This document shows, piece after piece, positions 1 to 64,000 of a stretch of 64,000 nt of DNA. Numbering within the stretch: position 1 is the stretch's first letter; each line of letters begins with the position of its first letter. The stretch spans positions 288,001 through 352,000 of the forward strand of contig CBDCNP010000002.1 of the NCBI GenBank assembly GCA_965219415.1, given 5' to 3'. The translations under genes were made by a program, and so were the position numbers. The DNA comes from Candidatus Marinacidobacterales bacterium. Its GTDB lineage: Bacteria > Acidobacteriota > Vicinamibacteria > Marinacidobacterales > DATDRI01. A model generated the notes under the pieces. The model searched no databases, was not told where the DNA came from, and was given only the letters and a program-made list of their open reading frames with translations.

Positions 1-841
1 GACACCGGCGCCAGAAAGCGTGCAGCGTTGGCGGGTAGGGTTCTCTAGCGCCGATGCCCGCGTTGTTCGCAAACGGTCGCAGCCGTTCGTACAGTGCCGA
101 TCGGAGGGCCGCCGCCGGTTCCGAGAGTGGCTCCCGAAAATAGTAATAAGTACCGACTCCGTAGCCCTTAGGAGCCATGTCCACACGACGCTCGAACCGC
201 TTCTCATCCGCGGCCGCCTCGAGAATCGTGCTGCAGTCCGACGAAGACAACAGCGCCTCGATATGAACATAGCCGAAAGACATCAAAGAATCGCCCACTG
301 CAACCCAATCGAGCCGCGCCATGCGGCGCAGCAGGCGTTGGGCCGCCACCCCTGCGTCGGGTGAGCTGGACCCCGTGCCAAAAGGAAGTGGCTCGGGAAC
401 CGCACTCGCCCCGTCTAGATGGACGAATCCACGCGCTTGCGCGACCACTTCGCTCGGGAAGCCTTCCGCCCGCTCCGGTGACAGCGTTGCGAGCCTTCGG
501 TCGGAAGCCGATGCGAACCTACGACCCGTGTAGTTTCCAACCCAGGATCGCCCGACCCTTCGTGCCCAGTCGGCGATGCTCTCCCCTTTCCGAGGCCGCG
601 CTCCTTCTCGACGCAATTGTCGAAGCTGCATGACGGCGCGGGCGGTGTCCTTGGTCAGCGTGCCATTCGAGGCCACGACCCGGTGCCACGGAACGAGTGA
701 GCGGAGTCCGCATTGCCCCATCGCTCGCCCCGCGGCACGAGCGGCCCCGGGGCGCCCGGCCATGGCCGCTAGCTCCATAAACGAGCGTGTCTCGCCCTTA
801 GGGATCTGCTTAGCCGCTTCCAGGTAAGGATTGAACCGCAT
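1..841 (-). CDS. ATL (alkyltransferase-like) / Ada-like / 2OG-Fe(II) oxygenase (Oxygenase-NA, DUF2086-like) fusion; 3' end runs off the window
   Basis: Manual translation from the ATG at 841 stays open to the window edge: MRFNPYLEAAKQIPKGETRSFMELAAMAGRPGAARAAGRAM...VPWHRVVASNG...RLDWVAVGDSLMSFGYVHIEALLSSSDC...RFERRVDMAPKGYGVGTYYYFREPLSEPAAALRSALYERLRPFAN. Not in the ORF track. Confidence 0.8.
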   Translation of the reverse strand, partial: MRFNPYLEAAKQIPKGETRSFMELAAMAGRPGAARAAGRAMGQCGLRSLVPWHRVVASNGTLTKDTARAVMQLRQLRREGARPRKGESIADWARRVGRSWVGNYTGRRFASASDRRLATLSPERAEGFPSEVVAQARGFVHLDGASAVPEPLPFGTGSSSPDAGVAAQRLLRRMARLDWVAVGDSLMSFGYVHIEALLSSSDCSTILEAAADEKRFERRVDMAPKGYGVGTYYYFREPLSEPAAALRSALYERLRPFANNAGIGAREPYPPTLHAFWRRC

Positions 842-969
842 TTCCGACTCGACCGCGTCCAATACCGCCGACTCTCGGGCAACGCCGCAGAAGAACCGGT
901 GGTATTCAACGCAGCTCGCGAAAAAGAAACAGCAAGCAAGGGACCGGAAGTATTTGTCGCGAGCTGTAT

Positions 970-2205
970 TTACTCCGGCCTCTCCCCTAGCACGACGTCC
1001 ACAGTCATCGACTGACCGTCGCGCAACACCGTCAGCGTCACGGTCTCACCCACGCGAGTCTCGGTCTCGAGATAAACGTTGACGCCACGGTAGTCCTTGA
1101 CCGGCTCTCCGTTGATGGCGGCGATGACGTCACCGCCGATGGGCACCCTCACGTTTCCCAATCTCACCACCTGACGCCCACCCCGTAGCCCCGCCCCGGC
1201 GGCCGGCCCCCGTCGAATCACTTCCGCGATCAACACTCCCCCGTCGGGTGGAATCATGGCGCCGACTCGATTCAGCACCTCGGCATGTGCGGGGCCAAGG
1301 TCCATCAAAGTGATGCCGAGCCAGGGGTGCGGGTAGCGGCCGCGGGCGATGAGCTCTGGTACGACGCGCGTTACGGTCGTCGTTGGAATGGCAAAGCCGA
1401 TTCCGGCGGAAGCACGGCTCGGGCTATAGATCATGCTGTTCACACCAACCACGTTCCCCGCCAGGTCCAAAAGGGGCCCCCCGGAGTTGCCAGGATTGAT
1501 CGCTGCATCGGTCTGAATGATCTCGCCTATGAAACTATAGCGCCTACCTGGGCTTTGGATGATCCTCCCCAGCGAGCTGACGACACCCGTCGTCAGAGTG
1601 CGATCGAGACCGAAAGGGTTGCCGATGGCCACGACGAAACGACCGACCCGAAGCTCATCCGAATCACCAAGACGAAGGACGTGCAAGCGTTCGGGAGTGA
1701 CATCAACCTTGACCACGGCGAGATCATTAGAAGGGTCGGCGCCCCCTATTTGCGCGCGGACGACGGAACCATCCGGAAAGGTGACATAGAGCTCGTCGGC
1801 CCGTTCCACGACGTGATAGTTCGTGACGATATGTCCGGTCTGGTCCCATACGAAACCCGAACCCGAGCCTTCTTGGGGAATGGCGTTCCGAAAGAAGTCG
1901 TAGGAGATCGATCGACTAGTAATGTTAACGACTCCGGGGCTCGCCTTCTCATAAACCGCGATGACCTTGACCTCGAGGTCATGGAGCGTGCCAGCAGCGA
2001 CACTTGGATTTGGATCCGCCTGTTCGCTGGCAGGCACTACCCCCGCCGACGCAGTTTGGACTGCGGGCTCAACGGTACTTGCAAGGGCATCGTCCTCACC
2101 GGGGGTGCTTGCGGGCTCTTGCCACTGGCAGGCAAAGGCACCTGCCCAGGATAGCAAGAGAATGCCGGCGCCCGACCGCACCCGTGAAACTCTCATTGAT
2201 TCCAA
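970..2205 (-). CDS. HtrA/DegP-family (S1C) serine protease with PDZ domain, probable lipoprotein
   Basis: Catalytic motifs GSGSGF, TNYHVV, DLAVVK and TDAAINPGNSGGPL; C-terminal PDZ; lipobox-like AFAC. Confidence 0.95.
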   Translation of the reverse strand: MESMRVSRVRSGAGILLLSWAGAFACQWQEPASTPGEDDALASTVEPAVQTASAGVVPASEQADPNPSVAAGTLHDLEVKVIAVYEKASPGVVNITSRSISYDFFRNAIPQEGSGSGFVWDQTGHIVTNYHVVERADELYVTFPDGSVVRAQIGGADPSNDLAVVKVDVTPERLHVLRLGDSDELRVGRFVVAIGNPFGLDRTLTTGVVSSLGRIIQSPGRRYSFIGEIIQTDAAINPGNSGGPLLDLAGNVVGVNSMIYSPSRASAGIGFAIPTTTVTRVVPELIARGRYPHPWLGITLMDLGPAHAEVLNRVGAMIPPDGGVLIAEVIRRGPAAGAGLRGGRQVVRLGNVRVPIGGDVIAAINGEPVKDYRGVNVYLETETRVGETVTLTVLRDGQSMTVDVVLGERPE

Positions 2206-2276
2206 TGGCTCATCTCAGCAGCTAGTTCAGCACGCGTAGGGTAGCACAGGGGGATCTGGGTGAGAAACCCTCAGTA

Positions 2277-2308
2277 CCCTCGCCCTACCCTCTCCCAGAG
2301 GGAGAGGG
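2277..2308. repeat. REP-like palindrome (CCCTCGCCC...CCCTCTCCC-aga-GGGAGAGGG)
   Basis: Perfect 9-bp hairpin at 2288-2308; a related copy lies at 20068-20141. Confidence 0.6.
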
Positions 2309-2347
2309 AATAGATGCTCGCCTCCGGCTCGCACGACCAAAAGCGAT

Positions 2348-2376
2348 TTGAACGAACGCGTTCACTCCGTTACATT
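2348..2376 (+). promoter_or_regulatory. Putative sigma70 promoter with overlapping palindromic operator
   Basis: TTGAAC-17 nt-TACATT, 40 nt upstream of the 2417 ATG; palindrome TGAAC-N6-GTTCA at 2349-2364. Confidence 0.45.
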
Positions 2377-2416
2377 CGGCCCAACCTGAGGAAGCGAAAG
2401 GAGCTAGTCCAGAAAA

Positions 2417-3394
2417 ATGAGAGCATTAATCGTCGTACTATCGATACTCGTTGCGTCGATCGAAGCGGCCGGCCAAGAGCGACCTGAAACCGCCCAGTAC
2501 CGTGGGCCTGCCGGTGATGCCGAACATCTGAGTTTCGTTCACGTAAACGGGGTTCGCTTGGCCTACCGTATGGAAGGCGCCGGTTTTCCGGTCATCTTCG
2601 TCCACGGAGAAGGTTACTCACACGAGCTCTGGACGGAGCAAATCGAGGCTTTCGGGCGAAAGCACCTCTTCCTCAGCTACGACCGCCGCGGGCACGGACA
2701 GTCCGAAGACCCGATTACCGGGTACTCCGAAATCGCCCATGCCGAAGATTTGAAGGCTCTGATGGCGCATTTCGGAATGAGAGAAGCACATTTCGTGGTG
2801 AACTCCAGGGGAGGCGCCGTCATCACGCAGTTCTTGCGCATCTACCCGGCAAGAGTCCGCAGCATCACTTTTGCGGACGCCACCATCGCGCTGGCTGAGA
2901 TCTCCGAGGCATTCAAGCCTGCGGTGGAGCGCCTCAAGGGCCCGCCACCCTCGCTAGAGGAGGCCGTGCGCGGTCGTGAAGGAGCCAAGAAGTCGTCCTT
3001 CACCAAGGTGGCTCAATCCAAGGACGAAACCCGAGCCGTCCTCGAGCGGATGGTCGATCAATACAGCCCGCGCGTTGCCATGAATCCACAGAGATCCGAC
3101 CAAACCTCCCCGACACACATCGGCCCTTGGAACCGTCGCGACTTTCCGGATATGTCGAAAATCTATCAACCGATGCTATTGGTCGTGGGCGAGCTCACCG
3201 ATATTTTCTTCATCGAAGGGGCCCAAGAAGCCCACCGTCTCTGGCCCAATACCCGTTACCACATGATTCCGGGAACGGACCACCTTCTGGCGCTCGAGGC
3301 CCCGGACGTATTCAATTCATTGGTACTCGACTTCCTCGCCGAGGTGGACGCACAGGTCGCGACCCGTGACGAGTGGGTGGGACAGGTTCCCTAG
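2417..3394 (+). CDS. Secreted alpha/beta hydrolase
   Basis: Signal peptide; FVHGEG, YDRRGHGQS, nucleophile elbow VNSRGG, C-terminal DH. Confidence 0.85.
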   Translation: MRALIVVLSILVASIEAAGQERPETAQYRGPAGDAEHLSFVHVNGVRLAYRMEGAGFPVIFVHGEGYSHELWTEQIEAFGRKHLFLSYDRRGHGQSEDPITGYSEIAHAEDLKALMAHFGMREAHFVVNSRGGAVITQFLRIYPARVRSITFADATIALAEISEAFKPAVERLKGPPPSLEEAVRGREGAKKSSFTKVAQSKDETRAVLERMVDQYSPRVAMNPQRSDQTSPTHIGPWNRRDFPDMSKIYQPMLLVVGELTDIFFIEGAQEAHRLWPNTRYHMIPGTDHLLALEAPDVFNSLVLDFLAEVDAQVATRDEWVGQVP

Positions 3395-3528
3395 TCGAAT
3401 TTCATCGAAACGGTTTCTACCCCGCCCGATGCGGTGAGTCGCCCGCGCTACAATAGGAGAGAGGGGCCGGGGAGGCGGCGACGCAGGCTAGTAGTCTTCG
3501 CCAGAGCCTAACACCAGCTCGAGCCAGC

Positions 3529-4643
3529 ATGAACCGCCGGGAATTCCTGAAGCTTGGAACAGCCTTGGCCCTGACACCGGCCATCGTTCCTGCCAACGCG
3601 CTGGGATCGTCCCGCCTGGTACTGCCAGCTCTTCCACGGGTGAACGGTGGATCAATGTCCAACCGCTAAGGCGTATGGGCCAAACGCCGGTGACTCCCGA
3701 TGTCGACGTTCCCCTCATCCAGCCCGAGCTGGTCGATCTTCAAATGCAAACGGTTTACGAGTTGGGGTTCGAGTGGCTTCGGATCACCATCTCTTTCGAT
3801 CGGTTCGGTCCGGACTTCGTGGCGGCCATACCCTACGTGCGCGCGGCGCGTGCCTTAGGCGTGAACGTCTTAGGAATCCTTGGCCAATTCGAGGGACTCG
3901 ACTTACTTCGCCAGCTGTCTCGCTCTAGCAGGCGCGAAGAAGTGCTCCGGACCTATCTCACGATCTTCAACGATTTCGTTCCACCCGCCACGAACGCCGT
4001 AGAGAGCCCAGGGCTCTTTGCACTGCAAGTCTTGAATGAGCCCACCAACTTTTCTGGCATCTCACCCCGAACCTATGTTCGCGAGTTTCTCGCGCCCGTC
4101 TACGAGGAACTGAAGAACCAAGATCCTCAACTGACGGTCGCCGCCGCGGTGGGTAACGCCGATGGAATTCTGCGCACTCACTCCATGCTAGAAGTTGGCG
4201 TCGAGAACCATTGCGATCGCCTCGCGTACCATGTCTATGATCCGCGTTGGATCCCACAATTGGCGGACAGGGCCGCCCGGCCGATATGGGTGACGGAGTC
4301 GGGTGTTGCCGGACCAGAGCGGCATCTGAGCTGGATAACCCAAACTTTCGACGATATTCGGAGCGGCATCGACGGCGTCGAGGAAATTTTCTATTTCGAT
4401 CTCTTCGACGCCGAGCCCAACCGCTTTCGACTCATCAATATCGAGCGCGGCCCGGACGGGGAATTTCGTGAGATTGTAGAATCGCCGGCCGCCGTCTCGC
4501 ACCTCGTGTCGCAAGTCGCGGAAGCGGCGAACAACCAACCGCGCGCCGCCTACCGCGATCTCATCCACGACATTACGCGCTACTTCCCTACCGAAGAAGA
4601 CCTCGCGGTGATCGCGGAAACATCGTTTGGGCAAGAGCCTTGA
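3529..4643 (+). CDS. Tat-exported glycoside hydrolase-like protein (clan GH-A); frameshift near 3650
   Basis: Tat signal MNRREFLKLG at 3529 joins ORF 3675-4643 with a 1-nt correction (GGINVQPLRRMGQ); motifs VLNEP, AYHVY and WVTESG. Confidence 0.65.
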
Positions 4644-6030
4644 CGATCTTGACGGCCGCCGCGCTGGGAATGCTCCTGGCCGCGGACTCGGATCCCGAGT
4701 ACCCGCTGGGAAGCCTTCGCTTTCCGTCGCTGACCAAGCCGGCGGAGCCTGTTAAGCTGACCGAGTTCAGCTACGCGTTCTCGGAGAACGGAGCCACAGT
4801 ACAACGATTCGAAGCACGGATACGGTTGAAGGCTTTCGCCTTCCTCTCCGGTGAGGTCTTCAATCAGCGACGCGGGATCGCCTTCACGACTCAACGCATC
4901 GACCTCGGGCTGACCGAGGCGAGAGGTCGCTACGTCATCGAAGGCGGATACCGAGCCGCCAAGTGGTTGGTCCGAGCGCGAGCGGAGCGCCGGCCGACCC
5001 CCGCTTCCTCCAGCGACCCCGGATGGATCCTAGATACCCGAGGGGCGCTCCGTTTCAATCCCGACTTCGAGCTTTTGTTGGAGTTCCTTGAAGACACTGG
5101 CTCGGAACCTTTTCTGGAAACGAGGCCGCTACGACGAGGTGCGTTGGGTTTCTTGTACCAACGTGGCACCGGAGTGGACATTTCCGCAAACGTTTCGGCG
5201 TCCCGGGTTCGCACCGAAGCGGGTATCGAGACCGATCGTCAAGGTGTGAATCTTGGCGCCATCGTATACCACGATCATATGCAGGTAGACTCCGCATTCG
5301 CATATTCGCGCTCCACCGGACGGCTCGCCGCCTCGGAAGGGTTCGCCTCGGTCGCCTTGTCGGGCGAGCTTGGACCGTACTTCGTAGGGCGCGCTTCCAC
5401 CGCCCAACGCTGGCAACCTGGCATCAAAAGGTTCGAGAACGATACCCGGTTGGGCATCACCTTCTTCGGACGCCGGCACCGTTTCTTTCACGGTGGCAAA
5501 GTCGGTCCGCAAGTGCTGGCGTTGACCCGGAGAGCCTTTGAGTTGGGCTACAACGAGAGGCGGGTCTATAGCATCGATGGCCTCTCCTCCGACTCCGGGA
5601 AAGGCTCGCGCTATCGGCGATGCGAGAGGAGCTGGCGAACGATCTGGATGATCTCTACCGAGCGGAGGTCGCCGATCGCAACGTTCCCCAAGCGCGATTC
5701 GAGATCGCTCGGCGAACCAACGAAATCGATGGCGTGCGTTCCTGGATCTACCGGGTATTCGTCGGCGTCCCTTGGCGAGTCAATTGGCCTTTTGTCCGGA
5801 GCGAAGAATCCGTCAACTTCGTTGGTGTGGAATACACGCAAGAAGAGTTCGCGTTCCTGCCGGACCTTCAATCGGTGGCCCACGAGATCCAGGCCGTCGT
5901 CGCGCTGAACCGAGAGATGGACGCAAGCTTTCGCTGGACGTTACCGGCTCGAAGTCCGACCGAGATCGTCTTGTTCATTCCGCGCCGAAGTCGCTTCGAG
6001 TTGGAGTTCGCCTACGCCTTCGGGCGCTAA
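4640..6030 (+). CDS. Exported, probable outer-membrane beta-barrel-like hypothetical protein; frameshift near 5585
   Basis: Signal peptide, amphipathic strands, C-terminus FELEFAYAFGR; ORFs 4640-5908 and 5620-6030 join as DGLLRLRERLALSAMREE. Confidence 0.5.
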
Positions 6031-6883
6031 CCGCCATGTGCTTTTTCGATTGCCTTCCGGATGCCTCCACCGTCTGGTTCGCTCTCATCTCGATGATCTC
6101 TTTCCCGATGCGGATCGTTTTCTCGGGCGGGCTCATATCCACGCCGTTAATGACGAAGAGCCCCTTGTCTAGGCGTTGCTCCATGCGTACGAGCTCTGGG
6201 TCGACCGCCATCAAGATAGAGCTGATCCCGTACTCGTCGTGGATCCCCTCGAACTCTTGCTCGATCCCCTGATCCTCCACGAACTTCAGGACGCCGGGAT
6301 AGTCGTAGTACTCTGGAATGTAGTGAACTCGGGGCTCACCCTCCCACTCCGCGTTTAGCTTTGCCGCGACCGCTTTCATGCCTTCCTGATTTCCACCGCT
6401 ATCACCGATCAATACGATGTTTCGGAAGCCGTGCGGCTTGAAGCTGGAGCACACGTCGATCAACACGTTTCGGAAAGTCTCTTCCCGTAGGCTGACAGTT
6501 CCCGGGTAGCGCATCGACCGGCTGGGTGGATCGTGATCTCCTTCCGGGACGAGCTTGATGATCGGGGCGACCAGGGCGTTTCCCAGCTTGCGCGCAATGA
6601 CCTCGGTGACGGCCCCTAGAATGTAGTTGTGCTTTCCGGTTACGACCCACGGTCCATTCTGCTCGACGCCTCCCGTTGCCACGATAACCGTGGTTTTGCC
6701 TCCCCGGATCGCATCCCGCACTTCGAGCCAGGTCATCTCCTCGATGAAAACGGTATCGAGAGCGTCGATCGGCCTTGGCTTGTCGGGGTCGGGAGGAACG
6801 ACACGCTGCGCGTTCACGCGCAGCGGACCCACGAAAATTAGCACGACTCCTAGCACCAGAACTGCCCGGATGAAGAAACTCAT
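6027..6883 (-). CDS. Creatininase-family amidohydrolase with signal peptide; frameshift near 6063
   Basis: EEMTWLEV, GGVEQNGP, PGTVSL, GDSGGN; corrected C-terminus EAIRKAIEKAHGG*. Confidence 0.85.
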
Positions 6884-6987
6884 TTCGGCCTCCTTTCGGA
6901 GAGCCATACTAAACCCAAGTGCCCGGGGGTGATACGATCAACAGGGGAGCTAGCGGAGAACTAGTCCCGCTCCATGCTGGAGCGGGA

Positions 6988-7711
6988 TTAGGCGGAGAGA
7001 CGGTCGGCGGCCGACAAGACCAGTCCGCCCTGTTCTTCCAGCATCACGATGCCGCTCATCAGGAATCCGAGCAGGGCCCGCGCCGTGGTTTCCTCAGCGA
7101 GAGGACTTAGGTTGAAGACGGATCGGATCGGCTCCTGCCCGTCCAATCGTGACAGTATGAGGGGCTTCCTCCGACGAGAGCTTGAAATCACCCAACTCGC
7201 TCGACGCTTGGGTGTTCAACACACATCTCCGATCGTCCGACAACATCTCGTCGACGTGCCGCCCGATATCGGGGGTAAGCCGGGCGGCCTCCACGATGAC
7301 CTCGGCCACCGTTATCGGCGTCTCGGTGACCGCCGGTACGTCTTGCAAATTCTTGAAACTTACCCGCTGCGGCGGTTTCACCAGGACGCCACGTGCCAGC
7401 TCTTGCACTTGAAGGCGAACGAACTCGGCAATTTCTTGGTGTTGGATGACTCCGAGATCCGCGAGGGCTTCACCGAGTCGTTTCCCGTGCCGCACGAATA
7501 CGGATGCGTCTTTCAGGTGCTCCTCGGTGATCCTTCCCTGCCGCACCAAGACTTCTCCGAGGCGGTCGTTATTGCTGTCCGACTTCGCGGATACGATGCG
7601 GCCGCATCTGAACAAGACGGCGCGTTGAGCCTGGTCCGTGTTGTAGTCGAACGAACCGGTTCGGCTCTCGGTGGCGATCTTTTTGTAGGCTGCGACTATT
7701 TTTCGATTCAA
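6988..7711 (-). CDS. DUF4388-domain protein; frameshift near 7162
   Basis: RLGEVLVRQGRIT...KRLGEALADLG repeats; continues into frame 6988-7191 (EALILSRLDG...). Confidence 0.65.
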
Positions 7712-7937
7712 GATCGTCCCTGTTCAGAGGTGATGTCGAACACCTGCGCGGTTCTGCAAGTCCGTTGCGCCTCTTCTATTTTGGGACAAAGATCGCATTT
7801 ACGTAGTGATCTGGGATACGTCTTTTTTGGCACCGGTGAGGGTGTTTCCCCATCATCGCCGTCTGGCTCCGTTGAGATTGGCACCGAGCTGTTTTGACGG
7901 CCGCCGCGCCGACCGGGCGACCCCTAGAGGAGGTCCC

Positions 7938-8072
7938 TCACTTGGCCTCCATCAGTTTCTCGAGGCCTTCGGTCGACCGGGGAAGCAGCTCCGTCAACAC
8001 CTCGGCACCATCCTTGGTAACCAGCACGACATCTTCGATGAAGACCGCGATCTTTTTGTCGTGGTTGTAAAG
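7938..8072 (-). pseudogene. C-terminal remnant of an M24 (Xaa-Pro aminopeptidase-like) gene
   Basis: Manual translation LYNHDKKIAVFIEDVVLVTKDGAEVLTELLPRSTEGLEKLMEAK* resembles the M24 'IEDDVLVT..G.EVLT..LP' tail; no 5' part present. Confidence 0.6.
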
Positions 8073-8606
8073 GAAACTTATTGACGTAGAAGTTCGTGTC
8101 GGTGATCCAAATCCTCACATACCGACCAGAGACCACCGGGTCGGCATCGAAGTCGTACCACGTGCCCGCCTGGGGCAACGAAGTTCGCTTCGGTATGTAC
8201 GGTCGTGAAGTTAGCATCGGGCTGGTTACCGACTTGGATCTCGAAGCCCTTGGGAAAAAGCAACGGATTTTCGCTGGGCGACGCCAACAGTCGCACCCGC
8301 CCGACTTCGAGCTCAGACCCGAGGTCGATGGTGACAAACTCGGTAGTGACGCTGGCCTTGGAAGTACTTTGCCACTTGGTAGCGGAATCACCGTCGACGA
8401 TGTTCGCCTTGTCGCCTCCGTTACTCGTCCACTCGCTCGAGGCGGCAATCGCGGTAAGTCCAGATACGTTGGTCAACCCCGACGGAAGCTGCGCGGTGAG
8501 CGTCGTAGGGGGCGCCGGCTGCGTGTCGACCTCGAGGACCATCGGCAGGGAAAAGGCACCGGGGATTGCCGCGGCGTCCCGCGCCTGGACTCTCCATTGA
8601 TAGATA

Positions 8607-9990
8607 GGGTCTACGCGGATTCGTGTGGGTTGAAAACTGCATTTCTGGGTAATGGCGGAAGGAAAGCCGCCACGATCTTCAGCTTGAGATATTCCTCGTC
8701 GCGATAGCCGTAGGCGCGTCGTTGCAGAACACGGATTTTGTTGTTGACCCCTTCAACTAGGCCGAGACTGACTTTGTTCTCCGGATGACAGTAGGAGGCG
8801 ATACCATCCCAATGGGACTCAATCATACCGGCGAACTTCTGGTACGGATGCAGGCGTTGCCATTTGAGGCTGTCTTTCCAACGGGTGAAAAAGGCGCGAG
8901 CGCCGCGTTCGGTGCGGTAATCCCAGAGTTGCCCGAAGGCCTCCTTCAAAATATAGGCGGTGTTCAGGCGCCGGTTGGCCTGGAGCAACTTTTTGAGTGC
9001 GCGGCGACCGTCTAGGCTCAGGTTCTCCCGCCGGGAAAGCAAAGTGTAACGCTGCCCCTTGATGTACGACCGGTCCTTGCCGCTGAGGCGTTTGTACTCA
9101 CCGCGCCGGACCTCATCGAGGGCCTTTGACAGATGACGCATGATATGAAACTTGTCGAAGATGATCCGCGCATTAGGCGCGTTGTGAATCACCGAGTTCC
9201 GGAAGGGCTTCCACATATCCATGGCGGCCAGCTTGATACGGGCGCTTTTCTTTCCGCCCAGCGCCTTGAAGAACAAATCGATGTCGGTTTCTTTACGACC
9301 CTCACCGCCCACCCAGATGGGACGCGCCCGCTCCAGGTCGCTGACAATGACGCGATAGTTATGTCCCTTGCGGATGGAGATCTCATCGACACCGATGGCC
9401 CGAGGCGCCGGTAGCCCCGCCCGGTCGACCTGCTCTTGCATGTAGAGCGTATCCAGAGCCTTCACCGTACCGTGGTGCAGACGTTCCATCTCGGCCACCG
9501 CCTTGTTCGGCATATCCCGGCACAGCTTGCCTACATGCGTCGCAAAACGCTGGGTGTAGCGCGAGTTGTTCGCCAGCCAGTCTAGGTGTTCTACATGCAC
9601 ACCGCCGCACCCAGAACAGTTGACGCGCCGACGCTCGTATTCCAGATAGATCCGCCAGCCTGCCAACGACAGGTCGCGGACCCGGCACACTTGCTTGTCA
9701 TAGCGCCCCCGGCACCGTTGCCCACAGTAAGAGCACACAGCTGTTTTTTTCGCCTCTTGAGCTGGATGACGCGGGCGTATCGGTCACCGAATAGACCCTT
9801 CAATCCGGCACCAACCACGAAACCTGGCAGCGCAAACAGCGAGCGGATCGACTGGGAATTTTTCACTCGGTTAGCTTATCCTAAAAATGGACCACTTTTC
9901 AGCACCTGATGAAGTACTCGATACCTTTTCCACACAATGAGTTACACTGTTTTTCCGTCAGAACTTACCCACACGAATCCGCGTAAACTC
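8607..9990 (-). mobile_element. ISL3-family insertion sequence, 1384 bp
   Basis: 24-bp IRs GGGTCTACGCGGATTCGTGTGGGT / GAGTTTACGCGGATTCGTGTGGGT (2 mismatches); 8-bp TSD GATAGATA at 8599-8606 and 9991-9998. Confidence 0.97.
8611..9866 (-). CDS. ISL3 transposase, two frames joined by a -1 shift at an A7 run near 9744-9750
   Basis: CxxC zinc finger, IGVDE, MDMWKPF, DKFH, EGVNNKI, RRAYGYRD; the N-terminal ORF 9591-9866 reads RRKK at CGA-AAA-AAA-C. Confidence 0.92.
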
Positions 9991-12900
9991 GATAGATATT
10001 GCTCGCCGGCAATGCAGAGGACGGCGTGAATGACGTGGCCGCGGTGATGACGTCGATGGGAGTTCCCCCGCTCGTAACGTTGTCCACCACCAACCGGTAG
10101 CTGGCGGCGTCCGTCACCGCGCTCCACTGAAACGTCGGCGTGGTGTCATTGGTCGCGCCGACGATCGGGCTAACCAGATTCGGGGCCGGGAGCACTCCCA
10201 CGCAGCCATTGAGAGAGACATCGTCCACGAAAAAGTTGGTCCCAGTCGGTGAGCCGGTAGTCGTCGACTCGAACCGTAAGGTGTGGGTCCCCCCGTCGGC
10301 GTAGGCGTCCACGTTCACCACTACCTGGGCGTAGCCGCTGCCATAGGTCGGATCCCCCTCCAGCACCGAGAAGACCTCCTGCCCGTCGATGAGGACCCGC
10401 ATCTCATCCACGCCGTTCCCGCTGGAGATGTTGATCCAAAGGTAGAACGATAGGGATGCCGCCCCGAGCGGAATGCTGACGGTCTGCTCGACCGAGCCTT
10501 GTTCTGGGACGCTGATACCGCCGAACCAGATCCACCAGTCGCCGGTTCGCGCCGCGGTCACAAGGCAGGTGCTAGGGTCGCAAAGCGGGGTCCCAAAGTT
10601 GGTCGAGACCTGCGTCCAAGCGGGGCTCGCGGCGCCTCCTTCGAAGCTGCCATCCGCAACTCTCTCGCTGCACTGATCGGCGGTAGTGAAAGACCAAACC
10701 GGTCCAGACACGTCGGGGCCCACGGAATCCCGACTGACTACTCTCCAGTAGTACGTGGTGGTGAATTCGAGTTGGGCGGGGGAGTAGCTGCTCTCGGTCT
10801 GGTTGCTCGAGACGAGCGGCGGGTTCGACGACGTCCCAAAGTAAACGTCATAGGTCGCAGCTCCGGCGATCCAGGATAGCGTTGGAGTGTGAACTACGTC
10901 GACCGCCCCGTCGACCGGTGAAGGCGCACGAGGAGTGATGTTGCCCTGAAGCAAATCGACCCAAAACGCCCCTCGGCCATGCGTGAAGGCAAAGAGTCTG
11001 GTTTGTGAAGCATCGAGCGCAAGCGTTTCCGTAACCACATTGGCGAAGCCGGTGTTCTCGACGGCCCAAGTTGCGCCCGCGTCGATGGAAGTGAAGACAC
11101 CGAGATCGGTCCCGACATAGAGGTGGCTTCCCACTGGAGCCGCCACCGGGTCGACCACGATGGAATGAGACGGTACGTCGGGGATGCCGGTGCTTCCTGA
11201 GCCATCGAGATCGCCCCAGCTCGCGCCGCCCGTTGGTGCTCTTCCACACGTGTATGCCGCCGAACGTCGAGTAGGTGGCGTACGCCGTCATCTCGTCCTC
11301 GGGATGAAACGCGAGGGACGACACGAATCCGCTCCTGGGCCGGTTGGACGGCCAGTCTGTCGTGGATGACGCGCCCAGAGCCACGTCGGTCCGATGGATG
11401 CGCCCATTTGTGAGCCCGACCAGAACGCGGTTGGGGTTCGTGGGAGACACCGCCAGGGCACTCACGGTGCCCCCGAGCTGGGTGCTCGCCTGGGTCCAGT
11501 TGGACGCTCCATTCACGGTGCGCCAGACGAAACGACCTCCCGTCCACAACCTCTGGGAGTCGCTCGGATCCATAATGAAGGGCGTGATGAAGAGGCCGGA
11601 ATCGCTGATGCCGTTGGTGGGGCTCGAAAAGCTCGCCCCGCCGTTGGTGGATTTCCTAATCGCCCAGCCCTGGAATTCCGCATAAAGGATATTGGTGTTG
11701 GTGGGGTCGACCGCCACGTAGCCACCGTCTCCGCCCATAATCGGCTGCCAATTCTGCGGGCCGCCGGTATCGTTGCCGCGGATGGTGCCGTTGTCCTGTG
11801 TGCCACCGAAGTAGGTTTGTCCGTTCGGATACGGGGCGCCGTGGTCGAACTGGGTGACCCCGTAGTTGTTATTCAAAGAGGACCAGGTTCACATCCGAGC
11901 TGGGGCCCGAGCACACATTGAGGTCGGTCCCCGCTCTGGCATCCAGAGTGCGGTAGATGCCGCCGTCGTTTCCCGCGAAGAGCGTCTTGTTGCTCACTCC
12001 ATCGTAGCCAGGGTGAAAGGCGAGCGCGTGTTGATCCACGTGGGAGTTCCGGCCGGCATAACCCCAGTTCTGCCCGCCATCATCGGAACGGAAGAGATCG
12101 ACCCCACCGGTCCACACGACGTCCGAGTCCACTGGATCCACGGCGATGACGTTGTCGTACCAACCCTGGTTGAAGAAGCTTCCTGCACAAAGGGCGAACC
12201 AACTGTTTGTCAGAAGCATCCGGTTCATGGATGTCGGGTCGTTATTCCGCACCCGAGCCGTCCAAGAGACGCCCCCGTCGGTGGAGCGAAAGACCGCGTG
12301 AAGACCGTAGATCACGTCCTGGTTGGATGGTGCGATCCCCAACGAAGTTCGCCCCAAGCCGGTCTCGGTCAATGATGCCGACCACGCACCGCCACCACCA
12401 GCATCCGGATTACGGTACACCGTCGCGTCAGTGAACGTACCCCCGCAGGAAGCGAAAACCACGTCGTTCGCCGAGTCAGTACGAATCACGAGATCCAGGC
12501 AGCCGTTCGACGTCCCGGGGACAAGCACTTGGGACCAACTGCCTCCCCCGTCGAGGGAGCGCCAGACCCCGGTCCTCGTCGCCGCGTACACCCGCTGCGA
12601 GCTGTTGGGGCTCACCACCACGTCGTTCACATAGTGGAAGCTCGAGTTGTTGGTGGAGGCGAGGTGGTTCCAGCTCGCCCCGCCGTCAGTCGTCTTGAAG
12701 ATCCCCGCGCCACGGACCGCGTCACCGTTGAAAACGCCCTCGCCCGTTCCGGCGTAGAGCACGCTTGAGTTACTCGGGTCCATGGCCAGCGATGCCACCG
12801 CCAAGTTTGCCATCAGGTCATCGAGAGCCGACCAAGATGAGCCCCCGTTGGTCGTCTTCCAGACTCCCCCGGCGACGCCGCCGGCGTACATAACGTCGGC

Positions 12901-13460
12901 ATTTCCTGGATCGATGACCAGCACGCGGGTGCGCCCTCCGACGTTGCCGGGACCGAGCTCCTCCCAAGTGGAGAGCGCTTGCATCGCGGAGGCAGTCATC
13001 CCTGCCGGAGCCATGAGGTCCGACGCCGTGGAGTAAACGGACATATTTCTCATTTGCCTTCGAGCGCTCAGGTAGCGCTCCACCGGAACCGCCGTCTCCC
13101 CTACCGGTGCCCGCTTCGCTCGGTAGTACTCTTGCGCCTCCGCCGGTTTATCGAATCGAGCCTTTCCCTTGACGAGCTTGCGCTCGCGGCTCGCCGGCTT
13201 GGCAACGGGGAGCGCCGACGATACGCTGATAACGCCCCCGCGACCCGGCCCGTGAGGCGGATGGGTAACGGCAAGAGCGCAAAGGATTCCATACGCGAGA
13301 ACTATGAAGCCCGATCGGCTACCTTTGGTCATCTAGAGTTGCAGCTCTCTCGAGAGGGGGATTTCCTGCTCGCCTCCGCGGGTGACGCCAGAAACCGCAG
13401 GGGCAATCGATTTCCACGTAAATCCATTTTCGTCCTTCCGAGGGGTTGGGATCCTAACGG

Positions 13461-13475
13461 GCAGATCCCGTGCCA
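13461..13475 (-). promoter_or_regulatory. Putative sigma54 (-24/-12) promoter for the BNR protein gene
   Basis: TGGCACGGGATCTGC (GG-N10-GC) about 130 nt upstream of the start, in a 545-bp intergenic region. Confidence 0.5.
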
Positions 13476-13877
13476 CGATCTGACCACCCGCCCTCGTATC
13501 GCTTCTCAACGAGGTAACTCCGGTTTGTCGCTAAGTTTATAGAACTAGGAAGCTTGTTGACACAGCTCGCACGTCGACTTTTCTCATCGCGCCGGGCGTT
13601 TGCCCTCACTGAGGCGATTCCCTGACACTTGTTACAAATTTCGTCGCTCTCAACTCATTGCAAACAAGTGATTTCGATCACATGCAGGAACGCATGTGTT
13701 TCTTGGGGAGCTGAGATGATGTCGTCGATGTCGGCCAAGCCCCCCCTCCGGGACACCGTTGCTCGGGCAACTCGTTGGCGCTGGATTGGCGGCGCTCTTT
13801 GTGACAGGATAGCCCCCGCAGTTCGTCTATGAAATCACGGCGCGCCGTGTGCGCCCGGTCGTAGAAACGCTGGAGGG

Positions 13878-14468
13878 ATGACCTTGAAAATTCAATCACT
13901 CTTATTGTCGCTTGGGTTGCTGCTCGTTCCATTCGCCGTTCATGGGCAAGAGGAAGTCGAAGGTGAGGCCGAGGCTGCGCCCACAGTGGAACCCTTGGTG
14001 GGAGCCGTTACCGGCGGCCAGCTTCGCGAGGTTCGTCGCCTGTTGAAAGACGGCGCGGACGCCAACGGGTCCACCGAGGGTGGGTCGCCGCTGCTCCTAT
14101 ACGCGTCACTTCATGGTCTCGAGAACGTTGCGAAAGCGCTCATCGAGGCCCAGGCCGACCTGAACGCTCAGAACCGGGCCGGCGCGACCGCTCTGATGTA
14201 CGCCGCGCAGTTCAAGCACAACGGTATCGTGGAAGCGCTCATTGAAGGCGGGGCCGATATGAACGCTGGGGATAGCGTGGGTTGGACGCCGCTCATCTAC
14301 GCGGTGGTGGGAGGAAACGCCGCGGCTATCACGGTCCTCCTCGAGGCAGGGGCAGACGTGAATGCGACTGGCCTGTTTGGTCGGAACGCAGCGCAAATCG
14401 CGGAGACTCGAGGGAACGCCGACGTCATCGCAGCTCTCAACCCACCGCCGCCGCCGCCCGGTTCGTGA
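13878..14468 (+). CDS. Secreted ankyrin-repeat protein
   Basis: Signal peptide; repeats GSPLL, GATALMYAA and GWTPLIYAV; poly-Pro tail. Confidence 0.92.
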   Translation: MTLKIQSLLLSLGLLLVPFAVHGQEEVEGEAEAAPTVEPLVGAVTGGQLREVRRLLKDGADANGSTEGGSPLLLYASLHGLENVAKALIEAQADLNAQNRAGATALMYAAQFKHNGIVEALIEGGADMNAGDSVGWTPLIYAVVGGNAAAITVLLEAGADVNATGLFGRNAAQIAETRGNADVIAALNPPPPPPGS

Positions 14469-14499
14469 GAACCGGTGGCGACCCCGGTTGTACTTCGTA

Positions 14500-15684
14500 T
14501 CAAAAGAATACGCTGACCGAGAAATAGGCGGTTGTGGCAGCGAGTCCGTACTCGGACGGCAGGCCGCCGCCAGGGGTTGGCTCGTCGTCACCAACCCCGA
14601 CGAAAACACCACCTGTCACGGTGGCTTCATCGCTCGCCGAATAAACGACGCTCGGCGACAGCAGTGAGCTCGGGTCGTTGAGGTTCAACAACCACAGGAA
14701 CGACAGGCTCCACAAGGGGTTGAGCTGGAACTGGGCCTGGCTCGCGATCTCGTCCCGACCCAGAACCTGAAGCTCTCCCCTCTGAAACGCGAGAGACGTC
14801 AATACGTCGGTGTATTCTTTCGGACTCGCAGCGCCAAGACCATCACGCTGATACTCGACCACCACGTAGAAGTCGCGCTTGAAGACATCGAAGCGACGAT
14901 CCACTCCGATCGTTCCGCGAAAGACCGTGTCACCCTCTTCCCGCAGTAACACCGCCTCGCCTCGGATCGCGGCGGGACCGAGCGACCCGGCCGCGCCCCC
15001 GGCCACGGTGGGTTTCTGGTAAAGTGCACCTCCCCAACCCGACAGCTCCCAATTCTTCCAGGTGGTGAGCCCTCTCGCGACGGCGGTGACTTCGGTCCCG
15101 GCCTGCTCGAAATCCGTAGCTCGCACGACGAAATCCAGTTGGCTGAGAGGTCCGGGGAATGCCTGGGCTCGAACCGCATCGACCCCCGCCCGAAACTCAC
15201 GAAACGGATCGGCAGGACTAAACGGTGAGAACGGATCCGCCGGTGTGAGAAAGAGCGTAGTCGCCCAGGAGATGGCTTGCCGACCAACCTCCAGGTCGAA
15301 CGCTGGGCTCGGATTCCAGCCGAGCGACAGACGGTCGAAACGGTGTTGCCACAGAACGTGGGTGCTTTCCTCGATCGTCCATTGAAGAGGGAGCCACTCC
15401 CCTCCGCCAGGAACCGAGCCAACGAAAAAACCCGGTAGGGCCTTTCCCTGTCGAAGGGTGAACAATTGCTCATAGGCCACGTCCAAGTTAAAGTCCCCGA
15501 ACACCGGGTCGGACATGATGCGAAGCCGGTTGAAATCGCTCAACGCACTTTCAGAGATCTCTGTGGACTCGCTCCACAAAGGAACGTTTTGATAGTGGGC
15601 GGTGAGAGGTAGTGACTGCCCCAGGGCGTCACCGACACCCAGGAAAACAACAACCGCAAGCGGGACCGCGGTGCGGCGCGTCAA
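14500..15684 (-). CDS. Probable outer-membrane beta-barrel protein linked to the ABC operon
   Basis: Signal peptide; VGRQAISW and GVDAVR motifs; ends YFSVSVFF; 4-nt overlap with the ATPase gene. Confidence 0.7.
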   Translation of the reverse strand: MTRRTAVPLAVVVFLGVGDALGQSLPLTAHYQNVPLWSESTEISESALSDFNRLRIMSDPVFGDFNLDVAYEQLFTLRQGKALPGFFVGSVPGGGEWLPLQWTIEESTHVLWQHRFDRLSLGWNPSPAFDLEVGRQAISWATTLFLTPADPFSPFSPADPFREFRAGVDAVRAQAFPGPLSQLDFVVRATDFEQAGTEVTAVARGLTTWKNWELSGWGGALYQKPTVAGGAAGSLGPAAIRGEAVLLREEGDTVFRGTIGVDRRFDVFKRDFYVVVEYQRDGLGAASPKEYTDVLTSLAFQRGELQVLGRDEIASQAQFQLNPLWSLSFLWLLNLNDPSSLLSPSVVYSASDEATVTGGVFVGVGDDEPTPGGGLPSEYGLAATTAYFSVSVFF

Positions 15685-16403
15685 TTCTTGGGCTCGAGCT
15701 GGCGCCGTTCATCCGCGTCGATCGCACCGTCGACGAGGCGAATGAGCCGGCGGGATCGTTCCATCACTCGCGGATCGTGAGTCGCAAACACAAAAGTCGT
15801 ACCTAGCTCCTGGTTGAGCTCTTCCATGACCCCGAGCAACGCGTCGCTCGCCGACGAGTCGAGATTGGCCGTCGGTTCGTCGGCAAGCACCAGGACCGGC
15901 TCACCCACAACCGCCCGAATGACCGCCACTCGCTGCTGCTGGCCGCCTGAGAGTTTTCCGGGTCGACGATCCTCGAGACCACTGAGACCGGTGCACTCGA
16001 AGAGTTTGTGGACGCGCCGTTCCCGATCACTGGTCTCCATGCCGCGCAGAAGAAGCGGGAACTCGGCGTTTTCTTGCGCGGTAAGGACGGGGAGCAGGTT
16101 ATAGGCTTGGAAGATGAACCCCACGTGCTCGAGGCGCAGCGCAGCCAGCTCGCGATTCGACATCTTCGTAATGTCCCGCTCCGCTACCCAAACACTACCC
16201 CTCGTCGCCTTGGTCAATCCACCTATGAGATTCAGTAACGTCGTCTTGCCTGATCCGGACGGTCCTGCCAAGGCGGTGAACTCCCCTGCCTCGATGGTGA
16301 GTGAAACATCACGGACCGCCTCTACCCGCTCGGCCTCCTGCTCGAAGATCTTCCAGAGGTTCTCCGTCCGGACCGCGGCACTTCCTCTCTTCGTCTTACT
16401 CAT
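15681..16403 (-). CDS. ABC transporter ATP-binding protein (LolD/MacB-like)
   Basis: GPSGSGKTT, LSGGQQQRV, LADEPTANLD, THD. Confidence 0.96.
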   Translation of the reverse strand: MSKTKRGSAAVRTENLWKIFEQEAERVEAVRDVSLTIEAGEFTALAGPSGSGKTTLLNLIGGLTKATRGSVWVAERDITKMSNRELAALRLEHVGFIFQAYNLLPVLTAQENAEFPLLLRGMETSDRERRVHKLFECTGLSGLEDRRPGKLSGGQQQRVAVIRAVVGEPVLVLADEPTANLDSSASDALLGVMEELNQELGTTFVFATHDPRVMERSRRLIRLVDGAIDADERRQLEPKN

Positions 16404-16406
16404 CGT

Positions 16407-17684
16407 CTATCTCTCGAACTTCATCGCCTCCGTTACGTCGATGTGCATCGCTCGGTACGCTGGATAGAGCGACGCCAACGACCCGATCGCCAGCATGAAC
16501 ACCATGGCTTGAACAATCCGCGCCACGCGGAAGAGGGGAACGATTACCGGATCCATGACCACACCCGAAAAGCTCCAATCCTCGTCCCACATCCCGCTAA
16601 TATCGAGGCCGTCGCGCCAGAAATACCAGGTAATGAAAAGGCCCAGGGCAATGCCTAGGATGCCACTCACCACAGTGAGAAATAGACCTTCGATGAGCAC
16701 GAGCCGGCCCGTCTGTCCTGGCGTCAAACCCAGCGCTTGAAGGACTCCGAACTCACGATAACGATGCAAGACCGACATCAAAACGGTGTTCACGATTCCC
16801 AGTGCAATGATCGTGAATAGAATTCCCTGAAACATGTAGTTGCCGAAGTCGTCGATCTTGACCGCCGCGTCGAGCTCGGGCATCGCCTCGCGCCAACCCA
16901 TGACCGTCAGCGACCCTTGCTCGATGGGGGCGGCCAGCTGCCGACTAAGAACCCGGGTAACTCGCGGCACGGCGCCGCTGACATCGAGGAGCAGCGCAAG
17001 AGATGTGATGTCATCTCCTGAGCCCAACCAGGCACCGGCGGTAGTGAGCGGGATGTGCATCAACGAATGATCGACCTCCGGTATCCCGGTTCTAAAGATA
17101 CCGACCACTCTGAGTAGCAGACCCGCGATATCTCCTTCCGCGTCTTGGGCCGTGACTACCAGACGCGAGCCGAGACGGAGCTCCAGGCTCTCGGCGAGTC
17201 CCGCGGCTACATAGGCGGCTCGATTGTCATCGTCCTGCAGGTAGCGGCCTTCGGCGACCTTCTTGTCAAGGATGGAGAAGCTCGACTCCGAGCTTGGGTC
17301 CACGCCCACGATCTGAACCGGGCGCGCACCAGCGGGAGAGCTTGCCAGACCGCTGATCGTCAGCTGCGGCGACACCGCGGCAACGTGCTCGGAAACGTCG
17401 GCGGCGGCGATCGCCGCCTCTGCCACCGCGCGTGCGTCGGCCGGAAGACGGTCCTCGATCTTCCGGCTGGTCTTGAAGCCTGGGGCTTGAACAGAGACGT
17501 GGCCACCGGCCATCCGCACCGCGGACTCGATCCAAGCTTCGTGCGTTCCGTCTCCTAATGGCAGGCTGATCATCAGTAGTGTTCCCCCGACGATCATGGC
17601 CGCCGCCGTCAAAAGTGTTCGACGGACGTGCCTCCGAAGATTGCGAAACGCCAGCTGCGTCAAGACCCGGCCCTGGCTCTTCAC
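16407..17684 (-). CDS. ABC permease, FtsX/LolE-like
   Basis: LAFRNLRRHVRRT; NTVLMSVLHRYREFGVLQALG. Confidence 0.93.
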   Translation of the reverse strand: MKSQGRVLTQLAFRNLRRHVRRTLLTAAAMIVGGTLLMISLPLGDGTHEAWIESAVRMAGGHVSVQAPGFKTSRKIEDRLPADARAVAEAAIAAADVSEHVAAVSPQLTISGLASSPAGARPVQIVGVDPSSESSFSILDKKVAEGRYLQDDDNRAAYVAAGLAESLELRLGSRLVVTAQDAEGDIAGLLLRVVGIFRTGIPEVDHSLMHIPLTTAGAWLGSGDDITSLALLLDVSGAVPRVTRVLSRQLAAPIEQGSLTVMGWREAMPELDAAVKIDDFGNYMFQGILFTIIALGIVNTVLMSVLHRYREFGVLQALGLTPGQTGRLVLIEGLFLTVVSGILGIALGLFITWYFWRDGLDISGMWDEDWSFSGVVMDPVIVPLFRVARIVQAMVFMLAIGSLASLYPAYRAMHIDVTEAMKFER

Positions 17685-17691
17685 AGTCTCT

Positions 17692-18948
17692 TCATAGTCC
17701 GGACAGGGTATCGGCCGGCGGAACGCGGGAGGCTCGCGCAGCCGGATAGAGGGCGGCGATCAACGCGGTAGTCAGGAGTGCCACTCCAGCCCATGCCGCC
17801 ATCGGAAAATTGTATTCGACCCTCAAGGTGGGTCTCATCAGCGCCCCGAACATCGTGAACTCGCCGTAAATCCAACTGAGATCGGGCGGGGCGTTGTGCC
17901 ACCAAAACATGATGGGAAACGTAATCGCGGCTCCCACCAAGAGACTCAAGAGACCGAGGGCAATCGCCTCGGCGACGACGGTGAGCAATACCGCCCCCGG
18001 ACCGCTCCCCAGAGCCAGCATCACCGCGAACTCGCGGCGACGCTCGAACGTCGTCATGAGCATGGTGTTGGCAACACCAAAGACCGCTATGGCGAACACG
18101 ATAAGAATGACAATGAAGTACCACGCTTCCACGAGCTGAACGTACTCCAGCATTTCAGGGCGCAGCACGTTCCACGGTACGATCTCCAAGGGTGGGCCGG
18201 CCGCAAGCTGTCTTTCCAACCGGACCGCTGCCTCCTTAGCCAACCAAGGGTTGGTGGTCCGGGCAGCTATTTCGTGGATGCGAGCGGAATCCAGCGCGAC
18301 CAGAGTCTGCAGGGAATCCAATGGAAGCAACGCGTACGACACGTCGAGCCCGGCCAAGCCCGTCCGATAAATCCCTGTAACGGAAAAGAGATCATTTCCC
18401 ATCGAGCCGTCGGCTCCGGGAGCCACCAAAACCACCTCATCTCCGAGCTCGACAGCGAGCTGCTTAGCCATCTCGGACCCGATCAGAATCTCGTTTCTGC
18501 CGGAGGATGGAACGCGACCACTCGTCAACCCGGTCAAGATTCGGCTCACGTTCGGCTCGCGGTCGGGGTCGATGCCCATGAGCATGCCCGCCGAGGTGGA
18601 GTCACCAGAGCTCACGAGTCCACCCGCATACACCCGGGGCGCAGCGGCTTCGATGGCTGGATCGTTGGTCACGGCACGAAGAATTTCCTCGACGTCCGCG
18701 CCACCACGCCCGCCGATGGTCTCGTAGAGACTTCGCTCCGGCCGGTAGTCGAGGGAATGGACCTGCAGTTGCCCGGTGATAAGAGCGGTCCCATTCTCCA
18801 CCATCTCGGCCTTGAGGCCGTCGGCCCAGCCGACGATGAAAACGACGGCGAAGTAGCCGACCGCAAGCCCCAATGCGGTAATGAAGGTACGCCTTCGGTT
18901 GCGGCCGAGATTCCGCCAGCCGATGAGCAGCCACGGAGCTTGGAGCAT
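17692..18948 (-). CDS. ABC permease, FtsX/LolE-like
   Basis: WRNLGRNRRRT; NTMLMTTFERRREFAVMLALG; YPAARASR. Confidence 0.93.
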   Translation of the reverse strand: MLQAPWLLIGWRNLGRNRRRTFITALGLAVGYFAVVFIVGWADGLKAEMVENGTALITGQLQVHSLDYRPERSLYETIGGRGGADVEEILRAVTNDPAIEAAAPRVYAGGLVSSGDSTSAGMLMGIDPDREPNVSRILTGLTSGRVPSSGRNEILIGSEMAKQLAVELGDEVVLVAPGADGSMGNDLFSVTGIYRTGLAGLDVSYALLPLDSLQTLVALDSARIHEIAARTTNPWLAKEAAVRLERQLAAGPPLEIVPWNVLRPEMLEYVQLVEAWYFIVILIVFAIAVFGVANTMLMTTFERRREFAVMLALGSGPGAVLLTVVAEAIALGLLSLLVGAAITFPIMFWWHNAPPDLSWIYGEFTMFGALMRPTLRVEYNFPMAAWAGVALLTTALIAALYPAARASRVPPADTLSGL

Positions 18949-19053
18949 GTTTGTTCCCTTAATCCCTCTCCGCTAGGAAGACTGCGGGCGTCACGCAGCG
19001 TCGTGCCGTTATCACTGGAGTCAGACGCCGGGTGAGGGAAAAAGAAACCACCG

Positions 19054-19806
19054 TCATCGTCGGCGTTTCAGCGACTGCAGCGAGAAGAAGGGTTCCTGGA
19101 TGTCGATGTCGAACTCTAGCTCACCGTACCGAATCGTGGTTCTCTCGTTGGGCTTGTCCTCCGGGTGCATGTCCATTACCGCGGGGACCAGACGCCCGCC
19201 CATTTTTCGGAAATCACTGTAGGCCAGCGAGCGCACGAGCTCATCATCCTCATCGTAGTAGCGTGCCCAGAGGGGCATGAAGTCTGCTTTGCGAACCCGG
19301 AACTCGATGTGCCCCCACACCACGGGTGCTTCTGGTTTCGGCGTCAGCTTGAAATCCCAGACCTCTACCCCGTCACGATCCCCTTCGAAGGCGACCTCGA
19401 TGTCGTAGTCTCCGACTAAAGTACTCTCCTTCACGAGGTCGTCATTGGTGAAATGAGAGCCCATCCAGGACCCCATCATCATCGATGCCGGGATCTTGAT
19501 CGTGCGATCCACCTTCGGAAGGTAGTTCCAAATGTCATCGCCCGCCTTGAGAGTGCCGGTGCCGGCCTCTTTGGCGGGGCTGACAATTTTCACTAGAGAG
19601 TACTCGGTGCCCAACGACCAGAGCTCCATCTTCAAACTACGTTCCCAGTTCTCGGTCACGACTTCCATCGTGGCAACACCATGACTCGAATCACCGCGCA
19701 GAATCCGATCGACGCGGTCGATGATGTCGCGGGGAGAGTCTTGGCCGTTGGCTGCGCCTGCCCCAAGAAGAAGAAGGAGAGCCAGCATTCCTCGCATACG
19801 CTTCAT
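19054..19806 (-). CDS. Outer-membrane lipoprotein-sorting protein (LolA-like)
   Basis: Signal peptide; WNYLPKVDRTIKI and SWMGSHFTNDDL motifs; first gene of the ABC operon. Confidence 0.88.
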   Translation of the reverse strand: MKRMRGMLALLLLLGAGAANGQDSPRDIIDRVDRILRGDSSHGVATMEVVTENWERSLKMELWSLGTEYSLVKIVSPAKEAGTGTLKAGDDIWNYLPKVDRTIKIPASMMMGSWMGSHFTNDDLVKESTLVGDYDIEVAFEGDRDGVEVWDFKLTPKPEAPVVWGHIEFRVRKADFMPLWARYYDEDDELVRSLAYSDFRKMGGRLVPAVMDMHPEDKPNERTTIRYGELEFDIDIQEPFFSLQSLKRRR

Positions 19807-20067
19807 TGGTAACTTCCCATAAGTATTAGCGGCCGTTTCCTTCGCGCCACCTAGGTCCAAGCTATTGTTGCCATGACGAATACTTCCGGAAAGAAAAGAA
19901 GAGAACTAACATTCAGTGAGCTATCGACGTCAGCAACCCTACACGATAGCGGGGACGCCACTAGGTTGCAAGCCGCCGCAACGATTGGAGTGTGAACGGG
20001 GCGGCGGAGCGGATATCATGGAGCTTCGCGGGATGCAGTTGAAATAGAGGAACAGGAGACTACGATT

Positions 20068-20141
20068 CCCTCACCCGGCGTCTGGCCACGTCGAGAGTGG
20101 CACGCCGTCTTTTGACGCCCAACTCTCCCAAAGGGAGAGGG
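20068..20141. repeat. REP-like palindromic element (CCCTCACCC...CTCTCCC-aaa-GGGAGAGGG)
   Basis: Same ends as the 2277-2308 element, with a longer internal spacer. Confidence 0.55.
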
Positions 20142-20167
20142 CTTAAAGGACGAGGAGACTATTTATA

Positions 20168-21184
20168 ATGGGACCCACCGTATGGGTATGGCTTCAGTTC
20201 GCCTTCTGCGTCCTTCTGATCGGGGTGGCGGGAAGCAGGCTTTGCCGTTACGGAGACGTCATCGCCGAGAAGACCGGGCTCAGCGGCACTTGGATCGGGG
20301 TGGTCATGTTGGCCACGGTAACCTCCCTACCTGAGCTCGCCACCGGGATAAGCGCCGTCTCGTTCGCCAACACGCCAGATCTCGCGGTGGGAGACGTGCT
20401 GGGAAGTTGCGTCTTCAATCTCTTCATTATCTTCATCCTGGATTTCCTGCATCGCAAGGAATCCATCTATACCCGCGCCAGTCAAGGACACATACTCTCG
20501 GCCGGCTTTGGCATCATGATGCTCGGTTTCGCAGGCTTCAGTCTTCTGGTCTCCTCTCAGGGACAGGTGGTACGCATCAGCCACGTGGGTCTCTATTCTC
20601 CGCTTATTCTGGTCCTCTACGTTCTGGCGATGCGAACGGTATTCCGCTACGAGCACACCTCGAGAAAGGAATCCACCGAACAGGTCGCCGAGGTGTACGG
20701 TCACCTTTCGTTGCAGCACGCAGTGATCGGGTACTCGGTGGCGGCCGCGGTCGTCGTGGGAGCGGGCACCTGGCTGCCGTTCGTTGGGCAAGAAATCGCC
20801 CACCTGATGGATTGGGAGACAACGTTTGTTGGCACGTTGTTCGTCGCCTTCGCGACATCAGTGCCCGAAATGGTCGTTACCCTGGGCGCGCTGCGTCTCG
20901 GGGCCCTCGACATGGCCTTGGGCAACATCCTCGGCAGCAACTTGTTCAACGTTGCCATCCTGGCGGTGGACGATATGTTCTATCTCCCCGGTCCACTCTT
21001 CGATCAAGTTTCGTCCATTCACAGTGTCTCTGCAGTTTCAGCCATCATGATGTCTGGGATTGCGATCGTTGGCTTGCTGTACAGGCCTAAGACGAACTTG
21101 TTCCGCAAGGTGGGATGGATCAGCCTCTTCTTGTTTCTCGTCTACTTGCTGAACTCCTACGTTGTCTACCTATTCGAGAGTTGA
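20168..21184 (+). CDS. Sodium:calcium (CaCA-family) antiporter
   Basis: Duplicated alpha repeats TSLPEL..GDVLGS and TSVPEM..GNILGSN; multiple TM segments. Confidence 0.92.
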   Translation: MGPTVWVWLQFAFCVLLIGVAGSRLCRYGDVIAEKTGLSGTWIGVVMLATVTSLPELATGISAVSFANTPDLAVGDVLGSCVFNLFIIFILDFLHRKESIYTRASQGHILSAGFGIMMLGFAGFSLLVSSQGQVVRISHVGLYSPLILVLYVLAMRTVFRYEHTSRKESTEQVAEVYGHLSLQHAVIGYSVAAAVVVGAGTWLPFVGQEIAHLMDWETTFVGTLFVAFATSVPEMVVTLGALRLGALDMALGNILGSNLFNVAILAVDDMFYLPGPLFDQVSSIHSVSAVSAIMMSGIAIVGLLYRPKTNLFRKVGWISLFLFLVYLLNSYVVYLFES

Positions 21185-21205
21185 GTATCGTGGAGGGGTG
21201 GGCTT

Positions 21206-22342
21206 ATGAGCGATGAGAAAAAAACAACCGAGGACACCCGTCGCCCTAAGGTGGTGTTTTACTCGTTCCTACTCCTCCTCTTCTTCGTCTTCTTCCTCGC
21301 GTTCCTCGTTTTTCGACACTTCTTGGTAACCGTCGCGGTTTCCGCGTCGGTGGCCGCGCTGCTCGGTCCGGTCTACGACCGGCTTACTCGCGCCCTGCGC
21401 GGCCGGAGATCCCTCTCTGCGGCACTGATGGTCGCTCTAACCACACTCGTCATACTCGTGCCTCTTCTGACCTACACCATTTTGCTGAGCAGTCAGGCGG
21501 TGGATTTCTACGAATGGGTTCGCCCGAAGCTGGAAGCCGATGCACTCCGGCAACTTTGGAGCCAGGCTCTACCGACTCGTTACCCATGGGTGCTCAAAGT
21601 GCAGGAAGCGTTCCAATTGACAGAGCTCGATCAGGAGCGTTTGGTGGAGCTCCTCTCACCGGCGCTCAGCCAACTCGCTTCAGGGGCGAATCGCATCATC
21701 CAAGGGGCGGTCGCGGGAGTAACCTCGACTCTACTCTATCTAATACTGTTTCTCATCACGCTTTTTTTCATCCTGCGCGACGGAGAAGCCCTAGCGGGAG
21801 AACTCAAGGGGGTTTCCCCCGTGTCGCCGGTGCAATCCCACGAGATATATGAGCGCCTGACGAAAACCGTCAAGGCGGTGCTTTATGCGATGGTCGTGGT
21901 TCCGGTGGCGCAAGGACTACTAGCGATGCTCGGTTTCAAGATCTTCGACCTCCCTTCGCCGCTGTTCTGGGGAACGATGTTGATCTTCGCCGCGATCATT
22001 CCGGGGATCGGCTCACCGTTGGTTTGGATTCCCGCCACGGTGTATCTCTTTGTGGCTGGGCCTCTGTGGCAAGGGATCGGGATGCTTCTCTACGGAACGT
22101 TCGTCATCAGTACGTCCGACAACATCATCAAGCCAATCCTTCTTCACGAGACGGCCCAGATTCACCCGCTCCTCGCCTTCTTCTCGATTCTGGGCGGCAT
22201 CCTTTCTTTTGGACTCATCGGCTTCCTCGTGGGGCCGGTGATTTTGTCTCTCATGCTCTCCGCCATACGAATTTATCGGATGAATATTCTGCGAGCCCCT
22301 TCGGGGGTGATGATTCCCCCCGCCGAAGCACCGGCCAAATAG
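21206..22342 (+). CDS. AI-2E family transporter
   Basis: FFILRDG, IPGIGSPLVWIP, DNIIKP, GFLVGP. Confidence 0.92.
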   Translation: MSDEKKTTEDTRRPKVVFYSFLLLLFFVFFLAFLVFRHFLVTVAVSASVAALLGPVYDRLTRALRGRRSLSAALMVALTTLVILVPLLTYTILLSSQAVDFYEWVRPKLEADALRQLWSQALPTRYPWVLKVQEAFQLTELDQERLVELLSPALSQLASGANRIIQGAVAGVTSTLLYLILFLITLFFILRDGEALAGELKGVSPVSPVQSHEIYERLTKTVKAVLYAMVVVPVAQGLLAMLGFKIFDLPSPLFWGTMLIFAAIIPGIGSPLVWIPATVYLFVAGPLWQGIGMLLYGTFVISTSDNIIKPILLHETAQIHPLLAFFSILGGILSFGLIGFLVGPVILSLMLSAIRIYRMNILRAPSGVMIPPAEAPAK

Positions 22343-22492
22343 CGTCATCTGAGGTTAGAAAGCGTAAGAGAACTCGGCGGTCGCCACTTTCTCCACTGCA
22401 ACCGCAAACTCTCTGAATGCAGTACTATCGCTAGAGGTTCTTGCGACGATACGGCCCCGATCATAAAATGCGCCGCGAGACAAGAAACGATC

Positions 22493-23143
22493 ATGTTGCA
22501 CTACGTCATCGAGAAGCTCTCCAACCATCCGGGTCTCTTCCTCTTTTGTCGCGGACTCTTCGAGGCGAACTTCCGAGCCATTCGGCGCACGATCCACGAG
22601 CAGCTACCCGACCAGGAGGGCCGTAGGGTACTCGACGTGGCGTGTGGGCCGGGAGCTTTTTCCGAGCTATTCCCCGCGGAAACCTACGTGGGGGTGGACA
22701 TGAACCAACGCTATATCGACTACGCCCGGCTTCACTATAAGGGAACGTTCCACGTAATGGACGCGAGGAAGCTCGACTTCGAAGCGGACACCTTCGATGA
22801 TGTGCTCGTCTACGGCCTTCTTCACCATTTGAACGACGAGGATGCGCGAGCGGTCCTGGACGGCATCGCCCGTGTTCTGAAACCGGCCGGCCGAGCCCTG
22901 ATCATCGAGGACGTTCCTACCGAATCACGTCTCAACTTGATAGGACACCTACTGCATCGCATAGAGAACGGCCACTTCATCCGCACCGCCGAGGAGTACC
23001 GCACCTTGTTGGGAGGTCACCTCCAGAAGCAAGGCGAGCAGTTCTTCCGCAGTGGCTTCTGCGATTACTACATGGCGAGTCTTACGAGCGACGGAGTTCC
23101 ATCATCTGCTCCTGCCGCCGCTCAGGCCACACCCTCTCCATGA
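22493..23143 (+). CDS. Class I SAM-dependent methyltransferase
   Basis: VLDVACGPG, LLHHL, RVLKPAG. Confidence 0.9.
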   Translation: MLHYVIEKLSNHPGLFLFCRGLFEANFRAIRRTIHEQLPDQEGRRVLDVACGPGAFSELFPAETYVGVDMNQRYIDYARLHYKGTFHVMDARKLDFEADTFDDVLVYGLLHHLNDEDARAVLDGIARVLKPAGRALIIEDVPTESRLNLIGHLLHRIENGHFIRTAEEYRTLLGGHLQKQGEQFFRSGFCDYYMASLTSDGVPSSAPAAAQATPSP

Positions 23144-25119
23144 AGGCCGAGGTTCGACGCTCGGGCCTTTTGCTGCTTGCAGCATCGATACTCTTCCTTC
23201 TCGCCTATCAGGTCCCGACCGACCTCTTTTTCGACTTCGGACCCAACGACGGTGATTACGTCACCGGCTTCCGCGAAGACTTCGAGATCGATGAGCCAAC
23301 TCTGATCCATTGGTCCCTCCGACGTGGACGGGTACGACTTCCCGTCATCCTGCCGAAGGGACCCTTCGAAGTCTCCTTTCGCTATAAGCGTCACATCGCA
23401 CTGCCCGCCGAAACCGCTCTATTCGTCGCCAACGAGCAGGTCGATCGCTTCCCGGTGCCGCAGCAAGATTTTCAAGTTCGCACAGTCACCGTCTCAGAGA
23501 ACGCGCGACCCTGGACTCCACTCGACATTGTATTTCTCTCCCGATCCTCCGACCCCAGGCCCCTCGGCCTGGCTCTCGACTGGCTGCGGATCCTACCTTC
23601 CGGTCCGGTGCTACCGGCGCCGGTCGCTTTCCTTTATTTGCTGGGAACGGTTCTCGGCTTGTACGTGTTTCCTCGTCTCATCGGGTTCTCGTCAAGAGCG
23701 TCGCTCGGCATCGCGATGGGAGGAACCGTCGCCCTTGCCATAGGAACTGCCTTTCACAAGCTTGCCTGGCTTCAGGCTTCCACGCAGTTGGGACTCCGTC
23801 CACACGTCATTTCGTTCATCGTGATTGCCTTCTTCTCAGTGCGCCGGCGAAATCGGGATTCCGCGTTCTCACATCCGCTGGCCCGGTGGGCGATGCTGGC
23901 GTTCTACCTGGGAACGACGGTACGTCTGCTCGCCTTGTTCCATCCCGACTTCTACTACCCCGACGTGCGAACCCATGCCAAGTTTGTCTCCATCATTTGG
24001 ACCGAAGGCCTCGCCAGCTTTTTCATGGATCACATTCCGAACCAGCATCGTCATCTACTGGGGCTTCAGCGGGTAGGTGCAGATTGGAAGGCATTCCCCT
24101 ATCCTCCGCTGCTGTATCTCTCTATCTATCCTCTGAGTCTTCTTCGGCTCCCGGTCGAGGATTGGATGAAAATCGTGCCCACCGTGCTTTCCGGCATCGA
24201 GGGCCTCATCGTCTACGTGATGGCGCTACGACTCGGCGCATCGTCCCGCGCCGCGGTAGCGGCGAGTTGGATTCACGCAACCGCACCGCTTCTTGCGTTT
24301 CGCCTCACCGTGGCGTCCTACGCGGCACTCTTCGGCCACTCTTGGGACATGCTGGTGGCTCTCTATCTGCTCTTTCGATTCGGACAGATGGAGCGAGCCA
24401 GAGTCGGAATAGGCTTGGCGCTACTCGTCGCGCTGTCGATCCTTTCGTACGCCGGTAGCGTCCTCGTGCTGGGCCTCTTCGTGCCCGCCTTCGCTGTCAC
24501 AGTGGCGTTCCGATACCGGAACAAGATCGATATCCGGCGCGCGATACGCGTCAGCCTCTGGGCCTTGGTGGGTGCCTTGGCAGCTATCGTCGCTTTCTAC
24601 AACCAGTACATCCCGGAGCTACTGCCTCAAGGTTTGAGTCAAGCTTCCCAAACCGCATCCGAGGGTGCCTTGATCGAGCTCCGCGTCACACCAATCGCCG
24701 CATTCCAGATGACCGTTCACCGACTTTTTCTATTCTACGGACCGTTGTTCGGTCTTTTGGTCTTCGTCGGATGGTACGTGGCGCGCGGACACCTTACTCA
24801 TCGCCTAGCCTTTCCTCTCGCACTCGGGACGGTCTTCACGTTCCTTGGGCTCAACTTCTTGCGTGCAGGACTCGGGGGAACTCACATCTTCCAGTTCACC
24901 AAGGACGATTTGGTGTTGTTGCCAATGGCGGCGATCGTGCTCGGCAACCTCATGGACGTCGCAGCCAATCGGTCTCGAGCGGGAAAGATTGTTGCGGTGG
25001 GCCTTCTTGCCGGGTGGGTAGGATGGGGCTCCGTCGCTCTCGCACGCGACGTCCAATCGCGTTTTGTCAGACCCGACTATCCACCTTCGGCGTCGGCTAC
25101 GGCTTTTCCCCCGAAGTGA
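23140..25119 (+). CDS. Polytopic membrane protein, GT-C glycosyltransferase-like
   Basis: N-terminal periplasmic beta domain and many TM segments; PDVRTH and PYPPLLY motifs; ATGA overlap with the methyltransferase gene. Confidence 0.55.
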   Translation: MKAEVRRSGLLLLAASILFLLAYQVPTDLFFDFGPNDGDYVTGFREDFEIDEPTLIHWSLRRGRVRLPVILPKGPFEVSFRYKRHIALPAETALFVANEQVDRFPVPQQDFQVRTVTVSENARPWTPLDIVFLSRSSDPRPLGLALDWLRILPSGPVLPAPVAFLYLLGTVLGLYVFPRLIGFSSRASLGIAMGGTVALAIGTAFHKLAWLQASTQLGLRPHVISFIVIAFFSVRRRNRDSAFSHPLARWAMLAFYLGTTVRLLALFHPDFYYPDVRTHAKFVSIIWTEGLASFFMDHIPNQHRHLLGLQRVGADWKAFPYPPLLYLSIYPLSLLRLPVEDWMKIVPTVLSGIEGLIVYVMALRLGASSRAAVAASWIHATAPLLAFRLTVASYAALFGHSWDMLVALYLLFRFGQMERARVGIGLALLVALSILSYAGSVLVLGLFVPAFAVTVAFRYRNKIDIRRAIRVSLWALVGALAAIVAFYNQYIPELLPQGLSQASQTASEGALIELRVTPIAAFQMTVHRLFLFYGPLFGLLVFVGWYVARGHLTHRLAFPLALGTVFTFLGLNFLRAGLGGTHIFQFTKDDLVLLPMAAIVLGNLMDVAANRSRAGKIVAVGLLAGWVGWGSVALARDVQSRFVRPDYPPSASATAFPPK

Positions 25120-25142
25120 AGGAGCAAGGGGACGCAGATCGC

Positions 25143-26514
25143 GAGCTACCCTCAGAAGGTGTGGAAATAAAGTAAAGGCGGAGTAACCTTCCGCGTCACG
25201 AAACACGGCGTGAAGGGGCCAACGGAAGGAGACACCGCCATGAAGGAAAAGACCACAAGACGACGGAGCTCGTCAAGGGTGGCTTGGGAGTCGCTGGAGA
25301 AGTGGGCGAGGCTCGAGATCCAGGATTGGGTGCAGGAGCTGATGGTAGCCGAAGTCACGGAGCTTCTCGGGCGTGAGAAATCGGAGAGACGGAAGCCCGT
25401 GGACACAACGGCGGGCTATCGAAATGGATACGGTAAGCCTCGAAAGCTGACGATGAGCGTGGGCACGGTGACGGTTCGCCGGCCGAGAGTACGGGACGTG
25501 GAGGAGAGGTTCGAAAGTCGAGTGCTTCCGCTGTTCAAGCGTCGGAGCGAAACGGTGAGCGAGTTGATTCCGGAGCTGTACCTGCATGGACTAGCTCACG
25601 GAGATTTCGATTTGGCGCTCCGCGGGCTTCTAGGGGAGGACGCTCCACTTTCTCCCAGCACGGTGTCGCGGCTGAAACAGAAATGGCAGGGAGAGTACGA
25701 GCAGTGGCTAGCTCGCCCACTGGACGAACTCGAGCTCGTGTCCCTGTGGGTAGATGGCGTGTACGTGAAGGCCGGCCTTGAGAAGGACAAGGCGGCGGTG
25801 CTAGTTGCGGTTGGTGGCCTGTCCGACGGGACGAAAATCGTCCTGACGCTGGAGGCCGGGCATCGAGAATCCGAAGCGTCATGGTCGTCGCTGCTACGGA
25901 GACTGAAGAAGCGCGGTCTGAGATGTCCCCGTTTGGTGATCGGTGACGGTCATCTCGGCATCTGGGCCGCGACCCGAAACGTATTTCCAGAAGCTGAGGA
26001 GCAGCGGTGCTGGAACCACCGAATCCTCAACGTACTGGACCGGATTCCGAAAAGGGACCAGGCGCAGGCCAAGCCGCTGTTGACGGCGACCCCCTACCCC
26101 ACCAGCCTGCAGGAGTGCGAGACGAAGAAGGCCAAGTTCCAGGATTGGTGCTTGCGCAAGGGTCTTCCGGGGGCCGCGCACGTGCTCGACGAGGACTGGG
26201 AGCGGATGGTCAGCTTCTATTCCTTTCCCAAGCCTCACTGGCAACACCTTCGCACGAGCAACGTCGTGGAGTCACCGTTCGCTGCACTGAGATTGAGAAC
26301 GGATGCGGCCAAAAGGTTCAAGAAAGTCGAGTCCGCCACTGCGACAATCTTCAAACTGCTTCTGGTTGCGGAGAAGAATTTTCGCCGGCTCAACGCACCG
26401 GAGCTGATGCGAGAGGTTCACCTGGGCGTTCGATTTGAAGATGGAGACAGGGTAACGGAGTCGTCGAAGGTTGCTGCTGCCTGAACTTTTTTACACACCT
26501 ATTGACAAGAGCTC
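25143..26514 (+). mobile_element. IS256-family insertion sequence, 1372 bp
   Basis: Imperfect IRs GAGCTaccCTCAgaAGGTGTGgAAAtAA / GAGCTcttgTCAatAGGTGTGtAAAaAA; 8-bp TSD CAGATCGC at 25135-25142 and 26515-26522. Confidence 0.95.
25240..26484 (+). CDS. IS256 (Mutator-type) transposase
   Basis: YRNGY, LWVDGVY, IGDGHLG, QRCWNH, RTSNVVES; GGAGA RBS before ATG 25240. Confidence 0.96.
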   Translation: MKEKTTRRRSSSRVAWESLEKWARLEIQDWVQELMVAEVTELLGREKSERRKPVDTTAGYRNGYGKPRKLTMSVGTVTVRRPRVRDVEERFESRVLPLFKRRSETVSELIPELYLHGLAHGDFDLALRGLLGEDAPLSPSTVSRLKQKWQGEYEQWLARPLDELELVSLWVDGVYVKAGLEKDKAAVLVAVGGLSDGTKIVLTLEAGHRESEASWSSLLRRLKKRGLRCPRLVIGDGHLGIWAATRNVFPEAEEQRCWNHRILNVLDRIPKRDQAQAKPLLTATPYPTSLQECETKKAKFQDWCLRKGLPGAAHVLDEDWERMVSFYSFPKPHWQHLRTSNVVESPFAALRLRTDAAKRFKKVESATATIFKLLLVAEKNFRRLNAPELMREVHLGVRFEDGDRVTESSKVAAA

Positions 26515-26627
26515 CAGATCGCCGCTACCTTGTCATGCAATGAACTGAAATACTCTCACAACAACTGGACCCAAGAATCGGGAGGGTCATCATTTACCTG
26601 TCCCTCCGGTGGATCTTTCTACCTGAG

Positions 26628-26990
26628 CTAGTCATCATCGCCACGGTATGAACATCCGTCTACACATGTCTCCGCGATATCGATTCGTATCAGCCCCGCC
26701 AGCTGTGACTGGAGTCGTACCCAGATCCACCGGACGATGTTCTCCGATGTTGGATTTTCTAAACCGGGAATTTCGTTCAAATAGGAGTGATCCAGCAAGT
26801 CTAAGATTGGCTTGAACGCCGCCTTTATGTCTGCGAAATCCATAACCCAGCCTGCCTTCTCGTCAACCTCCCCGGCCGCGTGGATTGTTAATTGGAATGA
26901 GTGTCCGTGCAAACGCTTACACTTATGACCATCAGGGACGTGTGGAAGCCGGTGCGCCGCTTCAAAACGGAATTTCTTGTGGATTTCCAT
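26628..26990 (-). CDS. queD: 6-carboxytetrahydropterin synthase
   Basis: FEAAHRLP, CKRLHGHS, GWVMDF, LDHSYLN, ENPTSEN. Confidence 0.95.
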   Translation of the reverse strand: MEIHKKFRFEAAHRLPHVPDGHKCKRLHGHSFQLTIHAAGEVDEKAGWVMDFADIKAAFKPILDLLDHSYLNEIPGLENPTSENIVRWIWVRLQSQLAGLIRIDIAETCVDGCSYRGDDD

Positions 26991-27006
26991 GTTCTAGTCA
27001 CGATGC

Positions 27007-27230
27007 TTATGATCGGAGCCCGAATAGCTTTACCAGTTCGTCTACGATTTCACTTATACTCCGTATTTTACGACCGACGTACGAAACAGTGGGGTCGCCG
27101 ACAAAACCGCTTACTAGAAGCGCCAGCTCACTGGATGTGAAGTCGGGATCTGCTTCTACAAGAGCACGCCTCAGAAAGTCTGTTAGAGGGGTTCTGAAAG
27201 CGGCTGGCTGTAAAGAGGACAGCATTCGAA
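27007..27230 (-). pseudogene. Possible 3' fragment of an unknown gene upstream of queD
   Basis: Open frame ending ...RSISEIVDELVKLFGLRS* 16 nt before the queD ATG; AT-richer codons; no convincing 5' end. Confidence 0.3.
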
Positions 27231-27448
27231 TCCGTCTCGGAAATCCGGATGGCGCCCACGCCACCTCGACCTGTCGCATGAGCGGCTCCGACTCCGATGG
27301 CGTCGTTGATCGCAACTTGCAGGTTCACGGCACGGACAGTCTCTACGTGTGCTCCAACGCCGTTTTTCCCAACGTGGCTGCAGCGAATCCCACCCTAACG
27401 GTGGCAGCGCTCGCTGTGCGGCTAACCGAACATATTGACGCGGCATGA
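27200..27448 (+). pseudogene. C-terminal remnant of a GMC oxidoreductase
   Basis: AHATSTCRMS..DGVVDRNLQVHGTDSLYVCSNAVFP....NPTLTVAALAVRL; FAD-binding N-terminus absent; left boundary approximate. Confidence 0.8.
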
Positions 27449-27485
27449 CTCGTTGCCCCATGGTTGGCGAGAGGGAGGATCATTC

Positions 27486-28058
27486 ATGCCACTGACACGG
27501 GACAAAGCTTGGCAACACCTTTGTGAATGGACCCAGACGGATTCGCTCCGCAAGCACGCACGGGCGGTGGAAATTGTCATGCGGCAAGCCGCACACCGCT
27601 ACGGGCCGGGTGTGGATGGGGAAGAGAAGTGGGGGATCGCCGGCATGTTGCACGATGGGGACTACGAGCAGTGGCCCGAAGATCATCCCAACCGCATCGT
27701 CGCCTGGCTCCGTGAGCGCGGTGAAGAGGAGCTCGCCTACGCCATCTCCGCTCACCATACGAAGTGGAACGTTCCCTACAAGAGTCAGCTCGATCGCAGT
27801 CTCCTCGCCTGCGACGAGCTCACCGACTTCATCGTTGCAAGCTGCCTCGTCCGCCCGGATGGCGTCCACACGATCGCCCCGAAAAGCGTCCGGAAGAAAC
27901 TCAAGGACAAGGCGTTCGCTGCCAAGGTCGAGCGCGCGGAGGTTCACGCTGGTGTCGAGTTGCTCGGCGTGGATCTGTCCGAGCATATTCAGTTCATCAT
28001 CGATGCTCTGAAGCCGCACGCCGAGGAACTCGGAATCGGCGGAAGGGGTGCCGCCTAG
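27486..28058 (+). CDS. HD-domain predicted hydrolase
   Basis: LRKHARAVE, GMLHDGDYE, ACDELT, KAFAAKV; GGAGG RBS. Confidence 0.9.
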   Translation: MPLTRDKAWQHLCEWTQTDSLRKHARAVEIVMRQAAHRYGPGVDGEEKWGIAGMLHDGDYEQWPEDHPNRIVAWLRERGEEELAYAISAHHTKWNVPYKSQLDRSLLACDELTDFIVASCLVRPDGVHTIAPKSVRKKLKDKAFAAKVERAEVHAGVELLGVDLSEHIQFIIDALKPHAEELGIGGRGAA

Positions 28059-28071
28059 CAACTAGCCGGCG

Positions 28072-30102
28072 CTAGTTCTTTCGCCTTCGCTCTAGCAATT
28101 GCCCGAGCCATGCGGCGGCCAGAATCAGGAAAAAGTAGGCCGGCATGACGAACCTTGGCGCCCGACCGGACGCGAAGTTCTGGATGTAGGCGAACGGAAT
28201 GAGATGCCCCAAATAGGCAACCAACAGAAACCGCATAGGTGTCACCGAGCATAGCAGCAAGCCGGCGACACCGGCGGCGAGAACCGCGACCCCGAACAGT
28301 GGAAACTCACTCAAGCCGCTCCAAAATTTCGTCAGCGGCAAAATAGTCAGTCCGCGCAAATTGCCCATCAGCAGTTCGCCCATTTCATGGAACTCGGTGA
28401 CATAGCGGTACAGGCTTACCTCCCCCAAACTCGCGGGATTCTCTGTACCCTCCGCCCTCAACCAGAATTGTGTGTGAAAGCTGATCGCATAGAAGGGATC
28501 CCCGTGCACCCGGTAGCAGTTGACCAAGTAGGGCGCCACGAGCACGGTCATCGTGAACACGGCGACTCCCAGCATCGGCCATCCGCTCTGCTTTCGTTTC
28601 TCCCAGGCCCCCAATACCAGGATGGGCAGAACGAGACTCAGACCGCTGAGTCGAATCAAGCACACCACGGCCGCTAGAACTCCAGATATCACCGGACGCA
28701 AAACGGGGTGGCCTCGATCCCGGCCGAAGACGGTCGCTACAAAGAGGAGAAGAAAGAACACGTACGCGCTCAACCGATAACCACTCGGCGCCTCGAAGAT
28801 CAACCACTCGTGCAGAACCAGCGGTACCAGCATGGCTACCGCCCACCACCGACCCACCATGGGAATTGCCAACAGGAACGCGAGGGGCAAGACGGCGATC
28901 GAAAAGAAGAGACTCTGCAGGAGAATCCCGATCTCTCGTCTGCCGGCGAGCGCGACGAAGAACTTCACCAAACCGACGTAAACCGGCTCCCGAAACGACG
29001 CGTCGTAGAAACTACCGAGGCTCATCGCCTCGGCTCCGTCAAGATAGCTTCGGACATCCGCGCGATAGGGATCTTCTGCGAAGTTCGCGCGATAAAAGGC
29101 GTGGTAATCGGGCAGAAGAGGCCGGAGGCTCTGTTGAACGGTATTCGCCCATGGGCTCGTGTCCACGAGCTGGGAGCGAACAAGGAGCGCATCGAAACGC
29201 AGCATCGCGCCGAAACCGACGAGCAGCACGGCGGCGGCGGTCGGAACCCAACGAGCCGCTCGGTCGGCGGAAAGCCTCTCCTTCCAGAATTGCCGGGACT
29301 CGCCGGCGAAAATAACGAGCGCGAAAAACACGCTCCATCCGATGAGACAGACGATCAACGAAATGCCGGCTGCGATCTCCTTCCTTCGCAACGTGCGGGC
29401 GGTCAGCCGGTCCGCCTCGCCAGCCAGGTAATGATCGAGCGGAAGCAGTGCCATAAAGGAGGGTTGTGACCAACGCAGGTGCAGCCGCGCCGGCCCGTCG
29501 ACCTGTTCGAACCTCAGTGCGAGGCGGTGCACACCCTGCTCGAGAAATGTGTCTTCGCGCGAAGAGCCGGCTGAACGAGCCAGCCTCTTCCCATCCAAAC
29601 GAAGCACGCAGCGATTGTCGCAGTCCAGTTCGAATCGATAGACGCCGGCCCGCGGCGCAAAAAGCCAACCTGCGATCTCGAGCCGTACATCGCGCCGACG
29701 CCCCGCGATTCGGTTCAGATATTTCCGGCTATCGATGGTTAGCGAATCGATGCGCCGGTTGGCCTCTACTTCGGTTCTGCTCTCGGTTACCCTGGAGACC
29801 GTAGCAGGAAGCGACGACGCAGGTTCGACGATGCTTGCGCGCCACCAGGCCAGGGGCCAAGCGATGACGATGAGCGCGGTCGCGACGATGGCGAGAGGGA
29901 GAGGGCGAGGCTCGCTACTGGAACGTGGAACCAAGAAGAAGGCCAAGAAACTCAAACCGAACAATGGCCGGAGGCCAATGGACGGAAACGAAAAGGAGCC
30001 TAGGCTGGCGCCTTGATCACCGAGAAGCCGGATAGTGGCGATGCCGGTAAGTACTGAGAGGAGGACTAGACCGCGCTTGCTTCGGGGAAGAGGAAGAAAC
30101 AA
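28072..30102 (-). CDS. PA14-domain membrane protein, GT-C (GT39-like) glycosyltransferase-like
   Basis: GWLFAPRAGVYRFELDCDN PA14 pattern; ADVRSY, REPVY and multiple TM segments. Confidence 0.6.
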   Translation of the reverse strand: MFLPLPRSKRGLVLLSVLTGIATIRLLGDQGASLGSFSFPSIGLRPLFGLSFLAFFLVPRSSSEPRPLPLAIVATALIVIAWPLAWWRASIVEPASSLPATVSRVTESRTEVEANRRIDSLTIDSRKYLNRIAGRRRDVRLEIAGWLFAPRAGVYRFELDCDNRCVLRLDGKRLARSAGSSREDTFLEQGVHRLALRFEQVDGPARLHLRWSQPSFMALLPLDHYLAGEADRLTARTLRRKEIAAGISLIVCLIGWSVFFALVIFAGESRQFWKERLSADRAARWVPTAAAVLLVGFGAMLRFDALLVRSQLVDTSPWANTVQQSLRPLLPDYHAFYRANFAEDPYRADVRSYLDGAEAMSLGSFYDASFREPVYVGLVKFFVALAGRREIGILLQSLFFSIAVLPLAFLLAIPMVGRWWAVAMLVPLVLHEWLIFEAPSGYRLSAYVFFLLLFVATVFGRDRGHPVLRPVISGVLAAVVCLIRLSGLSLVLPILVLGAWEKRKQSGWPMLGVAVFTMTVLVAPYLVNCYRVHGDPFYAISFHTQFWLRAEGTENPASLGEVSLYRYVTEFHEMGELLMGNLRGLTILPLTKFWSGLSEFPLFGVAVLAAGVAGLLLCSVTPMRFLLVAYLGHLIPFAYIQNFASGRAPRFVMPAYFFLILAAAWLGQLLERRRKN

Positions 30103-30133
30103 GCAAGCATATTGTCACAGTCGGAAAAGGGAT

Positions 30134-31421
30134 TCAAAGCGCGCTCGATCCAAATAGTTCCGGCAGGGGCTTCCCGGTGTCGGTGACCTGAATCGGTCTT
30201 CCGAGAGCAGAAAAGTTCATCCCCTCGGGGTCGATTCCGAGCGCGTGGCAGAACGAAGCGAACAGATCGGACACCGTGACCGGCCGCTCCCGAATCTCGT
30301 GGCCGTCGATGTCGGTGGCACCAACGACCTGCCCCCCTTCCACTCCACCCCCCGCCAGGGCAACGCTCCATGCTTTCGGGTAATGGTCTCGCCCACCGCG
30401 ATTGTTGATGCGAGGGGTGCGGCCAAACTCTCCCATCCAAACCACCAGGGTCGACTCCAGAAGCCCACGCTCTCGCAGGTCACGAATCAAACTGGACATG
30501 GCGGGGTCCAGCGTGGCCATGAGCGACCGCGTGGTCTCGAAATTGTTTTGATGGGTGTCCCAGCCACCAAGCTCGACCTCGACGTAGCGAACGCCGCGTT
30601 CCACGAGCCGCCGAGCCGCCAGGCAGCCCCGGCCGAACGCATTCAGGCCGAAGGATTCTCGTAGACGTTCCTTCTCGAGCGAGACGTCGAAGGCGTCGAT
30701 AGACCGGCTACGCATCAGTTTGGATCGCCTTGTCGACCGTCGCCCAGTGCCCCTCGGCTTCCCCACCGCGGTGCGACGATTGAAACCTGGTTTCGAGCTT
30801 GGAGAGCAGGGCGAGTCTCTCATCGAAACGAGCTCGAGTGGCACCTGACGGGAGTTCGAGGTTTTCGATGGGTCGCGACGGGTCTCTCACCACGAAAGGA
30901 GCAAAGTCCACTCCTAGCAGACCCGAGCCCGCCGAAGGCCCGTTGAGGCTGACGAAAGGTGGTAACTCCATCTCCTTGCTCGCAAGCTCTTGCGCAACGA
31001 CGGCCCCCAAGCTCGGGTGTCGGGTCGCGCCCTGCGGCGGGTAACCGGTGTGAGCGAGATAACGAGCGCGCTGATGATTCCCCTCGCGAGAGGTCATCGA
31101 ACGGATGACCGCCAGGTCGTTCATCTCGAAAGCAACCTTCGGCAGATGCTCCGATATTCGGATGCCATCGACGGTGGTCTCTATGCCCCTGAACTCCCCA
31201 CCCGTCGGCCGTCCAGGCTTGGGGTCCCAGGTGTCCAACTGACTGGGTCCTCCCGCCATCCACAAGACGATGCAGGAGCGAGCCTTTCCCGCAGCCGGCT
31301 GAGCGAAGACAGATGACAGCCCCAGCCACTGCGTTAGAGTGAGCCCGAAGCTTGCGCTGACACTTCGTCGTAGAAACTCGCGGCGGCTCCCCGCCTCATA
31401 CGTAAAAGCGTCCTCGCTCAT
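30134..31421 (-). CDS. DUF1501 protein with Tat-like signal; frameshift near 30722
   Basis: SRREFLRR, WMAGGPSQLDTWDPKP, GGWDTH, GEFGRTP, GRDH. Confidence 0.9.
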
Positions 31422-31431
31422 CGTGACACCC

Positions 31432-33144
31432 CTAGGGTTCAGTGAATGAAAAAAACTCGCTCGTATTGACCAACGCCCACAAGACATCTTGGTACGCCTG
31501 CCGGCGACTCTCCCCTTCGCGGATTAGCCGCCCGACATCCGTTCTCTCCGCGGGGCTCGGGTATCTGGCGAGGGTGCGGAGAAAGAGCTCCTTCACGACG
31601 ACTCCCTGCTCCGGCGGGAAATCGCGCCCGCGGCGCGCGCCCTTCGACCCGGCGCCCCTGCTCATTCTCGTGAGAGGTCCATTCAGCATGGCGAGCGCCT
31701 GCGGGATCGTCCCTTGCGCGACATCCTCATCGCTCACCGTGTCGGTATCGAACAAAAAGACGAAGCGGCGAAAGAACCGGTCCTTGTTTTCTCGGAACTC
31801 CGGCGACCGAGCGTGCCGCTCTAGTTTGAGGAGCGTAACCAGGGAGTTGAAGAGTTGTTCCGGCGACATCCGCCGCAATGAAGATGCGGCGAACAGCTCA
31901 CGCTCTGGCGGCTCACCGTGGTACTCCGAAGAGAGCCGATACGTTCGCGTTCCGGTAAGGACTCGAAAGAGGCGACGCAGGTCGTAGCCGTGAGAGCTGA
32001 AATCAAGTGCCACAAACTCGAGAAGCTCCGGATGAGACGGCGGATTCCCGCTTCCAAAGGCATCCACCGGCTCCACCAGTCCCTGCCCGAATAGCACGCC
32101 CCAGATTCGGTTGACCAACGCGGGACTGAAGTAAGGGTTTGCCGGTTGCACCAACCAGTCGGCGAACGCTAGCCGCGGATTGCCCCTCGGAACGCTACCG
32201 TCGAGTAGCATCGGGCGAAAAACCCTGGTCTCCTCTCCCTCAGACAACTTAATCTCAGCAGGATTCTGATCCACGAGTCGCAGTGTCTTGCGCACCGCGG
32301 TCACGGGCGCCATCATGTCTTCCTGCAGCTCCCGCTTCGTCATCCGTGAGACCTGCCCACCCTGATTCTTCTCCTCCTCCAGGCGCTGCCGCTCGTCACG
32401 AGCATCCCGTCGGATCCTTCGGTCGGTTCGGTTGGGACGGTCACGTCCGATTCCGGCGAACGACGCGGAGAAACCATAGAACTCCTCCTGGGTCCAAGTT
32501 TCATACGGGTGGTTGTGACAGCGGGCGCAACCCAACTGCAACCCAAGGAAGTTGGCCGCCACCGACTCCGCGGTGTCCTCTGGCTTCATCTCGAAACTGA
32601 GAAGGAAGTTGACCGCTCCGTTGTCGACCGGGTTTCCAGTCGCGGTGATGAGCTCACGGACTATCTCGTCGTAAGTCGTTCCCGCGGCCAGGCTCGACGT
32701 CAACCAGCTCGCTAGACGGTCCCGGTCAACGTAACGCGGCAAACGGCCTCTACCCAGTAGCACCGTCGACCAATAACGCCCCCAATGGGATGCGAACTCA
32801 GAGCTGTCCAGGAGCTCGTCCACCAAAACTGCCGTCTTGTCGGGAGCGGTGTTGTCCAGAAAACGCCGTACTTCGTCGGACCGAGGGACCCTTCCGATCA
32901 AATCTAGGTATAGCCGGCGAACGAGCTCAGCATCTTCAGCCGCCACCGCCGGCTGGACCGAGGACTCCCGCCAACCGGCCTCGATGTACGCATCTATCGT
33001 GCTCGAAACATCAGCGATTCCGGCCTTCCCCTCAGTGCCATGCGCCGACGCGCAGAGCCAACCGGCAAGCGAGAAGGCTAACGTAGCGATCTGAATGGAT
33101 CCCCTCCCCATTGGTCCTCCGATTCTCGAATTCTTGGGCCTCAC
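31432..33144 (-). CDS. DUF1549/DUF1553 (PSCyt2/PSD1) protein with a heme-c-type CxxCH motif
   Basis: RRLYLDLIGRVP, CARCHNHP, NPYF...VNRIW, PSHPELL. Confidence 0.92.
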   Translation of the reverse strand: MRPKNSRIGGPMGRGSIQIATLAFSLAGWLCASAHGTEGKAGIADVSSTIDAYIEAGWRESSVQPAVAAEDAELVRRLYLDLIGRVPRSDEVRRFLDNTAPDKTAVLVDELLDSSEFASHWGRYWSTVLLGRGRLPRYVDRDRLASWLTSSLAAGTTYDEIVRELITATGNPVDNGAVNFLLSFEMKPEDTAESVAANFLGLQLGCARCHNHPYETWTQEEFYGFSASFAGIGRDRPNRTDRRIRRDARDERQRLEEEKNQGGQVSRMTKRELQEDMMAPVTAVRKTLRLVDQNPAEIKLSEGEETRVFRPMLLDGSVPRGNPRLAFADWLVQPANPYFSPALVNRIWGVLFGQGLVEPVDAFGSGNPPSHPELLEFVALDFSSHGYDLRRLFRVLTGTRTYRLSSEYHGEPPERELFAASSLRRMSPEQLFNSLVTLLKLERHARSPEFRENKDRFFRRFVFLFDTDTVSDEDVAQGTIPQALAMLNGPLTRMSRGAGSKGARRGRDFPPEQGVVVKELFLRTLARYPSPAERTDVGRLIREGESRRQAYQDVLWALVNTSEFFSFTEP

Positions 33145-33178
33145 TGAGTGAGACCGTAGAACCTTCCTGCGGGTTTAA

Positions 33179-34132
33179 TTGTTCTCGGGAACTTGCGAAG
33201 CGAAGAGTGCTCTGTCTATGATGCGCCACGACATGGGATTCTGTACGTCCGCAGCTGTAATCGTCGCCCTGGCGGTCGCACCACAACGCCCGGACGCCCG
33301 GCGGTTCATCCAAAAGGTCATGGCCAACCAAGAGGCCAAGCAGCAGCTACAGCGGCAGTACGCTTACCGAGAGACCATCACCACCGAATACCTACGCAAG
33401 GACGGATCGGTCGACGAGATCAAGAGCGAGGCCTTTCAAGTAACCCCGTCACCCGACGGCGAGTACCGCCGTTTGGTCGAGAAAGATGGCCACTCTCTTC
33501 CGTCCGAAAAAGAAAAGAAGGAGGAGGAGAAATTCCAAAAGTACCTCAATAAGCAACTCAAGCTTTCCTCCGAAAAACGTGAGCGAAATACAAAGGAGAA
33601 ATTGGCCGGCCGCGTCAGCCGCTTTCAGACTCGCCTACGGGAAGCCCTGGAGGTTTACGAGTTCACTGAGCTCCCTGTCGTGAGGATAGAGGGTAACCGC
33701 ATACGCTGCTTCGAATTCTCCCCGCGGACCGGCTACAAGCCGCATTCCAAAGGCACGAAGATGCTCGATCGACTCCAGGGGACGGTATGGATCGATCCGA
33801 AGCAAGCACAGATCGTCAAGCTTCACATCATCTTCCGAAAGGACATGAAGTTTTTCTTGGGCCTGTTCGGAAGAATATCCAAGGGCTCGGAAGCGGTCGC
33901 GGCGCAGCTGCAAGCGGAAGACGGCCTCTGGCTGCTCGAGAACATCACCGCCTCCTTGGAGGCGCGGTTTTACTTTTTCAAGAAGTACCGACGAAGGATT
34001 ATCTACTCCTACTCCGACTATCAGAAGTACACCGTCGAGACGGATGAAGGTGACTTTCGGAAGGTGCCCGGCTCAACCGGCGTCCTGCCGCGTCAGATAA
34101 TGGCAACCAACGTGTATTGGACGCCCGAGTAG
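33179..34132 (+). CDS. Exported hypothetical protein (start may be 33233)
   Basis: Long ORF with signal-like segment; FEFSPR, GTVWID, YSDYQKY. Confidence 0.65.
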   Translation: MFSGTCEAKSALSMMRHDMGFCTSAAVIVALAVAPQRPDARRFIQKVMANQEAKQQLQRQYAYRETITTEYLRKDGSVDEIKSEAFQVTPSPDGEYRRLVEKDGHSLPSEKEKKEEEKFQKYLNKQLKLSSEKRERNTKEKLAGRVSRFQTRLREALEVYEFTELPVVRIEGNRIRCFEFSPRTGYKPHSKGTKMLDRLQGTVWIDPKQAQIVKLHIIFRKDMKFFLGLFGRISKGSEAVAAQLQAEDGLWLLENITASLEARFYFFKKYRRRIIYSYSDYQKYTVETDEGDFRKVPGSTGVLPRQIMATNVYWTPE

Positions 34133-34152
34133 GATCAGCCTGGCCAAACCGA

Positions 34153-35694
34153 CTAAGGGCGTCGAGCCTTCTTTCCAATCACAACCAAGAACATGACACT
34201 CTTCCCGCTGGCGTGGGGGGAGAAGAACCGCGTCACATCGTCGTCGAAAAAAGTGAGCCCGGTAGCACCGAGCTGTTGTGCGTAAGCCATGAGATAGACC
34301 TTTCCTCCGAGGACACCACCCTCGAACTGGGCGGCTCGATAGCCACGGTTTCCAAACCTCGCTAGAACGCGCTCCAAATCGCACATGGCGTAGATATTCA
34401 CGCTCGCATCCGCGGCCAGCTCTTGCCCGAGGTCGAGCCGGCCGGCCTCACGACGGAAATCTCCCTCCGCGAGCTGGTCGAGCGCTCTGCGCCCTCGGTC
34501 GTAGAAATAAGCTCCCGACGGCAAACCGTCGACCGCGTTCACGATGAGGTACAGATCGTTGAGGGACGTCCCGAAGGGTTCTAAGAAGTCGGCGGGTATC
34601 CCCCAGGTTGTGCGGTCGAGGATCGTCGAAAGCTGACCGAAGGAAATGGGAACACGAGCGAACCGCCGGGTCGAACCGCGCCGGCGAATCACTTCCTCCA
34701 GCGGGTCACCGGTGGTGATGGGAAGTAAGTCCTTGGACGCCAGAGGAAAAGTGGAGGCCCCAGGCTCGGGCTCCTTTCGCTCCGGTGGAGTGCCCCTCCA
34801 AGCCACCACGTCCTTCGCGTTTTCAAGAAAGGACGCCCGGTGCATCTCTCGGATCTCGGGGTAGTCGACTTCCGCCGGCGAAAGCGGCACGGTCTCGTAG
34901 TCCAGGGACTCAGCTGGACAGGGAGCAGCAGAAGGAGACGCCGAAGATGTCTTTCCTAGGGCCACCATTCCCAAAGTTGCCTCCCGGTCAGGACTCACGT
35001 CGAGAAGTTTGTTGATCGGGTCGTCTTCGAAACCCAAGACGACGCGAGACGGAAGTCCGATGCCCGCCGCCATAGCCAGGAGGTTTGCCATCAAAGTTCC
35101 GCTGTCCCAAAACGAGTGTCGATACGCCCGCTGTCGGTACTTCCAGGAGTTTCGCCAGAACGTACTCGTAAAGAGAATCACCGCTGGCGCAGACGCTATC
35201 GCCGGCTCGTCGGCGCTTGCCCCTACCAGGACCGATCTCCAATCGCCGGCTCGCAATTGTCGGAGGCCGAAATCCGAAGGATCGAAATGGTACACACCAG
35301 CTTCTAGCCCCGGGAGATCTCCGCAAACCAGGTACAGTTCGATGTGATAGAGCGCCCCAGTGCACGCCGCGGCGCGAAAAAGAATCTGTCCGCCAGGATG
35401 CGCTCGAACCCGCGTAATCCCGGCGGAGTAATAGAGGATTCGAGCCAGTTCTGCCACATCGGGCAGCCTTTCGACCTCTGACTCAATCTCTCCCACCGCC
35501 AAGGCGGCGAAGGCCGAAACCGATGACGTCTCCCGCTCACTCGGTAGCGGCAACGGCTCTAGATCGCGGTAGAGTTTGAAAGGTAGCGGTTGGTTCGGCC
35601 AATCGAGAAAGTGAGGGGTTGAGTGAAGGCTGGCGTCGGAATGTTTCGTATCGTCGTGGTAGGTTCTGGCCGCGCTTGTGTCGCCATTAACCAT
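34153..35694 (-). CDS. SagB/ThcOx-family double-domain nitroreductase-like dehydrogenase
   Basis: YHDDTKH, LDWPNQPLPFKLY, FRAAACTGALY, RAYRHSFWDSG; second domain RRGSTRRF, RGYRAAQFEGG, FFDDDV. Confidence 0.9.
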   Translation of the reverse strand: MVNGDTSAARTYHDDTKHSDASLHSTPHFLDWPNQPLPFKLYRDLEPLPLPSERETSSVSAFAALAVGEIESEVERLPDVAELARILYYSAGITRVRAHPGGQILFRAAACTGALYHIELYLVCGDLPGLEAGVYHFDPSDFGLRQLRAGDWRSVLVGASADEPAIASAPAVILFTSTFWRNSWKYRQRAYRHSFWDSGTLMANLLAMAAGIGLPSRVVLGFEDDPINKLLDVSPDREATLGMVALGKTSSASPSAAPCPAESLDYETVPLSPAEVDYPEIREMHRASFLENAKDVVAWRGTPPERKEPEPGASTFPLASKDLLPITTGDPLEEVIRRRGSTRRFARVPISFGQLSTILDRTTWGIPADFLEPFGTSLNDLYLIVNAVDGLPSGAYFYDRGRRALDQLAEGDFRREAGRLDLGQELAADASVNIYAMCDLERVLARFGNRGYRAAQFEGGVLGGKVYLMAYAQQLGATGLTFFDDDVTRFFSPHASGKSVMFLVVIGKKARRP

Positions 35695-35734
35695 GCCCGC
35701 GATAGTAGCACGGCTGTGAGATAATACCGCGCTC

Positions 35735-36493
35735 ATGGCCAAGGTACCCGAGCTTCGCATCATTGCGCTCACCGGCCTGCCCGAGGTGACGCCCACCAGC
35801 GACCTCGTGGGGCTCGTCATCGAAGCCGCGGAACGCCAAGACCTCCGTATCGTTGACGGCGACATCCTCGTATTCACGCAGAAAGTCGTTTCGAAAGCGG
35901 AGGGGCGACTGGTTCGACTCTCCGAAGTAGAGCCCTCCAATCTGGCCGAGGCTTTCGCGCGAGACGGAAACAAGGACCCTCGTTCGGTGGAAGTCGTATT
36001 GGGCGAGGCGCGACGTGTAGTCAAGATGGATCGCGGCGTACTCATCACCGAAACTCGGCACGGACTGGTCTGTGCCCATGCTGGCGTTGATGCCTCGAAC
36101 GTGCCCGACCTCGACGCGGTCGTTCTTCTGCCGGAGGATCCCGACCGATCGGCGGCGGGTTTGAGATCTTCGGTCCGAGAGCGGGCCAACGTCGACGTCG
36201 CGGTCATCGTCTCAGATACTTTCGGAAGACCCTGGCGAGAGGGATTGACCAACGTCGCCATCGGCGTGGACGGGATATCCCCCTTGGTCGACTACCGGGG
36301 CCAACATGATCCACAAGGCAGATCGCTCAACGCAACCGTTATTGCGATCGCCGATGAACTGGCGTCGGCGGCCGAGCTCGTAATGGGTAAACTGGATCGC
36401 ATCCCGGTTGCGCTGATCCGGGGCTATTCGTACGAAACAGACGGCAAGGGTACGGATCTAGTTAGACCAGCGGACAAGGATCTGTTTAGATAA
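35735..36493 (+). CDS. cofE: Coenzyme F420-0:L-glutamate ligase
   Basis: QKVVSKAEG, AGVDASN, LPEDPD, DTFGRPWREG, ADELASAAELVMGK, DLFR. Confidence 0.95.
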   Translation: MAKVPELRIIALTGLPEVTPTSDLVGLVIEAAERQDLRIVDGDILVFTQKVVSKAEGRLVRLSEVEPSNLAEAFARDGNKDPRSVEVVLGEARRVVKMDRGVLITETRHGLVCAHAGVDASNVPDLDAVVLLPEDPDRSAAGLRSSVRERANVDVAVIVSDTFGRPWREGLTNVAIGVDGISPLVDYRGQHDPQGRSLNATVIAIADELASAAELVMGKLDRIPVALIRGYSYETDGKGTDLVRPADKDLFR

Positions 36494-36506
36494 TCCGGAG
36501 GATTCC

Positions 36507-37136
36507 TTGAAGATTGCAATACTCGGCGGCACAGGTAAAGAGGGGAAGGGCTTGGCACTTCGCTGGGCAAAAGGTGGCGAAGAGGTTTTGATCGGTTCGC
36601 GAGAGCAGAGCAAAGCCGAGAGGATCGCCGAAGAATTGAACGAGCGGTACGGCAAAGAGGTTTTCCGAGGCTTCGACAACCGCACCTCTGCTGCCGAAGC
36701 GGAAGTGGTGGTGTCCACCCTTCCCCATCAAGGACATAGAGATATTTTGGAGAACATCCGGCCAGAGCTCGAAGGTAAGCTGCTCATGGTGGCGACGGTC
36801 ATCTGGCCCCCCGGTCCCGTGGATCGCCCATCGGCCGCCGAAGAGGCACAGGCTGCGGCCGGAGACCAGGTCCGCGTGGTAGCCGCTTTTCAGACCGTCT
36901 CGGCGCTGGCGTTGCAAGCGATCGACGAGGAGATGGAAGAAGACGTGTTGGTTTGTGGGGAGGGCGAGGCCGGAGAAGAGGCCATCCAGTGCATGAGCAA
37001 GGCCGGTCTTCACGGAATCAAAGCTGGTCCTCTCAAACACGCCCGTATCGTCGAGGCGATCACCGCCTTGATGCTAAAGATCAACAAGGGCTACGGTGTG
37101 AAATCCGCAGGAATCAAGATCACCGGCCTGCCATGA
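36507..37136 (+). CDS. npdG: NADPH-dependent F420 reductase
   Basis: KIAILGGTGKEGKGLALRW, IGSR, SAAEE, VVAAFQTVSA, GIKITG. Confidence 0.9.
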   Translation: MKIAILGGTGKEGKGLALRWAKGGEEVLIGSREQSKAERIAEELNERYGKEVFRGFDNRTSAAEAEVVVSTLPHQGHRDILENIRPELEGKLLMVATVIWPPGPVDRPSAAEEAQAAAGDQVRVVAAFQTVSALALQAIDEEMEEDVLVCGEGEAGEEAIQCMSKAGLHGIKAGPLKHARIVEAITALMLKINKGYGVKSAGIKITGLP

Positions 37137-37144
37137 TCCAGTCG

Positions 37145-37450
37145 TGGCGTGGTCCGAGCGCAGCCTTGAGCCGACGCGTAGTCGCGAAGGCGACGAAGCA
37201 TCGAAGGCTTGGGGGTGGGGCCCCAAGCCACAATTCAAAGCTCGAGGGCCAGCCGTGTTGGCCGCCAGATTGCGCGGTTACTTCGACAGGAGCTAGCCAG
37301 GCGGGTACTCAAGTTCGCGCTTGCCGTCAAAATACGTTGTTGCCAATCTGGAGCTAGTCAGACGGGGCTTTCCGATCGTGGTGACCGTCAAACGACGTTG
37401 TGCCATCGAACAAGGTGGCCAGACGGCGGTGGGGCCCCGCGCGCAGTAAG
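37145..37450. repeat. Intergenic GC-rich palindromic repeats (GGTGGGGCCCC twice)
   Basis: ggcttgggggtggggccccaagcc near 37206-37229 and gcggtggggccccgc near 37426-37440. Confidence 0.4.
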
Positions 37451-37452
37451 CT

Positions 37453-38433
37453 ATGCCCTCCCTCATGCCTTCTTTAAACTTCGAGCTCATCCAAAGCGTG
37501 CGGCCCGACGTCGAGACACGGGCGCGGCGCACGCCCTTCGACCCGTCTCCGGCCTTATCCCGCGCCTCGGACCGCGAGGTCTACCTGAAGTGCGAGAACC
37601 TCCAACGCACGAACTCCTTCAAGATTCGGGGCGCCACCGCGAAAATGACGTCTCTCACCGACGAGGAAAAGCAACGTGGTGTGATGGCCGCGTCAGCCGG
37701 CAACCATGGGCGAGGAGTGGCCTTGATTGCGCAGGAGATGGAGATCGGCGCGACGATCTACGTTCCCTCCGCCATTCCCGACATCAAACGCGAAGCCATC
37801 GAGAGCTACGGGGCCAAAGTAATTGTGAGCGAAAGCGAAGGTTACGACGGTACCGAATCGGAAGCCATCGCGGCCTGTAAGCGCGAAGGCAGAACCTGGG
37901 TCTCTCCATATGACGACCCTATCGTGATCGCCGGCGCCGGAACCACCGGCTGTGAGATTTTCGAACAGGTCGACACCTTGGATGCGCTGCTCATACCGGT
38001 AGGCGGCGGGCTTGCGGTAGGGGTCTCGGTTGCGGCGCGGAAAATGTCGCCCTCGACGCGCATCATCGGAGTGAATACCTCCGCCTCCCCGGGTCTCTTC
38101 CTCTCGCGCAAGGAGGGAAAGCCCCGACTCACCCTCGATTCAGAACCGACAATCGCCGAAGGCCTCGAGGGCGGTATCTCCCAGGCGGCCTTCGAGCTCA
38201 CCACCAAGTACATCGACGACGTTCTCGTGGCGGAGGAAGCCTCTCTTCCCCGCGCCATCGCGGAAACGCTTAGGGCACACCATTTCGCGATTGAGGGCTC
38301 CGCGGCGGTAGTGGTAGCGGCATTACTCGATGGTCTGGTGGAATCGAAGTACCGACGCGTCGGGCTATTGCTAAGCGGCGGCAACATCGACTACGCGAGG
38401 CTCAGACAGATCGTTCAAGAACACGCGTTGTAG
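37453..38433 (+). CDS. Threonine/serine dehydratase-family PLP enzyme
   Basis: LKCENLQRTNSFKIRGA, SAGNHG, EGS, SGGNID. Confidence 0.92.
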   Translation: MPSLMPSLNFELIQSVRPDVETRARRTPFDPSPALSRASDREVYLKCENLQRTNSFKIRGATAKMTSLTDEEKQRGVMAASAGNHGRGVALIAQEMEIGATIYVPSAIPDIKREAIESYGAKVIVSESEGYDGTESEAIAACKREGRTWVSPYDDPIVIAGAGTTGCEIFEQVDTLDALLIPVGGGLAVGVSVAARKMSPSTRIIGVNTSASPGLFLSRKEGKPRLTLDSEPTIAEGLEGGISQAAFELTTKYIDDVLVAEEASLPRAIAETLRAHHFAIEGSAAVVVAALLDGLVESKYRRVGLLLSGGNIDYARLRQIVQEHAL

Positions 38434-38470
38434 GAAGAGAGCTCGGGCTGCGCCGAAATTCGCGGGCAGT

Positions 38471-38926
38471 TCAGGAAGAAAAGGTGTGGTGAGGTCCCGA
38501 CTTATACGCCGGCTCCTCGACATTCCGGGTATCGGCCGGCCCTTGTATAGGGTTTTTGCGCGCACCGTATCCCAATAGATCGATGACCAGAGTCATCATC
38601 ACAATCTTTTGGATGAGCTCTTTCTCCGACTGATCTTGCCCCACGAAGACTAGTCCTAGACCGGCGGGGATCACCTTGTGATGCCCCTTGATCTCGCCGC
38701 TGCAGCGAGCGACAACCGCCTGTAACGGTGGGGTCGCAGGGCCACCGGGAATATCCAGCTCAAGATGAACCTTCTTCTCGCCCTTCTGCAAAGCCAGATC
38801 GGTGGCAATGAAGGCACCGGCATTGTTGAGGTCGACCAAGTGCCCCTCCACGAGTTTTCCACCCGCGAGGATGCGGACCTTGATCTCCCCTTCTGTGCGA
38901 ACCCTAGGCTGACGGCGTCGATCCAT
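38471..38926 (-). CDS. PilZ-domain protein
   Basis: RRRQPR and DLNNAG (RxxxR, DxS/NxxG) motifs. Confidence 0.85.
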   Translation of the reverse strand: MDRRRQPRVRTEGEIKVRILAGGKLVEGHLVDLNNAGAFIATDLALQKGEKKVHLELDIPGGPATPPLQAVVARCSGEIKGHHKVIPAGLGLVFVGQDQSEKELIQKIVMMTLVIDLLGYGARKNPIQGPADTRNVEEPAYKSGPHHTFSS

Positions 38927-38955
38927 ACGAGACTCCTTTGGCCGATGTTCTACAG

Positions 38956-38972
38956 TGCAAAACCTGTTCCCA
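38956..38972 (-). promoter_or_regulatory. Putative sigma54 promoter for the PilZ gene
   Basis: TGGGAACAGGTTTTGCA (GG-N10-GC with TTGCA) 30 nt upstream of the ATG. Confidence 0.5.
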
Positions 38973-39118
38973 CCTGTGAGTTTGAATCGAGTCTCCTATC
39001 TCCATATGGAATCGACAGTTACACCACAGAGCCTCGGTCGCTAGTGTGGGATTCACACCGCACGGGGAGTAGAAAAGCACCCACCCCCGCGATAGTGGGG
39101 CATCCTCAACGGCTACAA

Positions 39119-40714
39119 CTATCGCCGGATCTCGCGGAGATACCCGTTGATCTCGGGCGCGTCCTCCGCTTGGGGAGCCAACTCTAGGTACCTCTCAAAG
39201 AAATCGGCGGCTCGCCGAGAGTGCCCGTTCCGGTAATAGAGGAGCCCAAGCTCGCGGTAGGGGTCCGCGAATCCGGGCGCGGCGCCGAGCGCAGCATCGT
39301 ATTCCGCAATAGCCCTCTCCACTCCGAGAGGCCCACGTTGATCGCGGTAGATGTTTCCAAGATAGAGATGAGAAACCGCGTCGTGGGGATCTTCTTCGAT
39401 GAGACGAAGGAACGCCGCTTCCGCGAGACGAGCCTCCTCCCGCTCGTAGTATCCGATGGCGTTGTGCCGGCGAGCTCCTCGGATCTTCTGGGAGTACCTT
39501 TCGCGGTTCCAATTCAGTGAAGCCCCGTCAACCCTTCCACGGTATCTCAAGTTGATTTCACGCGTAAGGTTGCTGATGCGAGCTCGGTGCGTCGAATGAT
39601 CGCTGAAGAGCCAGTTCGTGACGGCTTGCTGATCCCTCACATGCTCGTTGAATAGGTGCCAGACCTCCGGTGCCTGAAACGGGTCGTAGCCACTGTCGAA
39701 TACGTAGTGAAGGCCGATACGGTCCGCAGCGTCCTCTTGGTCCCGCCCATGCCCGTTGATGGCGGCGTCTAGCGCAAGCGTCGCCCCGACTTCGAGAAGG
39801 GCTCGCCCGAGCGAAACCTCCGCCGAATCTCCTTGGGTCTGTTCCATTCCCGCGCCGGCAACTGCCGCGCTGAGCGCCAACCACTGCATCCTCTGCGCCC
39901 GCCGGTACCCGCGGTAGCTATGCTTGTGAGTGATATGGGCGATCTCGTGCCCGAGTACGGTCGCGAGCTGCGCTTCGTTCTCGAGAACCACCAGGAGCCC
40001 GGTGTGCACCAAGACCGTTCCATCTGGCATGGCGAAGGCGTTGATGTCGGGATCGTCCACGATCCGGAAGCTGAATCGCACCTGCTCAGCTTTCGTCCAG
40101 TCCGGAACCAAACTCTGGCCCACCCGATTCACGTACTCCTGGAGGGCCGGCTCATCGTGGAACACGAGCTTCTCCTTGAGCTCCTCGATTTCATGGGACG
40201 CTAAGGCGAGAAAGTCGCGCTCTCCCGGCTCGAGGCCAGCCGCTCTCAGCTCGACGTGCTCTAGTTGGATGGAACCATCGTCCAGAAGCGTCCCAGCACC
40301 CCGGACGTGCATCCCGGGGGCCGCCACTTCGTTGAACCCCGGTGGCCAGTGCACAGTGCGACCACCGACTTCCGCGCTGCCGTCTCCACTCGCTTCGACC
40401 AAACCGTCGACTCGAAGCTCCTTGAATCGCTCGGTCTGGATTTCGAGCTTGCTAGCCCAGAGCTCGTTCCGTTTGGATTCTCCCTCGACGGCAACCTCCC
40501 AGCCGATACGAAGATGAGTGGGCTGAATGTCCGGATCGTTGAGGCGCTCTATGCGCGTGGTCGAAAGAAGGTGGACGTCTACCCCCTCCACTACGATGGT
40601 CGCTCCTCGGACGTCCCAAATGTAGCCATGAAGCTTCTCGGCTTCGGACGGCGTCGCGAAGACCGTGGAAGCGATCGCGAGCCAAACGGCTGTTGTTAAG
40701 AGTTTCAAGCTCAT
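39119..40714 (-). CDS. M48 metalloprotease with N-terminal DUF5666-like domains and C-terminal TPRs
   Basis: INAFAMPDG, HEIAH, EDAADRIG, TPR repeats; signal peptide. Confidence 0.9.
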   Translation of the reverse strand: MSLKLLTTAVWLAIASTVFATPSEAEKLHGYIWDVRGATIVVEGVDVHLLSTTRIERLNDPDIQPTHLRIGWEVAVEGESKRNELWASKLEIQTERFKELRVDGLVEASGDGSAEVGGRTVHWPPGFNEVAAPGMHVRGAGTLLDDGSIQLEHVELRAAGLEPGERDFLALASHEIEELKEKLVFHDEPALQEYVNRVGQSLVPDWTKAEQVRFSFRIVDDPDINAFAMPDGTVLVHTGLLVVLENEAQLATVLGHEIAHITHKHSYRGYRRAQRMQWLALSAAVAGAGMEQTQGDSAEVSLGRALLEVGATLALDAAINGHGRDQEDAADRIGLHYVFDSGYDPFQAPEVWHLFNEHVRDQQAVTNWLFSDHSTHRARISNLTREINLRYRGRVDGASLNWNRERYSQKIRGARRHNAIGYYEREEARLAEAAFLRLIEEDPHDAVSHLYLGNIYRDQRGPLGVERAIAEYDAALGAAPGFADPYRELGLLYYRNGHSRRAADFFERYLELAPQAEDAPEINGYLREIRR

Positions 40715-40802
40715 TGGGAAGAGAACTTGACCGATGGTAGCACTGGCGGGAACACTCGCCAAGCCATGGCGTGAGAGAAAGCTCACTGAAGATGACAGAG
40801 GC

Positions 40803-40833
40803 AAAAAAAGAGGGAGCAAGTTGCTCCCTCTTT
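40803..40833 (-). terminator. Rho-independent terminator
   Basis: GAGGGAGCAA-c-TTGCTCCCTC hairpin followed by T7 on the minus strand, after gene 40874-41227. Confidence 0.75.
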
Positions 40834-40873
40834 CTCTCTAGTCGTTGAGAAAAGTCGGCTGAATGAGCCGCGG

Positions 40874-41227
40874 TTAATTCGAATCGTCGTCGTCGGGCGT
40901 GGTAACCGACACCACCTTGATCGTGTTGGTCTCCTTGTCGAACTCTCCCGATATAACGATTTCTTGACCAAGGTTCTTCTTGGCGTCGTCTGCTTCGACA
41001 TCCAGAATGAAGTAAGCTTCTTTCGTTGCCAACGCCCACTTGGCGCCGCGCTTCACGCAGCTCTCCGCACAACCCTGATGTTCGGCCTTCGCAACCTTCG
41101 CATAATCCTTACCGCAATGCTCGTCCGCGATCCAGCCGTTCCAGGTGCCCTTCTCCTCGGATGCGCTGCCTAAGGCAACGAAACCGGACAGCAGCAAAAC
41201 AGATAGCGCCACGCTCGTCCACTTCAT
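40874..41227 (-). CDS. Small secreted protein with Cys/His motif (DxxC...H..CxxxC), OB-fold-like
   Basis: Signal peptide; GWIADEHCG..HQGCAESCV; GGAGG RBS; own terminator. Confidence 0.8.
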   Translation of the reverse strand: MKWTSVALSVLLLSGFVALGSASEEKGTWNGWIADEHCGKDYAKVAKAEHQGCAESCVKRGAKWALATKEAYFILDVEADDAKKNLGQEIVISGEFDKETNTIKVVSVTTPDDDDSN

Positions 41228-41335
41228 GAGTTGTTACCTCCAGGAACCGGGCTCCAGCATACTCACGTCGTACCACCCTGTCAAGCAAAACCGGACTCTT
41301 GGATAAAGGGGATCACGGGAGCTAGTGCCCTGACA

Positions 41336-42283
41336 CTAGCCCGAGGATTCGTTCGCTACCGCGCTCTTGAGGTTCGGGGGAACGGTCCAGCGGCGCCCCA
41401 ATCGTACGCAAATGTCACGCATGGGAGGTTTCGAAAAAAGCGGCAGTTGCCCTGGACCGGGCGCCAGCCCAGTGAACGTGAGGGAGATACCGACCACCGG
41501 CTCTTCCCGGCTCGTATAGGATCGAAGGAGGCTTCGTGCGGGGACTTCGAGCTCGATATGGCCCGACGTAGGATGGGGCAACAAACTGTAACGCTCCAAA
41601 GACACTCCATCGCGATAGACGAGGGCCAGTTCCACGCCCCGTGCACCGATTCTCAACTGCTGGAGCTTCTTCGAGGCGCGCCGGCAAAGCAGGCTCACCG
41701 CCCTTTCGAGCCGATTGCTTCGAGACCAGTCGGGCCGGTTTTCTCTGCCTCGAACCAGTTTCATCAGCCTCGCCGCTTCTAGTCCGAGGAGGGCCCGGGC
41801 CTCGTCATCAGTAAGCGCCGCCATCTGGCCCAAAGTCGTCATGCCGCGGCGACGGAGCGCGGCCGCCTGGACAGGCCTGAGCTCATCCAACTCTTCCAAC
41901 GCGACTGTCGATGTGAACTGGGGCTCATAGCACGAGGAGACCGCGCGGCCTCGCCAGGCGAGACGAGATTCTGGCTGCGAGCCGAGTCGCGGCTATGCCA
42001 ACAGACGAGTCGAGAAAGATGGATTGGCGGATGCCGTCGCGCAGCCGCTCTGCCCAGTCCATGTTCAGCATGTTCATGCCGCTGGAATTGCTGGGCGCAG
42101 TCGACGACAGAAGCACTGCATCATCTGCAGAAGGTCTTTCCCAACCATGGCCATGACGCCCCAGACATTGCTCAAAGCGCTCGGCTCTGGCTAGGAGCGC
42201 TTCGAGCGTCTGCCCCCCCTCCGGCGCTCCTCGAAGAAGTTATCGAGGGTGACGTGCGCCACCTGCTGTTTCTCGCGTTTCAT
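41336..42283 (-). CDS. Shortened, catalytically degenerate Y-family DNA polymerase (ImuB/DinB-like); frameshifts near 42215 and 41930
   Basis: HVTLDNFF, ERPSADDA, SVGIAATRLAARISSRLARPRGL, HhH segment, little finger, clamp motif QLPLF. Confidence 0.75.
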
Positions 42284-42311
42284 TGGAGCGCCTACGGTCA
42301 AACAGCGCGCA

Positions 42312-42632
42312 CTAGTGAACTGGTTTCTTGCCCCAACCGACGTTCGAGTACGAGTCTTGATAGATCCGCATATTTTCCTGCAAGGCCGCGGTCAAGGCGG
42401 GAATGAACTGAACCGGGACGACAACCTTGGCTTTTATCGGGGCTTCCACGACATGAGTCGATCCATCTGGCGCCTTCTTGAACTCACGTTCTTCGATAGG
42501 AAGCATCTCGCAAAAGGTCAGCGTAAAATCGAAAGGGGTGTGGGTAATGGCACAGAAATTGGCGTAGATCCGTCCGGTCGGTTCGGTTTCTTTTGGAACC
42601 ACCGTGAAGTTGATCTGTTTCTTTTGTTCCAT
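42312..42632 (-). CDS. DUF3467-domain protein
   Basis: IYANFCAITHTPFDFTLTF...LQENMRIYQ pattern; GGAGA RBS. Confidence 0.8.
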   Translation of the reverse strand: MEQKKQINFTVVPKETEPTGRIYANFCAITHTPFDFTLTFCEMLPIEEREFKKAPDGSTHVVEAPIKAKVVVPVQFIPALTAALQENMRIYQDSYSNVGWGKKPVH

Positions 42633-42671
42633 ATGGTCTCCTTTGGCTTGGTTTGGCCGGCATTCGGCCGC

Positions 42672-43280
42672 TCAGTATTTTCTCATCAGGCCGATCACGA
42701 CACCCTGGATCTTGACTTCCTCTTCCTTTACGATGATTGGCTTCATTGTGGGGTGGGCTGGCTGCAGCCGAATTTGCCCTTTCTCCCGATAGAATTTCTT
42801 GAGAGTGGCGTTCTCCCCTGCCAAGAGGGCTACCACCATTTCTCCGTTCCGGGCAGAGTTGCGGTTCTCAACGATCACGTAATCCCCATCGCGAACCTGA
42901 TCCTCGACCATCGATTCGCCTTTCACCTTCAGCACGAAGACGTCTCGCCGACCGATCATGTCTTCTGGCACCGCCACGATTTCGTTCGTGCGGATGGCCT
43001 CGATGGGCTGCCCGGCAGAAATCAAGCCCACCAGGGGCACGTCACGGGCTTCGGATTTGGGCTGGGAAGCCACCACCTCGATGGCTCGGGCCCGGTTCCA
43101 GTGACGATGAATCAGGCCTTTCTCTTCGAGATGAACGAGGTGTTTGTGAATCGTCGAAATCGAGTTCAGCTTGAAATGTTGGCTGATCTCAACCAAGCTG
43201 GGGGCATAGCCGTTCTTCCGTATGGACTCGCCGATGTGATCCAGGATTTGTTTCTGGCGTTTGGTTAGAATCATGGACAT
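42672..43280 (-). CDS. lexA: SOS repressor LexA
   Basis: LTKRQKQIL, GYAPS, RARAIE, cleavage site SAGQP, catalytic GESM and TLKK. Confidence 0.97.
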   Translation of the reverse strand: MSMILTKRQKQILDHIGESIRKNGYAPSLVEISQHFKLNSISTIHKHLVHLEEKGLIHRHWNRARAIEVVASQPKSEARDVPLVGLISAGQPIEAIRTNEIVAVPEDMIGRRDVFVLKVKGESMVEDQVRDGDYVIVENRNSARNGEMVVALLAGENATLKKFYREKGQIRLQPAHPTMKPIIVKEEEVKIQGVVIGLMRKY

Positions 43281-43295
43281 CTCTCCCGTGTATGC

Positions 43296-43366
43296 ATCCT
43301 ATTTAACGAAATAAAAACGAAAATGCAAGGGAAATTTATAGTAAATTTACGTGTTATAAATAGGAT
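43296..43366. promoter_or_regulatory. AT-rich divergent promoter with candidate LexA operator
   Basis: Direct repeat AACGAAA at 43305 and 43316 (GAAA-N7-GAAA); inverted repeat ATCCTATTTA / TAAATAGGAT at the two ends. Confidence 0.55.
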
Positions 43367-43396
43367 TCAGGGCGTTTCGAATTGGGAAGGTTTACA

Positions 43397-43738
43397 TTGG
43401 AGAACGAGCTAGCGAAGTTGGAGTGTGTCCCGTGCCGCGGTGGCACCCCCCCCGTCCAAGGGGATGAGCTCAAAGAGCTTGAGCGAAAGCTTGGCGGCCA
43501 CTGGCGGACCGTCGACCAACATCACCTGGAGAAAGAGTTTCCATTCAAGGACTTCCGGGAGGCCCTGGCCTTCACCAACCAAGTAGGAGACCTGGCCGAG
43601 GCCCAGGGGCACCACCCTGATCTCTATTTGGCCTGGGGGAGGGTCAAGCTCACTATATGGACCCACAAGATCGATGGCCTGACGGAAAGCGACTTCATCT
43701 TGGCGGCCAAAGTGGATGAGCTTCCGGCGGCTGGCTAG
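43397..43738 (+). CDS. 4a-hydroxytetrahydrobiopterin dehydratase (PCD)
   Basis: CVPCRGG, HHPDL, WTHKIDGLTESDFILAAK. Confidence 0.93.
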   Translation: MENELAKLECVPCRGGTPPVQGDELKELERKLGGHWRTVDQHHLEKEFPFKDFREALAFTNQVGDLAEAQGHHPDLYLAWGRVKLTIWTHKIDGLTESDFILAAKVDELPAAG

Positions 43739-43744
43739 GTCGCT

Positions 43745-44581
43745 CTAGAGGGTCGGGACCCCCGACCGTCGCCGCCCGACCGGAAATGCCTTCTCGAGTT
43801 GGTCCAGCTCGGCTTCGGATAATTCGACATCAGATGCTTGGTGGTTCTCATCCACGTGATCAGGGTTCGAGCTCTTCGGGATCGTGAACAGGCTCTCATG
43901 TCGAGTCAAGAACGCGAGCGCAACCTGACGCGAGCTCGCGCCTCGCGAGCTCGCGACCTCCCCGAGCACCTTGGCTGTCTCGCCACGCGAAGCGAAACGG
44001 CCAGAGTAAAAAGGGCTGTAGCCAACCACGGTCACACCATGTTCTTCACACCAAGGCAAGACCTGCCGCTCGATGGTTCTTTCCTGGAGGTGGTAGAGCA
44101 CCTGGTTGCACGCGATCTTGTTCGGGCCGGCTAGGCGCACCGCCTCTTCGAGCCCCTGAGCATCGAAATTACTCACGCCGTATGAGCGAATCTTCCCGCC
44201 TGCGATCAGTTCTTCGAAAGCCTTGATGGTTTCCTCTAAAGGATGGCTCCCCGGCCAATGAAGCAGGTAGAGATCGAGATAGTCGGTGCCGAGCCGCTTC
44301 AGGCTGGCTTCACAAGCGCGCAGCGTCCCGCGGTGGGACGCGTTGCCGGGCATGACCTTGGAGGCCAGAAAGGCGTCGGCGCGACGGCGATCGATCGCTT
44401 CACCGACCAAGCGCTCCACTCTTCCATCGCCATACATTTCCGCGGTATCGATGTGGTTCATCCCCAAGTCGAGACCGCGTTTTAGTGCGCGCACCGCTTG
44501 GGCCGCATCGTCTCGCTCCAAGTTCCAAGTGCCCTGCCCAACAATGGATACCCGGGCGTTGCCCAGCTTGCGAAATTTCAC
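43745..44581 (-). CDS. Aldo/keto reductase
   Basis: GQGTW, IDTAEMYG, DLYLLHWP, GVSNF, IPKS. Confidence 0.95.
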   Translation of the reverse strand: MKFRKLGNARVSIVGQGTWNLERDDAAQAVRALKRGLDLGMNHIDTAEMYGDGRVERLVGEAIDRRRADAFLASKVMPGNASHRGTLRACEASLKRLGTDYLDLYLLHWPGSHPLEETIKAFEELIAGGKIRSYGVSNFDAQGLEEAVRLAGPNKIACNQVLYHLQERTIERQVLPWCEEHGVTVVGYSPFYSGRFASRGETAKVLGEVASSRGASSRQVALAFLTRHESLFTIPKSSNPDHVDENHQASDVELSEAELDQLEKAFPVGRRRSGVPTL

Positions 44582-44607
44582 GGAGCCTCCGTTGGGGACG
44601 AGTCTAC

Positions 44608-45471
44608 CTAATTTGGAGGATGCGGAACTGCCCGTCCAAGATACGCTGGGCCACGGCCAAGAAAGTCGCCAGACGGCGGCCCTGCGAACGGCGCGGGGGG
44701 GGCGGCGGGGCTAGGCTTCGACGACGGTGTGAGGAGAACGCTACGCATCAAGCGCAGGCGGGCGTTCTCGATGGCGACCGAGGCATGCTGGGCGAAGATG
44801 GTCACCATTCGCATGTGGTAGTCGGTGAATTTCTGGTCTGACTCGTCCGTAACGATCCCTACGTTGAGGACGCCCAAGACGCTGTCTCGCAACTGCAGGG
44901 GTGCAGAGATCGAATAGCGGACGGGTGTCTTGTGGTCGACGAGAGATTGGAATCGCTCGTCCTGCGAGGCCGATCCACTCAAGAGCACCGGCTTGCGATG
45001 CTCAATGACCCACCCTGCGACGCCATCACCGATTCGCTGCTTGGTTTCAGCGATGACGTGGTGGTTGATTCCCTCCGCGGCAGCGATGACCAGGTGTTCT
45101 TCATCTTCGTCGAGCAACATCAACGAGCCCCGGTTGCCACCAACCAGTTCCAGCCCGGCGCTCAGCACTGCAGCGAACGTCCGCTCAGGACTGGCGCTTG
45201 CATTGACGGTGCTGATCGCGCGATAGAGTCCCGAAAGCTCTTTGAGTCGCGCCTCGAGGTCGGCCGATTTGTCCTGCTGATCGGAAAGCTCTTTGCTGAT
45301 CTCAACCTGCTGCTTCCTTAGACGCCGTTCCTTACCGACTGCATAAAGACAAGAGAGAAGGGCGAGCACCGTCAACACCGAAATCGTGTCGGCAGGATAT
45401 TGGTGGTACGACATATAAGTAATGGCGGCCAGCAGGACCAAGAAGATCCACAGCACAAAGTGGAAGAGCAT
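44608..45471 (-). CDS. Membrane-anchored GAF-domain protein with no output domain
   Basis: Two TM segments, a coiled coil and a GAF domain (GDGVAGWV, SAPL..LGVLNV, AIENARL). Confidence 0.85.
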   Translation of the reverse strand: MLFHFVLWIFLVLLAAITYMSYHQYPADTISVLTVLALLSCLYAVGKERRLRKQQVEISKELSDQQDKSADLEARLKELSGLYRAISTVNASASPERTFAAVLSAGLELVGGNRGSLMLLDEDEEHLVIAAAEGINHHVIAETKQRIGDGVAGWVIEHRKPVLLSGSASQDERFQSLVDHKTPVRYSISAPLQLRDSVLGVLNVGIVTDESDQKFTDYHMRMVTIFAQHASVAIENARLRLMRSVLLTPSSKPSPAAPPAPFAGPPSGDFLGRGPAYLGRAVPHPPN

Positions 45472-45506
45472 GCTTCTCGCGTTGTCAAGCCTCGTTCGAA
45501 ACGCGC

Positions 45507-45911
45507 TTATATTACATGTATCAAGACATGTCGGTTGCTGCCTCGACGGCGGTGCTCCCAGAGGAAAATCCCCTGCCAGGTACCGAGCCCCAGTTGGCCC
45601 CCGACGACCGGGACCGAGATGCTGGTTGCGGTGAGCGCCGCCTTGATGTGAGACGGCATATCATCAGGGCCTTCCGCGGTGTGCGTAAAGAGCGCATCGT
45701 CTTCCTTGACGAGACGATTGAGCCAGTTTTCTAGGTCGCGACCGGCGGCCGGGTCCGCATTTTCTTGAATAACCAGGCTCGCCGAGGTGTGTTGCACCAT
45801 GACGGTGCAGAGCCCGTCGCCCACACCGGCCTCACGCACTACGGCCTCGACCTGGTCTGTGATCTCGTGCAGGCCTTGGCCTCTCGTCGTAACAGTGATG
45901 CGCTTGGCCAT
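45507..45911 (-). CDS. yjbQ: YjbQ/UPF0047 secondary thiamine-phosphate synthase family
   Basis: HTSASLVIQENADP, EGPDDMPSHIK, LGTWQGI. Confidence 0.92.
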   Translation of the reverse strand: MAKRITVTTRGQGLHEITDQVEAVVREAGVGDGLCTVMVQHTSASLVIQENADPAAGRDLENWLNRLVKEDDALFTHTAEGPDDMPSHIKAALTATSISVPVVGGQLGLGTWQGIFLWEHRRRGSNRHVLIHVI

Positions 45912-45927
45912 GCGTAGAGCGGCTGGA

Positions 45928-46843
45928 TTAGCGGAGAAGATCGTCAATAAATAGTAGCACCGAGCTCAGCATATCCTCTCCGACGGAGTGCTTGATCTGG
46001 AGCGGGAGCTCGACGTTGGCGTAATTTACCGGCTCCATGGGGATGCCTGCCCGAAACACACCCATTGGATACTCCTTACGCTGGCTTCGAGTCTGCTCCT
46101 CTTCCCGCTTCGCGATCCGTCGACTGTGCTCCAGGCCGCCACTGGAAATGTAGTCCCCTATCTTTCCCAGCTCGTCGCCCATCGAGCCAAACTCCATCCT
46201 TGCGGCACTCGTCGATGATGACCCCGCTCGCTCGCATGAAGTTACGCCGATGCATATGGATGCCACAAACCGGGCACTTCATATACATCACTCGGGTCTG
46301 CCCCTTCCCCAGCTTGGACAGTATGGGGCTGGTCCCCTTCCCTCGCCGATACTCTTCGTTGCCGCGCTGCGTCTGCTGCCGAACAATGCCGGAGAAGGCG
46401 TTGGCTTCGACCCACATTCCGGAACACGATGGGCATTCGTCCACAGTGAAGTCTCCGACCTTGCGGTTGACGAGCTTCGGCTTGCGGCAGCGTGGACAAG
46501 TCAGCTTCCCCGTCTTCACGTCCAGCGCTGCGGGGTTGAGCGGCTTGCCACAACTCGCGCAGAACTTGCTCTTCCTCGGCGTCCGACGTAGGCAGAGAGG
46601 GCATACCAGGCTCAGCTTCGCCGAGTCCATCGTGGGAACGGCGCCGCAATATTGGCAAGGAGTCTGGTTGGCGGCGCGCGAGGCACCGCAGTTCCGACAG
46701 TGGGCGACCTCCGGCGTGTACGAACGCGGTCGTGGGACTTCCATAACGAAGTTGCAGGCACAGCGCAGCTTTTGGCCGACACGATAACGGCTCACGTCCC
46801 ACTGACGCTTGCACTCCTGGCAGGCAATTAGCTTGTTCGCCAT
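45928..46843 (-). CDS. Multi-zinc-ribbon (zf-TFIIB/DZR) protein; frameshift near 46180
   Basis: About ten CxxC-type motifs; IDECRKDGVWLDGDELGKI after correction. Confidence 0.8.
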
Positions 46844-46901
46844 TTTTTCCTAAGAAGGGATCAATGAATGATATCAAACGATTCGGAGGACCGGAAAGTC
46901 G

Positions 46902-47534
46902 TCACGCCCGCTCTTCGGAACCTTCATGCCAGGCTTCCAAACCCTCGCGGACAATCAGGGGTACCAGAACCAAGGCGGCAAGCGGATCCGCCCAATCCCA
47001 ACCGAACCAAGCGTTGAGCACAAGCCCCGATAGAGTGGTCAGGGACAACCACGCGCAGGCGATCGTCTCGTAGGCGTCTGCGCGGAGGGCACTGCTCCCC
47101 AACTCGCGGGCGGTCCTCAGTTTCGCCCAGCCGAGAAACGGCATCACGACGAGCGAGACAGAGGTCAAGACGATCCCTACGATGCTTTCGTCGGCAGGGC
47201 TTCCGTAACCAAGCAGTCGACGTCCCGCATCCAAGACGATATACGCCGACAACACCAGCAACAAAGCACCGGCGATCCGTGATGCCCGTCGCTCCATGGC
47301 TTCCGTTCTTTCCGGTGAGCCACCTCGAAGCTCTTGGCGAAGCCGCCACCCCACCACCACGCCGCTGACCGTTTCCACCAAAGAGTCCAAACCAAAACCG
47401 AGAAGAGCGACCGACCCGGCGACGGTGCCCGCCGCCAGGGCGATGACTGCCTCCAGGATGTTCCAGGAGACGGTGACGATCGCGAGCCGCCAACCCCTGA
47501 CCAAAAGCTTCCGGCGCGACTGCGATTCAGGCAC
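46902..47534 (-). CDS. Cation efflux (CDF-like) transporter
   Basis: ALLGFGLDS, ALRADA, WADPLAAL; GTG start overlaps the upstream stop. Confidence 0.88.
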   Translation of the reverse strand: MPESQSRRKLLVRGWRLAIVTVSWNILEAVIALAAGTVAGSVALLGFGLDSLVETVSGVVVGWRLRQELRGGSPERTEAMERRASRIAGALLLVLSAYIVLDAGRRLLGYGSPADESIVGIVLTSVSLVVMPFLGWAKLRTARELGSSALRADAYETIACAWLSLTTLSGLVLNAWFGWDWADPLAALVLVPLIVREGLEAWHEGSEERA

Positions 47535-48058
47535 TAGGATTTTTCCAGAGTCTCCGGAGCGTCCGAAGTACAGGGCTCGAGGCGCCCTGAATGGAACCAT
47601 CGTCTCAAGCAACGGAGATCGTAGAGACGGTAGTGGGTGGCAAGCCACAAAACGGCGGTGAAACCAATTGCTTCGGTAGTGAGGTTGTACGGGTTCAGTA
47701 CGCTATAGACCCAATCATCCAGGGGGAGCTCGCGATAGCCGAAGGTTCCGGTGAACGGCCACATAGCCGTCCAAGGACGCATCCACATTCGATCGCAGAG
47801 CTGGTGAATCCAAAGTGCAAGCGGGTAAACGAGTGGCTTTCTGAGGGCAACGAGAACCAACGTCAGGAGGAGATTGACGAGAAGCGAGTGGAAGTACACG
47901 CGGCCATTGTTGATGGTCTCACGAAAGATGACGAGGCCGAGTGGCTTGTCGATTAGATCCGCTAGAAGGGCAAAGAAGACTACCCACCGGAGATCCACCT
48001 TCGGTGTTGCCCAACGCGCCGGCAGAGCGGCAGATGCAATGTGTCCCAGTACCAGCAT
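47534..48058 (-). CDS. Membrane-bound metal-dependent hydrolase (YdjM-like)
   Basis: GH, LLADLIDKP, FHSL, HQLCD motifs. Confidence 0.8.
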   Translation of the reverse strand: MLVLGHIASAALPARWATPKVDLRWVVFFALLADLIDKPLGLVIFRETINNGRVYFHSLLVNLLLTLVLVALRKPLVYPLALWIHQLCDRMWMRPWTAMWPFTGTFGYRELPLDDWVYSVLNPYNLTTEAIGFTAVLWLATHYRLYDLRCLRRWFHSGRLEPCTSDAPETLEKS

Positions 48059-48156
48059 TCAATCGCGCGCCATTCTATGGCTTCACGGGTGTTTGTCAAT
48101 CGACGGCGCGCCGCACCCCCGGGCACTCCTGAGATACTATGGATGGAGACGGAGCT

Positions 48157-48789
48157 ATGAAAGGAACAATTCTTTTTGCCCTAGCGCTCGCCTCGCTCCA
48201 ACCCATCCAATCCACCTACTTGCCCGCGAGTTATCGCAGTGGCGAGGTACCGGTACAGCCTCCTCGAGTACCAGAGGGTGGCCGGGTACTCTTGGAGCTG
48301 ACGGTCGGAGACGATGGCAAAGTAGTCAAGGGGCACACGCTCCGATCGACGCCACCCTTCACAGAGCTCCTGGTAGACGCGGTTCGTCTCTGGAGATTCC
48401 AGCCCGCCGAAGAGCGAGGGAAAGAGGTCGAATCTGCGGTGTTGGTCGCTGGCTTGTTCCGGCCACCAACTCTGGAGGGCCCGGCCTTGGGAGAGCCACC
48501 GAAGGACGTCACGCCGCCATCGAACATGATTCCGATGCCCTACACACTGGTGCCGGCTGAATATCCGCCAGGAGCACTTGGAGACGGCGTGGTGCTCGTT
48601 GAAATCATCGTGGAGCACGATGGGACAGTCGGAGCGGCTCGGGTCCTACGTTCGTCGGCGGCCTTCGACAAAGCGGCTACCGTTGCCGTTCTCCAATGGA
48701 AGTTCCGCCCCGCTCGCCGGGACGGGACGCCAGTACCCTCGTTCGCGTATATCGTCTTCGGGTTTCGGCAACCGCTGACGCCGAAATAG
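48157..48789 (+). CDS. TonB-family protein with two TonB C-terminal domains
   Basis: Two copies of G.V.(L/V)E..V..DG.V ... W(R/K)F.PA; signal peptide. Confidence 0.85.
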   Translation: MKGTILFALALASLQPIQSTYLPASYRSGEVPVQPPRVPEGGRVLLELTVGDDGKVVKGHTLRSTPPFTELLVDAVRLWRFQPAEERGKEVESAVLVAGLFRPPTLEGPALGEPPKDVTPPSNMIPMPYTLVPAEYPPGALGDGVVLVEIIVEHDGTVGAARVLRSSAAFDKAATVAVLQWKFRPARRDGTPVPSFAYIVFGFRQPLTPK

Positions 48790-48797
48790 TCTGACTT

Positions 48798-48900
48798 AGT
48801 GCGCGCTCACTCCTCGTTCGCGCGCTTGGCGCCTCGCTCCTCGCTCGGCGCACGTTTCGTCGGCCGACTCCGGCCGGGCTCGCTCCGCTCGCGCAGGGTG
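48798..48900. repeat. GC-rich palindromic intergenic element between convergent genes
   Basis: Three similar units: gcgcgctcactcctcgttcgcgcgc, gcgcctcgctcctcgctcggcgc and gctcgctccgctcgc. Confidence 0.45.
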
Positions 48901-48922
48901 CCGTGAATCAGTTAGCACCCTG

Positions 48923-50059
48923 CTAGACTGTATCAAGTAGACGCGCGAGCAAAGCCGTGCGGCGGGGCAGCTCGTCGATCACAAGGTGCTCGTTGCGAGC
49001 ATGGGCTCCATCGCCTACCGCCCCCAGCCCGTCCAGAGTGGGAACCCCTAGCCCGGCAGTGATATTTCCGTCTGAACCGCCCCCCGCCGGGCCTTCTTCA
49101 AGGTCGAAACCAATCTCCTCCGCCAGCGCACGCGCCTTTTGATAAAGAGCTACGACCGCCGGTGACCGCTCGAGGGGAAGCCGGTCGATACTCCCCTTCA
49201 CATCGAGCTCCGCCCCCTCCAGAAGCGGACGCACGTTCAAAACCTTTTCTTTCATCATCTGAGCATCCGCCACGGTCGATACTCGCACATCGATCTCCGC
49301 ATAGGCCTCGCCGGCGATGACGTTGCTCCGCGTTCCGCCGCGGACCAATCCGACGTTGACACTGATTCCTCTATCGAGGTCCGTCAGCTCGTGGAGAGAA
49401 CGAATCTGGCGAGCCAATTCCTCGATAGCACTCAGACCCTTCTCCGGATCCAACCCGGCGTGAGCCTCACGCCCTTTCACGCTAAGTTGAAAGATCCCCC
49501 CACCTTTGCGGAACGTCTTGAGTTTCCCGTTGGGAGGAAGCGACGGCTCGAGCACGAGTGCAACCCGGCTGCGACGGGCTTCCTCCTCTATATGAGGGCG
49601 CGAGCTCAGACTTCCGACCTCTTCGTCTGAGTTCACTAGCGCGGTGAGTCCGTTTGGAGCTCGGCCCACCTCGGTAAGAGCCCGTAGAGCGAAGACCAAC
49701 TGAACCAGCCCGCCCTTCATGTCGAACGTTCCCGGTCCGTGGGCGATACCGCCCTCGATGCGAAACGGGAGCTCCTGAAGCGTCCCCAGCTCCCAAACCG
49801 TATCCAGGTGTCCGAGGATCAGAATTTGCCCCTCGGGTTGCGACTCACCCACAGTAGCGCGCAGATGGTTTCCGAAACGCTCGGACGGAAGCTCCGACAC
49901 CTTCGCCCCAGAGGCTTCGAGCTCCTCGGTAAACACCTTCCCTACCTCGTCAACCGATTTCTTGTCGGTGCTCGGGGACTCGAGTTCCACCAACCGCTTT
50001 AGAAGCGCTAGCATGGAATCGCGCTGACTCTCCAACCACGGCAGAAGGTTGCTAGACAT
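48923..50059 (-). CDS. M20 metallopeptidase (glutamate carboxypeptidase-like)
   Basis: GHLDTV, DMKGG, DEEVGS, GGGSDGN, GAHARNE. Confidence 0.95.
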   Translation of the reverse strand: MSSNLLPWLESQRDSMLALLKRLVELESPSTDKKSVDEVGKVFTEELEASGAKVSELPSERFGNHLRATVGESQPEGQILILGHLDTVWELGTLQELPFRIEGGIAHGPGTFDMKGGLVQLVFALRALTEVGRAPNGLTALVNSDEEVGSLSSRPHIEEEARRSRVALVLEPSLPPNGKLKTFRKGGGIFQLSVKGREAHAGLDPEKGLSAIEELARQIRSLHELTDLDRGISVNVGLVRGGTRSNVIAGEAYAEIDVRVSTVADAQMMKEKVLNVRPLLEGAELDVKGSIDRLPLERSPAVVALYQKARALAEEIGFDLEEGPAGGGSDGNITAGLGVPTLDGLGAVGDGAHARNEHLVIDELPRRTALLARLLDTV

Positions 50060-50134
50060 AGTTAGGCATTCTTACTCAGGGGAGGCGATGCTAACAGAGA
50101 GAAGGCCGGGGGAAAAGCGCAGCGGCGGGGAAAA

Positions 50135-50825
50135 CTACAGGCGAATGGTGAAACGGCTTCCCTTGAACTCGAGCTCGACTGCCCCGATCGAGAATCTTGA
50201 TGACTCGTGCCCCCTCGATGATATCTCCCTCGAAAACCCGTTGGTAGTTGACCACCGCTACCGGCTGGCCGTCGATCACGGAGGTTCCCTGTAGAGCAAG
50301 CGAGGGGAGATCGGCGGGCAGTTTCTCCTGCTCCGCGTCGAGATTGTTGGTTGCGCTCGAGCGATCGGTCGCGCCGCGGCCCACCAGTCTTACAGGAGGG
50401 GCCGGGGGAGCAAGGCCGGCAAGCACTTCGCCCTCCACCAGCGTCGCCTCCGGAAGTATCCCGGAGGGTTCTATCACTCCCGAGGAGCGGGTGGCGTCGA
50501 CGGAAGAACCCTTTCGCGAAGACCGCCTCGGTGCAACCTCAGTTCTATCGGCGCCATTAGCCCCCGAAAGAGGCGAAGACAGCACCGCCTGCGGCTCGCT
50601 GGCAACGCCCGAAGCCTGAGGCGCTTCCGCCTCGAACGATCGGTATAACGCTACCGCGGCAAGGCCGAAGGTCACGATCGCGAGAACCAGAACGGCTCCC
50701 CATGCCCAACCTCTCGCCAAACTCGGCCCGCCCCAATCTCGACCACCCTGCATGACCATGCCTTCTTCGGCCTGGCCGTCCTTCTTACGATCGACCTTCT
50801 TGAGGGCGTCTAGTATGAAGCTCAT
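50135..50825 (-). CDS. gspB: GspB/ExeB-like protein; frameshift near 50183
   Basis: MSFILDALKK N-terminus, TM segment, C-terminal EGD.IEGARV; corrected end AVELEFKGSRFTIRL*. Confidence 0.8.
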
Positions 50826-50830
50826 AAGTC

Positions 50831-52426
50831 TTAGAAAAGACGCGGCACCGGGTATCGGCCCGAGCGGCTATAGAGAGCCATGCGCGTCTTGGGACCAACG
50901 ATTCGATCGGGGACGAGGTAGTTGGAGCTTTGGAATCGCCCCACTGCCGAGCGGAGCGTCGGCGGCGGATCCGACTCCGGAGTCAAGTAACCGAGCTTGC
51001 GGAGACTCTCACTCACCCAAGCGCTGTCGGTGAAAGACGCCCCCTCGAACTCCTTCCAGAAAACGAAGGCCTTGCGCACCCAGAAGCGGTTCAAGAGCGA
51101 CACCGGTATGCGCACCGAGTCGTCGGGAGCGAAGGAGAGGACCGCGGTGTCTCCCTCCAGGGCGGTCAGAGCGGCGTAGACGGTGTCTTCGCGAGAGGTA
51201 TGAAAAAGCTCCACTACCACCGGCAGGTTGAGTTGTCGTATCTGATCGAAGTGGGTGGTGAGCTCGGTGCCTTGGAGTCCACCTCGACGCGCAATCGCCG
51301 GAAGATCTTCATCCGGCGACAAGGCGTCGGCTCCGCCAACTTGGGCATCCCACAAGTCGAGCAACACCGCCGCCGCTCCCCTTCTCGTGAGGGGCCGCGA
51401 CAGCGTGCCGATGCGACGATCGAAATCCTTCTCCGAGAGTCTTCCCGCCGTATCGCTTCCATAGCCTTCGTTCAAGTCCGCGGCTTCGACAGACTCCTTC
51501 GCCCCGGGAAGAAAAGCCGTGTCCCCTCGCAAGAAATTCAACCCGACCGCTCCCAACACGATGGCCGCCAAAGCCGCTCCTCGAAAACTCCACGAGTGAT
51601 ACCAGCGCCTCCGAGCCAAGTGTACGAGGTCAAGCTCGGCGATCGCCTGTTTCACGAGCGCGGTGTCTATCTCCCGTCGGCTGAGGACGAAACCTGCCAG
51701 AAGCACCCGATCACACAGCAAATTGATTAGTCGCGGGAGTCCATTGGAAAACCGATGAATCTTTCGAAGCGCTCCCAGTGTGAAGGAAACCTTTCCCACG
51801 CCTCCCGCCACGTCGAGACGATGGCGGATATACTCGATGGTCTCGTCCCGATTCATCGGGTTGAGGTGATAGCGAGCCGTCACGCGCTGCGCGAGCTGTC
51901 GCAGGTTGTTTCGCGAGAGCAGGGTGTTGAGCTCGGACTGTCCGATCAAGACGATCTGGATGAGCTTTTCCGTCGACGTCTCTAGATTCGAGATCATACG
52001 GATCTGCTCCAGCACGTCGGGCGAAAGATTCTGGGCCTCGTCGATGACCAACACGATGTTCTTCTCGGCCTCCCTCGCTTCCAATAGGAAACGGTGGAGC
52101 GCATCGACCAAATCCTTGGCCTCCTCACCGTTAGGCGTGATTCCCAAGTCGTCATTGATAGAGCGCAAGAGCTCGACCGCGCTCAGCGCGGGGTAGAGAA
52201 TGAAAGCGCTCAGCGTATTCTCGTCGAGCCGGTCCAGGAAGTAACGGCAAAGAGTGGTCTTGCCGGTCCCGACTTCGCCGCTGACCACGACGAACCCACC
52301 GCGCTGTTTCAGCCCAAACTCGAGATGGGCGAACGCTTCGCTGTGTTTCGCCGAAAGGTAGAGAAAACGGGGGTCTGGAGGTAGGTTGAACGGTTTTTCC
52401 CGAAACCCGAAGAAGCTTTCGTACGT
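50831..52426 (-). CDS. exeA: ExeA/GspA AAA ATPase with C-terminal peptidoglycan-binding domain
   Basis: YESFFGFREKPF..PDPRFLY upstream of the track start; GEVGTGKTT, IDEAQNL, GLPRLINLLCD, FQ...L.PD.IVGPKT. Confidence 0.92.
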   Translation of the reverse strand, partial: TYESFFGFREKPFNLPPDPRFLYLSAKHSEAFAHLEFGLKQRGGFVVVSGEVGTGKTTLCRYFLDRLDENTLSAFILYPALSAVELLRSINDDLGITPNGEEAKDLVDALHRFLLEAREAEKNIVLVIDEAQNLSPDVLEQIRMISNLETSTEKLIQIVLIGQSELNTLLSRNNLRQLAQRVTARYHLNPMNRDETIEYIRHRLDVAGGVGKVSFTLGALRKIHRFSNGLPRLINLLCDRVLLAGFVLSRREIDTALVKQAIAELDLVHLARRRWYHSWSFRGAALAAIVLGAVGLNFLRGDTAFLPGAKESVEAADLNEGYGSDTAGRLSEKDFDRRIGTLSRPLTRRGAAAVLLDLWDAQVGGADALSPDEDLPAIARRGGLQGTELTTHFDQIRQLNLPVVVELFHTSREDTVYAALTALEGDTAVLSFAPDDSVRIPVSLLNRFWVRKAFVFWKEFEGASFTDSAWVSESLRKLGYLTPESDPPPTLRSAVGRFQSSNYLVPDRIVGPKTRMALYSRSGRYPVPRLF

Positions 52427-52457
52427 TGTAGTTGGGTTAGTAATCTATCATGAGGGC

Positions 52458-53209
52458 CTAGGTCCTTACCAGCATCGCTCGCAGCCCGCAGCCGACCGCG
52501 GCCTCGAAGGCCTCCACGTCCGGAAACCGACTGCTGGGTATGGCAGCAACTCTCGGGACTTCTTTCGCTGGCCCGGTTGGTCCACCCTGCTCATCCGGAT
52601 CCGCCACGCCATGAAAATGGAGCGCGAAACGGTAGCAGGGAAAGGCGATGGGAACGGATTGCGACTCGGTCCCGCCCAGCGAAAGTCGAGTGTCGGGTAG
52701 AGGCGTGAGGCCTCCGCAAACCGAGCAGTCGTAGCGGGGATCGGGACGGGCAGGATGCGAGTTCCCGAGGGGCTGTCCCTCCCCACACGAAGGACACACT
52801 TGGCGCGCGTCCTTCAAATCCCCCAGCCCGACCATCCTGAGCCTTTTGTAACCTCGTACCTCGATTCGTTCTGTCTTGGCGGTCCCGACCCCAAGCTCGA
52901 CCAGAGGTTCTCTCCCCGGCGGACCGAGTTTGATTTGGATCTCCTCCAACCCGTTGAGATTCTCCGCACGCTCGCGAAACTCATCGTAGTTACTCGCTTC
53001 GAAGGCTTGGCCTTCCCCGGGCGGTGGGTCGCCCGGTTTATCGGGCTCTGGTGGGTTCTCGCGAAGCACGCCCCAGGAAGGTGGCTCCCGCTCGAAGGCC
53101 GAGTTCCAGGGTCTGGATCCATTGCCTCGAGCAATTGTCCCACCCGAGCCGCCGACGGCACGTAGTAGGCGTCCTTAGGGAACAGATAAAACAGAATCGG
53201 CTTCCTCAC
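52458..53209 (-). CDS. Hypothetical zinc-ribbon protein; frameshift near 53072
   Basis: CPSC...CSVC; N-terminal part lies in another frame (MRKPILFYLFPKDAYYVP). Confidence 0.45.
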
Positions 53210-54284
53210 TCGCAGTTTCCGCGGCTGCCTGATCATCGGGGGCGGTGAAAAGAAAATAGTCGTAGGCGTAGCGAGCGATGTCCGCGATGGCGCGCTCCGC
53301 CTTGTCACGATCCTCAGAGCTCCTGCTGAGCACCGAGAGAACAATGTGCCCACGTCCGTGAGGGAGATAGATGATACCAACATCGTCGACCGTGCCTCCG
53401 ATCGTTCCCGTCTTGTGGGCCACCGGAACGGATTTGGGCAACAGGCCCCGGATTCGATCGACACCGGTGTCGCACCTCAGCATGATGTCGACCATCTTTT
53501 TGCATGACTCCGGGCTCGCGGCCTGGCCGAGCAAGATTTTCTCCAACAGCAGATTCATCGCCGCCGGGGTGGCGGTGTCTTGGTTATCCATCTCGAACCG
53601 GGTGGCTGCCATCTCCAACTCGCCGGGCTCCAACTCGTAGTCATTGAGCTTCTGCTCGAGCTCTTCGTAGGTCAGCCCTTCTACATCCCACTCTTCGAAC
53701 CCCATGTGATCCATGATCAGCTGTTGGGTGCTCCTGCTTACGACTAATCCCGTGATCCCTAGTGAAGCAAGGCGCTGATTCACGTTCCCGATCCCGACTC
53801 GCTCCAGGACGATATCCGTGGCGCTATTGTCGCTGATACGCATCATCAAGAACGCCAGGTTCTCGAGCGACAGCGAGACTCCCGGGACGATGAAACGCTT
53901 GAGCTGGCCACTTCCCAGATGAAGGTCCAGCGGTCCGAGCGACATCATTTCGTCCAGACGGATCTTTCCCTCGTCCACCTGGTTGAAAAGCTCCACCAGA
54001 ATCGCCACCTTGTAGGTACTGGCCATCGGGTACGACCGATTACCGTTCACAACGAGCCATTCACCCGACTCTACGTGCTTGATGGCGACTCCCATGTCCC
54101 CCGACGAGCCGACGATAGCCTCTTCGACTGCCAGCCGCAGCCGATCGATCCCGCCCTTATTGGTCGCCGGGCCCTCATTGGCCACCGTGGTCGTGGCCAA
54201 TGCCATGCAGAGGACCAGCAACAATGCCCTCGTCAGCACCTTCAAATGCACCTCCGGCGAAGCCTTTGGGCTCCCAGCTATCAT
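53175..54284 (-). CDS. Class A beta-lactamase-like serine hydrolase
   Basis: STYK, SDN and HKTGT motifs; signal peptide. Confidence 0.9.
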   Translation of the reverse strand: MIAGSPKASPEVHLKVLTRALLLVLCMALATTTVANEGPATNKGGIDRLRLAVEEAIVGSSGDMGVAIKHVESGEWLVVNGNRSYPMASTYKVAILVELFNQVDEGKIRLDEMMSLGPLDLHLGSGQLKRFIVPGVSLSLENLAFLMMRISDNSATDIVLERVGIGNVNQRLASLGITGLVVSRSTQQLIMDHMGFEEWDVEGLTYEELEQKLNDYELEPGELEMAATRFEMDNQDTATPAAMNLLLEKILLGQAASPESCKKMVDIMLRCDTGVDRIRGLLPKSVPVAHKTGTIGGTVDDVGIIYLPHGRGHIVLSVLSRSSEDRDKAERAIADIARYAYDYFLFTAPDDQAAAETASEEADSVLSVP

Positions 54285-54436
54285 GAATAGATGAACTCAT
54301 AGTAGGTCAGACCGGTGCGCGAGCACAAGCCACCATTCGTCACATCTCTGTGGAGAAATTCATAGGTGAAGAGCTCCGTAACCGCGTAGAATCCGTGGGA
54401 CGTGCACCGTCACGAATGGATTGATAGGGTGGTCGA

Positions 54437-55318
54437 ATGATAGGAAGCGGCGTGAGTCGAGAGCAACTGTCCCGCTCAGTTTTCAAGATCGGTGTCTCGA
54501 CCGCGTGTTTTTTGGCTACGTTCTTCGTGAGCTGCCTGACCCCCAAAGCGGAACCGGTCCTGGGTGACCTCGAAAACTCCCTCGAGCAAGGACTTGCCGA
54601 GGGAAAACAATCATTCGACCACAATCGCTGGAACGAGATCGTCGGCGAGTATGCCAAGGAAAACGGTCGGAAATTCGACTACCGAAGCCTTAAATCCAAC
54701 GAAGCCCGGCTAGACGAATACCTCAGTGCCTTGGCCGAAGCGGAGCTTCCCACTCTCTCTAGACCGGAACTGCTGGCGCTCTTCATTAATGCGTACAACG
54801 CCTATACGGTGAAGACGATCCTCGAGGAGATGCCACCGCAGGGCGAATACGGGATCGAGAGCATTCGCGATATCCGCAACGTCTTCGGCCGGAAGAAGCA
54901 CGCAGTCGGCGGATTCCGCTTGAGCCTCAACAATATCGAACACAACGTCCTCCGACCCTATTTCAAAGATCCCAGAATTCATTTTATCGTCAATTGCGCC
55001 TCGACTTCATGCCCCCCGCTTCCCGTCATGGCGTTCAATGGCGAGTCGGTCGATGAACAGCTCGAAGCGGAGACTCGCAGCCTCTTGTCTTCCCCAGATT
55101 ATGTTCGCGTCGAAGAGGACAGGCTCCTGGTGACGAAGATCATGGATTGGTACGGCTCGGATTTTGTGAAAGTGGGATACCTAGGCGCGGAAAGATATCT
55201 CTCCGATTACATCAAGAAATACACTCGGCAGGATGTACGAGAATGGATCGATTCTCGGTCATCCCCTCCCAAACCGAAATTCATGAAGTACGATTGGTCG
55301 CTCAATCGAGCTTCCTAG
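54437..55318 (+). CDS. DUF547 lipoprotein
   Basis: INAYNA, LNNIEH, DPRIHF.VNCASTSCP, IMDWY, YDWSLN. Confidence 0.92.
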   Translation: MIGSGVSREQLSRSVFKIGVSTACFLATFFVSCLTPKAEPVLGDLENSLEQGLAEGKQSFDHNRWNEIVGEYAKENGRKFDYRSLKSNEARLDEYLSALAEAELPTLSRPELLALFINAYNAYTVKTILEEMPPQGEYGIESIRDIRNVFGRKKHAVGGFRLSLNNIEHNVLRPYFKDPRIHFIVNCASTSCPPLPVMAFNGESVDEQLEAETRSLLSSPDYVRVEEDRLLVTKIMDWYGSDFVKVGYLGAERYLSDYIKKYTRQDVREWIDSRSSPPKPKFMKYDWSLNRAS

Positions 55319-55400
55319 TACGGTTTTCCAACTTTTCCGGCTCTGCTGACCCTGGTGCTTGCCTCGATCCGCCCGACCGGACTACTATCGCGCCCTTGCA

Positions 55401-56134
55401 ATGAAAAAGCCGTTTCGCGAAGCGCTCGACCGAATAGAACGAGAACACTGGTGGTACCGGGGCCGACAAGTCATCCTCGAACGCGCCCTCGACCGGTTCA
55501 TCGGAAATCCAGAGCGCTCCCTCGCCATCGGCGTGGGTGCGAGCCGCGAAGCAGAAATGCTATCCAAGAGAACGCGCCTGGTGGCGGTGGACCGCGAGGA
55601 GATCCATCGACGTTCCGCCGAGGTGGCGATGGGCGTCCAGACCGACGCCGCGCTTCTCCCCTTTTTGGATGCCTCCTTCGATGCCGTCTTCATCTTCGAT
55701 GTGCTCGAGCATATCGAGGGAGATGATGCCGTGCTCGAAGAAATTCGGAGGGTGCTCCGCCCCGACGGTGCGCTACTGCTCACCGTCCCCGCGTTCATGT
55801 TCTTGTTTGGCCGCCAAGACAGAATGAGCGATCACAAACGCCGCTACCGCCGAGGGAAGCTCATGCAACTCGTGAGTGAGCACGGCTTGGAGGTACAGTA
55901 CTGCACTTACTTCAATACGATGCTATTCCCTCCCATTGCGGCCGCTCGCGTGGCTCGCCGCTGGCTGCGCTTTCCCGATGGAGACGGCCAGACACGGACT
56001 TCGACATGCGGCTGCCCGGCGTGGTGGAGCGCCTCTTGGAGGGTCTGCTCGCCTTCGAAAGGCACGCGATCGATCGCGTGTCGCTCCTCTGCTCGGCTCG
56101 ACGCCCGCCCGATCCGGCGAGCGCGAAAGCCTAA
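55401..56134 (+). CDS. Class I SAM-dependent methyltransferase; frameshift near 55990
   Basis: EREHWWYRGR, DVLEHI, RVLRPDG, TVPA, HKRRY. Confidence 0.85.
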
Positions 56135-56459
56135 CTCTCAGGCGTTTCCTCTGCACCCGCCAGCCGCTTTTCCCATTGAGAGAGACGCTCGGAACCGGGA
56201 GGCGACGTCATGAGGCTCACCGCCACCAGGGTAACCAAGCTCGTACTGATTCCGATCATGATCGGCTCGGAAGAGCCCACTCCCCAACGGCCCATGGCGA
56301 TAACCGAGGCCATCGCGCTGAGGGGCATCGAAGCGAGTGTGCCGGCCGCATTGGCCCGCTTCCAAAAGAAACCCGTAAAGACGGGGACGAAGAGCGATCC
56401 CGACAGCAAGGTCTACGCGATGTCCAGCGCCTTGACAACGTCTTGCACCCAAAGGGCAA

Positions 56460-57774
<1,315 letters not shown>

Positions 57775-58876
57775 CAAGCCCGATCACCACGATGCCGAGA
57801 ATACAGGTGAAGGATCGCGTTACGCGGAGAAACCCCACCTCGTTCAAGTCTCCGGCGAGGAATCTGCGATAGATGTCGTTCGCTACTAGCGTCGACGCAG
57901 CGAGAAGTGGACCGCTGGCCGTGGACATTAGGGCGGACAGACTGCCGGCTAGAACGAGCCCGGTCACTCCCGCGGGCAGGATTCCACCGCTACCGTGGCA
58001 TAGGCCATTTGAGGATCCTGCAGGTCGGCGAACTTGACTGCCGCGATCATTCCGATGAACGCGGTCGCGATCGCGTACAGAAGGCAGTACAAGCCTGCGA
58101 AGATCGTTTCTCGTCGCGCAACTCGTGGGTCTCTTGCTGTGAACACACGTTGCCAAATATCTTGGCCGATGAGAAGTCCCAGGAAGAACAGCAAGAAAAA
58201 AGCAAAGATCGTATCGTAGCCGATGGTGTCGAGGAGAAAATGAGCTTCGGGTAAGTTGTCCGACAGTCCCTGCCAGCCGCCCACGGCGCGGAAGCCGATA
58301 GGAAGCATGAGGAGTGTCCCGATAGTCATGAGGGTGAACTGGATGGCGTCGGTCATGGATACCGACCACATGCCACCCAAAAACGTGTAAGTGACAACGA
58401 CCAAGCCGCCCGCCAACATTCCGGCCGTCATTCCCCAACCCAGCATCGCATGCAGAATCGTTCCGATGGCGATGACCTGAATGACCGCGCTCATCATCGC
58501 GTAGGCCGCCATGATGACCGCACTGATCAGGCGTGCTGATTTGTCATAGCGGAGCTCGAGCATCTCACTGACGCTGATGACCCTAAGGTTCGCCAGCTTG
58601 CTTGTCAGAAATATGCCTAACGCCGTGATGCCGAGCCCGATCATGAAGACCATCCACATCCCGGAGATACCGAACTCATAGCCGAGCTTCGCGCTACCCA
58701 CTGTAGATGCGCCGCCCAATACGACCGCGGCGAGGCACGCGGTGTACATGCCGTAACCCAACCGTCGACCGGCAACGAGATAGTCGTCAGAGGTCTTGCT
58801 CATCTTCCACCCGCGATAGCCAAGATAGGCATGAGGAGCAAGTAGAAAAAAATAATGGCGAAGTCGATGGCGTGCA

Positions 58877-58904
58877 TTGCTTTACCGAACCGGGATTCTA
58901 TAGT
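58877..58904 (+). promoter_or_regulatory. Possible sigma70 promoter for mscS
   Basis: TTGCTT-16 nt-TATAGT, about 60 nt upstream of the ATG. Confidence 0.3.
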
Positions 58905-58965
58905 TTCGGAAGGGTGACTTCAAAAAAGTAAAATGGATGACATATGATGCCGCAAAGGAGTCCCT

Positions 58966-60672
58966 ATGGTTCGCGTCAAATGGCCTACGTTCTTCGCTCT
59001 AGCAATCCTCTTCGCCGCCACTCCCGCCTGGTCGCAGGAGCCCGATGCAACCTCGACGGACGACGAGCCGTCCTTGACCGAGCAAACCGAGACGCTAGCG
59101 GCCGAGCTTCGGGAGCAGCAAGCCGAGGCCGATGATCTGGTGACCCGATATGAGGCCGCGGAGGGTGAGGAACGTCAGGTCCTCGCAAGCCAGCTTGTGC
59201 GGAGGGGAAAAGAGTTTCGGAGGAATCTCACCACGCTCATTTCACGCCTCGAGGGGCTGCGCGAAGAGGGGCGAGAATCGGAAGTCGCCCGCGCCACCGC
59301 CGAGAGGCTCGTGGTTTGGGCGATCGATTTTGGTCGCCGAGAGCTCGAGCGGCACCGCGAATCGGGGACGGAGATGCGGGTGGCGTGGATTGACCTGCCG
59401 CCGGAAGAAAAGCTCCTTGAGGAACAACGCCTTGGGATACTCCGTACCCAGATCATCCGCCTTCTCGAAGGTCTTCTGGAAATGTCTACCCACGCGGAGA
59501 GTCTCGGTCTGGATCCGACGGGTCATCTGAATTATTTGGACCAGTTTGTCACCGAATTCGCCCAAGGCGAGGCCGGCCGCCTCGATCTTGCCCGAATCCA
59601 AGTGGCCGAACTAAGTGAGCAGCTGACGAGGGTGGCGAAGGAAGAGGAGCCCGCGATCCGGGCCGAATTTACTGCTTTTCAAGAGAGGGTTCACGGAACC
59701 TCGACCTCGCTCGGGGCAATCGTAGACGTCATGGATAGGCGCGCCCTCGACACCGCCGAATACAAACAACTACTGATCCAAGCAACGGGCACGGTCACCA
59801 CCGATATCTTCGACACACGGGTCCTTTACGGCCTCATCCAGGACGGGTGGAGCAACTTCACCGATTGGCTCTCGGCCCGCGGGCCTCAATTCCTTCTCAA
59901 GGCGTTCTTCTTTCTCGTTGTGCTCGGCGTCTTCTGGGTCGTCTCTCGGATCGTTTCTTGGATCGTTCGGCGAACGGTGAAACGCCCGGATGTCAAGGTT
60001 CCCACCTTGCTGCGCAATATGTTGGTGTCGGTCGCCTCCAAGGTTGTCATGATCCTCGGTTTGCTCATTGCGTTGTCTCAGATTGGAGTGGAAGTCGCGC
60101 CGCTACTCACGGGGCTCGGGATCGCGGGCTTCATCGTCGGCTTCGCCCTTCAAGACTCGCTGTCGAACTTTGCCGCGGGCATGATGATCCTCCTTTATCG
60201 ACCCTTCGACGTGGGTGACATCGTCGAAGCGGGAGGCGCCTTCGGGAAGGTTGGCGACATGAGCCTGGTATCGACGACGATCCTCTCTTTCGACAACCAA
60301 AGGTTGATCGTGCCGAATCGGAAAATCTGGGGCGACGTGATCAAGAACGTTACATCGGAGAGCACGCGCCGCGTGGACCTGACCTTTCGGGTCAGTTACG
60401 GTGACGACATCGAGCGCGCAGAGCGAGCTCTCCGAGAGATCGTCGAAACGAACGAGCACGTACTCGACGAGCCGGAATCGATTATCAAACTGCACAAACT
60501 AGGCGATTCGTCAGTGGAGTTCGTCGTGCGCCCTTGGGTCAGGCGCTCGAACTATTGGGACGTCTACTGGGACATTACCCGCTCTGTGAAGAAGCGCTTC
60601 GACGAGGAAGGAATCTCGATTCCATTCCCCCAGCACGATGTCCACGTCCATCGGCAGCCCCACACTACGTAG
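58966..60672 (+). CDS. MscS-family mechanosensitive channel with long helical periplasmic N-terminus
   Basis: GFALQDSLSNFAAG, RPFDVGD, IVPN, GISIPFPQ. Confidence 0.95.
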   Translation: MVRVKWPTFFALAILFAATPAWSQEPDATSTDDEPSLTEQTETLAAELREQQAEADDLVTRYEAAEGEERQVLASQLVRRGKEFRRNLTTLISRLEGLREEGRESEVARATAERLVVWAIDFGRRELERHRESGTEMRVAWIDLPPEEKLLEEQRLGILRTQIIRLLEGLLEMSTHAESLGLDPTGHLNYLDQFVTEFAQGEAGRLDLARIQVAELSEQLTRVAKEEEPAIRAEFTAFQERVHGTSTSLGAIVDVMDRRALDTAEYKQLLIQATGTVTTDIFDTRVLYGLIQDGWSNFTDWLSARGPQFLLKAFFFLVVLGVFWVVSRIVSWIVRRTVKRPDVKVPTLLRNMLVSVASKVVMILGLLIALSQIGVEVAPLLTGLGIAGFIVGFALQDSLSNFAAGMMILLYRPFDVGDIVEAGGAFGKVGDMSLVSTTILSFDNQRLIVPNRKIWGDVIKNVTSESTRRVDLTFRVSYGDDIERAERALREIVETNEHVLDEPESIIKLHKLGDSSVEFVVRPWVRRSNYWDVYWDITRSVKKRFDEEGISIPFPQHDVHVHRQPHTT

Positions 60673-60772
60673 GGGGGGCCCTCACCGGAGCTCTCGGACC
60701 CAGATGTTGCGGAAGCCCACCGGTCGATCGTGATCCTGGGGCAAAAAGAGGTCGGCTCACCCCCTCCTGTCT

Positions 60773-61597
60773 TTGACATCGAACCCATTCGTGCGACACC
60801 CTCCGGCTGTGCCAGCGGACAATTCAATCTACGACACACTGGACGACTGGTGGGACCCGACCGGCTCGGTGGCCGGCATTCATGCCATGAACCCGGCCCG
60901 TGTCGGTTATTTCCGGGGCGTGCTCCAGGAGCGGTTGGGGCCCGATTTGTCAGGGGTGAGGATCTTGGATGTCGGTTGCGGGGGGGGCCTGCTTACCGAA
61001 GAGCTGCTTCGACTCGGAGCCGCTGCGATCGGCGTCGACCAGGCTGAAGCGGCCGTCCGGTGCGCGACAGCCCACGCGCGCTCGGACGGATTGTGTCCCC
61101 GGTATGTACGAGCGTGTGGAGGGCAGTTGCCATTCGAGGACGGGTTTTTCCCCGTCGTAATGAGCAGCGACTTTCTCGAGCATGTCGAGAACCTGACCTC
61201 GGTCATGCAGGAGTGTGCACGCGTTCTCGCCCCGGGCGGTTTGTTTCTGTATGACACGATCAACCGGACATGGCTGACCCGCATCTTTCACGTCGGTGTG
61301 CTTCAAGAGTGGAGAAGACTCGTCCCGGAAGGCACGCACGATTGGCGCCAATTCATCAGGCCCTCCGAGCTTCAATCGACGATGAAGAGCGTAGCAGTTC
61401 GTCCGGTAGAGACGCTTGGCCTCTTACCGGTCGACCCCGTTCGCTTCGCGTTGCATCTCCTGAAACACAAGAGGGGTCGAGACAGAATGCCCGCCTTTCG
61501 TATCGGCTCATGGACGGGCGGTAGCTACGTTGGCTACGGCGTGAAAGAGATCGATTATAATGATGCGTCGCCCGCCGCCGGAGGAAGAAATGTCTGA
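60773..61597 (+). CDS. ubiG: UbiG-like O-methyltransferase
   Basis: WWDPTG, HAMNPAR, LDVGCGGGLL, TINRT, GTHDW..FIRPSEL. Confidence 0.8.
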   Translation: MTSNPFVRHPPAVPADNSIYDTLDDWWDPTGSVAGIHAMNPARVGYFRGVLQERLGPDLSGVRILDVGCGGGLLTEELLRLGAAAIGVDQAEAAVRCATAHARSDGLCPRYVRACGGQLPFEDGFFPVVMSSDFLEHVENLTSVMQECARVLAPGGLFLYDTINRTWLTRIFHVGVLQEWRRLVPEGTHDWRQFIRPSELQSTMKSVAVRPVETLGLLPVDPVRFALHLLKHKRGRDRMPAFRIGSWTGGSYVGYGVKEIDYNDASPAAGGRNV

Positions 61598-62608
61598 AAA
61601 GTTCAAGCCTGATATTCCTGACAGTAAGGTCAGGCCACGCGAGGTTTTTCTGAATAGGAGGAAGTTTCTGACCGCACTTGGGCTCGGAGCCCTCGCGGCT
61701 CCCTAGGCGTGTCGCCCCGCGAACGGCGGCGCAGAAGAAACCGCGAAGCTGACGCCACCCTTTCAACGACCGGAGGTGTTTCCGGCCGAAGCCAACCGAA
61801 GCATCAAGCTCCCCCCTAGCCTCAGGCGCACCGAGCTCACGCCACGGGAAGTGGCGGCCTCCTTCAACAATTTCTACGAGTTCCTTCCCGGAGGCGGCGG
61901 ACCGGTCTGGGAGTTCGTCGAGAAATTCGAAGTCGACCCGTGGAAGGTCGAAGTCGGCGGAGAATGTCAAAAGCCGATGACGCTCGACCTCGACGACGTC
62001 TTCGCCTTCGAGCAGGAAGAGCGGATCTATCACTTTCGCTGCGTCGAGCGGTGGGCGATGAACGTTCCCTGGACGGGATTTCCACTCAAGAAACTTTTGC
62101 AGAAGGTGGAGCCCAAAGACTCAGCCAAGTACGTACGCTTCGAAAGCGCCCTCGACCGTAGCCAAATGCCGGGAGCAAAGGACTCACCATGGTACCCATG
62201 GCCCTATCACGAGGCGCTCAGGATGGATGAGGCGATGAACGATCTCACCTTCGTGGCGACGGGCGTGTACGGTGAGCCGCTACTGAAGCAGCACGGAGCT
62301 CCCTTCCGCATGGTCGTTCCATGGAAGTATGGGTAAAGGGTCCCAAATCGGTGGTGAAGATCAAGCTGGTAAAAAAGCCGCCCAAGACGTTCTGGCAAAT
62401 CCAACCCCACGAGTACGGGTTCCTCTCCAATATCAATCCCAACATCCCCCACCCTCGTTGGAGCCAGATGGAGTCGCATTGGTTGGACACGCGCGATAAA
62501 TTCCCGACGGCGATCTTCAACGGCTACGAGGAATACGTCGCCGATCTTTACCCGGATGAGCCGCGAGCTCCCCAGAAGCCGTTGAGAGAAGGTCAGACCG
62601 CACGGTGA
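61590..62608 (+). CDS. msrP: Protein-methionine-sulfoxide reductase catalytic subunit; in-frame TAG at 61704 and frameshift near 62335
   Basis: Tat motif FLNRRKFL; NNFYEF, RCVE.W, EALRMDEAMN, GAPFRMVVPWKYG, NINP..PHPRWSQ, FNGY. Confidence 0.9.
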
Positions 62609-62627
62609 GCTCTTTGGATAGATATCG

Positions 62628-64000
62628 CTAGCGGAAGTTCTCCACCATCATGATGTCGCTGCTCATCTCATCCGCGTTCGAATAGACCACCCATTGACCG
62701 TCTGGAGACACGGTGAGCCCCACATTCATGCCACCAAAGTTCGTTCGATTAGCAAAGGAAACCAGCTCCCGTATCTCCTTGGTGTCGAGATCCAAGAGCT
62801 CGAGGGTGGGACCGCTGTTCCCTTCCGGGTTGATGTAAACGATGTTCCCACGCCACAGGACCCAGTCCATGAAGTCGGGCTCCTTGTCCAGGACAAGCGT
62901 CTCTTCTCCGCCGTCGACAGGCATTCTCCAGATCTTGTTTCGGCGTGGCTCAGGATGCCGGGTGAAATAGACGAAATGCCCGTCCTCTGACTCGAACGCG
63001 GTCATGCCGCCGTTTCTCGTCACCTGCTGCGGCTCTCCTCCTTCGACAGCGATCTTCCAAATTTCCGACCGCCCGGTCGGGCTGGAGGCTGAAGTAGATG
63101 AAGCGCCCATCGCGAGACCAGCTGAGGTGGTAATCGGCTACCTCGTCTCGCTCAGGCGCGAGGCGGCGGTGGAAGCCTCCCGTCGCCTCCACGACGTGCA
63201 GGCTACTGTCGGCTCGCTGGATAAAGGCGATCTGGCGCCCGTCCGGTGACCAGGCGGGCCACCATCCCTCGGCGAGGCGGCCACAGTCTTTCTCCCTCAT
63301 CATCGCAAGTCCAGATCTCCCCCGTTCCCGAGCGCTGCGTCACAAATGCCAACCGAGTCCCCTCTGGAGAATACTTGGGTCGGGCGTCGAAGTAGGTCGA
63401 AGCGATGAGTCGCTCGGGTGAAGCCAGGCGTCCGGCGTTCGGTCCGCCAACCCGCCATATGTTGATGTTCAGTTTGGATAGTCGCGCGTACGCCAGTCGA
63501 TTGCCGGTTCTTGCACTGGTGACGTAAATCGCACCGTCTCCAAACGGGAGCCTTTTCGACTCACCCCCACTGGCGGGAACGCGCCAGAGACTCGTACTTC
63601 CAATCGCATCGAACTCAGTAATGGCAGAGTAGATGAGCTCTCGACCATCTGAGGTCCAGTCTAATCCCCGGACGTTCACGTCGGAGGTGAGCTGCGTCTC
63701 CTCCCCTCCAGCCGCCGATACCTGATAGACGTCGCCGGGGGCGAGCATGTAGCCCCCCCGCGACCGAACAAAGGCGACGGTCTCCCCATCCGGCGAGAAG
63801 GTCGGACGGGCATCGTTGAATCCCGGACCCGGCGAGGTGAGTTTTCTTCTTTCTCCGGTGTCGAGGGAGAGAAGGAAAATCGCGTCCGGCGAGGGTGGCG
63901 AGACTTCATCGACAATCGCGAGGAGCTTGCCGTCCGGCGACCAAGAGAGTTTCTGACGCGCATACTGTTTTGAATGGATGGTGCCCAATCGACGCTCCGC
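62628..64000 (-). CDS. TolB-like PD40-repeat beta-propeller protein, 5' end outside the window; frameshifts near 63290 and 63088
   Basis: Repeated W/FSPDG motifs; C-terminus SDIMMVENFR. Confidence 0.88.

What the first reader, a model, noticed from the sequence alone, without database searches (positions are those of the whole stretch)
1..841. Unannotated three-module alkylation-repair fusion: ATL + Cys-less Ada-like domain + 2OG-Fe(II) oxygenase
Seen: one uninterrupted 280-codon minus-strand frame that the ORF track misses. Its N-terminus has the AGT/MGMT DNA-binding pattern (IPKGETRSF.ELA.MAGRPGAARAAGRAM) but PWHRV in place of PCHRV. The middle segment (WVGNYTGRRF...PERAEGFPSEVVAQARGF) resembles the Ada N-terminal metal-binding domain with its Cys ligands lost. 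The third part (LDWVAVGDSL..FGY..RFERRVDMAPKGYGVGTYYYFREPL..LRSALYERL) resembles Oxygenase-NA/DUF2086. Known: Trp-substituted ATLs bind O6-alkylguanine without transferring the alkyl group. Inference: two disarmed methyl-acceptor modules act as lesion sensors that deliver an oxidative dealkylase, which would be a catalytic rather than suicidal repair architecture. I do not know it as a described fusion.
Basis: partly seen in the sequence, partly recalled or inferred. Interest (0 to 1): 0.8.

Follow-up and report, generated by a model that had tools for sequence, protein, structure and literature searches.

The report
ATL–Ada-like–oxygenase DNA repair fusion
A real 398-residue bacterial gene joins two "disarmed" alkylation-damage recognition domains to an intact iron/2-oxoglutarate oxygenase whose relatives sit in ada–alkB repair operons, which points to an untested, possibly catalytic, way of removing alkyl damage from DNA.

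Summary
Window 841..1 (minus strand) is the first 280 codons of a 398-aa gene that continues 356 nt past the left edge (G000:C3:287645-288841).

It has three modules:
- **ATL domain** (res 7-83): PF01035, E 4.6e-20, with PWHRV in place of PCHRV.
- **Cys-less module** (res 84-141): Pfam does not detect it, but it has the fold of the N-terminal domain of E. coli Ada (N-Ada). N-Ada structures are the top 3 Foldseek hits and the top 2 hits by the VIA structural aligner (VIA-align 2; Z 5.9 and 4.8, next 2.4). hhalign gives P 6.4e-4, above 100 of 100 shuffles.
- **PF09859 oxygenase** (res 166-398): complete, E 3.6e-44, with H304-x-D306, H377 and R387 invariant in 63 of 63 homologs.

The fusion is not an assembly error. 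91 of 120 listed homolog clusters carry both Pfam domains, and 20 genome loci encode it (Acidobacteriota, Planctomycetota). It is common but, in the literature I could search, uncharacterised.

New context:
- 43 of 80 stand-alone PF09859 genes lie co-directionally beside ada, AGT or alkB, typically ada→PF09859→alkB.
- One locus encodes an "armed", unfused version of the same module order: AGT with Cys, then Ada-Zn with four Cys, then the oxygenase.

The mechanism, oxidative catalytic dealkylation guided by disarmed sensors, is plausible but untested. The oxygenase fold is closest to prolyl hydroxylases, not AlkB.

The parts
1..841 (-). First 280 codons (plus 1 nt) of the 398-aa fusion gene. 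The gene continues 353 coding nt plus a stop beyond the window's left edge (whole gene G000:C3:287645-288841, minus strand).
   Evidence: ORF list and translation. Flank recovered from the window's own genome and translated. The identical protein is a called gene in public data.
839..841 (-). Likely ATG start (an alternative in-frame TTG lies at 860-862).
   Evidence: Homologs begin at the equivalent position, e.g. P0008 and P0013. The upstream sequence was read, and no sigma-70-like promoter was found nearby.
593..823 (-). Alkyltransferase-like (ATL) domain, residues 7-83: AGT C-terminal DNA-binding fold without the AGT N-terminal domain.
   Evidence: PF01035 E 4.6e-20. The best PDB sequence hits are Vibrio ATL 2kif, Mtb OGT and S. 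pombe Atl1. R35 (Arg-finger column) is invariant in 63 of 63.
677..691 (-). PWHRV motif (residues 51-55), with Trp52 at the position of the AGT methyl-acceptor Cys.
   Evidence: Aligned to PCHRV of 4bhb and PWFRV of 2kif. Column composition: W 53, R 5, V 2, H 1, C 1, gap 1 of 63.
419..592 (-). Metal-free N-Ada-like module, residues 84-141 (helix, two strands, short helix, strand, helix).
   Evidence: - hhalign against 29 true Ada Zn domains: P 6.4e-4, score 22.05, with 0 of 100 column shuffles reaching it.
- AF2 model of the domain: pLDDT 88.
- Foldseek: top 3 of 350,542 chains are 1u8b, 1zgw, 1wpk.
- VIA wide: top 2 of 48,161 are 1u8b Z 5.9 and 1eyf Z 4.8, next 2.4.
- 0 of 63 have Cys at the four Zn-ligand columns.
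- Against: PF02805 matches 0 of 63 at E<=10.
347..418 (-). Poorly conserved linker, residues 142-165.
   Evidence: Mean identity to the query is 20%, against 44-65% in the domains. pLDDT dips to 86 here in the full model.
1..346 (-). N-terminal part (residues 166-280) of the Fe(II)/2OG oxygenase domain (PF09859, residues 166-398). The catalytic H304-x-D306, H377 and R387 lie outside the window, in the left flank.
   Evidence: - PF09859 E 3.6e-44, positions 1-171 of 172.
- BLASTP to a stand-alone PF09859 protein aligns residues 170-397 at 36% identity.
- H304, D306, H377 and R387 are each 63 of 63.
- Fold Z 16.2 to Pseudomonas prolyl hydroxylase 4j25.

Best explanation
The gene encodes a single-chain DNA alkylation-damage enzyme.

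**Targeting modules (shown to be non-catalytic).** Both derive from the two methyl-acceptor domains of the Ada/AGT system, and both have lost their acceptor cysteines.
- A Trp-type ATL, which by analogy with known ATLs binds O6-alkylguanine with the base flipped out.
- A metal-free N-Ada-like fold, which by analogy with N-Ada contacts the phosphate backbone.

**Catalytic module (intact by sequence).** They tether a Fe(II)/2-oxoglutarate oxygenase of family PF09859 to alkylated DNA.

**Inferred chemistry.** The oxygenase hydroxylates the alpha-carbon of an alkyl adduct, which then leaves as an aldehyde. Repair is therefore catalytic, not stoichiometric.

**Most likely substrate class (inferred, not shown).** O-linked alkyl lesions: O6-alkylG, O4-alkylT or alkylphosphotriesters. 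These are the lesions the two ancestral acceptor domains are specialised for. The oxygenase family also co-occurs with AlkB in one operon, so it is not redundant with AlkB.

**Mode of delivery.** A derived subfamily swaps the Ada-like module for a flexible, highly basic linker. Delivery is therefore more likely by tethering, which raises the local concentration on damaged DNA, than by an obligatory rigid hand-off.
For: **Domains.**
- PF01035 E 4.6e-20 and PF09859 E 3.6e-44.
- PWHRV aligned to PCHRV/PWFRV of solved AGT/ATL.
- Trp in 53 of 63 and Cys in 1 of 63 at the acceptor column.
- H304, D306, H377 and R387 each 63 of 63.

**Middle module is N-Ada-like.**
- hhalign P 6.4e-4, exceeding 100 of 100 shuffles.
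- Foldseek top 3 and VIA top 2 are N-Ada.
- No Cys at the ligand columns, 0 of 63.

**Fusion is real.**
- 91 of 120 listed clusters carry both Pfam domains.
- All 63 aligned members carry both.
- 20 genome loci encode it.
- AF2 full-length model: pLDDT 94.7, pTM 0.89.

**Link of the oxygenase family to alkylation repair.**
- 43 of 80 stand-alone PF09859 loci have ada, AGT or alkB within 2.5 kb, every hit on the same strand. alkB is present in 20 of them.
- 21 of 22 sampled neighbour ORFs were confirmed with Pfam.
- In the window's phylum, 3 of 9 stand-alone loci show this: L057 ada-PF09859-alkB, L058 PF09859-alkB, L063.
- L063 encodes AGT (PCHRV) followed by Ada-Zn with four Cys, then PF09859. 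This is the same module order, armed and unfused.

**Evolution.** Fused oxygenase domains form one group against stand-alone ones (99 SH-aLRT). Short forms are nested within long forms (quick tree).
Against: - No activity was measured.
- The oxygenase domain's nearest solved folds are protein prolyl hydroxylases and amino-acid hydroxylases (4j25 Z 16.2, PHD2, Tpa1, OGFOD1, HalB). No AlkB appears in the 50 rows shown.
- Tpa1, a P4H-like enzyme once proposed as a DNA dealkylase, was shown not to repair DNA (PMC6746446, abstract).
- No 2OG oxygenase is known to me (recalled) to reverse O6-alkylguanine.
- The flipping Tyr of AGT/ATL is Phe here (F21; family 47 F, 8 Y, 8 gaps of 63).
- The curated PF02805 model does not detect the middle module (0 of 63 at E<=10; nor in a six-frame scan of the genome).
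- The module is absent in 20 of 93 fusion-length homologs.
- The fusion gene's own neighbours are unrelated to repair.
- I could not inspect model coordinates, so I do not know whether the ATL pocket faces the iron site.
Confidence: 0.55

Rival explanations
1. It is an AlkB substitute. The oxygenase removes N-alkyl lesions (1-meA, 3-meC and the like). The ATL and Ada-like modules only raise its affinity for alkylated duplex DNA.
For: - The window's genome (96% complete) has no PF13532/AlkB match.
- 15 of 17 other fusion-bearing genomes have none either.
- Oxidative N-dealkylation is the only established DNA chemistry for 2OG oxygenases in repair (established knowledge of AlkB).
Against: - AlkB is rare in this phylum anyway (13 of 151, a count that includes one unpublished genome, G024). 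Its absence is therefore uninformative.
- Stand-alone PF09859 sits next to alkB in 20 of 80 loci, which argues for a different job.
- There is no PF13532 match at E<=1 and no AlkB among the 50 best fold matches shown.
Confidence: 0.2
2. It is a protein oxygenase. The P4H-like domain hydroxylates or demethylates a protein at damage sites. Candidates are a repair or transcription factor, or S-methylcysteine on methylated Ada/AGT, which would regenerate them. The N-terminal modules localise it on DNA.
For: - The nearest folds are all protein or amino-acid hydroxylases.
- There is a weak PF13640 (P4H-type) match at 26.2 bits against a cut-off of 27.
- The operon partners Ada/AGT become S-methylated (established knowledge).
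- The Tpa1 precedent: a P4H-like enzyme wrongly assigned to DNA repair (abstract).
Against: - In the fusion both acceptor domains lack the cysteines that would carry the methyl group. They therefore cannot be substrates in cis.
- The catalytic residues remain invariant.
- Fusion to two DNA-lesion-binding folds is more simply read as DNA targeting.
Confidence: 0.15
3. It is not a repair enzyme. It could be a base-modifying or regulatory protein that uses AGT-like and Ada-like folds merely as generic DNA-binding domains.
For: - The fusion gene has no repair neighbours.
- The flipping Tyr is Phe.
- The Ada-like module is dispensable in a subfamily.
Against: The family-wide linkage of PF09859 to ada/AGT/alkB, together with conservation of the Arg finger and the PWHRV lesion-pocket motif, points to alkylation damage.
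Confidence: 0.07
4. It is an artefact: ATL and oxygenase are separate genes joined by an assembly or frameshift error.
For: None found. The only weak point is that the genome bin has 8.45% estimated contamination.
Against: - The same architecture is found in 91 of 120 listed clusters.
- It occurs in 20 independent genome loci and in 63 of 63 aligned members.
- The identical protein occurs on 2 contigs, with a second 398-aa member in its cluster.
- The single-chain model is confident (pTM 0.89).
Confidence: 0.01

Closest known systems
Alkyltransferase-like proteins (ATL: Vibrio vpAtl 2kif, S. pombe Atl1 3gva, E. coli eAtl)
   Same: - Only the AGT C-terminal DNA-binding domain is present.
- The acceptor Cys is replaced by Trp (PWHRV).
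- The Arg-finger column is conserved.
- These are among the best sequence matches in the PDB.
   Different: Known ATLs are small stand-alone proteins that hand lesions to nucleotide excision repair (PMC10779285, passages). Here the domain is the N-terminus of a 398-aa enzyme, and the conserved Tyr is Phe.
AGT-EndoV and ATL-EndoV fusions of archaea; C. elegans AGT-2
   Same: Precedent for fusing an AGT/ATL lesion-recognition domain to a second repair activity (PMC10779285, passages read).
   Different: The partner there is an endonuclease or a histone-like region. That review's text holds 'oxygenase' 0 times, and 'dioxygenase' only in two ALKB contexts, one of them a reference-list entry.
N-terminal domain of E. 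coli Ada (N-Ada; PF02805; 1u8b, 1eyf, 1zgw, 1wpk)
   Same: - Same predicted fold and secondary-structure order.
- Top-ranked structural match.
- Weak profile-profile match in the same register.
   Different: - All four Zn-ligand cysteines are absent (0 of 63). The module can neither bind Zn that way nor accept a methyl group.
- The Cys42-equivalent column is Asp/Glu in 55 of 63.
- The curated HMM does not match.
- The module follows the AGT-like domain, whereas in Ada it precedes it.
Stand-alone PF09859 ('Oxygenase-NA', formerly DUF2086) genes of ada operons
   Same: Same oxygenase family (36% identity over residues 170-397) and the same iron and 2OG ligands. The family is linked to ada/AGT/alkB in 43 of 80 loci.
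   Different: - They are about 230-260 aa with no DNA-binding domains.
- Their motif is NCLHQD where the fusion has NHPHRD.
- They form a separate branch from the fused forms.
AlkB (PF13532) oxidative dealkylases
   Same: Fe(II)/2OG oxygenase in an alkylation-repair context. This is the proposed type of chemistry.
   Different: There is no PF13532 match. The fold neighbours are P4H/PHD-type. AlkB is encoded alongside PF09859 in many operons, so the two are distinct.
Prolyl-4-hydroxylase/PHD-type oxygenases (Pseudomonas PPHD 4j25/4iw3, PHD2, Tpa1, OGFOD1)
   Same: These are the closest solved folds: Z 16.2, rmsd 3.1 A, 173 residues aligned for 4j25_E.
   Different: Sequence identity is only 11-17%. 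Those enzymes act on proteins and are not fused to DNA-lesion-binding domains.

Membership tests
ATL (alkyltransferase-like) proteins | Homology to the AGT C-terminal DNA-binding domain (PF01035) | tested here: met
   E 4.6e-20, residues 7-80. PDB hits 2kif, 4bhb and 3gva.
ATL (alkyltransferase-like) proteins | Acceptor Cys of PCHR(V/I) replaced (Trp or Ala) | tested here: met
   PWHRV. Family column: W 53, R 5, V 2, H 1, C 1, gap 1 of 63.
ATL (alkyltransferase-like) proteins | No AGT N-terminal (PF02870) domain | tested here: met
   No PF02870 match at E<=1, and the domain starts at residue 7.
ATL (alkyltransferase-like) proteins | Arg finger and the conserved Tyr that promote base flipping (residue roles recalled from AGT/ATL structures) | tested here: inconclusive
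   The Arg column (R35) is 63 of 63. The Tyr column is Phe in this protein (family 47 F, 8 Y, 8 gaps of 63).
ATL (alkyltransferase-like) proteins | Binds O6-alkylguanine DNA without alkyl transfer | not testable with these tools
   Needs binding and transfer assays.
Ada_Zn_binding (PF02805, N-Ada) | Match to the curated family model | tested here: not met
   0 of 63 members at E<=10. The six-frame scan of the window's genome at E<=10 finds only the true Ada. Only a weak profile-profile match exists (P 6.4e-4).
Ada_Zn_binding (PF02805, N-Ada) | N-Ada fold | tested here: met
   Predicted model only. Foldseek top 3 are 1u8b, 1zgw, 1wpk (TMq 0.62, rmsd 2.3 A, but E 0.4). VIA: 1u8b Z 5.9, rmsd 1.9 A, 50 aligned; 1eyf Z 4.8; next 2.4.
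Ada_Zn_binding (PF02805, N-Ada) | Zn(Cys)4 site including the methyl-acceptor Cys38 | tested here: not met
   0 of 63 have Cys at any of the four aligned columns. No member has 3 or more Cys in the module.
PF09859 Oxygenase-NA | Full-length match to the family model | tested here: met
   E 3.6e-44, positions 1-171 of 172.
PF09859 Oxygenase-NA | 2-His-1-carboxylate iron triad and the 2OG-binding Arg | tested here: met
   H304, D306, H377 and R387 are each 63 of 63, aligned to LHQD...RHGV of stand-alone members. The ligand roles are assigned by analogy with 2OG oxygenases.
PF09859 Oxygenase-NA | Oxidative demethylation of damaged DNA (the activity in the Pfam name) | not testable with these tools
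   I found no experimental paper. Only genomic linkage to ada/alkB was found.
AlkB family (PF13532) | Match to the family model | tested here: not met
   No PF13532 match at E<=1.
AlkB family (PF13532) | AlkB-like fold with a nucleotide-recognition lid | tested here: inconclusive
   The 50 rows shown by Foldseek and VIA are P4H/PHD-type. AlkB may rank lower.
Prolyl-4-hydroxylase/PHD-type 2OG oxygenases | Fold similarity and the PF13640 model | tested here: inconclusive
   Fold Z 16.2 to 4j25, but PF13640 scores 26.2 bits, below its cut-off of 27. The substrate is unknown.

The most novel reading that the evidence does not exclude
The fusion, and by extension the widespread PF09859 gene of ada operons, is the first catalytic, oxidative direct-reversal enzyme for O-alkyl DNA lesions (O6-alkylguanine, O4-alkylthymine and/or alkylphosphotriesters). 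The cysteine-less descendants of the two suicide acceptor domains hold the lesion for the oxygenase. Bacteria would then have an alternative to the one-shot Ada/AGT chemistry.
Probability: 0.25. Interest if true: 0.9.

Novelty: new variant of a known kind. Interest (0 to 1): 0.62.

Why it matters
**The gap it addresses.** O6-alkylguanine and alkylphosphotriesters are, as far as is established, repaired only by stoichiometric suicide transfer (Ada/AGT) or by excision after ATL binding.

**What this protein suggests.** It couples cysteine-less versions of both acceptor folds to an intact 2OG oxygenase. The family is conserved across two phyla and linked by ancestry to ada-alkB operons. This gives a concrete, directly testable candidate for a catalytic route.

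**The wider family.** Whatever the substrate, PF09859 emerges as a frequent and uncharacterised third gene of ada operons, including in cultured Pseudomonas, Bradyrhizobium and Sorangium. The Ada-response review I read (PMC4437013, passages) does not list it.

**Value for annotation.** The middle domain shows that a recognisable N-Ada fold can persist without zinc, and current family models miss it.

Tried and rejected
**Ada-like module**
- PF02805 against the protein (E<=1): no match.
- PF02805 against the whole genome in six frames (E<=10): no match to the middle module.
- PF02805 against all 63 homologs (E<=10): no match.
- Local hmmsearch with my own Ada HMM gave only weak reciprocal hits. 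Best E was 5.9e-4 among 63 modules and 3.1e-3 among 29 Ada domains.
- phmmer of the module against 1.84 billion representatives gave 9 hits. Eight are the same family at positions ~77-147. The ninth, P0142, is a low-complexity repeat protein. No Cys-bearing intermediates were found this way.

**Gene neighbourhood of the fusion**
- Nothing repair-related was found.
- A PilZ gene lies convergently downstream in 3 related loci, which I read as synteny.

**AlkB co-occurrence as a test of redundancy**
- 2 of 17 fusion genomes against 13 of 151 baseline. This is uninformative.

**Homologs lacking PF01035 (9 of the first 100)**
- Of the 7 I read, all are N-terminally truncated gene calls, not ATL-less forms. 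P0007 (ATL region diverged in the alignment) and P0091 were not read.

**Promoter and terminator scan**
- No promoter-like site. The 2 terminator-like sites are within the shuffle expectation.

**Literature**
- Searches for 'DUF2086', 'PF09859', 'Oxygenase-NA', '2OGFeDO + methylguanine', 'alkyltransferase-like + dioxygenase + fusion', 'alkyltransferase-like + 2-oxoglutarate + domain architecture' and 'Ada regulon + alkB + 2OG-Fe' found no paper on this fusion or on PF09859.
- Iyer, Tahiliani, Rao & Aravind 2009 (Cell Cycle) is the paper I recall as the source of the Pfam family's predicted role. It is not held, so I could not check whether it already notes the ATL fusion.

**Other limits**
- The careful tree search did not finish, so only the quick tree is reported.
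- Model coordinates are not exposed, so the geometry between the ATL pocket and the iron site was not examined.
Full report
**1. The observation.** The minus strand of window 1-862 carries an open frame with no stop before the window's left edge. The window is G000:C3:288001-352000. In the recovered flank the frame closes after 398 codons, or 405 from an upstream TTG. The gene is G000:C3:287645-288841 on the minus strand, with 353 coding nt plus the stop lying outside the window. Homologs start at the position of the ATG. Long spurious ORFs are common in this 60-66% GC region. The domain E-values below nevertheless show that this frame is a real gene.

**2. End domains.** Pfam finds PF01035 (AGT DNA-binding domain) at residues 7-80 with E 4.6e-20. 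It finds PF09859 (Oxygenase-NA) at 230-396, covering 1-171 of 172 profile positions, with E 3.6e-44. There is also a sub-threshold PF13640 match. NCBIfam gives only the generic ogt superfamily.
- Against PDB sequences the best matches are Vibrio ATL 2kif (PWFRV), M. tuberculosis OGT 4bhb (PCHRV) and S. pombe Atl1 3gva. PWHRV aligns on the acceptor motif.
- A stand-alone PF09859 protein aligns to residues 170-397 at 36% identity.
- In an alignment of 63 full-length homologs, H304, D306, H377 and R387 are invariant. These are NHPHRD, RHGM and the Arg ten residues after the distal His.

**3. The middle segment.** Residues 84-141 are a conserved block (E87, R95 and R137 invariant; W92, E126, A134 and F139 nearly so).

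Curated models do not see the Ada domain here:
- PF02805 gives no match at E<=1.
- It gives none in a six-frame scan of the genome at E<=10, where only the true Ada rings.
- It matches 0 of 63 homologs at E<=10.

- **Profile-profile.** The module alignment was compared with 29 bona fide Ada Zn domains taken from the same phylum. 0 of 100 column shuffles reached that score (maximum 15.8, mean 9.6, sd 2.0). The reversed alignment scored 12.9.
- **Predicted fold.** An AF2 model of the segment (pLDDT 88.2) has the order helix, strand, strand, short helix, strand, helix.
- **Structure searches.** Foldseek's three best matches among 350,542 PDB chains are all E. coli N-Ada: 1u8b (TMq 0.62, rmsd 2.3 A, prob 0.94, but E only 0.4), 1zgw and 1wpk. 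The VIA search, which does not depend on Foldseek, covered 48,161 representatives. It ranks 1u8b (Z 5.9, rmsd 1.9 A, 50 aligned) and 1eyf (Z 4.8) first, with the next chain at Z 2.4.

At the four columns that align with the zinc ligands, 0 of 63 homologs have Cys. The Cys38-equivalent is A/V/L in 55 of 63 and the Cys42-equivalent is D/E in 55 of 63. I therefore describe the module as a metal-free N-Ada-like fold. It is probably a divergent homolog, but it is not a member of PF02805 as that family is defined.

**4. Is the fusion real and how common is it?**
- Of the 120 best clusters listed by the homology search (147 hits at E<=0.001), 91 carry both PF01035 and PF09859.
- Nine of the first 100 lack PF01035. 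The 7 I read are N-terminally truncated gene calls; P0007 and P0091 were not read.
- Twenty genome loci encode the fusion, all in MAGs. They are labelled Acidobacteriota (including Vicinamibacteria and Acanthopleuribacteraceae) or Planctomycetota, plus one 'Deltaproteobacteria' and two bins labelled only 'uncultured bacterium'.
- The identical 398-aa protein is a called gene in NCBI/ENA. Named relatives are '2OG-Fe(II) oxygenase' or 'alkylated DNA nucleotide flippase Atl1'.
- The full-length AF2 model is confident (pLDDT 94.7, pTM 0.89). This suggests a defined arrangement of the three modules, but I could not inspect coordinates.
- Trp occupies the acceptor column in 53 of 63; the rest are R 5, V 2, H 1, C 1 and one gap.

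**5. Two subfamilies.**
- Among 93 fusion-length homologs, 72 have the module. In 20 it is replaced by a linker of about 29 residues with mean net charge +7.5. One is partial.
- In a quick IQ-TREE of 124 oxygenase domains, fused forms separate from stand-alone forms (99 SH-aLRT).
- In the same tree the 20 short forms are one clade (98) nested among long forms (the careful search was unfinished and the root is a midpoint).
- The three-module form therefore looks ancestral within the fusion clade, and the module is replaceable by a generic DNA-binding tail.

**6. What the oxygenase family is associated with.**

In 151 genomes of the window's phylum, PF09859 occurs in 10. Of the 9 stand-alone loci there, 3 are next to alkylation-repair genes:
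- L057: ada (Ada_Zn + AraC HTH + AGT), then PF09859, then alkB.
- L058: PF09859, then alkB.
- L063: an ECF sigma factor; then a 364-aa protein with an active-type AGT (PCHRV) followed by a Cys-intact Ada-Zn domain (PF02805 E 4.5e-8); then PF09859.

L063 has the window gene's module order, but armed and unfused. A second protein of that architecture, with a zf-HC2-like N-terminus, is in L072.

A wider survey supports the link:
- With local HMMs built from Pfam-verified seeds, 43 of 80 loci have ada, AGT or alkB within 2.5 kb (alkB 20, AGT 34, Ada-Zn 26). Every hit is on the strand of the oxygenase gene.
- Pfam confirmed 21 of 22 sampled ORFs.
- The positive loci include cultured Pseudomonas fluorescens and P. 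kilonensis, Bradyrhizobium, Mesorhizobium, Cupriavidus, Sorangium, Neobacillus and Comamonas.

The fusion gene itself has no such neighbours. In the window it lies between an HtrA-like protease and, outside the window, a small multihaem cytochrome.

**7. Fold of the oxygenase.** Foldseek and a VIA second look place it with prolyl-4-hydroxylase/PHD-type and amino-acid hydroxylases. Matches include 4j25_E (Z 16.2), 4iw3, PHD2, Tpa1 (Z 14.6), OGFOD1 and HalB/BesD. No AlkB appears in the 50 rows shown. This keeps a protein substrate on the table. Tpa1, a P4H-like enzyme once proposed as a DNA dealkylase, hydroxylates proline and does not repair DNA (PMC6746446, abstract).

**8. Genome context.**
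- The window's genome (96.3% complete, 8.45% contamination) has one Ada. It also has two Cys-type AGTs and a short PWHRV fragment.
- It has no PF13532/AlkB.
- AlkB is found in 2 of 17 other fusion genomes and in 13 of 151 genomes of the phylum sample (this count and the 33 of 61 each include one unpublished genome, G024). Absence of AlkB therefore says nothing here.
- Among the 9 genomes with stand-alone PF09859, 4 also have AlkB: G041, G084, G087 and G123. Some of these are close kin.

**9. Mechanism.**

Shown:
- Three modules.
- Loss of both sets of acceptor cysteines.
- Intact oxygenase ligands.
- Conservation of the fusion.
- Family-level operon linkage to ada/AGT/alkB.

Inferred:
- The N-terminal modules bind alkylated DNA, by analogy with ATL and N-Ada.
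- The oxygenase oxidatively removes alkyl groups.
- The lesions are O-linked. The reasons are that both targeting folds descend from O-alkyl acceptor domains, and that PF09859 is encoded alongside AlkB and does not replace it.
- Delivery is by tethering, because of the short subfamily.

My odds: targeted oxidative dealkylation of DNA 0.55 overall, of which O-alkyl lesions specifically about 0.25. AlkB-like N-dealkylation 0.2. Protein substrate 0.15. Other 0.07. Artefact 0.01.

**10. Comparison with what is known, and novelty.**
- ATL fusions to EndoV and an AGT fusion to a histone-like region are described. The 2023 review of the family mentions no oxygenase partner in the passages found ('oxygenase' 0 occurrences).
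- The 2014 Ada-response review names ada, alkA, alkB and aidB only (passages).
- Seven literature searches found nothing on PF09859 or this fusion.
- The Pfam name of PF09859 implies an earlier computational prediction of DNA-damage demethylation. I recall its source as Iyer et al. 2009, which is not held. That paper and its supplement may already note the AGT-like fusion.
- The zinc-less N-Ada-like module, the 'armed' unfused counterpart (L063) and the size of the ada-PF09859-alkB association are, as far as these searches reach, not described.

I rate the finding a new variant of a known kind. It is uncharacterised but not rare, with a testable and potentially important mechanism.

Noticed in passing
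L063:2208-3514 (minus strand; G038:C89) and L072:1188-2069 (minus strand; G056:C80): Proteins with an N-terminal region (zf-HC2-like Cys/His motif in L072), an active-type AGT (PCHRV) and a C-terminal Cys-intact Ada-Zn domain. In L063 the protein is preceded by an ECF sigma factor and followed by PF09859. This looks like a possible alkylation-sensing anti-sigma/sigma pair, an alternative to the AraC-type Ada switch.
   Followed up: partly
L077-L156 (for example L098:1278-3816, L130:2501-5016, L151:1251-3199): Stand-alone PF09859 is a frequent third gene of ada operons (ada, PF09859, alkB; 43 of 80 loci with a repair neighbour, all co-directional). This spans Pseudomonadota, Actinomycetota, Gemmatimonadota, Myxococcota and one Bacillota. 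It is absent from the Ada-regulon reviews I read.
   Followed up: partly
L064:799-2040 (plus strand; G117:C93): A different fusion of the same oxygenase family: N-terminal TPR repeats plus PF09859 (414 aa). It branches with the stand-alone forms.
   Followed up: no
L125:4734-5674 and L095:2920-4855: Downstream of PF09859(-alkB), an AGT gene is followed by a small Ada-Zn-like ORF (Pfam-confirmed in L125, not in L095). This repeats the non-canonical AGT-then-Ada-Zn order.
   Followed up: partly
L071 (G000:C3:592592-592717, outside the window): A second PWHRV-type ATL-like stretch in the same genome, matching only positions 20-63 of PF01035 and preceded by in-frame stops. It may be a truncated ATL or a short gene.
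   Followed up: no
whole genome G000: No AlkB (PF13532) was found in the 96%-complete genome, although Ada and two Cys-type AGTs are present.
   Followed up: partly
window 970-2205 (minus strand), window 2417-3394 (plus strand), L001:580-1008 (minus strand): The neighbours of the fusion gene are unrelated to DNA repair. They are an HtrA-like trypsin/PDZ protease directly upstream on the same strand, an alpha/beta hydrolase, and a small multihaem cytochrome c downstream (outside the window).
   Followed up: partly
P0059 (homolog): The only fusion-family member seen with PCHRV (Cys retained or regained) at the acceptor site. Its gene call is N-terminally truncated.
   Followed up: no
L036:5512-5955, L038:5136-5537, L049:5175-5597: A PilZ-domain gene lies convergently just downstream of the fusion gene in three related Acidobacteriota loci. 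This is probably local synteny.
   Followed up: no
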